The notes: generated from the letters alone by a model not told the origin. 63,694 nucleotides of DNA, filler included, from Reticulomyxa filosa (GCA_000512085.1; 11 parts of 11 records of this genome joined end to end with filler, not necessarily neighbours in it), one strand, 5' to 3'; shown: positions 1-63,694, counted from the first letter of the whole stretch. Program-made: numbers and translations.

Positions 1-1526
1 TGCCGGAGCTCAATCAACGCTTTTGTCGTTTCTTACTATGGATTCTTGGCTAGCTCTCTTTTTTTTTTTCATGACTTAAGTTTTATAAACCCAATTACAA
101 TATCATCGCTGTTTGTGATATTACTTCTTGTGTTGTAGCGTTTATAGTTGTAGATTACTTATTATGATTGATGAATCGATCATAATTAAAGCGATTTCGC
201 GCTTGATATGTTCGTTTGTTTATGTTTTCTCTTTTTTTTTTACGTTTTCAGTTTTCTATCTTTTCTTAAATTGCTGTTTTTTGTTCCATTATAGTGTTTA
301 TATAGGTGGATTGTTTTGTTCTCGACACTCAGCTTCACTTTTGTTTTGTCTTCCTTGAGAACGCATTCAAACGCTGTTGAATTACTTCAGGACCAAATCA
401 GCTTTTGCTTTGAAACAAAGCTGTTGTTATGATTGCGTGAAAATGACCTTTGATAAACAAAATTGTTTTTTTAATGATACACATAAAGTCTGGGAATGGA
501 ACATTTTCAGGGGCTAAGAGAGAAATTTAAAACTAGTAGATTTGCGACAAAGGATCTGTAGTACAAGTCCCTATTCCAAAGGTTTGAACTCGGGAGGCCC
601 GAGGAACCCCCAGTGGGTTAAACTTCCTTTACAACCTTCTTCACTTTGCCTTGTTTTGTTTTCCTCTTTTTCGTGTCATTTCTCTTTAATTTGTTTTAAT
701 TTACTTGTTTGTTGACAATCAGGCTCTTTGAGCAAAAAAGCACTTTCGTATTACATTTAGTGCGAACTCTTTTCTGGCTGACGTCTTACATTAGTTAACT
801 CGTATATTTCTCTCACATCAACAAGTCTCAGGAAAATGAAAATTGCTTAAGTAGTAAGCGAACCAGAGATTAAAATATCTCCTCAATCACTTACGCGAAT
901 AATATTTCTCAAGCCTTTCTTTGTTTCAAAGACATAGCAACTTTGCGTGACAATTTGTATATGATTCATGTATAATCAATTCAAAAAAATAAAAATAAAA
1001 ATGACGAGACAATGTATCAAAAAAAGATAATTCAATATTAAGTAAATGGCCTGGCCAAAAGAAAGCAAAGGTTAGGATTAGTAGAGGAACGAATAGGGGA
1101 AAGACCAGACAAACGAATAGTAAAAGGTCGTAATTGTGACCGCTTCGAAAGAGATTTGGGAAGTTTATATTTATAGTTTTGAAAGAAGTAATTCATTTCA
1201 CAAAAATATAGCGTCATCACCAGCAGCAATCAAAAACTGTTTCCACACGTCCATTTGAAATTTCAACAAAGAAAATTAGCAGGCAGTGGTTCCTTTAATG
1301 ATGTATTTTTCACTTATTAATGATGAAAAAAAGGCTTTTTTGTTCTTGTTTTTTTACAAGAGAGTTCAAGTATTGAGTGGATAAGACATTAAACTTTACC
1401 CACGAACGTAAAAGGGTACCCCTTGACGGAAGACTTATTTGATTTTTCTTGATAAACAAGTTAGTAACTCATTTGAAAACGCGCACAGTCACAACATCAA
1501 TCAAAGACAAAAAAAAAGATTCCTAT

Positions 1527-4500
1527 TCATTTGACCAGTGGTCGATTATCATTTACTGTGTTACAATTTTTGGCTTGGTAAGTTCCCATGTATTGTAAGA
1601 ACTCCATTTTCAATCTGTATTCGTTATGTTCATAAATAAGACCACAGTAAACAAACAAGATATGACTCAATGTTCCAAAAATTTGCAAATAATTGAAAAA
1701 AAAAATGCATAAATAAAAAGACAACAACATACGAATCCGATTCACTCATAGGATTCAAGCTGCCATTTCCATTTGACCTTTCATTTTTTTGTGCGGTATT
1801 TTGATGTGCCTGTGTTACAATTGGTGCAGCCATTTCAATTGGCATATTGGGCTGCCATGTACGTGCAGTGGCAGTAGCGCTGCCATTGGTACTAGTGGAG
1901 GCATGAATTGCATTTGTTTGTGCCATCTGTTGTTGATTCATTTGCTGTAAATTCCATTGTATCAAATTATTTTTATGAAGTTGTGAATAAATGGCATGTT
2001 GGTGCAATTTTTCGGTATTTTTCAAGTTTCTTCTGCACAGCATACAACAGTGTCGATTGTAATCCAAAAAACTGTTGGCTTGTTCCAGCAAGGAGGGATG
2101 AACGATGGCAGCCAAATCAATAGGGGAAGACGTATTCATGGAATTCAAGTTGGCGTTTGTCGCTTGTGAAACGCTAGTTTCGTCACTGTTGGATGGAAGA
2201 AGGGAGGATTGATCATTGCTACTATTGTTGACGTTGATATTAGGTTTATTGCCAAGTAAAGAGAATCGCAATGCACCCGTCTTCTTTTTTCCTTTCTCTT
2301 TGTCAGTCTTGGACCTCTTTTCGTCGTCATTCTTGTCTTCAACAGACAATGAGGAGGATGACTTGGAATTTGGTTCGATTTTTATTTTTTTGTTATCATC
2401 ATTCGCCCAAAACACAAGAAAGCAACCAACAACAACAAAAAAAGGCAATACGTTTTTCTCCATCCCATACAACACACATTCTTTGGTTAGCACAAAACCT
2501 TGTGTGCGACTTTCTGTGCTTGTAATAATTGCTGCTTCAAATGAATGGGATCAGGTACATTCACATAAGTTTGGGTTTGATGGTCCCAGTCATAAAAATT
2601 ACCTTGGAAATAATAGAGCTTTCGAACCACATCAAAGTAATAACCACTATTAGGGTCATAAAAATGTCCGCTGTTACAATCCCAACGAAAGGTCGGGGCA
2701 ATCCCATACTCACTCGGGGACGGCATATTTCCAATCGATGCTGTTTCTAAACCTTTCACTGTCATTTTATGTGGCGGATTATGGGGGGTTTTCATTGTCA
2801 CTTGTGACAACAAGTCAATTGTATTGGCTGCCATCAATGGTGCACCCTGCAATTATTTCGTCGTTGGAGAATGAATGATCCACAATTGTAAAGAAAAAAA
2901 GAAGGAAAGGAAACAAACAACAACATATTGATTATATTTATTTAATTTGCTTTTTCAAAAAAGTTTCGTTTTTGATTATTGTTGTGACATCCTTTTTGTG
3001 ATAAGTTAAATGTGTTTGACAATGGCTATCTAACTGCAATTTTGTTTCCCCAAGCCGCTTGCTCTTGTACTTGTTGCAAAAAGATTGCCCCGGAGAGATC
3101 GTCTTTTCCCGACTTTTTTTCCTGAGGTATTTCCTTATCATTGGCATTTTTGACACTATTGGTTTTCGCTTTTTTATTGGCAGGCCCATTTCCGCTTTTG
3201 ACTTGGTCATCCATTACTTGTGTATGGAGTGGGCGCTTCACATAAAGGTTAGGTTTGACCAAAGCCAAATGAATTGGATGGTTTGCAATAGTTACATTAT
3301 GCAGTACTGCTTGCTTGATCGCATTTTTGGAATCCTCTTCTGTGGCAAATTGGATAAACGCTCTTCGTAGTTTTGGCACTCCGTGTTCATCCACAGTTCC
3401 GTCCCCGTTCATTTTGGATATATATACTCCCTAGAAATTTATTTATTTTTTTTTTTTTGAAAGGCAGCAATGATGAAACAAAAACTAATGACACATACCA
3501 CAACAGCAGCATAGGGCTGAAAAGCATAAGCAAGCATGGCCTCTGTCATGTCGTGACTAACCCCTTCCACGACAACTACTGCGCCACTCGTAAAGTCAAT
3601 CCATTGTGCTTGCCTTTCCACTTCATTCTGTGTTTTCCCGTTAGCATCAATGAATGTATAACTTCAAATTCCACTCTCTCTCCACTTCATGCATGTGTGC
3701 AATGTGCACAACTTGCAATTGGGGAAAGAAAAGAAAGGAAGGATGAAGAGAGGAATAATGATATCAACAAAAAAAACAACTAATACTTCACTTCTCCCAA
3801 AAGTAAAGGATGTCCTTCCGGGGATATTCTCGTGCACTCCGGTGTTAGCATACTCTTGCAACTGCTACATCTGTCTTTGTTCGACATATTGTGATAATAA
3901 CACTCGTGACAAAGCCAATCGCTTCGTTGACCGGCCTTCAAATTGCCCCTTTCCACTATTTGTTGGATCAAATATACAATAGTACTCAAAATTTAGAATA
4001 GGAACCAAAAGATGGGAATAAATAAATATACAAAAATCCCTGCACTCTTCTCTCCCTTTCCCTCCCTTTTTTCAGTCAATCTCATCCTCAATTATAAATG
4101 GATTAAAACCTAGTTCACTGTCAGTGCGCACATAGTTTAATTCCAACACTGTGTCCGAGTCAAGAAAGAACTCCCCACCATTAAATTCATTATTTTCAAC
4201 AAAGTCGATACATTTTGAAATGCTTTCAAAACGAACTAATCCATACAAGGCATTTTTCCTTTCACTTGTTTCATTGCGTACAATGTCAGTACTCACAGGC
4301 TGATACGCTCTATATACACATAAACAGATATTTGTTTTCCTTTTATGATATTTACTGACACACAAACAAAAAAAAAACTAACAACCGGATTTTCGCACAA
4401 AACAAGTGAACAATCTGTTAACGACAAAAAATATTGATTAGGAGAGAAAAAGAAGGGAGGGACAAACCTGATGGCATGGTATAATTGAGTTTCTGTCATG

Positions 4501-5431
4501 TCTTTGGGCAGGTTGTAAACAATGGCCATGCTGGTGGGTGGGGGGAATTCTCTTTGGTTATGTCTACGTATTTTCCAGTCCCCTCTACCAGAACATTCAT
4601 ACAACGCCCAAAAAAAAAAAAATGAAAAGGGAAGGAAAGAAAAAACAAGAGTTATGATATTAGTTGTAGAAATGGCAATGGCAATGATATCAACAAAAAT
4701 GTAGTAAGTTCAGTTGGTAAAGTTAGAAACTGATCACGGCCGCGACTACGACCCCGAGAGTCAGTACGACTGCGACTGCGACTACGATTGGTGTGAGCGT
4801 TTCTGCGGCGATATTTTTGGTTTCGAGATTGTCTAGTTTTGTTTCTACTGTCACTCTCACTTCTATTTCTGCTTCGGCTTCTACTCTTGCTTTTACTGTT
4901 ACTCTTCTGTTTACTTCTACTCCCACTTCTATTTCTACTTCTGCTTCTGTTTCTACTTCTACTTTTGCTTTTGCTCTTACTCTTACTCTTTGTCTTGCTT
5001 TTGCTGTTTATCGAATGTGTTCCGTTTTGGCTGTCTTTCTTTTGATTTATGCTTTCGCTTTTTTTTTGGCTTTTTAATTTGTTCATCTTTTCAAATTGAC
5101 GTTCTTTTTCTCGACTTCTACTTTTGCTTCGACTATTACTCTTTTTGTTGCTATTGTACGCCTTTTTGTTCGCGGACTTGGCCTTGCTTTCTGTTGTTAG
5201 CATGTTATTACTGTTGCTATGGCTGTGGCTATCTTTCGTGTTTGCGTTGCTATGGTGGTTCCCAGAATGTGCCCCTTGCTTGGAGTTACTTTTACTCATT
5301 CCTGTCTCGCCTTTCTTTTCATTCGACTGCGATTTTTCCTTATCAGCTTTATTTTGACCACTTTTTTCATCTCCGAAACCAGAGCGTCCCACATTCCAAC
5401 GGGATGATGTGGTTTTTGAACTTGAAGGCAT
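1527..5431 (-). CDS. RBM5/RBM10-like splicing factor (RS region, RRM, RanBP2 zinc finger, RRM, OCRE, C2H2 zinc finger), multi-exon
   Basis: ATG at 5431 (MPSSSK). Colinear domains: RS/KS dipeptide tract (~4720-5130); RRM1 (MAIVYNLPKDMTETQL...YGLVRF); RanBP2 finger DWLCHECYYHNMSNKDRCSSC; RRM2 (VVVEGVSHDMTEAML...RRAFIQF); OCRE (FRWDCNSGHFYDPNSGYYFD...YDWDHQTQTY); C2H2 (CCMLCRRNLKNTEKLHQHAIYSQLHKNNL). This is the RBM5/6/10 domain order. The last exon was placed by eye. Confidence 0.85.
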
Positions 5432-6191
5432 TGTGATTTCCGATAAATTTTTTGTTTTTTCTTTGCTTTTTCTCTTCCTAAAAAAAAGGGATAGCATAAA
5501 GTTCCGAAAAAACTTACAACGGACTTCCGTTTACCCCCGTTTAGTGGTGCTTATAAATAGCAGACTAAAATTGCTATTTGTTCTAAACGTGATACTACAT
5601 CGCTTTTTAACCAACATTTTAATATGTCTTCACAAATTGTTTACGTTGTGAAAAGGATTTCGCTGAAAACAATTATTTTTAAAATGTTGTTTAGCTCATA
5701 CAATTTTTGTGTACAAAATAACACATTGTAATACTGTAACCTAAAAAACAACCAAAAGGAGTGAAAAGAAGGACTTCCTTTTTATTTTATTAATTTTCTT
5801 TCGTAAAATTAATCAGCTTAGAACTTTTAAACATACAAAATTAAAACCATTAACATAAATAAACAAATAGTTTAAATTTTGATATTGGATAATTTGCTTA
5901 ACTGAAAATGTAAGCAATGAAAAATCTAACTTATTTAACAAACTATTGAGATGATTACAGAAAATATATTCTGCTGACGTACTTTATGGAAAGTGAAATA
6001 TTCATTTTGTAGCAAATTTCATAAAAAGAAAGTAAAAGAAAATTGTAAAACTCAAGAAAAATGAAAAGTGGAAAATTGGTTCGAATCAGTTTATTATTTT
6101 AGTTACGAAAAGAAGGAGGGACATCTTGAAAAGAGCGCGTATCGTTCCATTTAAAGAATCCATTGACTTACCGAAATTCTTAGCTGGTCAA

Positions 6192-8052
6192 ATGGAGAAC
6201 AAAGAGCCTATAGAACAGGCCTGGTATGGTGACGAAGATGTATCAGTCATGCAGGATCGAACAGTCAACGAAGCCTTCTTTAGTGACAGTGAAATAGATG
6301 AAGAAGACGAAGATAAGACGATAACACTAACCAGTAACACATTGAAGATCATTCATTGCGGAACAACTTTTATAAATGGTATTTACCATCGAGTGTCCGG
6401 TACTTCTTTTGTACGTAAATGTCGTCATCCGATAACAAACCGACCCTTAAAATTGGAGATCACCCAAATTGACTTGCAACCCCTGTTCGAAGAAAAGAAG
6501 ATTTACCATCAACAACAGCAAGCACAACCACAGCAGCTGCAACTGGTACATCTAAAAAAAGTGGGTTCACCTACGAAAGGTGACAGACCAGCAGACGAAT
6601 CAAAGAAATATCCATGGATGCCAAGTCCAAACACGTACAACTACAACAAGGCATTTGTAATACGCAGCATCTATCCTTGTCCGGTGGAGATCCATTACTA
6701 CATTTGCAGAAACGATGGCGATGCTGCGCACTGGTTGCCAGTGGCCGGACTGAAGCCCACGCCGACAGTGTCTCCAATTAACGACATGGTGCACTTTTTC
6801 AGAATGCCATTTTATCCCGTCTCCACCTGGCCACACGAGGAAAAACATCGTCCGGAGAAAAGTGGTAAGAAAGGAATTTTGCAGCAAGAGATCGACAGAC
6901 AAAAAGAAGAAAGCGAAAGGAAAATTGAAATCAAACAATGGCATAAGCATTTACCAGTTTAGCCTTTTATTAAACGCTTTCATACGAGTTTTGATTGCAA
7001 CAAACAAAAATGCTGGGCTGGACTGTAGCACAAAGTAGTACCCGTAAAGACAAGGTGGGTATATTTAGGCATGGGATTGCATGGCGGTCGAGCATTGATG
7101 ATAGACGTTCCATTGAATTGGACGGTGTGGGATGTCATTCGTGAGATATGCGATGCCAATGATTGCAGCAAAGATCCCTCGCACCCTTTATACTCGGCGG
7201 CGCAAGCGGAACGAGCTGCGATGGACACGAGCGAAGCAGGACGTGTTCCGAATGGATCGTTGACCGGCTTTAGTCCGTGGAATGTTCGCTTGGTTTGTCA
7301 TGATCCGAATACCAATTATGCCACTTTCGTGCATTTTCGCTTTCGTCAAACACTTCAACAAATACTAGAGATCGCTGCTGAAGATTCCAAAAAATGGTTT
7401 CGCAAACATGGCATGCAGCCAATGGAAAAATGTCTGTCCATTTCCAATTCTCCCCACTTTGAAATGTATGAATTAATCGATGGCAGATATAGTTATCAGT
7501 CAAGGTATCGACCTTGTTATTCCTATGCCAAAGATGCCAAGCCGCCTGAGTACGGATTGGAGAAAATGCATCCCAAACCCTATGCCAAGTTTTTTTCACT
7601 TTTTTTTAGGACATTTGATTTTGTAATATGCTACATACAAATATATATATATATTTTTTTTTTAAATGTAATCGGTTTGAAATCTCAGAGATGGCGATTC
7701 GACAGACAAACATCTTGTCAAAAGACCCTTTGATTTTCATGCTCTTCGCATTTGGGAACATCAAACCTTGACTCTGATGTATGGGGATGAGGTGTTCCAA
7801 TTGATACTGGAACACTGTAGCCCCGGTTGTGTTTGTTGGACTGACGAATTATGTGGCTGTCGCATTGCATTTATCATTGAACATATGCTTCACATCAATG
7901 TCAAACATCAAGGATATGTGATGGGTGGAAAAGAAGTGGTCTTGGACTACTTAGATGAATCATTCTCACACAAACTATGGCTACACAACGGCCAAATGAT
8001 TATTTTCAAAAACTTTACAATATTCAATCAAATACAAAAAAATAAATTTTAA
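6192..8052 (+). CDS. Hypothetical protein, multi-exon (possible ubiquitin-like domain)
   Basis: Three same-strand ORFs (6126-6962, 7071-7733, 7768-8052) with coding-like composition, joinable by GT-AG introns (e.g. gtttagcc...ggactgtag, ~6958-7029). ALMIDVPLNWTVWDVIREIC resembles a ubiquitin/RA-fold strand-helix. Function unknown. Confidence 0.6.
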
Positions 8053-8511
8053 AGACAAAGTGCAGTCTTTCTGTGTTTGTAGGGCAAATGAAGAAAGTAT
8101 AATTTTGACATTCTAATTTGCATTTCTTAAAGAAAATCGTAGACAATCCTTTGAACCAACCAAAGGGCAGCACTTAGGAAAAAAACATATTAAAAGATTT
8201 GCAAGAATTTCATATGCTCTTCAATGTTTTATTATTAATGCGTAATTTTTTCCTTTTAGATTAAGAACTAAAACATTTTTATCTTTAAAACTTCTTTTTT
8301 CCATCAACAAATGACCAATTGTTCTGTATAAGTTATTTGGTGAGTTGTGTGTAGTCTTTTGACAATCTTTCATATGTATAGTTTTGCAATGACGTACTGA
8401 CAGCGCGATTGATTATTGGTCACAAAAAGTGTTCTTATTTTTTCCGGTTCACACCTAATCACTTAATAATTATATTTTTTTTTGGCGGGCAAGCTTATAA
8501 TCAATCATCTC

Positions 8512-10276
<1,765 letters not shown>

Positions 10277-11162
10277 GATACAGACTTTTGGCTCTTGTTT
10301 TGACGTATTTATTCCTTATTTCTTAATTTTCTTTTAAGAAAAGTCCCATTTTTATTCATTATCCCTTTACTACTTCTCAAGCAAAATTTTCAACTGAACA
10401 CCTAAAAAGTTTTTGATCAAACAACTGCTTCACATGCACACGAAGTCTCTTATTGCAATCTTTTAGTTCCACAAGCACATAACTTTGTGTCACTCATAAT
10501 ACATTAATTAGTTTTTAATTTTTACATGGATATATTTAATTTACTAATTGACTGCTTTTGATTTTATGAAGGTTCACTATGTTTGTAATCTGAAACAGAA
10601 CTTTGATCGAATGATAAATATTTATAATTTATGCTGTCCGTGACAAATACAGCTTTTCACTCCTAATTACTACGTTATAATATCCCTTCTTGTACAGCGG
10701 AAAAAAAATTTAATCTACAATAATGTTCAACAAACGATATGTATATTTCAAAAAATATATTTTACTTAACAATTGCAATCAATTGTATACTTGATAATAA
10801 ATATATTTTTAAATAAATGTTCAATGGTACTTGTGTACAAATATATTGATTTTTAAGAGCATTATGTTGTAGTACAGCATTAAGAAAAAGTAATATATTT
10901 AAGAATTAAAAGTACATTATTTTACCTTTCAAACCACAACAACTAATCTTTGTTTGACTTAACAATGATTTTAATTGTCAATACTTTCTTTCTACTACAT
11001 GTGTTAACAATATCACTTTGCCGTCACATAATTCACAATCTAAATGTTGGTGTATGATTAATATTACAAAATATAAACTATTTGTCTCAAAAAAATTTAG
11101 AGCTTAAAATTTAAAAATTTTTAAAACTTTTTTCTTATCGAAAAAAAACCATTTGTTGTCAA

Positions 11163-11503
11163 ATGTCTGCTTCAATCTCCAATACTGGAGCTGGCTGGAA
11201 ATGCAGCAAAAGATAATCAAAAACAAAGAATAATGCTAAGGTAAGTGACGTGTAAACACAGTTTGGTAAAACAAAAACTGGTTAAAAAAGTAAAAAATCT
11301 TTTTTAGACCATCATGTTAGCTGTCAAAAATGGTGACGAACTTGGCCGCTTATTGAGTAAAATTATGATATCACAAGCTGGTGTCATGCAAATATTCAAA
11401 ATGAACTCGTTCCGAAGAAAAAAGCAAAGGTGGTGAGTTTGCTGAAGAAAAAAGAGGCAAACAGAAACATTCTGGTCCTTTTGCAGCTTCACAAAGTTAT
11501 TAA
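11163..11503 (+). pseudogene. Histone H2A (H2A.X-like) pseudogene, N-terminal half missing
   Basis: 11182-11240 reads ILELAGNAAKDNQKQRIMLR. After the intron gtaagt...tttag (11241-11307) come IMLAVKNGDELGRLLSKIMISQAGVM, NIQNELVPKK and ...AASQSY* in successive frames. This matches the H2A histone-fold C-terminal half and docking domain, with three 1-nt deletions. Not in the ORF track. Confidence 0.85.
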
Positions 11504-12095
11504 AGTTTGAACTTTAGAGTGTTTTGGATTTGCAAATTTTGAAGTGAAATTGCTTTTTTTTAAATTGCACGTAATGCACTATTATGCTTGGCTAAAGTGT
11601 TACGTTGAGTTCTTTTTTTCCCTTTTAACAATACAATTTTTATGTGTCGTAATTGGTTTGTTGTTCGATGAGTAAAAAAATTGACTGAAAAGAATGTTCT
11701 TCGAACTTTTTTTTTTGAGTTTTTTAATTTTTTACGTTAGACTTGAAATTTCACAATCTGTTTCCTTTTCATAGTGGCAACAATACAATAAAATTATTGT
11801 TGTGCATGTTTAGGTGGTATATCATTACGTAGCAGAGCAATAGTTTTATTTATTGTTGGTTTGGGAAGTACAATCAAGCAAAAAATTTGAAATATACGCA
11901 TAAACTCTACATATTTTTGCATGTCGGAAGTATATACCAACAAACCTAACAGTTTAAAAATACAAAACTAAAGGGCTCATATCGATCGCATAACAGCATG
12001 AAGCCCGGAAACCTTGTCTTACAAACAAAAATCAGTTCGTTTAAACAATGAAAAAACGAAAGTAAGAATTAAAAATAAAAATAAGCAAACAAACA

Positions 12096-14673
12096 TCAAT
12101 GATGCCAACGGGGACGCTTGGAAGGTGAAAACGATGAATCACTATCGCTTGAGGTGCTATGGGAATTCCACCAACCATTGCCACTATTGCGGGTTGGAGG
12201 ACAATGAACTGGCGACGGCGTCGGTGAGACTGTGCAGTTGCACTGGGAAGGTGGCGGTGTTGGTTCCACTGTGCGAATTTAGTTGTTTATTAATAGTTAA
12301 CAAGAGAGGATTAAAGTGTATATAAAAAAATTACCTGGGCAAGTTGGATAAGCATTATCGATGGGATTGGAAACTGAAAATGATCGCAATGCTCCTGAAC
12401 TAGCATCGTTTTCTCGTCCTCCAAAGACCCATAACGTTGGTCCGATGGAATCGCAATCATAATAAATGATTCGAGCACCTTGCCGACCAAGTGCTAAAGG
12501 ATGAGTTGTTCCCGCAGATCCACAGGTAGTATTGCTGTTATTGTAATAACGGGCAGCGATGCAAGGGTCTTGCAAATCAGTTGGATTATTGGTAACATTG
12601 ACAGACCAGACGGTGTTAGGATTTTCACAGTTACCATTGCATTCAGGATTGTCTGGAGGACAGCATTCCCCGGTGTATCCTCCTGCAATAATAAATTGTA
12701 CGTCTTGATACAGCGTGGGAGCGGTTGTGGGTAAGCGAGTGAACGAAGGTGGTACGGAGGGAGCAATCGAAGGCTGAGAAGTCGTAAAGATATAGGGTGG
12801 AAAAGTTATTAATGGAGTCGGCAATGAAGTTGGTATCATAGTTGGTGCTGAAGTCGGTGATGGAACTGGTGACAATGTTGGTGCCGGGGTTATTAAACTT
12901 GGACAATTTCGAGACTCCAATTTTTTGGCATCCTGCAGGTATTGACTTACTCTATAGAACATATTCGTGTAAAAGTAATCACTAAGTGCAGAAGTGGAAT
13001 TCACGGATTTTGAATTTGTGACCAAACAGTCATAATAGTCTGCCGACGTTCTGTCACCCGATACGTAAACTGATACTGTCACGTTTTTCATTAAATCACT
13101 CGACTCTTGTCTGGAGCACACATAACTAGGTGGATTCGTTGTGTCCACGGCATTGCATATTGGATAGACAATCATGCTCTTTGAATTACCAGTGCTACTT
13201 GTTGAAAACATTTGCAATGCAGCTTGAACTCCAGAATCTATTTTTTTATGTTATTTTTTTGATAAAAAAAAAATGTACAAGCATAAAATTTTAACGTAAG
13301 CTCGAGCTAGTTGACAGCGTCTTATTGCCACAAGTCAAACTCTGAATGGTGCTATTAACAACTTGCAAGGAAACACCCTCTGGTAAGCTCAAATAAATAA
13401 CAGCGTCAGTACTGCGATACCCAACGATCCCAAATCGGGTACTTTGACTAACGTTGTAAAACGAAACTAGCTCTGATAAGTGATCTTTCAAATTGTCGCA
13501 TTGTGTTTCATTCAATGCCCATCCGCAACTTTCATCTAAGACCAGTATCGTATCGACTTGACTTGAGCAAGCCAAACTGTTTGCCAAATATCGATGGGTT
13601 GTCATTTTTGTTGACGTCACTTCATGTACCAGCAATGATCTACGTTTACTTTGAGAAATTACTTTTTTGTATTCACCCCCCCCCCCAAATTTTTGCTGTG
13701 TTGCTGAAAAAGGATCAATCATTACAAAGGACATTTTTTTGGCTCACATATGTACATTATTGTTTTTGTACATACTTATTGGGACAATTGCATTATTGTA
13801 AAGAGCCATTTTAGCACTAAGTGTAACCTTGAACTTGTGCCACTTTTGTCTGAGTATATTCTTCGACGCAATAATTTCAATTTGATCCGTGAATGTTGTG
13901 GGACCAACTTGACCACCTTTTTTTTTTTAAGAAAAAACTTTATGCATTATTCTCTTAAAAAAAAATTTAAGCAAATTAGTTATTACTGCTGACCAATGGC
14001 AAAGAGACGGCCAGTATTGGGATCGATACCACAAGCAAAATCAAATCGAGCTTGAATCATTGGCGGTCCATTTCCTACCCATGCTCCTGTTCTTAGATTA
14101 AAAATTTGAGCGTTGGTGGTGCCTCGGTTGTTAGAATTCATACCTCCAAGCATAAACAAGTGTGAACTATTTTGAGCAATACACACGTGAGGAACCCGTC
14201 TTGGTGGTTGTCTCGTTAATGCACTTACCGCAAAACTCGCTATTTTCCAGTGCACATAAGTTATACGTATGTGTATGTACATTTAAACTAGCAACGGGTT
14301 TTCTTTTTGATGTTGAAAAATGTAATGCATACTTACTTAAGTCAATGGAATAAAAGCTCTTATCTTTGTCATTCATAAAAAAAACCCGTTTGTCTAGAGT
14401 TACTGGCTGCACATGGCAGTTCATTGCAACGTTGACATCGTTGAAGTGAGAAACAGCTTGGGATTTCAAGTCAAATGCATAATGTTGCGTTGGATTTTTA
14501 ATACCTCCAAACACATGGACTTTGTTAGCATCCACTGCTGTTGAGTATCCGTACACCGTCCATTCATCGTCGTTTGGGAGTACGACTTGTCCAAGCGACC
14601 AGCTTGTTACTTGTGCATTTGTGCATCTCCAGGCAAAATTTAAAACGACTCCTACTAAATAAATAAAGAGCAT
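12096..14673 (-). CDS. Secreted Kelch-repeat / vWA / Pro-Thr-repeat protein, multi-exon
   Basis: Signal peptide MLFIYLVGVVLNFAWRCTNA-Q. Kelch blades KVHVFGG, HLFMLGG...W, RLFAIGG. vWA domain TILVLDESCG...TRFGIVGY. PTxxP repeats, then further Kelch-like blades FIIAGG and TLWVFGG. Intron phases checked for the junctions at 13992, 13777, 13297 and 12334. No transmembrane segment. Confidence 0.75.
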
Positions 14674-15088
14674 CTTCTTGGATTTCGTGACTAAACGCTT
14701 TTTTCTTACACTAAAAGTCGGACTAGGGTCAGCAAGTTGAAAAACCAAAAACAGTTACCCTAAACAAAAAGTATATTTTCAACAGTGTTAGACGATTTTT
14801 TTTTTGCTATTAATCCACTTTCCATTTTTATTTAATATCACAATAATTACCGCTTCATCTTGAACTTGTAAAACATAGGAATGTCTTTTGGCCTCTATCT
14901 ATTTCCATGAGTGATTTAGAATAAGAAAGGAACGATTGCAAAATCACACGTCAGCTACGCATTTGTTTTGCAAAGATTTAAAAAATTTGTTGAGTCGTTT
15001 CAAGTTGCGAAGTAGAATTTTGATTTGTATTTGGAATTGTGGATAGGACAAAAAAGTTTTTCATTCTACTTGGTAAAGCGAAAAAAAA

Positions 15089-18035
15089 TCAAGAGCCTTC
15101 ATTTAAAATTTGAACATTTTTTAAGATAATCTTGATATGACCAGCTCTCACCTTCAAAATCTTCAAATCATCCTCGCTGATACATTTGATCGACTCCATT
15201 CTATCGAAGCCTTTTTCAATAAACAATTTGTAATACTCTCTCAATTCAATATCACGCAACCATTGTTTTACTTGCTTTTTTTCGTTTTCTCTTTTGAGTA
15301 TTTTTTGTCTTTCAAGCTCTTTTTTTTTTTCTTTTCTTTTTCATTTTCATTTTCTTCAGCTCTCGATTTTTTTGTTTCCTTGTGCTCTTCCGCGTCTTTT
15401 TTGCTGTGTTTCCTACCCGTGTGTTCGCTTTCGCTTGAAATTTGATTTTGACTTTCACTATCACTTGTGCTTTCGCTTTCGCGACTACGAATGTGATTTG
15501 CATCATTGCCATTGCGATGCTCACTATGACTATGGTTGTCAGTATTAATGTCATCATCATGCCCATTGATATCAGTCTTCGAATTATTGTCATTGCTGTT
15601 ATTATTGTTATTGCTGTTATTATTATCATTGCTGTTATTGTTGTCATTGCTATCCCTACTGTCGCTGCTCTCACTTTGTTCTCTTTTTTTTTTACTTTTT
15701 TATTTCTCCTTTTTCGATTCGATTCTCTGTCTTTCTCGTCTTTGCTTTGGCGACTTTTTTTGTGTTTGCTGCGCTTATCACTTTTTTGTTTTTTCGTTTT
15801 GGCTTCTTCTTTTTGGTGTCGTTTTTTGTGCAAATTGCCGTTTCGAGCGGACGGACATTTATAAATACGAGCCTGTCCCTCGCAAGTTTGTAAAATGTTT
15901 ATGAACGGAGTCTTCTCAAGTGTCTATACACTCAACACAAAAAAAAGAGTATAATTACTTCTGATGGTGGGATGAATGTGTAAGTCTTTTTTGTTGAAAG
16001 AATATCTAAACGTGGACACATGAAATGGTATCAGGATAATTGTAGGAGCACTCGTTGCATTTATTGTCTTTCCATTTGCGAATGATCCGTTCCGCCTTAT
16101 TCCGTTCTGTTTCGCTGCGAAAAAATAGCTCGACTTTTTGTCGTTGAAGAGCCAAAGAATTGGAATTGTCATTTTTTTTTTTCAAACAATGCATTATTTC
16201 TTTACACTTTTTATCTTTCAGAATACCACTGTTGTTAATTATATGCTCCCAAAGTTTTTTTTTCTTCCATCTGTATGGTAAATTACTTATAATCACCGCG
16301 TTCTTTCTCCCATACACACATAAACATTTAAATAATTACAGCAATCCACAAACAAACAAACAAAAAGTTAAACTTTATATAGAGTAGCGACGAGGAGTCG
16401 ATTTTTATAGAATGTATTGTGTAGACTATGTCCAATTTGTTCAATTATTTGCTCAAAAATGACGGCATTGTTACAATAATCTTTGCTGTTCGGGTCGCAC
16501 CACACGCAAAATTGATTATTTCTTGATTCTTCAAATATGTCCACCAATTTGATGTCTGTTCGTTATATGAAATTTTATTTTTCTACTTTATTGACATCGG
16601 CATATATTTTTTAAAAAAATGGCTCTAATCTAGAAAAACTTGGACGGAACTCTGTTTGCAAAATACCTCTTCAATACTTTTGAATTAAATGGCACGGGGA
16701 CATTAGTTAGTTCAACAAAAGGATAAGGACGATGCTTGTCCTATACAGAGAAGAAGAAGAAGAAGAAGAGATATAGATTATGAGATAACAAAAAGCAAAC
16801 CTGTGTATTCCACAACAAATGCTTTTGCCAAACTTCAGGCAATACATGATATTTACTACACATGCCATCATTGAATTGATGATGAATCTCATTCCAGCAT
16901 AAAAATGTCTACATTCCAATATTTCATTGTGAGCAAACAAACTCGTATACGTTGTCAATTTCCTACCCTTCCCTCCAAGGTGTGTGTTCTCCCTCTCCTC
17001 TTTTCTCTTCTAGACTTTGTCTTCGAAAGAAAAGAACATTTGGAATATATTGTATGTACGTTGCAATGTTCGATAATGTCGGGATGAATACTGTATCTTT
17101 TGCTGTCTGTTTTGATGTCCTTATTCAAAGACCGGACAAATGGCATTGCCGCAATGCGTTGAGATTTGAGACTTAGACGATCTATGTCATCGGGAAAGAG
17201 TATCCTTGAAGAGTAATAGAGGTCAGAGTTTGTCATTCCTTCTGAAGGAAATCCCGCTTCTATTTGAACTGTCAGCACACGATCATAGGCGCTCTGTAAG
17301 TCACCATATTCCATTGCTATTACACCGTCCACTCTTTTTGGCTCTTCCCTTTCACACACTCTTTTTTGTTTTATTGCATGCGTGATAACGCTTGCACGTA
17401 AATAACTATACCTTTGCCGGCAAAAAGCACTGTTTCATAAGTGTAATAAAAAAAAAATTGTTTTCCTCACTTTCAAAAAGACATCAATACAAAATTGAAA
17501 TCTTATGTAAACTTTAATTTCATCCAATGGAATTTTTAGCTTGTTGCATTTGCAATGCTCTTCGTTATGATGACATACATCCATGACCTTTCTTCCCAGT
17601 TCATCACCCAGCACACAGAATCATTACCCCAAACAGTAAGTAATATTAAAATAAGAACAAATGAGGATATTCGAAATATCTTAACATCCAATGAGCATCG
17701 GACATTATTCCTTCGTTTCTGTTATTAATCCCCCGTATGGAGTGTGTATATGTAATAGATATTTTTTTATTTTGTCTTTTTCACACAGCAATAATTCTCT
17801 TTCGACAAACAAAAGAATAATTACAATAATTGCTCACCCCATGGAAAAAAAAGAAATATTTGGACAATCGGCTAGGCTCTGGAACGTCGTTGTACCTTTT
17901 CGTCCACTCACTTTCAAATTCGTCCAACGGGAGATAGGGCAAAGCCGAACCATGTGAAAGGTTGATAAACACACTTACGAACTTTTCTCCCAGCTCTTCA
18001 AATTTATTATCTCTGAAGTCTGGACGAGACTTCAT
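15089..18035 (-). CDS. Multi-exon protein with RRM-like segments, K/S/N/D low-complexity region and C-terminal SAM domain
   Basis: The C-terminus VKQWLRDIELREYYKLFIEKGFDRMESIKCISEDDLKILKVRAGHIKIILKNV is a SAM-domain pattern (stop at 15089). RRM-like segments: AVIISNLPY, FVELTNVP...HNTFYKNRLLVATLY. ATG MKSRPDF at 18035. One A-run frameshift at 15684-15693. Linking all 5' exons into one gene is inferred. Confidence 0.6.
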
Positions 18036-18436
18036 TATTTTCAACTAAAAAAAAAGGCAAAATAAAAAGTTCAGCGTCTTTTTTTGTGTTAAACTACACA
18101 ACTGCTAAGACCAAATTGATTATGATATCAAAAATTTAATTTTTAATGCATAGAGTTGCGTTAATTCAAAAACGGTATTGGAAAAAAAGGTTCAATCAAA
18201 CAGAGTAATCACAATATAAAGTAAACACTAAACAATACTTTCAACTTTGGCAACACATCACAAAAGGGTATAAAATTGCTTAAAATGTTAAAGTTTCTGT
18301 AATACAAAAAAATTTAATTAAAAAGAGTAAGTACATTAGTAAACTGTAATAATTATTAACAAGAATAGCTTTTCAATAAAATAGTACGTACCTTTTATGG
18401 AAATTATCGTAATGTACAGTATATTGCAAAAAAAAC

Positions 18437-18536
18437 NNNNNNNNNNNNNNNNNNNNNNNNNNNNNNNNNNNNNNNNNNNNTTAATTAATTAANNNNNNNN
18501 NNNNNNNNNNNNNNNNNNNNNNNNNNNNNNNNNNNN
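18437..18536. other. Assembly gap spacer (N44-TTAATTAATTAA-N44)
   Basis: Same 100-nt spacer with stops in all six frames occurs 10 times; artificial. Confidence 0.98.
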
Positions 18537-19081
18537 TCATTCAAAGATAAAGATAGACAATTTTCTATTAATTTGATATCAATTGCACTTATATTTGAAT
18601 TTTGATTAAAATTGTACTTTTGAAGACTAGTCCTTAAAACACTTTAACTCTTATTAAAAATATTGCTTACATAGAGATAGCCACAAAAACTAAATTAAAG
18701 AGAAAAAAACATATTACACCTTTGCCTTATTTGATATTATCACTTTGTTGGAGAAAATAGTAAAGATAACCGCGTATCTAGACTTGGACAATGACTCATT
18801 AAAAAAGTGATGAAAAGTTCGTCTATGCAGTTACCTTTGTTTATGGATTATGTTATTTTTGCTTACGTTAAATAAAATTAAGTTCCAATTCAATAAATCT
18901 GCGTGTTTTGTAATATTTTTTGTAGGAGTTAATAATACTTTAGCTTTGCGTAATTTCTTCACAAAAACCATATTAGATGATTTTTGTTAGTTTATTCAAT
19001 TTAATCAGCAAACAAACAACCTTTGCTTCAAAAAAACCTCGTTTGAAATAAAATTAATTTTATCCCTCCACATATAGCCGA

Positions 19082-20806
19082 ATGTCATTGAAACTCCCAG
19101 AAAAAGTGGATTATGAATATGTGGTTGTAAATCTGTCAGCAGAGAGTGGTACGAAAGATAGTAAGAGTACAACATCCAACGAAAAGAAGGAGAAGACAGG
19201 AACAAAAAGCAAGAAGAAGGAAGACAAGAACGCAGCAACGAACAAAAAGGAAGGGTTGAGTGAGATAAAGAATGAAGTGGGAGGAACAGCAACAAAAGCA
19301 GAAGAATCAAGAGCAGAAGCAGGAGCAAGAGTAGGAGCAGAAGTGGATGTGAATCAAATAGTAAATGCAGATGGAAAGTTGCACACTGTGTCATTTTTGC
19401 CCAAAGTGTTAATAACAAACCCTTCGGCAATGAACGCAGAGATTCCAGAGAACATTAAGCACGTGAAAGGGCCAGATTTCGACGAAGGCAATGGGATTGA
19501 TTTTATTATGAATGCCTTCAAAACCACTGGTTTTCAAGCAACATCTATGGCGGATGCCGCCGAATCGATTCTGCAAATGGTACTATGCATATTATATACA
19601 TATGCATATTATATACATATGCATATTATATACATATATGTATATAATATGAACCATTATATTCTCCCCCCTTTTTTTTAAAAAAAAAAAAAAGATTCAT
19701 TGGAGATTAACCCCAGAAGAGGTGAAAAGCAAGGAAGAGGAGTTGGGACATTTGTCGAGTGAAGACATAGCAAACGCGCGATGTACAATTTTCATGGGTT
19801 TGACGAGTAATCAAATTTCTTGTGGACAACGCGAGATCATACTGTTTTTGTGCAAACACAATATGATCGATTGCATCGTTACCACCGGCGGCGCTGTTGA
19901 AGAAGACATTATGAAGATCTTTAATCCTCATTACATGGGCGACTTTCATTTGAAAGGATCCGAACTGCGTGTTCGAGGAATCAATCGAATTGGTTATTTT
20001 TTATTTTTTTGCACAACATAACTTTTGCGAATTTCCGAAAGTGGTTTAAAATCAAAAATAATTTATTAAATAATAATAATAATAATAACAGTAAACATTA
20101 AAAATTTATATCATCCTGTTTCTAAAAAAAAAAAAAAAAAATAAATAAAATAGGGAACTTGGTCGTGCCAAATAAGAATTATTGCGACTTCGAGAAATGG
20201 TTGACGCCAATACTGAAAAAGATGCTTAGTGAGCAACGCGAAAGTAAAGGCAAACTCGTGTGGACTCCAAGCAAACTGATTCGACGTATTGGAAAGGAAA
20301 TCAATGACGAGCGTAGTGTCTGGTATTGGTGCTACAAGAACAACATCCCCGTATTTTGTCCTGGCATCATTGATGGTGCCATTGGAGACATTCTCTACTT
20401 TTTATGCTACGAAGACGATGGCTTTATTCTAGACTCGGTCCAAGACATTCGCATTCTCAATAATATCGCCTTGTCTAGTATCCGCAGTGGGGTCATCATT
20501 CTGGGCGGGGGCATTGTCAAACATCACATTTTGAATGCCAATCTCTTACGCAATGGCGCAAACTGGAGCGTCTTTATTAACACCGGATATGGTTACGACG
20601 GCAGCGATAGTGGAGCTGATCCAGATGAGGCTGTCAGCTGGGGCAAACTTCGACTTGACAGCAGGCCGGTCAAAATTTTTGCTGAGGCCACCACTGTCTT
20701 TCCTTGGATCGTTGCTTCCACTTTTGCACATTCAAAACATAAACATGCGGCCAAGAAACCAAAGAGAGCACTTGACGATGCTTATGACATTCTGGAACTT
20801 CGATAA
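19082..20806 (+). CDS. DHPS: Deoxyhypusine synthase
   Basis: Three exons. Motifs [96 protein letters not shown] (catalytic Lys present). Confidence 0.95.
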
Positions 20807-22577
20807 ACATTTCTGTTCTTTTTTTTTGTATCTCTTTTTAAATGATGTTTTTTCCGCATTAAAAAAAAAGAAACAATACCTAGCGAATTTGGGAACAAAA
20901 AAAGTAAAAGAGTCAATTTCAAAAAAACAGTGCACTTTCTTTCTCAGATCATAAGCGTCCAAAAAAAAATATGCAATAATCTTTTTTTGTTTAAATATAC
21001 CACGCTTGCAAAAAAAAAAATCTTCATCATTAAACACTTTTCATTATTATGATGCGTAACATACAAATTACATAAAGTTTTTGAAGGAGTAGTGACTATA
21101 AAAATATATAAAATATAGTGATTTATTACGAAATGACGGACTCAATATTTGACATACTATAATCTCTTTTGTCTCAACACATACAAGCAGTGTTTACAAA
21201 AAAAAAGATTAGTACTTCGTACAATCATATTTTTGGCATAAAACTTTTTTATTCATTTTCAACATTTATTTTTTGTCTACTTGACACTTCATCAATCGCT
21301 CAGACTCTGAAATCCTAGTTATTGATAATGAATATATTATTGAACAACATAATATTGACCACTTATTTGAAAGACTATCGCATTTGAATAAGAGATCGAT
21401 CAGTATGTACACTTAAGCTATCGCTTTTAGTCATTTGCATTATTTTTATATTCATAATAATGCACTATATTTTCGACAAAATATTATTGTATTTGTTTGT
21501 GTAAAAAAAACTTTGTTTGGAATAATCTAGTTGGGTGATGTTAACATTGATACATCTTTCGACTACTTCATTCCAAAAAAAATGTTCAAACTAAAAAGAA
21601 AATGTTTTTATTTTTATCATTTCTTTTTTTTTGCATTTTACTGACAGTTCAATTGACTTAAATCAAAATACAATAAAACAAACAATTGTATTATGTTATC
21701 AAAAAAGAAAATTATGTGTTTTATTTTTTATAGTTGCGCATTTGCGATGAAACAGTTACGACAAAAAAAGGCAATTAATTTGGAAATTATTTCTTTTGAT
21801 TTGCACAAAAGAGAATTGAGTTTTTGAAAATTGTTTTTTATAAAATTGTAATAATTTTGAATGATATTAATTTTTTATTGTATTTTCTAAAAATTATTCT
21901 TACTAATTGTTATGTTATACATACTTTTTCGTGCAATCACATACAAAAGCACTTCTGTTGAAGATGTATGTTTCGTGGTTCAACTTTTTATTTTCGGATT
22001 TCAAAAAAAGATTTTTGGACACATGTGTCAACATTTAAAAACTGGGGCAAAACTTTTTTTGGTACATTTAAAGAAAATACGAAAATTTATGTCAAGTATT
22101 ACGAATTTTTCATTTTTTTTTACATCACCCAAAACAAAAAACTTTAAAGATTGTCATTTTTGCTTTTTTGTAATAATCGGTCTGCACATACAAAAAATGG
22201 AGAAAATTTCTAGGATTATCTTTTTTTTGTGGATAAAGGACGTTTACAAGAGAAGTTAATAAGTAAACAATGATAGGTTGATCGAGCTGGACACAAATAT
22301 AGCGAGAAAAAAAACAACTCAGTCTAACCGCTGTTTTACCTTGCGAAGAAATGCAATTAAAATAATAAAACAGAAGAAACAAAAAACGAACAAAAATAAA
22401 AGGAAAAAAAGGGAATGGGACAGCAATTGGTTAAAACTTCAAATGAAGAGCCTGTCCCGATCCACTTTGTGACAGAAACGCAAACAACGGAACCAAAATA
22501 CTTATGTTCAAAAAATTTCGAATTGAACAGTTTGTTTATCCTCCCAATTTCTCTTTCTGTTCGCTGCAGGAGAGATT

Positions 22578-24090
22578 TTAAATTTTAAAGCTTTGTTCTC
22601 GAGGCTATAATGTATCATTATAAAGAAAATACAGTAATAAATTATTCTCTCTTTCCATACGTTGCGACGTGCCCCAACAAAAAAACATACATATGAATAT
22701 AAATATATGTGTATATATTGTATATAAGTCATATATCAAACCTGCCAAATAACTCTTCGGGAACGATATTCTTGTTGCTGTGATTTTTGTTCCTTCTTTG
22801 TAGAGCCCTGAGATTTTCTTGGAGCTTTCTCAGCTCTTGATTGTTGTGGACGATATTGCCTGTTTTTCGTGCTTTGTTTATATTGGGATTGCCTTTTGTT
22901 GTAAGAGGTTGAGTTATTTTTTACGTTTTTCGCAATCTTTGTTGGCCGCGCAGCAAATCTGTACTGTTCCGCAACAGAACCAAATGTCTCAACGTCCAAA
23001 TTTCTGTGTTCTTCCTCCGCTGCAGCCGGCGCGGGCTCTTCCTTTTTCTCTTTTGCGTTTTCTTTTTTGGTTGTGTTCAAATTCAAATGATCAAAAAAGT
23101 TGTCCTTGTCATATGCTCGTTTCCCATGAGTTATTGTCACCGTATCTTCAGGTTTTGCACCTGCCACTTGTTGATTTTGGTTCTCTGTTGTTTTTTTTTC
23201 TTCCGATTGCTTCTCGTTTTTGTTGTCATTTGGACCGTTTGCCTCTTTTTCTTCTGATTGCTTCTTGCTTTCATTTTCTCTCGTTGATTCCTATTATTCA
23301 CCGGGGAAACGACACAATGAGACATCAATGAGTAATACACATATATGTGTGCATGTGTGTGTGGTTTTTTTTTTCCTCTCCTTTTCCTTGTTCCTTGTCT
23401 CATGTTCGATTGACATATGTTTATTATAACAAACAAGTTTTGCGAGTGATGCTGCAAAGTCCAAATCCTCTTTTGGGACCTCGATTTCACTTCCGACCAG
23501 TTGTCTGCGTTCCAAGTATTCACCTGTTCCGGCACGCGCAGTTGTAGTCTCTTGCTTTCGAGGAGGTTTTCGTGCTGCCGGATATTTCTTCACCTTCACC
23601 GAAGACTGCTGCTGAGCCACTTGACCGCGTTTGTAGTTACTCGCATAGAAGCCTTGAGCTTTTCGGTAGTTGTTATTGCGAGACACATTGTTTTGATCTT
23701 TCGTTGTTTTTTCGTCGTTGCAGAGTTGCCACGGTATTGATAGCGAGCACTATCAAGTTATGTTCCACTTTTTTTTTTTTTTAGCCCCTTTTTATAAAAA
23801 AAAAAAAAAAATAAAAAATGGTCATGTTCAAATTTGCGAAACTCATAAAAACCATCATTGGAATACCCATAGTTGGCATATGAGCGAGACTTTGTTTGCC
23901 TTGGGACTCTTGAAGTATAGTTGTGTGATTGATGATTGTTTTGAGCAGGGTAGCTATAGTCATTGTGATAGCTATAGTCATTATGATAGCCGTAGTCATA
24001 TTTGGCCCTCGAGTCCGCGTACGGCGCCTGTTTCTTAATTCCAACTTTGCGTTTGTGCATTTGAATTTGTGCAGTTGTTTCGCGACTGTT
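22578..24090 (-). CDS. LSM14/Scd6-type FDF-FFD-TFG protein (5' end probably in gap)
   Basis: DFDF-like motif EDLDFAASLAKL, FFD box AYDKDNFFDHL, TFG box EEHRNLDVETFG in the canonical order. Tyr-rich N-terminal exon. Last exon PREQSFKI*. The N-terminal LSm domain is not seen, but the contig ends at 24131. Confidence 0.8.
23951..24000 (-). repeat. 18-bp tandem repeat encoding (ND/YD)Y(S/G)YH
   Basis: tagctatagtcattgtga / tagctatagtcattatga / tagccgtagtcata on the + strand; translates YDYGYHNDYSYHNDYSY. Confidence 0.8.
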
Positions 24091-24131
24091 CTTGTCAACC
24101 ACAAAAAATTTCATTATTATTTTTTTTTTTT

Positions 24132-24231
24132 NNNNNNNNNNNNNNNNNNNNNNNNNNNNNNNNNNNNNNNNNNNNTTAATTAATTAANNNNNNNNNNNNN
24201 NNNNNNNNNNNNNNNNNNNNNNNNNNNNNNN
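24132..24231. other. Assembly gap spacer
   Basis: N44-TTAATTAATTAA-N44. Confidence 0.98.
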
Positions 24232-26300
24232 TTTATAAGATACGCCATTCAAAGCGCAATGTACGATCCATAATTAATGCGCCTTCATTTAAATATTGAT
24301 TTGTTCATTATTGAACAATATTTTCCATTTGAGAAATGCAGGCGCGCGTTCTTTGGTAGTGTGGTTCCGTGATTGATTATTGAATGTTCATCAGCAACAA
24401 TTCGATTTGATGTTGCCACACTTTTTACTTTTCATATGCTGCAACCATTGATAATGCTTGCTGGTGTTGTCGCTGCTGTCACTGTTGCTATTGCCGCTGG
24501 GGGATTCACTGCAGCATCAATGGCAGCGACGACGTGTCCATCTGAATGTTGTGCATCTCAATTTCAATCTGTGCACTTTTGAATATCTATTCACAAATTT
24601 CAAGTAACACAAACACACATATATAAGTATAAAGATGTTTGTTTATGTTTGCTATTAGTTATTGAATATATTATATATATAAATATATAAATATGTACGT
24701 ACAAATATAAAATAATTAAACTTTTTCGAGAATGGACCCAAGTACGACTTACGACGCCAGCGTCATGCACATGAAAGGGGACAGGCGCAAATAAATGATC
24801 AATCGAATAACAGCGAGTCTTGTGATGCCATAAAATATGTTCTTGCTGTGTGTGCGCCTCGACTTCAAATGCCAATGCCCTCATCAAGTGTTCGATTATT
24901 TTGGACAATTGAGCGAACTTGGTGAGTTATTGGCATTGAAATGCTTGTCCCCCTTGTATTCTATTTCTTGAGTGGTAGCCTTGCCAATACGAGTTGGTTT
25001 TTGGTAATCAAGCGACTCGTGACCAGCGGCTGCACCTTCGAGAAAGAGAGAAAGAGAGAAGGGGATGAGAGAAAAAAGGGGAATCACACAATCGACTTCT
25101 TGCGCTATTTTCTACGTGTTTAAAGCAGAACATAGTGCCCCCACGTCTTGAAGCAATTATTACCCGTTTCCTCCCCCCAAATGATTGAGAGATTTTTAAA
25201 TTTTCCACCAAACTATCGACCACCACGACATTCTTTTTTTTTCTAATCAACGACGCAGCAGCCTTATCTCTCTTCTACGCACACCAAACCAAAGTATCTG
25301 GATAGAGCAATGGTGTGCGAATGTTGGTACAAATATCACTACAAAATAACACATATCCAATATCTTGTAACGGTGGATTAATGAATATGGGACGCGTTTT
25401 GCCAACAACATTGCAACTTCTTGACCTTGCCACACTCGTCCAGCAGCTTTCATTGCGGCACAAGATAGGAAACCAGTATACGTTCGGAAATGCGCAAATT
25501 CGCATTCGCGTGTAGAGAATCATTCCATAACTATTAAAAAAATAAATCGAATGTGAATACCTCCAAACTTTTGTGACCATCTTTGTTCTCTTCCTCATCA
25601 CCATCACTATTCTCATTCTCTTATTCCCAATTTCTTCTTTCTGTTTGGTGGTGGTCTTGGTTGAGTTTTGCATAACTCCCCTCCAATCAAATTGAGCAAC
25701 TCGTACACGATGAGCGATTCTTCTAGCGTCGTGGTTTGATCGAATATCAGCGACTTATCTTTTTTCCATAGTCATCGTCGTTTTGTGAATAGCTTTTCCG
25801 TTATTTCTCTTCTGGTACCTTGATTCTATTTTTTTTTTCCTATCATTTGTCCACCCCCCTTTTATTTTATTTTCTTTTTCTTTTTCCGATATCTGGTTCT
25901 TTGTTCGCTCTGTGCAGGTTTTGCATTTTCTATCTGTCTTGTATAATCGATAATTGCGATTTTGCTCCAATCCACTTTTTCGCTATTGATATTGATCTGT
26001 CGATTTTCAGTCTTGACTTGTTGAGCTGGACCTTATCTTCTGTTGTCGACTGGTATATGATAGTTCGCAAATACTTTCTGGATATCATTTTTCTTTCTGA
26101 CGCCAATTGTTCGACACTTTCATGAGATTCTGTCAATTTCTTCAATTTCACTTAGATAACCAACTGATGATTCAGCAACTTACTTATCACATCTTTTGCG
26201 CTTGCCAACTTTTCTTTGGATCATTTTTCGACTGTCAGCAACGTCCAGCGGTAGTCAAATTGGTCTTGCGACCCTCCATCTAACGAAAGTTTTTTAGTGG
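24232..26300 (-). pseudogene. Degraded multi-exon gene of unknown family
   Basis: Coding-like blocks (LIFDQTTTLEESLIVYELLNLIGGELCK; ENENSDGDEEENKDG; KIIEHLMRALAFEVE; YLNEGALIMDRTLRFEWRIL) and GT-AG introns, but many in-frame stops and frame switches. Confidence 0.45.
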
Positions 26301-27209
26301 CTCATTGACAGCCAAAATTCCAAATGAAATAGGGAAACCCCTTTTTTCTTTTTATATCCCTTTTTTTTCCCCCTTCATTTTTATCTTCACTTCTTTTTTT
26401 TTTTCTTTTCCAACATTTTTTATTTTTTTCAAATTTCATTTTTTTTCTTCAGTTTCATTTTTTATTTTTTTCTTATTTTTTTCAAATAAAATTTCACAAT
26501 TTTTTTTAATTTTTCCCAACTTTTTCCCTTTATTTTCCCATCATTTTCCCATTTATTTTCAATTACTTTTCCATCATTTTTCCCTTTTATCTTCCTTTTC
26601 ATTTCCCCAAAATTTCCCTAATATAAAATAAAAATTAAAAAAACAAAAAACACTTCCAATCTTTGCTTGACTCGTTGAACTACTATAAACAAGTCAAAAA
26701 AAAAAAAATTTTTCATTTTTTAAAAAAAACAAAATAAAACATACTGGACAGTGGATCAATTACAATCTAATTTTCCTATTTTTTTCTTTGTTTGGGGAAG
26801 ATGTGATTTTTCGTTTGCTCAAAAGGGGGGGGCAGATATTTTTTGTTTGCGTGGGAGTATGCCTATTCACGAAACAAAAATATATTTGATAATAAAATAA
26901 AATAAAAATAAAAATTCAAACTCTTTTTATTTTTTTAAAATGCTGGGGAGGCTTCAACCCCAATTTTCTTGAGTGGAGTGTACAATTTTTTTTTTCTTTG
27001 CTGGACGGGCTGAGGCTGTGATCAAAACACGAACAATTCATTATGTCAAAAAAAATAAAAAATAAACAAACCTTTTTGACTCCTTGTGGAGACGGGGGGC
27101 CTTACCCCATTCTTCTTTTTTTTTTCTTTTGTTGAAGGACGCAGAGCATCCGAAGATAAAAACCATTTTTTTTCTTTGTGAAGTGGACAGGAACGACAAC
27201 AAAAAAAAA

Positions 27210-27309
27210 NNNNNNNNNNNNNNNNNNNNNNNNNNNNNNNNNNNNNNNNNNNNTTAATTAATTAANNNNNNNNNNNNNNNNNNNNNNNNNNNNNNNNNNN
27301 NNNNNNNNN
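27210..27309. other. Assembly gap spacer
   Basis: N44-TTAATTAATTAA-N44. Confidence 0.98.
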
Positions 27310-28518
27310 ACAAACAAACAAATACTTTAACCAAGTTTACGCGCGCCTTTTTGAAACTGCTGGGGTCGTTGGATATTTTTGGCAACGTTGCAGGCCTGGC
27401 CAACTCAGTGCAGTCCGGATTGCATGACTTTTGGTATGAGCCCTCCACGGCCGAAAGTCCGGACGAAGTGATTGAGGGTATCAAGCGAGGTACGTACAGT
27501 TTACTGCAAAACTCCATTTCGGGTGTGGCCAACTCTTTGTCGACATTTACTGGAGCCATTGGCAGGGGCTTGTCTTATGCGTCGACCGACACCAAATTTG
27601 CCCGCGATCGAACCATTCAAAGATCCGGTGATAGGCCTTCCACGTTCTTGGACTCGGTTGTGAGTGGCGGAAAGAGCTTCACCAAAGCTCTTGGCAGTGC
27701 TGTCACTGGCTTGGTGCACGACCCCTTGAAAGGCGCAGAAGAAAATGGAACCACAGGGGCTCTCATTGGAATGGGTCAAGGGGTGCTAGGATTGTTTGTC
27801 AAGCCTGTGGTTGGAGCGACTGACTTTGTCAGTGATGTTTTGTATGGTGCGGGTGTTCTTTTGCCGAGTTTAAATGAGACAGTTACGTTTGATTATATTT
27901 ATGTACATACATATATATATGTACATGTGTATATGTTTAATACCATTGTTCTTTGACTCTTTCTCTTCTTTTTTATTGTTTTTTAGAATCGACAACGGTT
28001 CAGAGACCCTCGTATGTTTTACGGAAGAGAGCACATCATGCGCGAGTTTGACGCGTTTGATGCACTTCTACGACTTAATTTGATGAAAGTTACATAATTA
28101 TGCTGATACATATCACAAAGGGGGGGGAGAGGAAAATATATATTGTACTAAAGACTTTTCTATTGAATAGATGCAAGATAGTAAGTATTCAAACGAGGCG
28201 TTCGAAGGGCACTTCCGCGCTTCATCCGGTGAAGTGCTCATAATGCTCGGAAATGGACTTTTGCAGACAAGAAAAAGCAAAAGCAAAGAAAAGAAATTAA
28301 AGATTGTGGAATTTTTTCCTTGGCAAATGTTTTCTGCTCTTTCTGCCACTGGTCGTTGGCTGGTATTTACTTTGAAGGAGCCGAGACTACGGACAACCAG
28401 TGGCGCTTCACAAAATTTCGAAAATCACACCAAAGAATTAAAAATCGAATTGTCCGATGCGAGGGAAGCAATAAGAGTTGCTGCTCTAATTCGGTCTTTC
28501 CAAAAATTTCTACGATGA
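27310..28518 (+). CDS. VPS13: VPS13-family protein, C-terminal fragment (ATG_C-like region + PH-like tail)
   Basis: KLLGSLDIFGNVAGL...GLHDFWYEP, GxxGL amphipathic helices (AVTGLVHDPLKGAEENG...GVLGLFVKPVVGATDF) and RFRDPRMF are typical of the VPS13 C-terminus. 5' end truncated by the gap. Confidence 0.9.
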
Positions 28519-28928
28519 GCTAATCTTTTTTTTCTTTGTTTAAAACCTCTTTCAAACTTTCCTCAAAAGCGAGATCCAAGTTTGATATCGCCAAAAAAAA
28601 TAAAATTGTATGCAATGGAGAGTAAACTAGATATTTTGAAATATTCTGCTATGGACTGATTTTTATTTTATAAGTTGTTGGGAATGAAAGTCCCGAGTCC
28701 ATTGTTCTCTCATCAAAAAAACAAATTGATCTAACTCGAGTTAAATTCACATAGCCCAATTAAATACCTCAAATTGAAAATGTTCAGGCAGAAACATTCT
28801 AGCTTTACTATTTTATTAAAATAATTATAACCCGTTGCTTTAAATAACTACGAAAGTGTTTCCTTTCAAAAAAAAAGTAGAAGTTGAAAAATTCAATCAA
28901 TAATAATAATCTAACATTATATTGCATT

Positions 28929-30239
28929 ATGGAAAATCCAATTGCATCAACACAGGGTCAATCCGAGCGTAAGCAGCTCGAATTAGAGTTGGAATTCGTA
29001 ATGAAGCAGCTTGGCAATGTAAAAAAAGTAGTAAGTGCGTTTGAGGAGAAGATAAACAACTCCGGTTATGACGGCACCGAGTATGGTATGTCATTATTGG
29101 ACGTGAAATCTCATTTATTGTTAATGTACTGCACGAGACTGTTGCTATATATTGCGAAGCGAATGCGTGGTGAGAGTGTATCTGGTCACGAGTTATTAAA
29201 TCAAATGTGTATATTGAGCTGGATATCGGATAAAGTACGTAACATACAAAAGCAATGTCAATATTCAATAGACAAGCTATTGCAACACGTGAAGCATTCT
29301 CAAAGCAATAGCAACCCAGAAAGCAGTAAGATAACGGTTGACGATTTATCACATAGGCCCGACATTGCGGATTTGCGTCCTTTAGACCAAGACGAGGCCA
29401 ATAAAGAGAAGAGCGACAGCAGTAAGTATCAGCCATTGAAGCTCAATCCAACGGAAATGGGCATGGACGACCCAGCCACAAAGTTGACAAAGAAGCAACA
29501 ACGTTTGTTAGAAAAGCACAAAAGAGAGGTCCGAAGAGGTGACATTCATCAGTACTTAAGGAGTGAATTGACTAACTTGCCCGAAGAAGAGCACTTCCAT
29601 ATGAACTTGAGAGCTGGCAAGAAAGAGAAAGAGTTGGAAGAATTTGAAGAATCTATGATGACCCGAACAAAGCAAAGCAAAGTTTTACCTTTTTTTCTTT
29701 TCTTCGAAGCGAGATAAAAATTAAAAAAAAGGGTTTGCGCGAATTTCGAATATTCAAAGGGGGGTCTTTTTTTTTTTTTTTTTTGATGTTCAAACAAACA
29801 AACAACAAAAAATAGAAATTGTCAATTGCAAAAGCAAAAAAAAGAACGAAGAATTCAACAAAGCCACGGAGAAAATATCGACGCATTTGTTAGTAACATG
29901 ACAACGGAATTGGAAAAAAATACCAAATTGGCACGCTTTTCAAGCGGTGGTCCTTCATTTGCTAACACCATTGGCGTGTTTCATAAAAACAAACCTTTAT
30001 CAAACTTTGCTAAATTGGGCGTAAAAGGACCTTGGTATATGCGCAAGAAATTGGCTTGGAAAATGAGCAAAAAAGGTCAACAAGCCTTGTCGAGACGAAA
30101 ATGGAAAAAGTCACATCCATTGCCTTTCAATCCATCCAAACTTGTTCGTATGCATGGAAAAACACGAAAAACTGCCAAAAAATTGTTGGGAATTGCCAAC
30201 AAATCCAGAAAACTCAAAAGACTTACTGGCAAAAAATAA
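28929..30239 (+). CDS. NGDN: Neuroguidin / Lcp5 (Sas10/Utp3/C1D domain, SSU processome)
   Basis: GMSLLDVKSHLLLMY...DKVRNIQKQCQYSIDKLL, LSHRP, KYQPLKL, ELTNLPEE, EFEESMMTR. One intron (~29682-29815). Basic C-terminus. Confidence 0.85.
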
Positions 30240-30487
30240 ACCTTATCTTAGTATTAATTCTCTATTCTTTTTCTTCTTGATATCATTAATCAATTTCTTT
30301 TGATTTATGATACAAAAAAAAAAAATTTAATAAAATGTGAAAAAAGATCGAACTCTTACTTTGTCATTATTTATGTCATTATATGTTTTTTAAACGAATT
30401 AATTATAAATCCAAACTTACATTCACACAAGTATTCGTTCACGCATTGCCAGAAAAAAGTACGATTTTTTTTTGGACAGCCCCTACG

Positions 30488-31584
<1,097 letters not shown>

Positions 31585-32128
31585 TCCTTTTCTGTCTGTT
31601 ACTCAAAAAAAAGATAAAATAAAGGCAACTTATTCGATGGCGTTCATGCCTCCTTCTCCTCGTAAGTATTTCACAGTTCCAACACCAAACAATGGGACGG
31701 TACACAAAATTTTTTGTTTGCATTGGTCATGCTACTCGAAAGTTGATTTGTTGTACGATTTACTGTAGTTGATTTTTATTTCGTTTTTTTTGAAAATTTT
31801 ATTGATTTTCTGTCGACAATCCATTACAACATTATTTTTTCTTCTTTACATAACTTTTATTTTTTAATAAATTTATCAGAACTTGGGGCAAACACTTTTT
31901 TTGTTCGCATGAACGAAGCGCCAGGACTCAAAATGCATGCGGAAGTGTTTTTTTGTCGATCGTTTTTTGACCCTTTTATTTTAAAAAACAAAAAAGGCCA
32001 ACAAATAACTTGGATATTTATGCTGAATGCTTCCAACATAAGCAGAGCAATAACAACAAAAATGGACGAAAAGCAAGGAGAAAAACGAAAAAAAAAAAAA
32101 TTAATAAATTTGTATCAAGATCATACGA

Positions 32129-33854
32129 TTACTTAAAAAAATTGGGTGTTTTGATATCTTGCATATTATTGCATTTTGTGGAATTGCCTTCAGGGTCAAT
32201 CATTTGATAAATTTGATAAACCAAAGAACTCAAGCTAATGATTCCAACCAAAACAGCCTGAATGACAGCAAGTTTGCGGCGAACAGGATATTCGTCAGCA
32301 GGGACTATTTTATAAAAGAAAGTGCCAGGCAAAATGAAGCCAAAGAGAGGATAAGTAGTAGCTCCCAGCACTCCAAAAACGACCCCGATATCAGTGACAA
32401 ACAACGCAACAAGCATTCCTAAAAAAACAAATGCAAAAGTAAAGCTGGTATGCTTGAATTTTGACATTTTGATAGGTTTTTTGTTCCAGAGCAAAGTCAC
32501 AAGACCAGAGCGCCAAGTATGAGTAATGATAGGTTCGGTTAAAATCATGGAAACTGATATGCTAATGGCAGCAGTGATAGCACCAGGGCTTTTTTTAAAA
32601 TCATTTAACAAAATGTTGCTACAAACGCCGTCAGAGAAAGTTAAAAAGCCGAAAGTGGATGCGCAAGCATAAATGAAGAAGACAACATAGGAGGATCTAC
32701 GCAAAACTTTTTTCATGCGAATGCGTGACTTTCGCTGTAACTCGGTGTAGATGGGCAACATAAACTGCTGTGCAGTATACGCAAATACGAACAAAGGAAA
32801 GCAAAGCAAAAAGCTTTTCACAAATGACCACATGTCCGTATAATTGAAGAATGCTTTTTTAGGCAAATTGAAATTCTGCAACCAAAAGCATGAGCGAATC
32901 GAGTTACCATCCAAATCGTGTTCATGTCCGTCACATAGCACAAAATACTCTGCCATGATCAATACTCCCAAATACAAAGAACAAGAGATCCCAAGAAAAC
33001 TGGTGTAACGTAATGCACCCAAATTGGGCAATAAACTCAATGGAAAAATGATCAGCAACGCCGCCCCAGCGACAACATATGCATACACTTCAGTGTTGTT
33101 CACTGTCACTCTCCACACTAAATCGAGCAATCCCCCAAACGCCACCAAATAACTAATAAACGCTCCGAACATTTGCACAATTAACGTTAATTGTGTGAAG
33201 ACAGCCAATTTTGGACCCCACGATACGTCGCACTCATTGCTTATTGTTAGAAATGTTATCTCCACTCCTTCTGGCATGTTATCTGCTACTATCAATAGCA
33301 AGTCATTTGTAAAATACGATAACACGCAACTGAATGCCAACAACACCAGTCCTGGAATCAACCCGATTTGCTTCACCCCATATGCCAGCGACAACATGCC
33401 TCCTCCCACTGTCGCTATTATCATTGTGAATATTGCTCCTTTCAATGATCCTGATCTCATCTTTTCTCCGATTGCATATGCTATGCCTGTTTCACAACAT
33501 CCAGATTCAAATACTGTTCCCTCCCCCCCCCTTGCCCTTCCACTCCCTTTTTTTTTTTTTGGAAAAGAATGCATTTTTCGGAGATGCGAATTTTTTTTGC
33601 TAACCTTGTGGGGTGTACCATGGAGGGGGAGGATACCGGATTGCTTGTATGTTGCCCACATTTTTTTCGGTTTAACTCCAAGTCTCTGTGGATATCCAAT
33701 GACTCCGTCGGGCCAGAATTGTTGAAACCTTCGGTCGCAACTGAAATGTCGTCCGTTTTATAAAAAAAGCTAGAGAAGGCTCACAAAGATATGAAAAGAA
33801 ATTACCTCTTCCATCATCATTCAAGCTGGAATTGAGACTATATTGATTGCTCAT
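32129..33854 (-). CDS. Amino acid transporter, AAAP/SLC38 family
   Basis: GSLKGAIFTMIIATVGGGMLSLAY, LRYTSFLGI, FVFAYTAQ, TFGFLTF...ILLND, GVLGAT...FILPG; about 11 hydrophobic helices. Short 5' exons from ATG 33854 inferred. Confidence 0.9.
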
Positions 33855-35437
33855 AGTTTCTGATGATCAATAGCCGGCTTAGAATTTTTTAAAGGTTTTT
33901 GGTGCACTTCACACTTTTCTCGTAGAACTTAGAGCCACACTTTCCAACATGTTATTTTTACAACAAATACTGACCAAAAATTACTACGTTTTGGAGGTAG
34001 TGTTATATCATTTGAAGTGACGGAAAAAAAGTAGAATAAGGTAACAATGTACTTATATCAGATCATGATCGTGACTGCTGGAATGTGTCAATGTGTTTTT
34101 TATTTTAAAAAAATATAGACAATTCATAATCATTTTCAACTTGACGAAAAACTGGTTTTTTGAATGAGAGACAAGCGAGCGTTTACTTTAACATATATTA
34201 ATATTTAAAGTTCATTTTGAAAGATTAGTATTTGTTGTATTTCGAAATATAATAGAATATTGTGAAATTGTCAATTATGACATCTCAAAATCTGAAATAA
34301 GAAAAAGAAAAACATTTTCTAAATTATATATATAGTAGAACGTTGAGATCTTTCAGATAGCGAAATATTAAGTTGAAGAAATTTATATAATGGAAACGAA
34401 TTATTATAACAACAATTAATTCTGAAACTAATCGGAATTAAATGCAAATGATTTGCAAAGAAATTGAAAGCACAAGTTTTCTCAATGATGTAGAACTTTG
34501 TTTGTGTATTTTCAAAATCAAGTGAAATATAAAGATTTGAAATCAATTTTAGAATAACTCAATTCAATATAACAACTGATTGCACAAGAATTAAATAATG
34601 ATAAAGACAAGAACTAAATAACATTACATTTTGTTCAATAGTCAGAAAAGATTAAGTTTCTGAACAATTGGAGAAACTCAAGCAAGAAATGTTAAATCTA
34701 AAAATAAATATACGTTTATTATTAAATATGTTGCAGAAGTTATCGACACATTGGAATAAGGACTTGTATAAGTATAAAGATTTATTGACTTGACAATTGT
34801 GAAAGTGGTATTTGTAAATACAAATTATGTTCAAATAGAACTAAATTAAAAGAATCAATATTAGCTTTAATAAAGAAAAATTGGAAATCTTTGACAATTA
34901 TAGATGTAGTCCAAGATCAATACAGAAAGTGTTTCAAGTTGAATCATTTTGCAATTACAGTAAATTGCAAAAAAAACTGTCATAATTTACTATCCACCAA
35001 AGATTTTATTGGATTTAAAGCAGTTGAATTTGGAGGAAAATTCATTATTTTCTTTTTTTTGTTTTAAAGATGAAATTGCAGCATTACAGTCGATTATTCA
35101 ATCAATATAATCATTATTAAACAATAATGAAAATTTAAAATGATTTCTTAATAAATTTTTAAAAATTAGCATACCTAAAAATTTTTGATAAAATTATTTT
35201 CAGCCGAATTAGTCATTTGGTTATATATTTGTACTATTTTTCGTTTGCATTATTTAGTGCAATGTCCTACTTTGGATCAGGTGCTTTTTCAACTTGCTTT
35301 TGTTTGCACTTTGGGGTATATAGTTAAGTGCTTGGATCTAATGGTACAAGTATGTGCAAAAAGAGTACTGGCAAAGGGGGGAAGGGGGAACGGTAAGATA
35401 TAAAAAACGACATTGATGATCTTGACAAAGGGATCAA

Positions 35438-36020
35438 ATGCAAGTGAATATTGTCTTAGAAAATAAAAATGAAAAAGAAAAGTCCAAACCGGAATGGGTA
35501 GGGACAATTTTTTTTGAGGGTCCGAAAGAAAGCGAACCAAATAACTCGTTGGACTACTTGCGAGGCCAAATTATAGACCAATTTGACAGCAGCCAAATGA
35601 GTTCATTACAAAAACAAAACAAAAAAAAAGGGTGTCAAAACATCAATAATTTTTTTTTTCCTCCTTCAAAAACAAAACAAAACAAAACAGTTTCAATGGG
35701 CGGCAATGATTTTCAGTTTCTGAATGAAGGGATCCCAGTGTCGCGAAAGCAAGAGAAATATTTGACATGGATAGACATAGGACTAGTAACGAACAAATGG
35801 GTCGGGAGTAGTGAAGACGACGAGCCAAGGAAAGAGAAGACCGAGAAGAGTGGTAAAAAAGCGGGTGGAGTATTATTTCATCAAAGCCTGCATATGAATA
35901 AATCCGAGAAAGAGGAAGCAATATCGTGGAATATTGGCAACGAGAAGGACGAAGCAGAGAACATGATCAAACGGCATGCAACTGCCAACGACGCAGATGC
36001 CGATGCAGATGCCGATGCAG
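35438..36020 (+). CDS. Hypothetical protein fragment with ubiquitin-like (SPATA1-N-like) domain
   Basis: SLDYLRGQI...FQFLNEGIPVSRKQE pattern. Ends in a (DA)n repeat at the gap. Start uncertain. Confidence 0.45.
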
Positions 36021-36120
36021 NNNNNNNNNNNNNNNNNNNNNNNNNNNNNNNNNNNNNNNNNNNNTTAATTAATTAANNNNNNNNNNNNNNNNNNNNNNNN
36101 NNNNNNNNNNNNNNNNNNNN
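36021..36120. other. Assembly gap spacer
   Basis: N44-TTAATTAATTAA-N44. Confidence 0.98.
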
Positions 36121-36611
36121 AACATGTCTTTGGGTTCCCGATCACCACAAACTGTCCGCTGTCGTCGATTATCTCTTGGATTGTGCTATTTGCAAACTCG
36201 TTGTACGAAGCAATTTGCTGTCGCGCTAACCTATTTCATATCATTTTTTTTGTTTTTATTTATTTCATTTTTTTTTTTTTTAAAAAAAGTTGCGATTTTG
36301 CGAACTTTAAAAAGTTGGATAATTTTTTTTTTTTTTTTTTTTTACCCCTTCTTCATTCAATGGACAAAACAGATCAAAACGTACCCTCTCGAATCGAAAT
36401 ACTTTGTTATAACCGACCACGAATCATCTTGTGTTATTGGTTTGTGCTGGTCACAAAATGCTTTCAACCTTTCTTTGCATTGCTCTATACCCCCCTGCCC
36501 GCTGTCCGTTTCATCCTTTTTTATTTTTTGAGTGTCACTGTTTGACCCAGCCGACATTCGCATGTCGCCGTCTATGTCCATATTGTCGTCTTCCTCAGCA
36601 TCCACCTCCAT
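36121..36611 (-). CDS. RPB2: RNA polymerase II second-largest subunit, N-terminal fragment
   Basis: PITQDDSWSVITKYFDSRG|LARQQIASYNEFANSTIQEIIDD matches the RPB2 N-terminus (W-VI--YF--KGLVRQQLDSF-EF). Truncated by the gap. Confidence 0.88.
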
Positions 36612-37263
36612 ATCTTCTACTGGCTCTTTCTCTTTTTTTTTTTTGTTTGTTTGTTGGTGACGTCTTCTTCAAATTGGCAATTTTTTTACACAACAAGAAA
36701 AACATTGCTTGTTTCCAATTTTAATTGAAAAGAGACCGTGAGAACGCACTTGGGTACAAGTCATAATCGGGCTCGTGCTTCATATGAGTGTCATAAGGCT
36801 GTCTATTCATCTTGCTGTCGAAATCCTGTTCATCATCGTAAGCCGACATTATTATTAGGGAAAATTATACCTTTGTTTGAATTTTCAATGTTTCTTTTCA
36901 TATTTTTGTCCCTCAGTGTACCCTTTGTTTCAACGACAAAATTCAAATTAACTTGTACCTTTGAATTGTTCATTGCAGAAATTAAGCAATGTCTACGTGT
37001 ACTTGATTTCGATATTTACGGTGTATTTATAAATGTAAAATAAAAAGGATGATAACAAAGATTGTCCTTTTTTTAAGATACATGAATGAACTGTTCGCTG
37101 TTTTTTACTTTCATCCTACTTTTAAAGCTTTTCAAAACTGATTTTTGAAATTTTTTGGAACAAAAAACTCAACTTTTGAAAAGTTTAAGTCACTTTCTTT
37201 GTTGTTCGTCTCTAAGATTTTGTTTGCTTCTCTAAAAATAACTTCAGTAACTTATTATCAATC

Positions 37264-39238
37264 ATGCGCGAAATTGTTCAAATCCAAGCTGGTTAGCTCA
37301 TAAAAGTGTTTATACTCCTAAAAAGAGCACATAAAAAAATAATCATGACGTTTTGACTTGTAGGCCAGTGTGGCAATCAAATTGGAGGAAAGTTTTGGGA
37401 AATGATGTGTCAAGAACATAACTTGGACTCAATGGGCAAATTTGTTGGGACCGACAGATCTTTAGTCGAACGAATTAATGTATACTTCAACACAGTAAGA
37501 GAAACACGTTTTGTCCCACGATGCATTTTAGTTGATTTGGAGCCCGGAGTTTTGGACAGGTCTAAAATATTTTTTTTAAAAAAGATAAACAAAAAAAAAG
37601 TATGAAAAATGCTCTTAAAACAGCATTCGTAGTGGATCTTACGGTTCGCTGTTTCGTCCTGACAGCTTTGTAGCTGCGCAAAATGGTGCTGGTAACAATT
37701 GGGCTAAGGGACATTACACAGGTAAGCCCTACTTGTTTCTTTTATCAGTTTTAAAACAGCAAAATTAACTCGGTTGTATTTTTGCTTGTTAAAAAAAAAA
37801 AGAGGGAGCAGAATTAATCGATAACGTTTTGGACGTTGTTAGAAAGAATGTTGAATCATGTGATTGCTTGCAAGGTTTGTAATTTTTTGCTTTTTGATAC
37901 TTTTTCGGACTTATTTCATAGTAGAGAGAAACATTGACATAAACTTTTGGGTTGGATCTTGGATATTGTGCAACCAATCAGGTTTTCAAATCACTCATTC
38001 CTTGGGAGGAGGCACTGGCAGTGGCATGGGAACTTTGTTGGTGTCGAAGATTCGTGAAGAATATCCAGATAGAATGTTGGCCACTTTCAGTGTGTTTCCA
38101 AGCCCAAAAGTCAGTTTTATTTTATTTTATTTTTTTTAATTATCGTTATCGCACATTAATTTGAAATTAGGTCAGCGACACGGTTGTAGAACCTTACAAT
38201 GCAACGTTATCAGTGCACCAATTGGTGGAAAACGCCGATGAGGTGATGGTGATTGATAACGAGGCCCTTTATCACATTTGCAACAAAATTCTTAAATTGA
38301 CCACTCCCTCCTACAATGATCTTAACCATTTGGTGTCTGCCGCAATGAGTGGAATCACATGCAGCTTGAGGTTTGTTTTTTTAAAAATATCCGCGGTTGT
38401 GATGATTTGAATGATGACGAAGCAAATTTTGAGAACGTTTTTTTTTTTTGTTAAATTGCTCGATTAGATTTCCTGGTCAATTGAACAGTGATCTTCGAAA
38501 GTTAGCTGTCAATTTGATTCCATTTCCCCGTTTGCACTTTTTCATGACTGGATTTGCTCCTTTGACTTCTACAAATGTTGCCCAAGTTTGGTGCTGATGA
38601 GAAAAAAAAAATTGAAAGGATTGAGTTTTTGGTGTAAATATAAATTTCTCACATACAAATAAAAGTATTCGAACGCAACTGTAGCAGAACTTACTGGCCA
38701 AATGTTTGATCCCCGCAATATGATGTGCGCTTGTGACCCCAAAAATGGTCGTTATTTGACAGCTTCGGCAATCTTCCGTGGTAAAGTATCAACCAAAGAA
38801 GTTGATGACCAAATGTTTGCGGTGCAAAACAAACGGAGCTCATTTTTTGTAGAATGGATCCCAAACAATATTAAATCATCAGTTGTTAACACACCTCCGA
38901 AAGGATTGAAATTAAGTGTTACATTCTTGGCCAATTCTACTGCAATTCAGGATATGTTTAAACGAGTTGGGGAACAATTTACGATGATGTTCCGAAGAAA
39001 AGCATTCTTACACTGGTAAGTGATTCCTGCTTTTTTGTCTTCTGGAATTATATTTTCTTTGTATCTTTTGAAAAGGTATACTGGAGAAGGTATGGACGAA
39101 ATGGAATTTACTGAGGCAGAATCAAATATGAATGATTTGGTAAGCGAGTATCAACAATATCAAGAAGCGACTGTATTTGAAGACAATGGTGAAGAGTATG
39201 AAGAAACAGAAAAACCAAATACAGCACAAGTACAATAA
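37264..39238 (+). CDS. TUBB: Beta-tubulin (divergent), 9 exons
   Basis: [98 protein letters not shown]. Eight GT-AG introns, all in phase. Confidence 0.97.
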
Positions 39239-40371
39239 AAAATTTTTCAAAATGTAAAGTGTTGAATAATATGTCTTTTGTTTGCATAACCTTTTTTTTA
39301 TTTATTTAATTGAAACAAATTATTGAAAATTGAATCCTGTAGATTTTCAAACAAAGTATAGTATCAGCACAACGCATCAAACACTTTTGAATTTATGATC
39401 TCCAAAAAAAAACAATAAAAGCTGACTTTTTTGGCACAAAATCGATATTTTGGTTGATTTTTTTTACGTTTACATCACATTATAGAAATCTGTTGACCAG
39501 CTTTTCTTTGAGTTTTGGGAAACAAAAAGTTCGAAGTTGTAATTTTTATGATATGTAACCGTTATTTCTTATTATCGTTCTACTGCTTGACGTTTATATA
39601 TGTGCTGTAATCACACTGTATGATATCAACATGAGAGCAATGTTTCGTCTGTTGTTGAAAAAATCCTTTGTGTTGCTTCTACGTTTTTGTTTTTCAATGC
39701 ATTAGATACATTTGAATGAATAAAACAATTGATAAAAAAGTGTTGTTGCGCGTTATGATAAATGAATATAACATACATTGATTATTTCATTGTGAATTTA
39801 AAAAACGAAAAAATTAGCAAAAAGTAAAAAAATACTTTGATAAGAGATTTTTTTTTACGAAAAATCGTATAATTTTGTATATTATTTTTAACTTTTAAAA
39901 TTTTGTTTTGTTATTAAATTAACGTTAATTTATATGATGTTGGTCTTGCACTGAAAAAAGTAATCAATTCAATAAAGTGAAAAAATATGTATTGAGAATT
40001 CTGGTAAGTGACAATATGCTTTTCAAAGCAAAGTAAACAAACTATAAAATGTTCTTTATATATAAAATCTATATAAAATTCTTAACTTTTTTGAAATTTC
40101 TGCACATTCAATCGATTTATAAAAACTTTTCTCCATTTTGAAAAGTTGGGTGAGTTTTGAGCATTTTGGTGCAAGCATTCTCATTATTTGAAAGCGTGCC
40201 CATCACAAAGTAAATGCAGAACATGGACAAGACAATATTAGAAGGGTCCGAGATTGAATATTTTGCAGCTTATAAAAAATAAGGCATAAATAAAAATCAA
40301 TAATTCGAAAAATCTACCCAAAGACACCAAAAAAAAACAAAGTGGCTGAAAATTAGAGAATGAAGAAATTA

Positions 40372-40986
40372 CTAAATTTTAGCGACTTTACGTGACTCAA
40401 TGGTCTTGGTGATAGGACATTGCATTGAGTTCCAACTGATCGGTTGCATTTTGTGACCAAAGACCGAATTGGCCATGACCACACCCAAATATTCTTTAGC
40501 GGTGGTTAGATGGTAGTAGTTGTGAAAAAGTGAAATGATTTGTGCTTTAACAATGTCATTGGGTCGGAAGCATTTCCATATTTCCACGCTATCAGTATCT
40601 AATTCTCTCACATTCAGTTTTTTGATCATTCCATACATTTTATGGTTTTTGTCAATACTTGTGGCATTCAAGACAAGATCTTTGCCTGATTGGCACAATG
40701 CGATTATCTCGCCTTTGCAGCTGGTCATGTCAATACTTGTCACTTTCAACAACACTGTATCACCTTCTTTTGGGATCACATAGCCTCGGTTTTTCCAGTG
40801 TTTCACATTTACAGTCATTTTCTTGTCAGTTGCTTCGGTTACTCCACAAACTGAAGACTTTACTACTGTTGACACTTTATTCTTTTGGATTATTGTATCC
40901 ATATATGTTCCATGACCTTCTTTGCAGTCCTTGTCCTTATCTGCAGTTACAAGAATATCACCAGGAAAAACAAATTTCTGCTGCAT
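40372..40986 (-). CDS. CSL4: Exosome complex component CSL4 (EXOSC1), intronless
   Basis: FVFPGD, S1 domain (FRPNDIVKAQIISL, YHLTTA..LGVV) and C-terminal MQPISWNSMQCPITKTIESRKVAK. Confidence 0.93.
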   Translation of the reverse strand: MQQKFVFPGDILVTADKDKDCKEGHGTYMDTIIQKNKVSTVVKSSVCGVTEATDKKMTVNVKHWKNRGYVIPKEGDTVLLKVTSIDMTSCKGEIIALCQSGKDLVLNATSIDKNHKMYGMIKKLNVRELDTDSVEIWKCFRPNDIVKAQIISLFHNYYHLTTAKEYLGVVMANSVFGHKMQPISWNSMQCPITKTIESRKVAKI

Positions 40987-41471
40987 CTCCCCAAGACTAA
41001 GCCTTTTTTTCTTTTTTCCCCCGTTACCAAATGTTCTCTAGATTATTTAAAAAGTGTTAATTGTATCGATGATAATTCAACAATAAACATTAAACAGCTA
41101 GAAACAACTGGAACATTTGGTGGTTCTCGCATTTCTGTGCTATTTTCAAAGCTTGGAATAAAGTTTATTTAAAAAAAGAGGTTTGGCTGTCTTACTTACC
41201 AAAAGATTTAATAATCTCTCAATTGTAGTCGTAGTTTTATTTTTACTGTAAGATAATGATTTATAATAGCAACAAACCGTAATGTTTTTAAGTAAAGAAA
41301 GTATTTAAAAAAAAGCGTCTTCCTTTTATGTGCGCCAATCAATAATATTAACTTGACATTCTTCTTGTAGTTCAAATCTTCCAAGTATTATCACAATACT
41401 TACTAAGTACAATTCTTATTTCATAAAGTAAAAAAAAAGAAAAACTCGACAATATTTTTGATAATGGAAGG

Positions 41472-41746
41472 TCAAGGACAAGAAGCACCCTTACATTGTG
41501 AATAAGTATGCAACATGGCGTGCAATTCATCAAGTAGCGCAACCGAGGCCGTGAAATATAAATTAGTCATTTGATAAGGATCGGCATTCACATCATACAA
41601 TTCAATAAACACTGATTGCGTATCGTTCACATTGTTCCATGCGTAATAATCAACAAATTCAGTGTATGCAATATTACTTGTCGAATTGATTATTCGCAAG
41701 GTGCGATAGTTATTGCTGGATTGTGAATCGACATAATAATACACAC
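41472..41746 (-). CDS. Sulfatase (N-acetylglucosamine-6-sulfatase-like), last exon only
   Basis: NNYRTLRIIN...YTEF...FIELYDVNADPYQMTNL...CKGASCP* is the GNS-type C-terminus. The rest is lost at the gap. Confidence 0.75.
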
Positions 41747-41830
41747 CTATTCAACAAAGGATTTTTTTAAAAAAATAAAAAATAAAGGAGGACTCTCCTT
41801 TTTTAAATAAAAAAAAAAAAAAAAAAACCT

Positions 41831-41930
41831 NNNNNNNNNNNNNNNNNNNNNNNNNNNNNNNNNNNNNNNNNNNNTTAATTAATTAANNNNNNNNNNNNNN
41901 NNNNNNNNNNNNNNNNNNNNNNNNNNNNNN
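41831..41930. other. Assembly gap spacer
   Basis: N44-TTAATTAATTAA-N44. Confidence 0.98.
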
Positions 41931-41985
41931 TATTGTGAGGTCCCCTTTTTTTTTTTTTTTTTTTTGGTGTTGTTGGATTGTGAAG

Positions 41986-42310
41986 CCACGACGGATCGGT
42001 ACGAATATTGACCAAAGGTGACAATAATCGTATGGACGATGCCAATGGTATCTATGTGCCTGGACAAATGTGGCTGACGAAGGAAGATATCATGGGCAAA
42101 GCCATCTTGTTAAGTACATGGGTCCATTGCTGGCTATCTGTGTCCTAATTGAATATTGTGTATCATAATGCTTGCATTTGCCTTGTTGGTAGATATATCC
42201 CTCAGGCGGGCTTTCTCACTATATGGATTAATGAACAATGGTTCGTCAAATTTGCTGTAATCGGCGCCATGTGTGTGTATGTCCTATTTTTCGATGATAG
42301 CAACCAATAA
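41986..42310 (+). CDS. SEC11: Signal peptidase complex catalytic subunit SEC11, C-terminal two exons
   Basis: Manual translation: VRILTKGDNNRMDDANGIYVPGQMWLTKEDIMGKAIL|YIPQAGFLTIWINEQWFVKFAVIGAMCVYVLFFDDSNQ*. Has the LTKGDNN..DD signature and the C-terminal transmembrane helix. Absent from the ORF track. Confidence 0.92.
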
Positions 42311-42670
42311 ACACATCCTTATTCAAGAAATTTCCGTGTTTGGAGAGTCTGTCGTTTTTACCGATTGGTCATCACATTTTCAGAAAGTTGTTTTAAACCA
42401 ATTTAAAAATACATCCTGCAAACAAGAACCAACAATTAATTTTTCCAATTTGGAGAAGAACACTTTGTTTTAACTAGTTCTAGTCTAAAATTCTTCTTCA
42501 ACGCTTTCACAATCCCAGAAACTCCTTTCAAAATTTTAATACCTAAATCCGGATATTGTGTTTCAATAATAACGATTCAAAAAAAAGAAATTTACAAGTA
42601 CTCAATAGAGAAGAGCACTCGCGTACAAGGGCGAGAGCAGGAGGGGGGCTGAAAAAAAATTAAATTTCAT

Positions 42671-43132
42671 ATGAGTGATACATATTACATGATGACCGAA
42701 TTGGTGCATGAAAATTGGGTTCCTAACTCTTTTTTGTCGTATAGAACAGAAAGGAGTGCAAGTGTTTCGAATGAGACTACGGGTACGTGGCCTCCTTTGG
42801 GGTCCTCCATGGCGTTGGAGATACTGCAAACAATTCAGGAGGACGCACGAGAAGGTAATATTGAAGAGATTAAGGAGATAATATCCTGTTATGGGATCGA
42901 TTTTATTCGAACGGCCTATAAATATCATCACCGCAATTTGGGTGACAATCCATCTCCAATACACGAAGCCTCTGAAGCGGGGAACGCATCAATGATAGCG
43001 TATCTAATCGAAATGGGTTTTGATACCAATCAATTGACAGGCCGATGTTTTCATGGGATACACATAGCAGCATATCGAGGTCACAGTCACATAGTGCAAT
43101 TGTTTGTTGATCAGTATGGGATTGACCCTGAG
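42671..43132 (+). CDS. Ankyrin-repeat protein, 5' fragment
   Basis: SPIHEASEAGNASMIAYLIEMGFD and GIHIAAYRGHSHIVQLFV ankyrin repeats; runs into an intron and then the gap. Confidence 0.8.
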
Positions 43133-43196
43133 GTTAACAAAACAAACACAAACAAATTAAATACTTCATTGCACAGCCAACTGACGTTGCGAGTTG

Positions 43197-43244
<48 letters not shown>

Positions 43245-43246
43245 TT

Positions 43247-43346
43247 NNNNNNNNNNNNNNNNNNNNNNNNNNNNNNNNNNNNNNNNNNNNTTAATTAATT
43301 AANNNNNNNNNNNNNNNNNNNNNNNNNNNNNNNNNNNNNNNNNNNN
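43247..43346. other. Assembly gap spacer
   Basis: N44-TTAATTAATTAA-N44. Confidence 0.98.
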
Positions 43347-44358
43347 GAGACACTTAACTTTTTTTCGTCTTCGGAGCCAACCAATACAGACTGAATATAC
43401 GTTAAAATGCTTGCCATTGGGGTCACCTGTACATTTTTGCAGTGATCAATATATGTTAGTGGCCTTTTCTCCCTCTCGTGTAGTTTTGTGTCCATGTTGC
43501 CCCTTGAAAGGAAAATTATATATGTACATGTATATGTGTATATGTAATAATGCATATATCGATTGACATACACCAATGCCAGCACCAATCAAAACCAAGT
43601 GGCTAAAATCAAACAAAAACGGAAAGACGAAGGAAAAAGGGCCGTATATTTCTACCGCTTGATTCTGTTGAGTTACAGAGCTAGGTAGTTGGGAACACCA
43701 ATCACCAGTCTGTTGGATTCGGAATTCCATTGTTTTGGAGTTTTGACAAGTGGTTATTGAAAATGGGTGCCTTTTTTTTTTAAAAAAAAATATATATGTA
43801 TATATGTATATGTATACATGTATAAATATTTATTAGAAATTATAAACAGAGAAAAAAAAGTCAATTACACAAAGTGTTGGACCTACCATTGGTATCGTGA
43901 AGCTATTAATCGAATCAAACAAGAAAAAAGAATATTATAATTGGACAAAATATGTAACATATTATATATATATATGTATGTATATGTATATACACACATA
44001 TAAATATACAATGCATCAAAGAATGTAAAGACCTTTGTCAATCAGAATCCAAGCAAAGTCTCCAGCAGATTGAGGAACCTGTACAATTTCGTTTTCCTTA
44101 GAATAGCGAACCAATGAAAGCATAGTTTCGCGGGTAGTGTCGTGTCGAAAAGTTTGAATGTGCAAGATTTTCTTTCGGAAAAGAGTGCAATAGATGCGGT
44201 CGAGAAGGAGGATGAAAGTGGGTATGGTAAAGTATCTCCACGCGTTCATGTGGAACAGTATCGCAACAAAAAACACAACATACCCAATTTTATGGGAAAT
44301 GAAAAAGCGATTAAAGTGTTGGGCGCGACTCCACGCGGGGATGCTTAACAATCCAAAC
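43347..44358 (-). CDS. Ferric reductase / NADPH oxidase family, internal fragment (heme TM, FAD- and NADPH-binding)
   Basis: FFISHK...ILFH (two heme His, 14 residues apart), W|HPFSIT (FAD), IQQTGDW, IYGPF, LVLIGAGIG|VTPMASIL (NADPH). Both ends at gaps. Confidence 0.88.
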
Positions 44359-44464
44359 CTAGGAAAAGAGATAGAAAAAGGGGAAGCAAAAAAAAAAAAA
44401 CCTATAACAAATGATAAAAGAAAAGGATATTATCCCACCCCCCCCTCCTCCTTCAAATTTTAAT

Positions 44465-44501
<37 letters not shown>

Positions 44502-44601
44502 NNNNNNNNNNNNNNNNNNNNNNNNNNNNNNNNNNNNNNNNNNNNTTAATTAATTAANNNNNNNNNNNNNNNNNNNNNNNNNNNNNNNNNNNNNNNNNNN
44601 N
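44502..44601. other. Assembly gap spacer
   Basis: N44-TTAATTAATTAA-N44. Confidence 0.98.
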
Positions 44602-44652
44602 CACACACACACACACACACACCATACAAATAAAAAAAAAAATAAAAAAAAG

Positions 44653-45925
44653 GACAATGTTAATGGATATTAATACGTTGAAGTGGTCGGAGGAATTGTG
44701 CGAAGCATTTGGTGTTCCGATAACGATACTGCCGTCAATTTGCCCTTCGGCGCATCCTTACGGGACTGTTTCGCATCCAGAACTCTTCCAATGTCTGAAA
44801 GGTATCCCCATCACTGGGTGCGTTGGAGATCAGCAATCGGCATGCTTGGGACAAATGTTGATGGAAAGTGAACTCAAAAATACATTGGGAACAGGGGCAT
44901 TTTTGGTTCTCAATACTGGATCTCGAATTATTTCGACAAGTGGGACTGGGTTGCTCACAACTGTTTTATACCAATTGCCGGACAAAACTACTTATTACGG
45001 CATTGAAGGAGTTTAATTTTTTCTTTTTATTTATTTAATTTATATGTATACGTAGCATGAGGTGTGAAGACTTTTTTTTTTTTTTTTCTTCCCTCCCCTT
45101 CCCAATTTGTTATTATTGTGTTCAAAGGCAATTGGTGTCGCGGGACAAGTAATCGACTTTCTTCAAAGCAATGGAATAATTAATTCGCCTAAAGAATGTT
45201 CCAAGAACGCTTCAGAAATTGTTCGGAACAATTCATTACTGAAAGATTTGTATTTTGTATCAAGTTTCAACGGTTTGCTGTTTCCTCATTTTGATCCAAC
45301 TGCCCGTGGCATTATTGTCGGATTGACACAAGCAACGAATCGAAATGATTTGTGCTATGCTGCACTGGAAGGTGTTGCCATGCAAACTTCACAAATTGTT
45401 GATGCCATGAAAGCTTCTCTTTCTGGAGATCAAGATATCAAAGACGATGAAAAAAACTCGCCAATTGAAAAAATTAAAGTCGATGGGGGTCTGTCCCAAT
45501 CCAATGAAATGCTTCAAATCATGGCTGACTGTTGTGGAATTGTTTGTGAAAGACCTTATATGATCGAAACTACAAGTTTAGGAGCCGCTGTAGCAGCTGG
45601 GATTGGTTATGGATTGTGGCGCAATTTGAAAGAAGCACAACAATATATTCAGTCAAGAACCGATAACTCCAAACAATCAGATCTGTTTAAACCACAGATG
45701 TCATCCGAAACAAGAAATGAGCGTCAATTAAAGTGGCAAGAAGCTGTCACTAGGGCAGAGAAATGGAGTGATCAACACGATGAAAAGAAAATTACGGGCA
45801 AATCTAGTAATTCCAGTAAAGTAGAAAAAAATCCTGAAACAATTCCCTTCTATGTTGGTCTTGCTTGTGGTATATTTTTGGGTGTTCTCATATCAAAAAT
45901 AAAATTTGGTAAAAAATCAGCTTGA
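44653..45925 (+). CDS. GK: Glycerol kinase (FGGY family), 3' part
   Basis: RTMLMDINTLKWS, PITGCVGDQQSACLGQ, KNTLGTGAF, GLLTTV, KVDGGLSQS, ETTSLGAA. Hydrophobic C-terminal tail. Confidence 0.92.
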
Positions 45926-48340
45926 TATAATTTTTTGAACTTTGAAAACTTAGAATAATGTAAATTTGTATGTTATTTATGATTGAACCAGCCAAAAGAA
46001 GAAAAAATCTAATAATCATTAAACATTGGATTCTAGTATTACATATTAAATTCAGACGGATACAGTAATTTGAAAAAATTGTTGTAGATTATATTATGTT
46101 TTGATGAATTACTCAAATGTTAATCTTGTCATTGTCATCATTACTAAACGAATGGTGTTTTTGAGCAATCCAAATGTGCATTGAACAAAATATCACTAAT
46201 ACGAACTTTTGGAAAAGGCAAGTAAACACTAAGTTTTGCATTCAACACCTTCCATCGAATGCACAGCAGTCACTCTTGCAAGGCCTTTTTCCGTTTACAA
46301 ATTCATTTGGTGAAGAGATTTGAATTCTGACAAAGATGTTGAGTCAGTGTTGATGATTTTGTTTCATTTTGTTTTGAATTTGAAGGAAATTAATTGTTAA
46401 GTCAATAAATCTAATTGGCACTTTTTCAAAGCAAACATTTTCACAGTAATGATTCCCTGACTAAAAAAACATTACAATAAATTTGATTTAAAAACCAAAC
46501 AATGACAATCTGATGTGACTGATGGAAAAATGCTAAATTCTTCCCGTAAGTAGCACAGTGAAGAAGTCTGTAATCAAGAATTTCAACCTATTCAAAAATT
46601 TTTGGATATACGTATAATAAAACGTTTTCGTTTGCACGTGTCCAAAAAAAACTTGAAATCAAACTTCTCTATCATTATGTCTTTGATTCTTCGATAATGC
46701 GAATCAACCTTTCAAATTGATGGAAATATACTCAACTCGACAACAAATCTTCGCCAACATTTGTGCAAATTCGCTATTGGGAACAACGACTTGGTTTCAA
46801 ACATTCACTTTTCGTTGATTTGAGTTAAATATCGACCATAAACAACATGCGATCTCCACATTCATTCCATTAGTATCTTTTTTTTAGGGTTGCAGCTTGT
46901 TGCTCAAGCAACTGTTGGCTCCTCAAAATGCCACATACGTATCAACGCGATCACTTGTTTGAAGCTTCACAATTTACTCTTCGGCTCTTCTGCGTCGTCT
47001 TACCTTCCGTGGCGTCAATAGGTAAATCACTCCCAACGTGTTTTTGTAATAACAAACTTCGCTTCCACAAGTCAATCTTACTTGTTATAAATTTTTCGCT
47101 TTCGCTGGAAGGCACAATCAGCGGTTCGTTGGGCCTGACACTGATGCCATCGCAAGGACACACTTAAGCAGCAATGTTTTGCTATTTCTTTTTTTTTTAC
47201 TTGCTTGTCCATCACCATTTGCATTTTATTCGATAAGGAGCTTCAACTGCGTGTGAGTAGTTTGTACGTACTACCAAAACTCTTGCAATTCCATCTTCAG
47301 TTTTTCGTGTATTGTGTACTGTCTTTCTTTTCTTCAATACACAAAATCGTCCAAAGTTCACAAGCCGGATACTTGCGAAAATATAACTTTAAAAGATTCC
47401 TTCGTAGTCGCGACCATGAACTACCAATTGATTCATATCCTTTGTTCTATTAGAGAAAATCTCAAAATTTCCTCACTTCACCATTTTGACCATTACTTGA
47501 AGGGGGCTTCCCCTAGATCAAACAAAATAAGGTGAACGAAAACTTCGATTTTTGCTATAATAAGTTCAAAAAATGTTCATTTGTTCAATTAAAAAAACTA
47601 TAAAATTGGTCTATTTTACTTTCAATTGCATTTATTGACTGTTTTGTGTTGTTTTATCTATTTTTTTTCCCAACAATGTTTCCAAAGGGATTTTTAAAAA
47701 AAAAAACCAGCTAATTAAAGTAGCTTAATGTTATTGTAAAAAAAAATGAAATTTTGTAATCTCTTGATTAATTTAACAACAAATCAAAAATATAAACCTA
47801 TCGGTCGATGTTTATTTATTTATACAGTGCCGTTATTTCTCAACAAGGAAAAGTTGAAAATTAAAAGTATAACATTACATGTGGAAACGATGGAATCCAC
47901 GTTTGTTAATCTCTTTAGAATTTTGAAAAGTGTAAGACACCAACAAAACCTGGAATCAATTTTGCAATTGTTTCCTTTTGTTGATTATTAGTGCAATATG
48001 AATGGGGAAAAAAAAGGTAGAATCGAAGATTTGATAAATTTCAAAAAAAGAAAATAATTTTACTTTATAAATTTTAATTGACAATAATGCGAAGAATTGT
48101 CTCTGGATACAATAGTAACTCTAATAAACGTAGGATTTTTCTTAATGACTTATTCGTCAAACAAAATTAATTCTTAGAATAATGTGAAATTTTTTGAATT
48201 AAACCATTTAAAAAGATAGCAAGAGAATTAAGCGCAATTAAAGACAACACTACGATACCCAGATTTTAAAATTCTGCCCACATGAACGAAACACAAAGTC
48301 GAACAAGGGAAAAAAAAAGCAATTCAATGTGCACTTTATA

Positions 48341-50377
48341 TTATTTAACCCGAGCCTCTACTTTTTCATACATCAACAAATAAGCCTGCTGTTGTTTAAG
48401 CGTTTTATTGTCAACAGGTGTGACTTTGTCATCATCAAAGCATACCCATGTCGGTTTTCGACTTGTCTTGCTCGAGTGACTATTACCAGTCGATATAACA
48501 GGTACATGTGATCTTAGGCACCAGCATTCATAGTGTCCATAGCTCACCTCGCTTCCCTTGTGGATGACCACAGCTCGAAGCTATTGTAAAAAATACAAAG
48601 GCAAATCTAAATTACAATATACAGTGAGAGTGATTTTGTATGTACTAAAATAAACTTCGTATTGGTTATTCTGTCTTGTGTCACTAGCACCATTGTTGAT
48701 AGCATGATCAAGCAATAATCCTGGTGAAATATTTAACTTAGTGTCAAAATTTATATGTTTTTCCACTTTTGATAACATCCCATCTTCATAGAAAAATCGT
48801 TTCAAATGAAGAAGCAAATAATGTGGTAGCTCTGCAATTTTGCATTGTCTGTCAGCACAATACTTGAATTGCCCGCGTCTTTTTTTTTTTTTTTTGATTA
48901 AATTTTTGTGTGAACCCCCTCTTTGCAGGTTGTGTGATGGATGTACAAACGAAACTTTATTCCTGTTACCATATGTCTCTTGAGCGTATTTTCCAAAGCA
49001 CCATTGACGTGGACAATTTGTGTTTCGGAGATGTCCAAGGACAATGAAAAAAAGGGTTGGTACGACACCGAGCCTACTTTTGAAGAATCGACCAACAAGA
49101 GTGAATACAAACGTCCTCCGAACCAATCGCGCATTAATGACTGTTCCATTTTGACATCGTTTTGTGTCCTGGCTTTTTGGTGAGCATTTGCCTTTACTCT
49201 TTTCCATCCTCTCTCATCCTTGTCTGTAGTCGCACTTGTACTTTGTTCTGTTCCATTGTTCGTTTCAATGTCAAGCATCCATTCGCTGTGCAATTTTTCC
49301 ATGATCCAATGCAAGAATTCTTGAGCATCTTGCTGTCCGTCGCCAACAATGTCGTGGAACAGACGAAGTACATCCAACAAAGGATACGTATGAGAGACAG
49401 TTCCTCCAAAGTTTATCGTTTCAGAGTTTTTGATTATGAACCGGTCAAATATGCTTTTCATTCCATATGTGACTGGTCCGATTTTTTGTGCGAGAGAGAG
49501 ATCCATCCAACCGAAACAGTTGACCATTTTTGGCAATGATAACAGCGCTTGGATCACTGCGTTTAAATAACAATCAACAGATCGATTATTTATCCCACGG
49601 ACATTTACAAACGCATTTGGGTATTGTTTTGGCTGATCCTTTTTTTTTTTTTTTTTAAGTGAGAAAAGGAGAACATTTTAAATGCCATTGGGGGGGGGGG
49701 AAACAGAAAAAAAAGTATACGTACATAATATGGCCAATGCTTCTTTTCTTTCTTTTAATCTTTTCAATTCTTCAGGAGATGGCTCCTCTTGTTTCGTCTC
49801 TTTTTCTTCGTCTGGCTTTTGTTTGGGAGCTTGGGGTTTCTTCTTTTTTTTCTTTTTTGCCTTACCATTGCTTTTGTCATGCTTCAGCTGACTGGTTTGT
49901 GTCGATGAAACAGCATTCACATCGGAGGTCACGGGAACTGTGTTTGGTGGTGACAGAGGAGGTAGCAATTCTTCTGTCTTTGCTTTCGATTTTTGAACGA
50001 TTTGTGCAAATGATTGTTTTGTATTCCACGGTGAAACATTGTTGTTAGATGGTATCATTTCGTTGCCATTTGTTTGTTCGGTTGTCTGTACATTTTATTT
50101 TTTTGGCTGAACGTTATTTGTTTTCAAAAAAAACTTTCCTTTTTTTTTTTGTCACCGTTGGCTGGTTGATGGCTTTGCTTACGGTACTCGTGCCAAGAAG
50201 TGGCGGATATTTCGTGTTGGGCCATAATTGCGAAGATGCTTTGTCGTCCACAGGGACAGCAGTTGACGGAGCTGGATATTTTTTAGGAACGCTAGTGGAA
50301 TCTTTATTTTGCTTCTTTGCTATCGCACTCCAAAGTTTAGTTTTATTTGGACTATTATTAGTGGAAATATTATCCAT
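48341..50377 (-). CDS. USP10: Ubiquitin-specific protease, USP10/Ubp3-like
   Basis: Cys box RGINNRSVDCYLNAVIQAL, GQQDAQEFL, QPFFSLSLDI, LPHYLLLHLKRF, His box VVIHKG...GHY, WVCFDDDKV, AYLLMY. Low-complexity N-terminus with LWSAIA/SFAQIV motifs and the W-x-V motif in the insertion, as in USP10/Ubp3. Family certain; orthology likely. The junction near 49640-49725 is not in phase as assembled. Confidence 0.82.
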
Positions 50378-50764
50378 TCTTATACCTTTTTTTAACTCTT
50401 TAGTTTAAGCTCGATTTCCCTTTCCGCGAAACTGTTTATCAGTATTACGTCTGCTTCATTTGCTCCAATTTCATGAAAGAGTACCAAAAAAAATGAAATT
50501 TCCAAAAATGTGATAAGGTGTCACTTTTAACTTTGCAAAGTTATTTTTTTTGGTATGATATATAGTTTAATGAAACAAATCTTTCATTTAATAAATTTCT
50601 TAGAAACTAAATTAAAGAAAAAGATCAAGGTTCAGAGGAGGGCAGAGGGGGCAAGAGGGGAGGAAAAAATTAATTCCTGTTACTTTCGTTTGACAACTCT
50701 CACGGAGCTCTTATTTGACGGCATATTTCCTCCTTACTTGTATTCAGTGACATTATTATCGAAG
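50378..50764. promoter_or_regulatory. Short divergent intergenic region (putative bidirectional promoter) between USP10 and the RIOK3-N-like gene
   Basis: Opposed ATGs at 50377 (-) and 50765 (+) on the same contig. No promoter motif identified; position only. Confidence 0.4.
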
Positions 50765-51550
50765 ATGGAAAAGCCCCAAATCTCAAATGATACCGTTAAA
50801 ACAACACCGTCCAAAAAACCACCTAAGATAGATGACATTATAAGCGAACAAATGGCGGAGGAATTACAAAAAAATTTTTTAGCAGAACAATGTGAGCATA
50901 ACTTGGAGGACATTCCAGCGGAAATGTTATTGGAATCGTATATGATGTCACAAACAAAAGAAAATGGACACAATACATCACTGAATGGTGAGAATCAACA
51001 AGCAATAGCCGAAGAAAAAGATGAGAATGACCCACAAGCGATGGCACTTCCAGATGAAGATTACTTGTTGGCAATGCAGCTGCAACTTGAAGAGCAAGAT
51101 AACGAAGAAGAGCAACAGATGTTAAAAAAAAAAGATCTGGCAACAACAATACCTGCAACAACAAATAAAAAATCTCGACACTCAAATCGCAGAAAGGGAA
51201 ATAAAGATAAAATACGTATACTCCCCAATTATTATTACGAAGATAGTAAGGCAACAGGTGAGACTGAAGGTACTACTTATAATGACACATCGAATTCAAA
51301 TTATGAAAAAGTACGACAAGTTTCGTCTGGTAATAAAATGGCAATTTCGGGCACAATACATAAACACGACTTTAATGAATGGTCAACGAGACATGTCAAT
51401 CGCTTGCATAATTATGATGCCAATTTGGGTAGTGATTCTTCCTTTAAAGATGTTAGAATTGGTAACAAAGCGTATAATTCGTTTCGAAGAGAACTGGAAA
51501 AAAAAGGATTCAAAAAGTTTGATCAGCCAACACCTGCTGACAAAAAATAA
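50765..51550 (+). CDS. Kinase-less protein similar to the RIOK3 N-terminal region, intronless, 261 aa
   Basis: Five colinear blocks resembling RIOK3: IDDIISEQMAEELQ; EDYLLAMQLQLEE; GNKDKIRI; IHKHDFNEWSTRHVNRL; DVRIGNKAYNSFR. Stop codon where the RIO kinase domain would begin. Confidence 0.75.
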   Translation: MEKPQISNDTVKTTPSKKPPKIDDIISEQMAEELQKNFLAEQCEHNLEDIPAEMLLESYMMSQTKENGHNTSLNGENQQAIAEEKDENDPQAMALPDEDYLLAMQLQLEEQDNEEEQQMLKKKDLATTIPATTNKKSRHSNRRKGNKDKIRILPNYYYEDSKATGETEGTTYNDTSNSNYEKVRQVSSGNKMAISGTIHKHDFNEWSTRHVNRLHNYDANLGSDSSFKDVRIGNKAYNSFRRELEKKGFKKFDQPTPADKK

Positions 51551-52230
51551 GACTTTGTGTTTGTTGTATTTTTTATCGACTGCTTCGTTTGTTACTTTAG
51601 GAAATTCACCAGAAATTTTGGTGATTTTTCCTAGGAAATTTCTTTCGTTTCTTTTTTAGTTGCCAATTCAAAAAGTTAATAGGACCGAATTTTTTCTTTT
51701 TCTTGCACTTGAAAAAAAGTACAAGTAAAATGCTAATAATATCAGCTAAAAATAAGAAAAATATACAAAACTTTTCATCATGTATTCGGGTAGTTGTGTT
51801 TATTTGAGGTATATTTGACATGGTGTTCTGTGCAAAGAAATTGCCTATCACTGGGTCCTAATGGTTTCCTTAGCTCATTGTTTCTTCATATAATCCATGT
51901 TTGTAAGATCACCCAGTTTTTTATTACTTGCACCACATTATTGCATTGATAAAAAATGTAAGAAGTTTTTGTTTACTTTTTACTGTTGCCAAGCAATAAA
52001 CAAGATTTAATATGCAATGAATTTGAAATTTCACTGCACACGTTGGAAAATATTTGAACTGCCAAAGCAATTCAGAGTTAAATTCAATGTTACTTATTTG
52101 TTTCATGTTAAATATTTGCCAAAAAAATTTATTGTTATCAATGCAAAAAAAATAATTTTACAAAGTAGATCACAGAAGATCAACAAAACATATACTTTTC
52201 TTTTTTAAAAAAGAATGAACCTAAAAAATC

Positions 52231-55083
52231 TCAATTGACTTTGTGTTTTCTCTCAATATTTTTTCCATCGTCACTGGCCTTGCTCTCTTCACTGTTGTTT
52301 GTATCTGAATGCGTGTTGTCCCCACCACAGCGCTTACGTTGTCGCAGACACGCGGCACACTCACAATTGTTTGTACATGCCGGACACTTCCAACTTTGTA
52401 AACCCATCACAATACACAACACAATTTTTGGTGATAATTTATGTGTTATTTCATCTCTCCTTCTTTTCCTTCCTTAACTCAGTCATATTTTCGTTTGCTT
52501 GTTTTTTAAGGAACAGCTCTTGAACAAGTTCTAATGGTGCATATTTGCTCATGCATTGAGAACAAAATTTCTTTCGACAATGCTTCAAGACATAATTGCC
52601 AGGTTTCTTTCCGGGTCCCCATTTTACATTTTTACAAAACAACAAGCCATCGGGCTCTTTGTTATTTTTGCATTGATGGCAACTTGTCTTTGCTCGTTTG
52701 TGTCCGTACACAGCCCTTTTTTTGAATTTACTTGTTTGCGCTTGCTCACTACAAGGTTGTTCCGAATGACTGGACATTTGCTGTGGATTGGCCATCGCGG
52801 ATCCACAACAACGACACACACCAAAAGTTAATTATAAAAAATAGAGAGACTACAAGTCGTAACGTATACACAACGAAACCTGGCAAATATCCAATTTACG
52901 ATTTTGAATAAGATAAGTCGGAACTTGCGAGGTCATCACGCTCATCGAGGCCCGCGAGTGGGTTTTCGTGCTTTCTTGTCGATGCATTGCAACTTGTTCC
53001 GACTCTGCTGGAAAGTGTGTTGCAATAAAAGCCTGTAATGGCCGATCTTTTATAGCATCTACAATAACCTGTTACACCATTTTTTGTTATTGTTGATTTA
53101 AAACATGCAAACAAGAAAGAAAGAAAAAAGGAGAAGGACAGAAAAAAAATAGAGGCTACAAACACACAAATGAGCACAGAATACGGATAAAAAAATGTGC
53201 ACATAACGTCATAACGCCCACAGATAATGCAATCCAGACAGTTTTGTTCTTTCAACTTGTTAATACAATATCCACAGAACCGATGAAAGCAGCAGAGAAC
53301 ATACATATCCTGGTCCAATTGATGACACATAAAACATCTGATAACAAATATGTATATATGTATATATGCATATATGTTATGATTACTCCAACAACGCATA
53401 AAAATCTTATTATATCGTATTCCCTCTATTTTAAAAAAAAGAGGATGGAGAAAAAAAAAAAAAATAGCGACGTTTTTTCCCCCCTTTTAAAAAAATATTT
53501 GTTATAAATTGTCTTCATTGTATATTCCCTTCACTCATTGCCACTTAACACAAATGCTTTCTGTTGAGGAGCACAACTGTTTTGACTGCACAGTAACGAA
53601 GTCGCTATGACTTCTGTATAATCCACACATATATTGTATCATATCGTTATTATTATCATTGTTATTGGTGATCTCTACACCATACATATATATATATATA
53701 TATGTATATGTATATATACGCACACAGATACCAGTTCTTGTGCAAAGCTTTGTTAAAGTTTTAGATTGGAACATTTCCAAATTGCACAGTTTGCGAAAGT
53801 GGCGATCAAATTCCATTGCTTGTTGCAAACTGTCAGTCATTTTCTTCATTTCGGAAATCAAGGTAGTAAGGGTTTTGAACACTTGAATGACCAAGTCTCG
53901 CAGCAAATGTGCATCGCGTAGCAGCTCGCAAAACGCGTAAAATTTGGCCGTATGCTGCATACCAGTGATTGCCCGGGAGCTCACTATTGATATCGATAGG
54001 AATCGACATTTGAGCAACCTCAAAATGAGGGTATATTTCTCGCAGTGTCTTTTGAAATAGACCTGACATTTTGATTGGTGAAGAAGGCGAGGAAAGAGGA
54101 GGACTCGACTTGCATCCTTCGTCCTTTTTGCAAGGCACAGCATCACTACATCCAGAAGCGTGGTACTCAATAAACGTCTGAAAATCAAACACTTTAAACC
54201 TCTGAGCACAGAGGTTTTCTCGTTCTTTGTACATTTTGTCCAGCTTACCCATTTCTTCTCGCAACACACTCCAAATAAAATCTTTGCACTTTTTTGTTCC
54301 CACCACAGACACACATTTACATCAGTACATATATATATATATATATGTATGTGTATACTCATTGTCACGGACAACAATAATGTTGTCCATTTTCATTCAC
54401 TTCACAACTTCCAACACATCTTTGAAAATGTGTGGTTTTTTTTTGTTACTGTTGTTGCTGTTGCTATTGGTGTTGTTCTTGACACACTATTTTGCTTGCC
54501 AAGAAAAAACAATGTGTTGGGATACAACATGATTTAATAGCAACGGACACAAACTATGTTTGCTCTGCAATACTCTCTCTCTCTTTTCACTTGATTTACA
54601 CAAAAATTTAAATAAAAAATTTACTTTATTTCATACTTCTTGCTCATCGTTGTGCTTTTAATTGTTTTCTTTTTTTTTTTTTTTTGGAGGCAGCGAAATT
54701 TGCATGTTAGCAATTTAGAAATGTTTTTAACGATTTGAGGACAAAGCAAAAAAACAAACAGCAAAAAACATCATTGTATTTGCAATTAACTTTTTTGATA
54801 TCACATTGGCTTATGCTGAGCTGCATCGAAGTAAGCTGTTGTACGACTTGATAGCACTTTTGAATGTCTAATACTTGTAAACCGTTGCTAAGTTTGTTGT
54901 TTTTGCGTAGTCATTACAAGGAAAGGAGAGTGGAAGAGAAAAATATGTATAAGTTTGGAGGTAAATTCTCAACGTTTGCATTTTAGGGTGCTTGGCTTCC
55001 ATGAATAAACTTTGGCCAGCAAAAATCAAAGCTTTACTAAGTTTTCTCTTGCCAAACTTTTTGCCCTTCCTTGTCACTTTCAT
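52231..55083 (-). CDS. RING finger + zf-4CXXC_R1 (CDCA7/JMJ-type zinc finger) protein, multi-exon; 5' structure uncertain
   Basis: RING CFMC...LCCFHRFCGYC...CIIC (~53220-53340). zf-4CXXC_R1 SCHQCK...LFC...CRKKFCSQC...WKCPACTNNCECAAC (~52340-52690). 5' exons (MKVTRK at 55083; NGLQVLDIQKCYQ) splice in phase, but 53950-54560 cannot be read without frameshifts or stops. Confidence 0.65.
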
Positions 55084-55452
55084 TCAAAAAATTTCATATT
55101 TCCATAACAAAAGCACACAACTTTATTAAAATCTTTGCAATTTTTACTTTGGTTGCCTTTTTTGCTGTAGAGACTTTTTGATCAGGAAAAACAGCATACG
55201 AGAATTTTCACCAACAGTTTTAGAGTTAACATTTTCGTATAATACAAAAGTGTTTAAATGGGACAATTTGCTTCATGATCTAATCATATACATGCCAAAC
55301 AAGACAAAGAGAATGTGAGGGCTTTCCAATGGGAGGGGTTTTTTTGTAAAATATTTTGTGATGCAACTATATCACCTAAAGCGGCATTTAGATATTATTG
55401 ATTTTTATTATTTTTGGAGGGTCATTCGTTTCATTAATAACGCAAAAAGTAC

Positions 55453-55706
55453 ATGTTTGAGAAGAAGCGTCGCACGACAATGCCAAGAAGCGATAATCAA
55501 AGTGTGACCCGAAAGGGGCGTGTCTGGAAAAAATTGATAGGGTCAATATTGAATCAAATATGGACTGGAGAAGAAGGTTTGGATGTAATACGAGAACGCC
55601 TTACATCACAACGAGACTACAACATTGGTGAATTTTACGAGCAAATGGACATAACCAGTCGAGGGTTTTTCACATCCGACGACCTATCTTCGTTCTTCAA
55701 AAAGTG
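55453..55706 (+). CDS. EF-hand-like protein, 5' fragment
   Basis: FYEQMDITSRGFFTSDDLSSFF resembles an EF-hand loop. Followed by an intron and the gap. Confidence 0.5.
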
Positions 55707-55777
55707 GGTTTTTATATATATAAAAAAATTGATCAAAAAAAAAAGGTAGGATGCGTGTCCGCTCAAAAAAAAAAAAA

Positions 55778-55877
55778 NNNNNNNNNNNNNNNNNNNNNNN
55801 NNNNNNNNNNNNNNNNNNNNNTTAATTAATTAANNNNNNNNNNNNNNNNNNNNNNNNNNNNNNNNNNNNNNNNNNNN
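55778..55877. other. Assembly gap spacer
   Basis: N44-TTAATTAATTAA-N44. Confidence 0.98.
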
Positions 55878-57449
55878 TGGTTGCATAATGATAATAATAC
55901 TTTTGCTTGGGATCTACTGCAGCAAAAAGTATTTGCTTTTCTTGTTATTAAGAAGCTTATTGTTGCTTTTCATTTGTTGTGTATTGAGCTGTTTTATCAA
56001 ACAAATAATCAATAAAGAAACATGTTACAACGAGGAACTTAGCTATATTTTTTAATTTTATTTGTCATTATCGCAGTTAGTTCGTAATTCAATATCTTTT
56101 TGTTCTTTTAATTTCTTTTTTTATCAACTGGCATAACAAAAAAAAGTGGACGTAAGTAATCATTCGGAACGACAAGAGCGCACAACGATTCGATCATAAA
56201 ATCATTTTCGGGAAATGCGTTAACAAAATGCGTGGACGAGATTTCTTCAAGTATTTACGATAAATTTATAGATAGCGAAATTAACATTGCGCAGTATTGT
56301 TCCCGAGTATACATGATATTGCAAAAAATGAAATAATTCAAGTGGAATTTGGAATCGTAGCAATAATCGCCAAATGTGTTTTTATATAACATTTGTTTAT
56401 CCAAGCAAAAAATTTTTTTGAAATAAATTCATGCATACGTTTGCAAGCAAAATAAAAAAAATAATAGCAATTACAGCAAGATTACTGTTATACAAATATT
56501 ACCTTACAATCAAAATAAACTCTACAATCGATAAATTACTGTGCCTTGTGTAAATGATATAGACACACTAAACTTCATTTTAATTCAACTCGGAGAACAC
56601 GCATACACGAAAAGAATTAAACAGAAAATTATCAAATATCACAGTTACTTCTAACTGTTTAATGTTAAATGTGAATACATCAATATAAATAGCAATTTTA
56701 AAAAATTTCATATATAATTGTAACGGTGAAAAAGACTGCTTGATAGATGCAACAATAAGACTTAATTTCATGTTGCTATAATTGTAAATGCAGACAAAGA
56801 CAATGCAAGAATTGCAAAAAAGACCATTGAACATACGTGGAGATAACAAAAAGTGAATAGTACTGAAATATTGTAATCTAAATCATTTCGCCTTTTCACA
56901 ATTATTACCACTTGACCACTTGTAGAGAACTTGGAGCGGAAAAGCACGTTTTAAGAAAGAAGCAAAAGTGTTCAACCAAAAAACCTTAGAAGTACTATTA
57001 TTCGTTTTTTATTTTTTGTTTTTTGTTGGGAAAATTTTTTATGAAGTAGAATTTTATTAGTGCAAGCATGTTGCATTGGTAAAAAATGTATTACTGAAAT
57101 TTGTTCTGTTTCTCATTTCTATGTCACATCATATTTATTTGATCCAAAGAATGCAGAGCCTAGCTGTTGTGTATTTCCCAAAAAAAATCAGATACAAATA
57201 GGAATAGAATTAAACAAGCAAATTGTATTTAATTTTGCTTATTTCTTTTTGAATTAAAGTACTTTTCTCATGTGATAGCAACAGAGGGAAAAAGATCCGT
57301 TGCAAGTTTATCAATCCGTTTGCTCGAAACCCTTCTTTAAAAAAAAAAACTTGGAAAAAAAAAAGAAAAAAAAAAAGAAACGCTTTTTTTTTATTTAATT
57401 TTTCTGGTCGAATCATTCCAACACAACGTAAAGCTAGCCTTACTGCAAA

Positions 57450-58108
57450 ATGTCAACAGAGACAGAAGTGGAATTAAAAGTCGACGGAGGCAAAAAAGAC
57501 CTCCCCCACCCCCTCCGTCACGAGCACAATCAGGCTTGAAACAACCAGATGTAAGAAACGAGAACGCTCCACCAATGAGTGTGGGTTCAATCAGTCGCAA
57601 AGACTTACCTCCGAACAAGATGGCAATAGTGATCAACGATTCTGTGGGCAGTCGTTGCTGGTGTCTATCCTTCAAGCGTAAATCGGTGTACACACGTACA
57701 TTAGAAACAACATGCCACTGTCTGCGTCCGTGTGTGTTTATATGGCAAGTGTTGGAAGAACTCCGCTGGGTGATGAACCGAGTATTTTTATTTCGGCCGT
57801 TCGATTGGCTGCTGAGTGTGAAATTGCCAAGCATACTGCAAAACAATACCATGGATCATCTCACCCGTTGGGTCGCTATGTCGACATTCGCCGACGTTGC
57901 GGCCTTGGCTTTTTTTTATTTTATGAGATTGGAATATTCGCCAACGCGCTGAAAGACAATGGCGACATGAAGTCCACCAACACCAGCACCGAAAACTTTC
58001 GCATTTTTGGAATGGCAGTGGGCAGAGTGTCCATCAACAGCTTTGCTTTGACATGGTTTTTGGGGCAGCGCAATACTTTGTGGAATTTGTTTATGGGCTT
58101 ACCCTTTG
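57450..58108 (+). CDS. Ferric reductase/NOX-like membrane protein, N-terminal fragment
   Basis: MSTETEV...PPPPPP N-terminus, a TM helix, then GRVSINSFALTWFLGQRNTLWNLFMGLPF, the G...RN...G pattern at the start of ferric-reductase TM domains. Two 1-nt homopolymer frameshifts (57492-57497, 57910-57917). Confidence 0.65.
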
Positions 58109-58158
58109 GTAACCTTTTTTTTTTTTTTTTTTGTGTTTTTTTTTTTTTTTTTTTTTTT

Positions 58159-58258
58159 NNNNNNNNNNNNNNNNNNNNNNNNNNNNNNNNNNNNNNNNNN
58201 NNTTAATTAATTAANNNNNNNNNNNNNNNNNNNNNNNNNNNNNNNNNNNNNNNNNNNN
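58159..58258. other. Assembly gap spacer
   Basis: N44-TTAATTAATTAA-N44. Confidence 0.98.
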
Positions 58259-58427
58259 TATACATATACGTATACATATACGTATACATATATGTATATG
58301 TATATGTGTCATTCAAACTAGCATATATTGCAATTTTTGTATATTTGATGTATCTCATATGCATGTGCGATGCATGTGCGAACAATACAAGTTTTTTTGT
58401 TGCTGTTAAAAAAAAAAAAAAAAATAG

Positions 58428-60188
58428 ACGTGTGAACGTGAGTATGCCGAAATCTGCGACCGGAAGAAAATATCGGATAAAGGGCTGAAGAAGTCGAAAA
58501 ATGAGGCAGCGAAGTTGCGCAAAGAAACGAGCGACGCGGCCGAAGCGGTGGTAAAGGCCCGGAAGAAGTCGAGCGAAAAAGAGGCAGGGGGTTACAAGGT
58601 GAACGATCCGAATAACCGAGGGCCAAACATTTTGCAAAAGTTTGGAAAGGCCAAGTCCCCTCAGGATAAGGGCAAGAGTTCGCAAGACGCCGACTATGTG
58701 AAGGCGAAGAACGTCGAAAAGCAGTTTCAAGTGGCCGTGGGCAAGTACAACATGGAGCTGAGGAAATACAACGAAGAGTACGAGAAATGGAAGCAAGAGG
58801 TCATCAACACGGAGCATTTTCGAATTGAGTCGATGATGACTGTCTTTAATCAGTTGGTGTCCAAACAAAAGCAAATTCAAAATGACAAAAAACTTGGCGT
58901 TTCGTCTACACACTATAAAACAGGGATAACAATAAGGAAGGGGGGGGGGACATTATATATGTGTATATATGTTTTTTTTTTTGGTCCGTATACCCCTTTT
59001 TTTTTTTTTTTTAATAATAGCTGTTGCAACACGATATCACAGTAACCATTGACAAATTGAAGCCACAACACGAATTAGAAAAATTTGTCCATTTTTGGTA
59101 TTGTTTTCTTCGGATTGTTATATAATCCTTTTTTTTAAAAAAAAAAGAAAAAAAAATTTAGTGTGGTTCAATGGAAAAATGCAATGCGCTTGTTTAATAG
59201 CATAGAAAAGCATGGCAAATATTGTCCAATGGAAGAGCAAAAGGTGACGCTCGATCTGGAGTACAGAGATGTGTTTTTGTCAATCGAAGATGCCATGGCG
59301 GTAACCAAGGAAATGAATGCCAATGCGACCATCCCTTACATTATCCCAATGCTCTGCGAAAAGGTCAAAGAGCTCGATGGCTTTTACACTGAAGGCATTT
59401 TCCGTGTGTCTGCCAGCGCTCTCGACGTCCGAAAACTTCGAAACAAAGTTTTTTTTTTTTTTTTTTTTTTGTCTGGGATTATCTTTATCTCAAAATAAAT
59501 AAATCGAATTTATATACTTTTTTTTAACAAAAATTTTTTTGAAAAAGTAGCTGCGAACGAAGGATTTCACATTTGATGAACAAAACGTTCATATATTTGC
59601 CAATTGTTTGAAAGAGTGGCTGCGTTCGCTTGAAGGTAAAAAAAAAAAAAAAAACGCAAACAAATTATGTACATTTGTATATACAATACATATGTGTATA
59701 TGTGTCGCATTGGTTGGGAATAGATGAAGATAATAACTTATTTGTTTGTGTGGACAAACCAAACAGATCCGCTGATACCAGAATTGTATTATGATTTCTG
59801 TGTGGAAATGGCAAAAAAGGGAAAGCTTGACAAGGGCCAATTTGAAGTATTTTTCTCACAATTACCTGCTGTTAATAGAGAAACCCTCAAGTACCTTGTC
59901 AATTTTTTAAGAGAATTGATACAGCCCCAACACATCAAAGTCACGCTCATGGGAATAGAAAATATCGCAATTGTTTTTGGACCCACGCTTTTGCGCACTG
60001 AAACTCTGGCAAGTTTTTTTTTATGTTGTTTCGTTTCTTGTACTTATTTGTCCTATCCTTGTACTCGGCCAACAGTAATTTTTTGTCCAATAATAAATAC
60101 AAAATTAAAATTAAAGGATCCTGCAACTGCTATGCTGAATACTCAAGCGGAAAAAAATTTTGTCATCGCACTTATTGAAAAATCTTGA
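58428..60188 (+). CDS. RhoGAP with upstream F-BAR-like coiled coil, 3' part
   Basis: IPYIIPMLCE...TEGIFRVSA (arginine finger), FANCLKEWLRSL, DPLIP, LPAVNRETLKYL, MGIENIAIVFGPTLLR. The upstream helix (QFQVAVGKYN...EHFRIESM) resembles the end of an F-BAR domain. Confidence 0.88.
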
Positions 60189-61104
60189 CCCTTACCAATG
60201 CATATGTCTGTGTAAATGTTTGTGTTTTTGCAAAGTTTGTTATGTTTTTTTCTATGTGCACGCTTCGTGCTTTTCATGAAGATTTGGAATTAGTAAAAAA
60301 ATTATGTTGAAGGAAGCAATATTATTTTATACAAACACAAATGTCGTTTTCAATCAATCATATTTCTAAAAACTACTTTTTTCATTATTATTTTTTTTAA
60401 AAAAATGCTCAAAAGCAAAAATACTGCGATATTGCGAACGCTTATACGTATTTTGAGTATAATGTAACAACTGAAAATATTTCAAAATTTGCTTTCCAAA
60501 AATAGTTATATCGGCCTTCTCTTTTATTATAAAAATCATTTCAATTTGTTAATTGTGATGCTATGTCACATATATCAATTGCTGCCACTACTTTATATTT
60601 AATACACTTTAATTTATTGTTAGTTTTAGACATCAAGAAACTACTTTAAGTTATTATTTTTTTGTTAAATTTGGTCGATGTTAAAACAGGAAATGTATTT
60701 TTACTTTTTATGTTCTTGCATCACAATTTTTTTAAAACTATAAAAGTTAATTTCCAAAATGTGGATAAAAATTACAATTACTTTGTAATGTTGATGCGAA
60801 TGATGACATTAGTGCAATTTACTTATATTATTTATTCCAAAACATTTGGACGAACAAGATGACAAAATTTTTTATACGTGTATTAATGCAGAAAGTCGTC
60901 AAAGAAACTTTTGCGCTAATTTATTGTACACTAACACCTCTTCTCCTTTGTAAATTTATTTTATGTTACAATATTGCATGTTACATAATTTGGCAATCAT
61001 TTAGACCAAATTCGGTGCTGTTGCTATCTTGAGTAGTATGAGAGTGTTGAGCAGAAGAAACATTAGTATTCTCAAAAAGAATAAAATTGTCCTCTGTTAA
61101 TACC

Positions 61105-61642
61105 TTTCCTTGACCAAAACCAAAGTTATGTTGTGGTGCCATCTTCACGACTTGTGGCTATGGCAAATGTACAAACAGCGATTTTTTGTGAAAATAGAGA
61201 GGGATTAAAAACAATTTTTTGGGTCCTCTCTCTCCAAGATGAGAAAGCAAACATTAGGAACGGGATTATTCAAGTCGAAGGTCAGAAGTCCATTATTATG
61301 CATCCATTGAATGAGATACTTTTCAATCCAGTCGGTCCATTGATTTAGCGACAATTGCGAGTGCTTAACTTGATCAAACAGGTGCTGCATAGACAATGCT
61401 TCCGTTTGCAACGCAGTATGCGGGATCTTTACTGCCAGCGACTTCTCTATTTGGCTGAGACGTTCATCGAACATCTGACAGTCCATATTTTGTTATTATT
61501 AGTAGTGCAAGCCAAAGAAAATGAAAAGCTTTTTTTTTTTTTNNNNNNNNNNNNNNNNNNNNNNNNNNNNNNNNNNNNNNNNNNNNTTAATTAATTAANN
61601 NNNNNNNNNNNNNNNNNNNNNNNNNNNNNNNNNNNNNNNNNN

Positions 61643-61682
<40 letters not shown>

Positions 61683-62047
61683 GTAAAAAAAAAAATTAGG
61701 GAAAAAAAAAACTTAACAACAAGCCGGATAACTATGTTGATCGCATTAAACCATTGGATACACTCTTGCTCACTGGTCACACTTAGATGCAACGTCTCGT
61801 CTTTTGTCGCAATTAAAAAACCTACCCCTCGTTTGCTGTGACTAATATCTGTAGTTGTCATATTCATTATATTCTTTACATTCAATTCCGGTAATTTTGT
61901 CCTGTTCTTATCTCCGTCGACGTGACTCCATTGCAGTCGTCCGTTCTTATACAACACGAATGTTCGGCTTTTCCAACGATGTGGAAAACCTCTGGTCCTT
62001 TTCATCACAAGACCGCTTTTTTGAATTTTACCTTCTAGAGAATCCAT
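61105..62047 (-). CDS. PH-domain protein (interrupted by a gap; 3' end uncertain)
   Basis: KSGLVMKR...RWKSRTFVL...LHLSVTSEQECIQWFNAI is a PH domain (61724-62047). The same-strand exon at 61253-61500 across the gap is probably its continuation. Confidence 0.75.
61543..61642. other. Assembly gap spacer
   Basis: N44-TTAATTAATTAA-N44. Confidence 0.98.
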
Positions 62048-62683
62048 TGTCACTTGAATTTCGTGCTTCAAGTGCTGGAATCAATATTATGGGAGCTCCC
62101 AAAATTTAGTACTGCTACTTTCTAACTGACAATTTTTGTTTTTAGTTTGGATCTTAGATATGCTTTAAAATAATTGCAGAAATTTCGATTTAAACATTGG
62201 AATTTTTTTTAGCTCATTAAATTTGATTTAAACTATTTTTTCATCATATCTATAATTCACAATATTGTATCTCTTTGAAATATTAAACATTGAATGTATT
62301 GTTTCATCAAATGAACATGTTTTAAAAGCACAAACATTAACAAAAATTATCAAAATGAAGTATGTATTTTATGATCACTTAAAAATTTTTATTATTGGAA
62401 ATTGTACTATCCCCAAATACAAATAGAACCAAGCTTAACAAAGGAGTTGTGTTCAATCACGCTTTTTATTTTTATGCAAAAAAAGTTTAGAAACTTGATT
62501 AGAGTTTTTATTAAAAATCTTTTGAAATAAAAATTATTTGTAATATATAAGCCGCAGATAATGTTGAATTCTATTTTTTCATGCCGAAGTTTTTTAACAG
62601 CTCATTCATTCGTCTAAAAAAAAAGTTACATCATTTTCCATTTTAAGACAGTCTTTAGCGAAAAAAACAAAAGAAGTTGAAAA

Positions 62684-63346
62684 ATGACGATTCTTATCAA
62701 TGAGAAACAAATTTCAATACAACTGGCATTAGTAAGCTTTATGAACATTTTTTGTTTTACTTATTGTATGTAATTTGATCGAAACAGTCTATAAAAGAAA
62801 AGATTCAAATGATTATACAGTATTGGATTCGAATATTAAATATTAAATTAGGATGGATTTATGATTTTGGCAAACTTGTTGTCAATTATGTTATGTTTTA
62901 TTTTTGTTTTTATTCAAATGATAATATCACTTTCAAATATTTATTTATTAAATATGGGCCAGATGAATTAGTAAATACAATATTATCTTGATCAGACGAT
63001 AAAAGTGTTCGTTTGTGGGATATTTGATCTAGTAAACAAATTTAAGTATTCAATAGGCATAAAAGTTATTTGGATGAAGTTGAATATTCACAACTCGTAA
63101 TAAAGAATATTGAAATTAGTGTTATTTCAAATTTGATATGTTCTAGATCAAGTGATAATACAATTCGTTTTTGTGATATTCGGTCAAATAAGAATAAATT
63201 ATATTTGATCAAATGAGACACTTGAAGATATTGGAATAAAATATATTAAATTTTTGCAATTGAAAAAAAAAATTTAAAAAAATGATGATTATTGTTTCAA
63301 TTTGTGTTATGTCTCACAAAGAGGCACAATTTGTATTTGGTGATAA
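62684..63346 (+). pseudogene. WD40-repeat pseudogene
   Basis: NTILS*SDDKSVRLWDI*SSKQI*VFNRH...ICSRSSDNTIRFCDIRSNK: WD40 blades with several in-frame stops and a later frameshift. N-terminal IIQYWIRILNIKLGWI block retained; most internal repeats absent. Confidence 0.88.
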
Positions 63347-63694
63347 TATACATCTTCCGACAATGTGTAATTAAAAGGACAAAAAAGAAAATAACACTTT
63401 GATGTAATTAAACAACTGTCGTTAGACAAATTAGTGAAAATACTATTTGAAATTTTTTGTATGTTTTTATATACAAAAATTAAGTTTAAATGATAATTGT
63501 ATTACAATCTAAAAAAACAATCCATGCTTTATGCATCAACTTCTTTAAAAAAATGAAAACAGAATTTTATATCATTATCAATAGAGCTTTGATTTGTTTG
63601 ATGGGAATACATTTGAGAAAACTTGTTCAAAATGTAAATAAATGAAGTTAGTACAGTAGAATGCAAAGTAAAGTTGACACATAAAATGGCACAT

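Follow-up and report, generated by a model that had tools for sequence, protein, structure and literature searches.

Can the ubiquitin-reading half of RIOK3 exist as a gene of its own outside animals? In mammals, RNF10 ubiquitylates uS3 and uS5, and RIOK3 has been described (2025-2026) as the reader that couples this mark to decay of the 40S subunit. RIOK3 is built from an N-terminal ubiquitin-binding domain, which contains two MIUs, followed by a conserved helical linker and a RIO kinase domain, and deletion of residues 1-153 abolishes the binding of polyubiquitin as well as the decay of 40S subunits (PMC12008924). Ribosome binding is lost in a delta-UIM construct (aa 131-519), and a delta-KD construct (aa 1-230) is ribosome-bound and degradation-defective and does not recruit DIS3L2 (bioRxiv 10.64898/2026.04.26.720784). 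Binding to 40S subunits that carry ubiquitin on uS3/uS5, together with promotion of 18S rRNA decay, is known for human RIOK3 only. RIO3 is considered to be "present only in metazoans" (PMC7749174), and it is also treated as animal-only in PMC4894443 and PMC12008924.

The question is raised by a locus of Reticulomyxa filosa, a naked freshwater foraminiferan (PMC6783311). It lies in a window of 63,694 nucleotides, the whole stretch of DNA that was analysed, and encodes a protein that the first-pass annotation had described as a stand-alone RIOK3 N-terminal domain without a kinase. That annotation had stated that the N-terminal region of RIOK3 binds ubiquitin and 40S subunits, which agrees with the published constructs (PMC12008924; bioRxiv 10.64898/2026.04.26.720784), and that RIOK3 is usually regarded as an animal paralogue, which is likewise the published view (PMC7749174, PMC4894443, PMC12008924). 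The literature search found no paper linking RIOK3 with Foraminifera or Rhizaria.

The reading frame and its neighbours

The R. filosa piece that carries the gene spans window positions 44602-55777 and corresponds to contig ASPP01004507.1 of assembly GCA_000512085.1. The coding sequence of the 261-aa RIOK3-N-like protein occupies 50765..51550 on the plus strand, an assignment based on the ORF and its sequence, on the orthologue alignment and on dN/dS. It begins with an ATG at 50765, ends with a stop codon at 51548-51550, is intact and contains no intron. All of the blocks that had been quoted from this intronless frame are present where they had been placed: IDDIISEQMAEELQ at residues 22-35, EDYLLAMQLQLEE at residues 98-110, GNKDKIRI at residues 144-152, IHKHD...RHVNRL at residues 198-214 and DVRIGNKAYNSFR at residues 229-241, and the protein terminates in KKFDQPTPADKK, directly followed by the stop codon.

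The start codon is placed differently in other gene models. A mechanical ORF of 331 aa begins upstream at 50555, and the public gene call (P0001), of 326 aa, starts from an upstream ATG. Because three orthologues (P0002-P0004) have their initiator Met (residue 1) aligned with the Met at 50765, 261 aa is the right length. The upstream extension of 65-70 codons in the public and mechanical models (window 50555-50764) is missing from the orthologues and probably represents 5' UTR. Expression in R. filosa itself is suggested by two contigs of ~170 nt, both from one sequencing run whose RNA status is a guess, which fall inside the ORF with 95-96% identity.

Downstream of the stop codon, an intergenic spacer at 51551..52230 extends to a convergent gene. 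The GC content of these 680 bp is 0.29-0.31, no ORF in them is longer than 81 aa, and their small ORFs gave no RIO1 and no other credible Pfam match. GC content, ORF lengths and Pfam scans are in agreement with the earlier description of ~680 bp of AT-rich DNA without a RIO kinase motif, and the spacer is without kinase-coding potential. The convergent gene, of which the last two exons occupy 52231..52819 on the minus strand, is CDCA7-like (zf-4CXXC_R1), as indicated by Pfam PF10497 (E=8.2e-5 on 52234-52422) and by the public gene call. On the other side, a multi-exon ubiquitin-specific protease gene is encoded divergently, in head-to-head orientation, at 48341..50377 on the minus strand, with Pfam UCH on three exons and a public 589-aa UCH product. 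About 390 bp separate the start codons of the UCH protease gene and the RIOK3-N-like gene, and a PDB search with one exon of the protease gene found nothing. In mammals, the RNF10/RIOK3 pathway is opposed by a deubiquitylase, USP10.

Further features were seen on the same piece. Window 44657-45925 (plus strand) contains the 3' portion of a gene for a carbohydrate kinase (glycerol-type) of the FGGY family, which is cut by the edge of the piece and contains an intron of ~90 bp between 45016 and 45107. Microsatellite palindromes of the TA/TATG type at window 53340-53380, 53680-53730 and 54310-54360 break up long minus-strand ORFs without a Pfam match; they probably lie inside introns of an unannotated gene.

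Orthologues, selection and the wider family

The three orthologues, found by a word-based protein search and each encoded on a contig of about 1 kb from JGI samples, comprise 246-266 aa, share 46-52% identity with the window protein and align with it over its full length. Both the last ~30 residues (..GNKAYNS.RR.LEKKGFKKFDQPT..DKK) and the position of the stop are near-invariant in P0002-P0004, the basic C-terminal tail KKGFKKFDQPTP.DKK being strongly conserved, and a further relative, P0005, has the same C-terminal end. Comparison of the window gene with its orthologues by the Nei-Gojobori method gave a pS of ~0.7, which is near saturation, a pN of ~0.29 overall and of 0.12-0.21 in the last 80 codons, and a dN/dS of ~0.15-0.24. 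From these substitution rates, purifying selection on the window gene is evident, and the pattern is that of a functional gene and not of a pseudogene. The 266-aa orthologue is identical in the contigs L002 and L003, which come from different JGI samples; their extreme 5' ends differ (L002 1-81, L003 1-103), which points either to transcripts with alternative starts or to an artefact of the assembly.

Conservation extends beyond the stop codon. A hairpin, GGAAA-TCACCA-GAAATTT-TGGTGA-TTTCC followed by GAAATTTC, is located at 51600..51642 (plus strand), i.e. 50-92 nt past the stop of the window gene, and has the core GAAATTT(C). The same hairpin is present 60-118 nt past the stop in the orthologue contigs L001 (877-900), L002/L003 (L002 940-960) and L004 (939-954), and it is kept in all three orthologue contigs despite the saturation of synonymous sites. 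RNAalifold predicts 12 pairs, five of them with a compensatory change, G-U pairs included. The hairpin may be a signal for the 3' end or a terminator, or else a UTR element specific to this gene. Only three copies of the palindromic octamer GAAATTTC are present in the piece, against 0.67 expected. The copies at 50495-50502, 51635-51642 and 52025-52032 are all intergenic and flank the RIOK3-N-like gene, and one of them lies ~200 nt beyond the stop of the convergent zf-4CXXC_R1 gene.

Searched against 1.84 billion representative proteins with a cut-off of E <= 0.001, a profile built from the window protein and its three orthologues revealed 21 family matches of 62-473 aa. In every one of these 21 relatives, the match reaches within a few residues of the C-terminus, and animal RIOK3 was not among the 21 matches. 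A kinase or RIO1 domain was absent from the window protein, from 23 family members in a Pfam scan and from the downstream ORFs. The family shares a signature in which MIU-like helices are followed by KV..FYY and then by KHD..W..H..RLN.Y..G..GN.AYNSFR..L.KKG, which forms the end of the protein without any catalytic domain. The window protein carries this signature and aligns over the conserved blocks with at least 20 further members beyond P0002-P0004. Some members contain NLS-like basic runs, and no Pfam model covers this foraminiferal RIOK3-N-like family.

All members with a named source are Foraminifera, namely Bolivina argentea, Nonionella stella and Ammonia sp., and most of the environmental members carry no taxonomic assignment. 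B. argentea, which has two paralogues, and N. stella are represented by EukProt transcriptomes, and the Ammonia relative originates from the transcriptome MMETSP1384. Since these relatives are transcriptome data, the family is expressed, and the transcriptome-derived proteins stop at the same place as the window protein. In two environmental contigs, L008 (5822-6980) and L009 (3-1492), the gene caller had split one gene in two: exon 1 encodes the MIU1-like helix, a canonical UIM and MIU2, an intron follows directly after MIU2, and exon 2 encodes the KV..FYY and KHD domains. A convergent gene is found downstream at three genomic loci, at a distance of 680 bp in the window, of 440 bp in L005, where the neighbour is RPAP1, and of 280 bp in L009, where it is a TPR protein. 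The stand-alone, kinase-less state that had been proposed for the window protein is thus supported by the conserved stop and C-terminus, by purifying selection, by the 21 of 21 relatives that end with the module and by the convergent genes at three loci.

Other searches added little to this family. A word-based protein search with profile A3, built from full-length members, was dominated by low-complexity candidates and yielded no members besides P0010 and P0034, the latter from Ammonia. Residues 250-319 of P0025 as a query for RIOK3 retrieved only its own cluster. A metagenome locus scan with A1 matched 598 patterns, of which none was confirmed, and alignment A4 contained no stretch of sufficient conservation for such a scan.

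Similarity to the N-terminal half of RIOK3

The window protein can be divided into five parts. The first is an MIU1-like helix at residues 22-35 (IDDIISEQMAEELQ; 50828..50869, plus strand), which lies within a predicted helix at residues 22-43 with a pLDDT of ~90. In this region the A3 alignment is colinear with RIOK3 20-53, with a weak score of 2.9 bits, and the family pattern ldeImkeqqaeqL is matched to LADVMSEQLAKELQ of human RIOK3. A UIM-like helix follows at residues 49-63 (DIPAEMLLESYMMSQ; 50909..50953, plus strand), with a predicted helix at residues 52-66. Pfam recognises a UIM only in the aligned segment of the relative P0010, with a sub-threshold E=0.03, and the helix is canonical in P0010, P0033, L008 and L009. 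In human RIOK3, only ~20 residues separate the MIU1 and MIU2 matches, and there is no UIM-like counterpart.

The MIU2 helix at residues 97-110 (DEDYLLAMQLQLEE; 51053..51094, plus strand) is identified by its conservation, by its alignment with RIOK3 and by a predicted helix at residues 98-126. D97, D99, L102, A103, M104 and Q105 are invariant among the orthologues, and the block aligns, within the significant matches of profiles A2 and A3, with SSDLMLAQMLQMEY at residues 75-88 of RIOK3, the family pattern DeDyllAlqLQ corresponding to SDLMLAQMLQ in the human protein. Pfam has no MIU model; the MIU pattern (acidic-x-x-L-A-x-x-L-Q-x-acidic) is present in MIU2 and is helical in the predicted structure. 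The fourth part is a K-[VI]...Y-Y-x-[DE] block at residues 149-161 (KIRILPNYYYEDS; 51209..51247, plus strand), which appears family-wide as KV...FYY[DE]D (aKV...fyyeD in the profile) and aligns with SKVSISFENYRKVHPYEDSD of human RIOK3.

The best-conserved part of the family is the C-terminal helical domain at residues 189-261 (51329..51547, plus strand), which is supported by profile A6, by a pLDDT of 84-92, by VIA-align and by the comparison of pN with pS. It has the pattern KHD..W..H..RL..Y..G....GN.AYNSFR..LEKKGF followed by a basic tail, and helices are predicted within it at residues 203-215 and 234-246. Its KHD block (sKHD..W..kh..RLn.Y in the family) is matched to TKHDEVVCGRKNTARMENF and its C-terminal block (GN.aYNSfr) to SNHVFNALK in human RIOK3. 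This domain corresponds to the 'helical linker' of RIOK3 (residues ~158-226), a segment that is modelled in the cryo-EM entries of RIOK3 with the ubiquitylated 40S subunit.

The relationship to RIOK3 was detected by profiles. The single protein gave only noise against Pfam and PDB (Ribosomal_L37, E=3.6; epsilon-toxin, E=0.14), and the 4-sequence profile missed RIOK3 in PDB. The first-pass annotation had noted neither this invisibility to single-sequence searches nor the extra UIM-like helix. With profile A2, built from 23 sequences, the sole significant PDB match is RIOK3 60-208 in chain p of 8zdb (E=3e-7, 34 bits, zero bias), and profile A3 matches RIOK3 74-208 (E=2.9e-5). In the entries 8zdb, 8zdc and 8zdd, chain p is listed as "Serine/threonine-protein kinase RIO3". 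Profile A6 comprises 53 columns of the C-terminal domain alone, without the MIUs, and was built to exclude a resemblance based only on MIUs; its top match in PDB is RIOK3 162-208 (E=0.0024). The RIOK3 matches are colinear over the MIU1, MIU2, KV..Y..ED and KHD..N..FN blocks, and the human RIOK3 motifs that the first-pass annotation had listed are seen, in the listed order, in the HMMER alignments to the 8zdb chain. Homology to the RIOK3 N-terminal region, for which that annotation had named a profile match as the test, holds at the profile level (A2 3e-7, A3 2.9e-5, A6 0.0024), these E-values being those of profiles searched against the small PDB library.

An AlphaFold model calculated from a 25-sequence alignment has a mean pLDDT of 66. 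It contains confident helices at residues 22-43, 52-66, 98-126, 203-215 and 234-246 with disorder between them, about one third of the model being disordered. In Foldseek, RIOK3 chains rank first and second with weak scores (E=0.31 and 4.6). VIA-align places model residues 193-261 on RIOK3 158-226 of 8zdc_p with a Z of 5.1, in a register that agrees with the sequence alignment. In the wide VIA-align search no chain reached Z >=5, and RIOK3 (8zdb_p, Z 3.8) tied with unrelated helices scoring up to 3.9. All matches of the ESM Atlas structure search had TM <0.3, and an Atlas feature search with residues 186-261 gave no usable match. Among protein-language-model neighbours, which provide a lead only, the top cluster is named RIO3 (score 0.86), and a CCDC50_N cluster is also present. 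The predicted structure is consistent with RIOK3 homology, without being discriminating or an independent proof of it.

These observations bear on an alternative in which the foraminiferal protein would be a generic ubiquitin-binding adaptor of the MIU/UIM type without any link to the ribosome, its likeness to RIOK3 arising from shared short helices together with a chance or convergent C-terminal match. MIU helices occur in many unrelated proteins, as illustrated by the weak match of A3 to the MIU of RNF169, its second-best match in PDB (E=0.37), and by the CCDC50_N cluster in the Atlas; the match of the C-terminal domain to RIOK3 reaches only E=0.0024, and the structural match is not significant. 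This explanation is nevertheless unlikely, since RIOK3 is the best PDB match for three profiles, one of them MIU-free, the five blocks match in an unchanged order at similar distances, and the structural and sequence registers agree. Under this alternative, the protein would work in a different ubiquitin pathway, for example a nuclear one in view of the K/R-rich stretches and the NLS-like basic runs of family members.

On the profile alignments, the window protein is homologous to the N-terminal half of RIOK3, and homology together with the stand-alone status is given high confidence. It does not qualify as a RIOK3, since the kinase domain that defines RIOK3 was looked for and is lacking.

Possible roles, origin and known systems

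By analogy with RIOK3, the reading that fits best is that the foraminiferal protein acts as a stand-alone ubiquitin reader that docks on the 40S subunit, and it is favoured with moderate confidence. Its functional part, the reading of ubiquitin in connection with the 40S subunit, is put somewhat lower, at slightly less than an even chance. MIU1, the UIM-like helix and MIU2 would provide two or three helices for reading ubiquitin on small-subunit ribosomal proteins, and the KHD..AYNSFR C-terminal domain would serve as a putative 40S dock. The protein would then be the natural equivalent of the human delta-KD construct (aa 1-230), which suffices for binding to ubiquitylated 40S subunits. Without an ATP-binding domain, the decay-licensing step of RIOK3 would be impossible, and the protein could function as an adaptor or gatekeeper by which the ubiquitin-marked 40S subunit is either passed to another effector or shielded.

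Shielding is the core of a second alternative, which assumes the same homology: as an antagonist or decoy, the protein would occupy the ubiquitin-marked 40S subunit and protect it from decay or from re-entry into translation. Kinase-less human RIOK3 binds ribosomes, blocks or fails in degradation and does not recruit DIS3L2 (bioRxiv 10.64898/2026.04.26.720784), which would fit such a role. [quoted passage not shown] The conserved basic tail KKGFKKFDQPTP.DKK could, however, just as well serve to dock a partner, and a purely antagonistic role, argued from analogy, appears quite improbable.

A truncated pseudogene, or a mis-annotated 5' part of a full RIOK3 gene with kinase exons elsewhere or recently lost, might be suspected from the introns in this genome (the FGGY and UCH neighbours), from the intron after MIU2 in L008/L009 and from the fragmented assembly, yet it is largely refuted and very improbable in view of the stop and last ~30 residues conserved in the orthologues and P0005, the dN/dS well below 1, the common end of the transcriptome relatives, the convergent gene directly downstream at three independent loci and the 680-bp spacer without RIO-like coding potential.

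With regard to its origin, RIOK3 itself is described as an animal-only duplicate of RIOK1, and a stand-alone RIOK3 reader module outside animals is new relative to the literature searched. The existence of the reader and docking half alone outside animals provides a concrete hypothesis for the assembly of RIOK3 and suggests that RIOK3 originated when a reader of this kind was fused to a copy of RIOK1. In its widest form, this proposal is speculative: the ubiquitin-reading, 40S-docking half of RIOK3 would be an ancient protein, autonomous and older than animals, that is still encoded by a separate gene in Foraminifera, animal RIOK3 would have resulted from its fusion with a duplicate of the RIOK1 kinase, and 40S surveillance in Foraminifera would employ a kinase-less reader by which marked subunits are handed to another effector or protected. 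In the opposite direction, Foraminifera may have lost the kinase from an older fused gene. The foraminiferal protein represents a natural separation-of-function variant, an N-terminal module without the ATPase, and the KHD..AYNSFR domain of this unannotated family marks the longest-constrained residues of the poorly characterised RIOK3 "linker".

Several known systems invite comparison with this stand-alone module. The MIUs of RIOK3 have been compared with those of Rabex-5 and MINDY-1 (PMC12008924). Rabex-5, MINDY-1, RNF168/RNF169 and CCDC50 resemble the foraminiferal protein in their short amphipathic helices with the pattern [DE]..L-A-..-L-Q-..-E, but this similarity is confined to a single helix and is significant for none of them, and they contain neither the KV..YY nor the KHD..AYNSFR domain. 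SERBP1/Stm1 are similar by analogy only, as small, basic, largely disordered and kinase-less occupants of the 40S subunit, and would be analogues if the foraminiferal protein were protective. In contrast to the proposed ubiquitin reading, the binding of SERBP1 is independent of ubiquitin, and no sequence relation between the two was found.

The closest comparison is with RIOK3. The foraminiferal protein differs from it by the absence of the RIO kinase domain (RIO1, PF01163), only a short basic tail following the linker, by the extra UIM-like helix between the MIUs, and by a Trp, in most foraminiferal members, where RIOK3 has a Cys after KHD. The two also differ in their sources, the family being found in Foraminifera and RIOK3 being regarded as confined to metazoans, and the similarity between them lies below pairwise detection. 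Both share the order of an MIU1-like helix, MIU2, a K-V...Y...ED acidic block and a KHD...R[LM]..[FY]...G...[SG]N..[FY]N[SA][LF][RK] domain, and the foraminiferal protein aligns with residues ~20-226 of RIOK3, close to the extent of the ribosome-bound delta-KD construct (aa 1-230).
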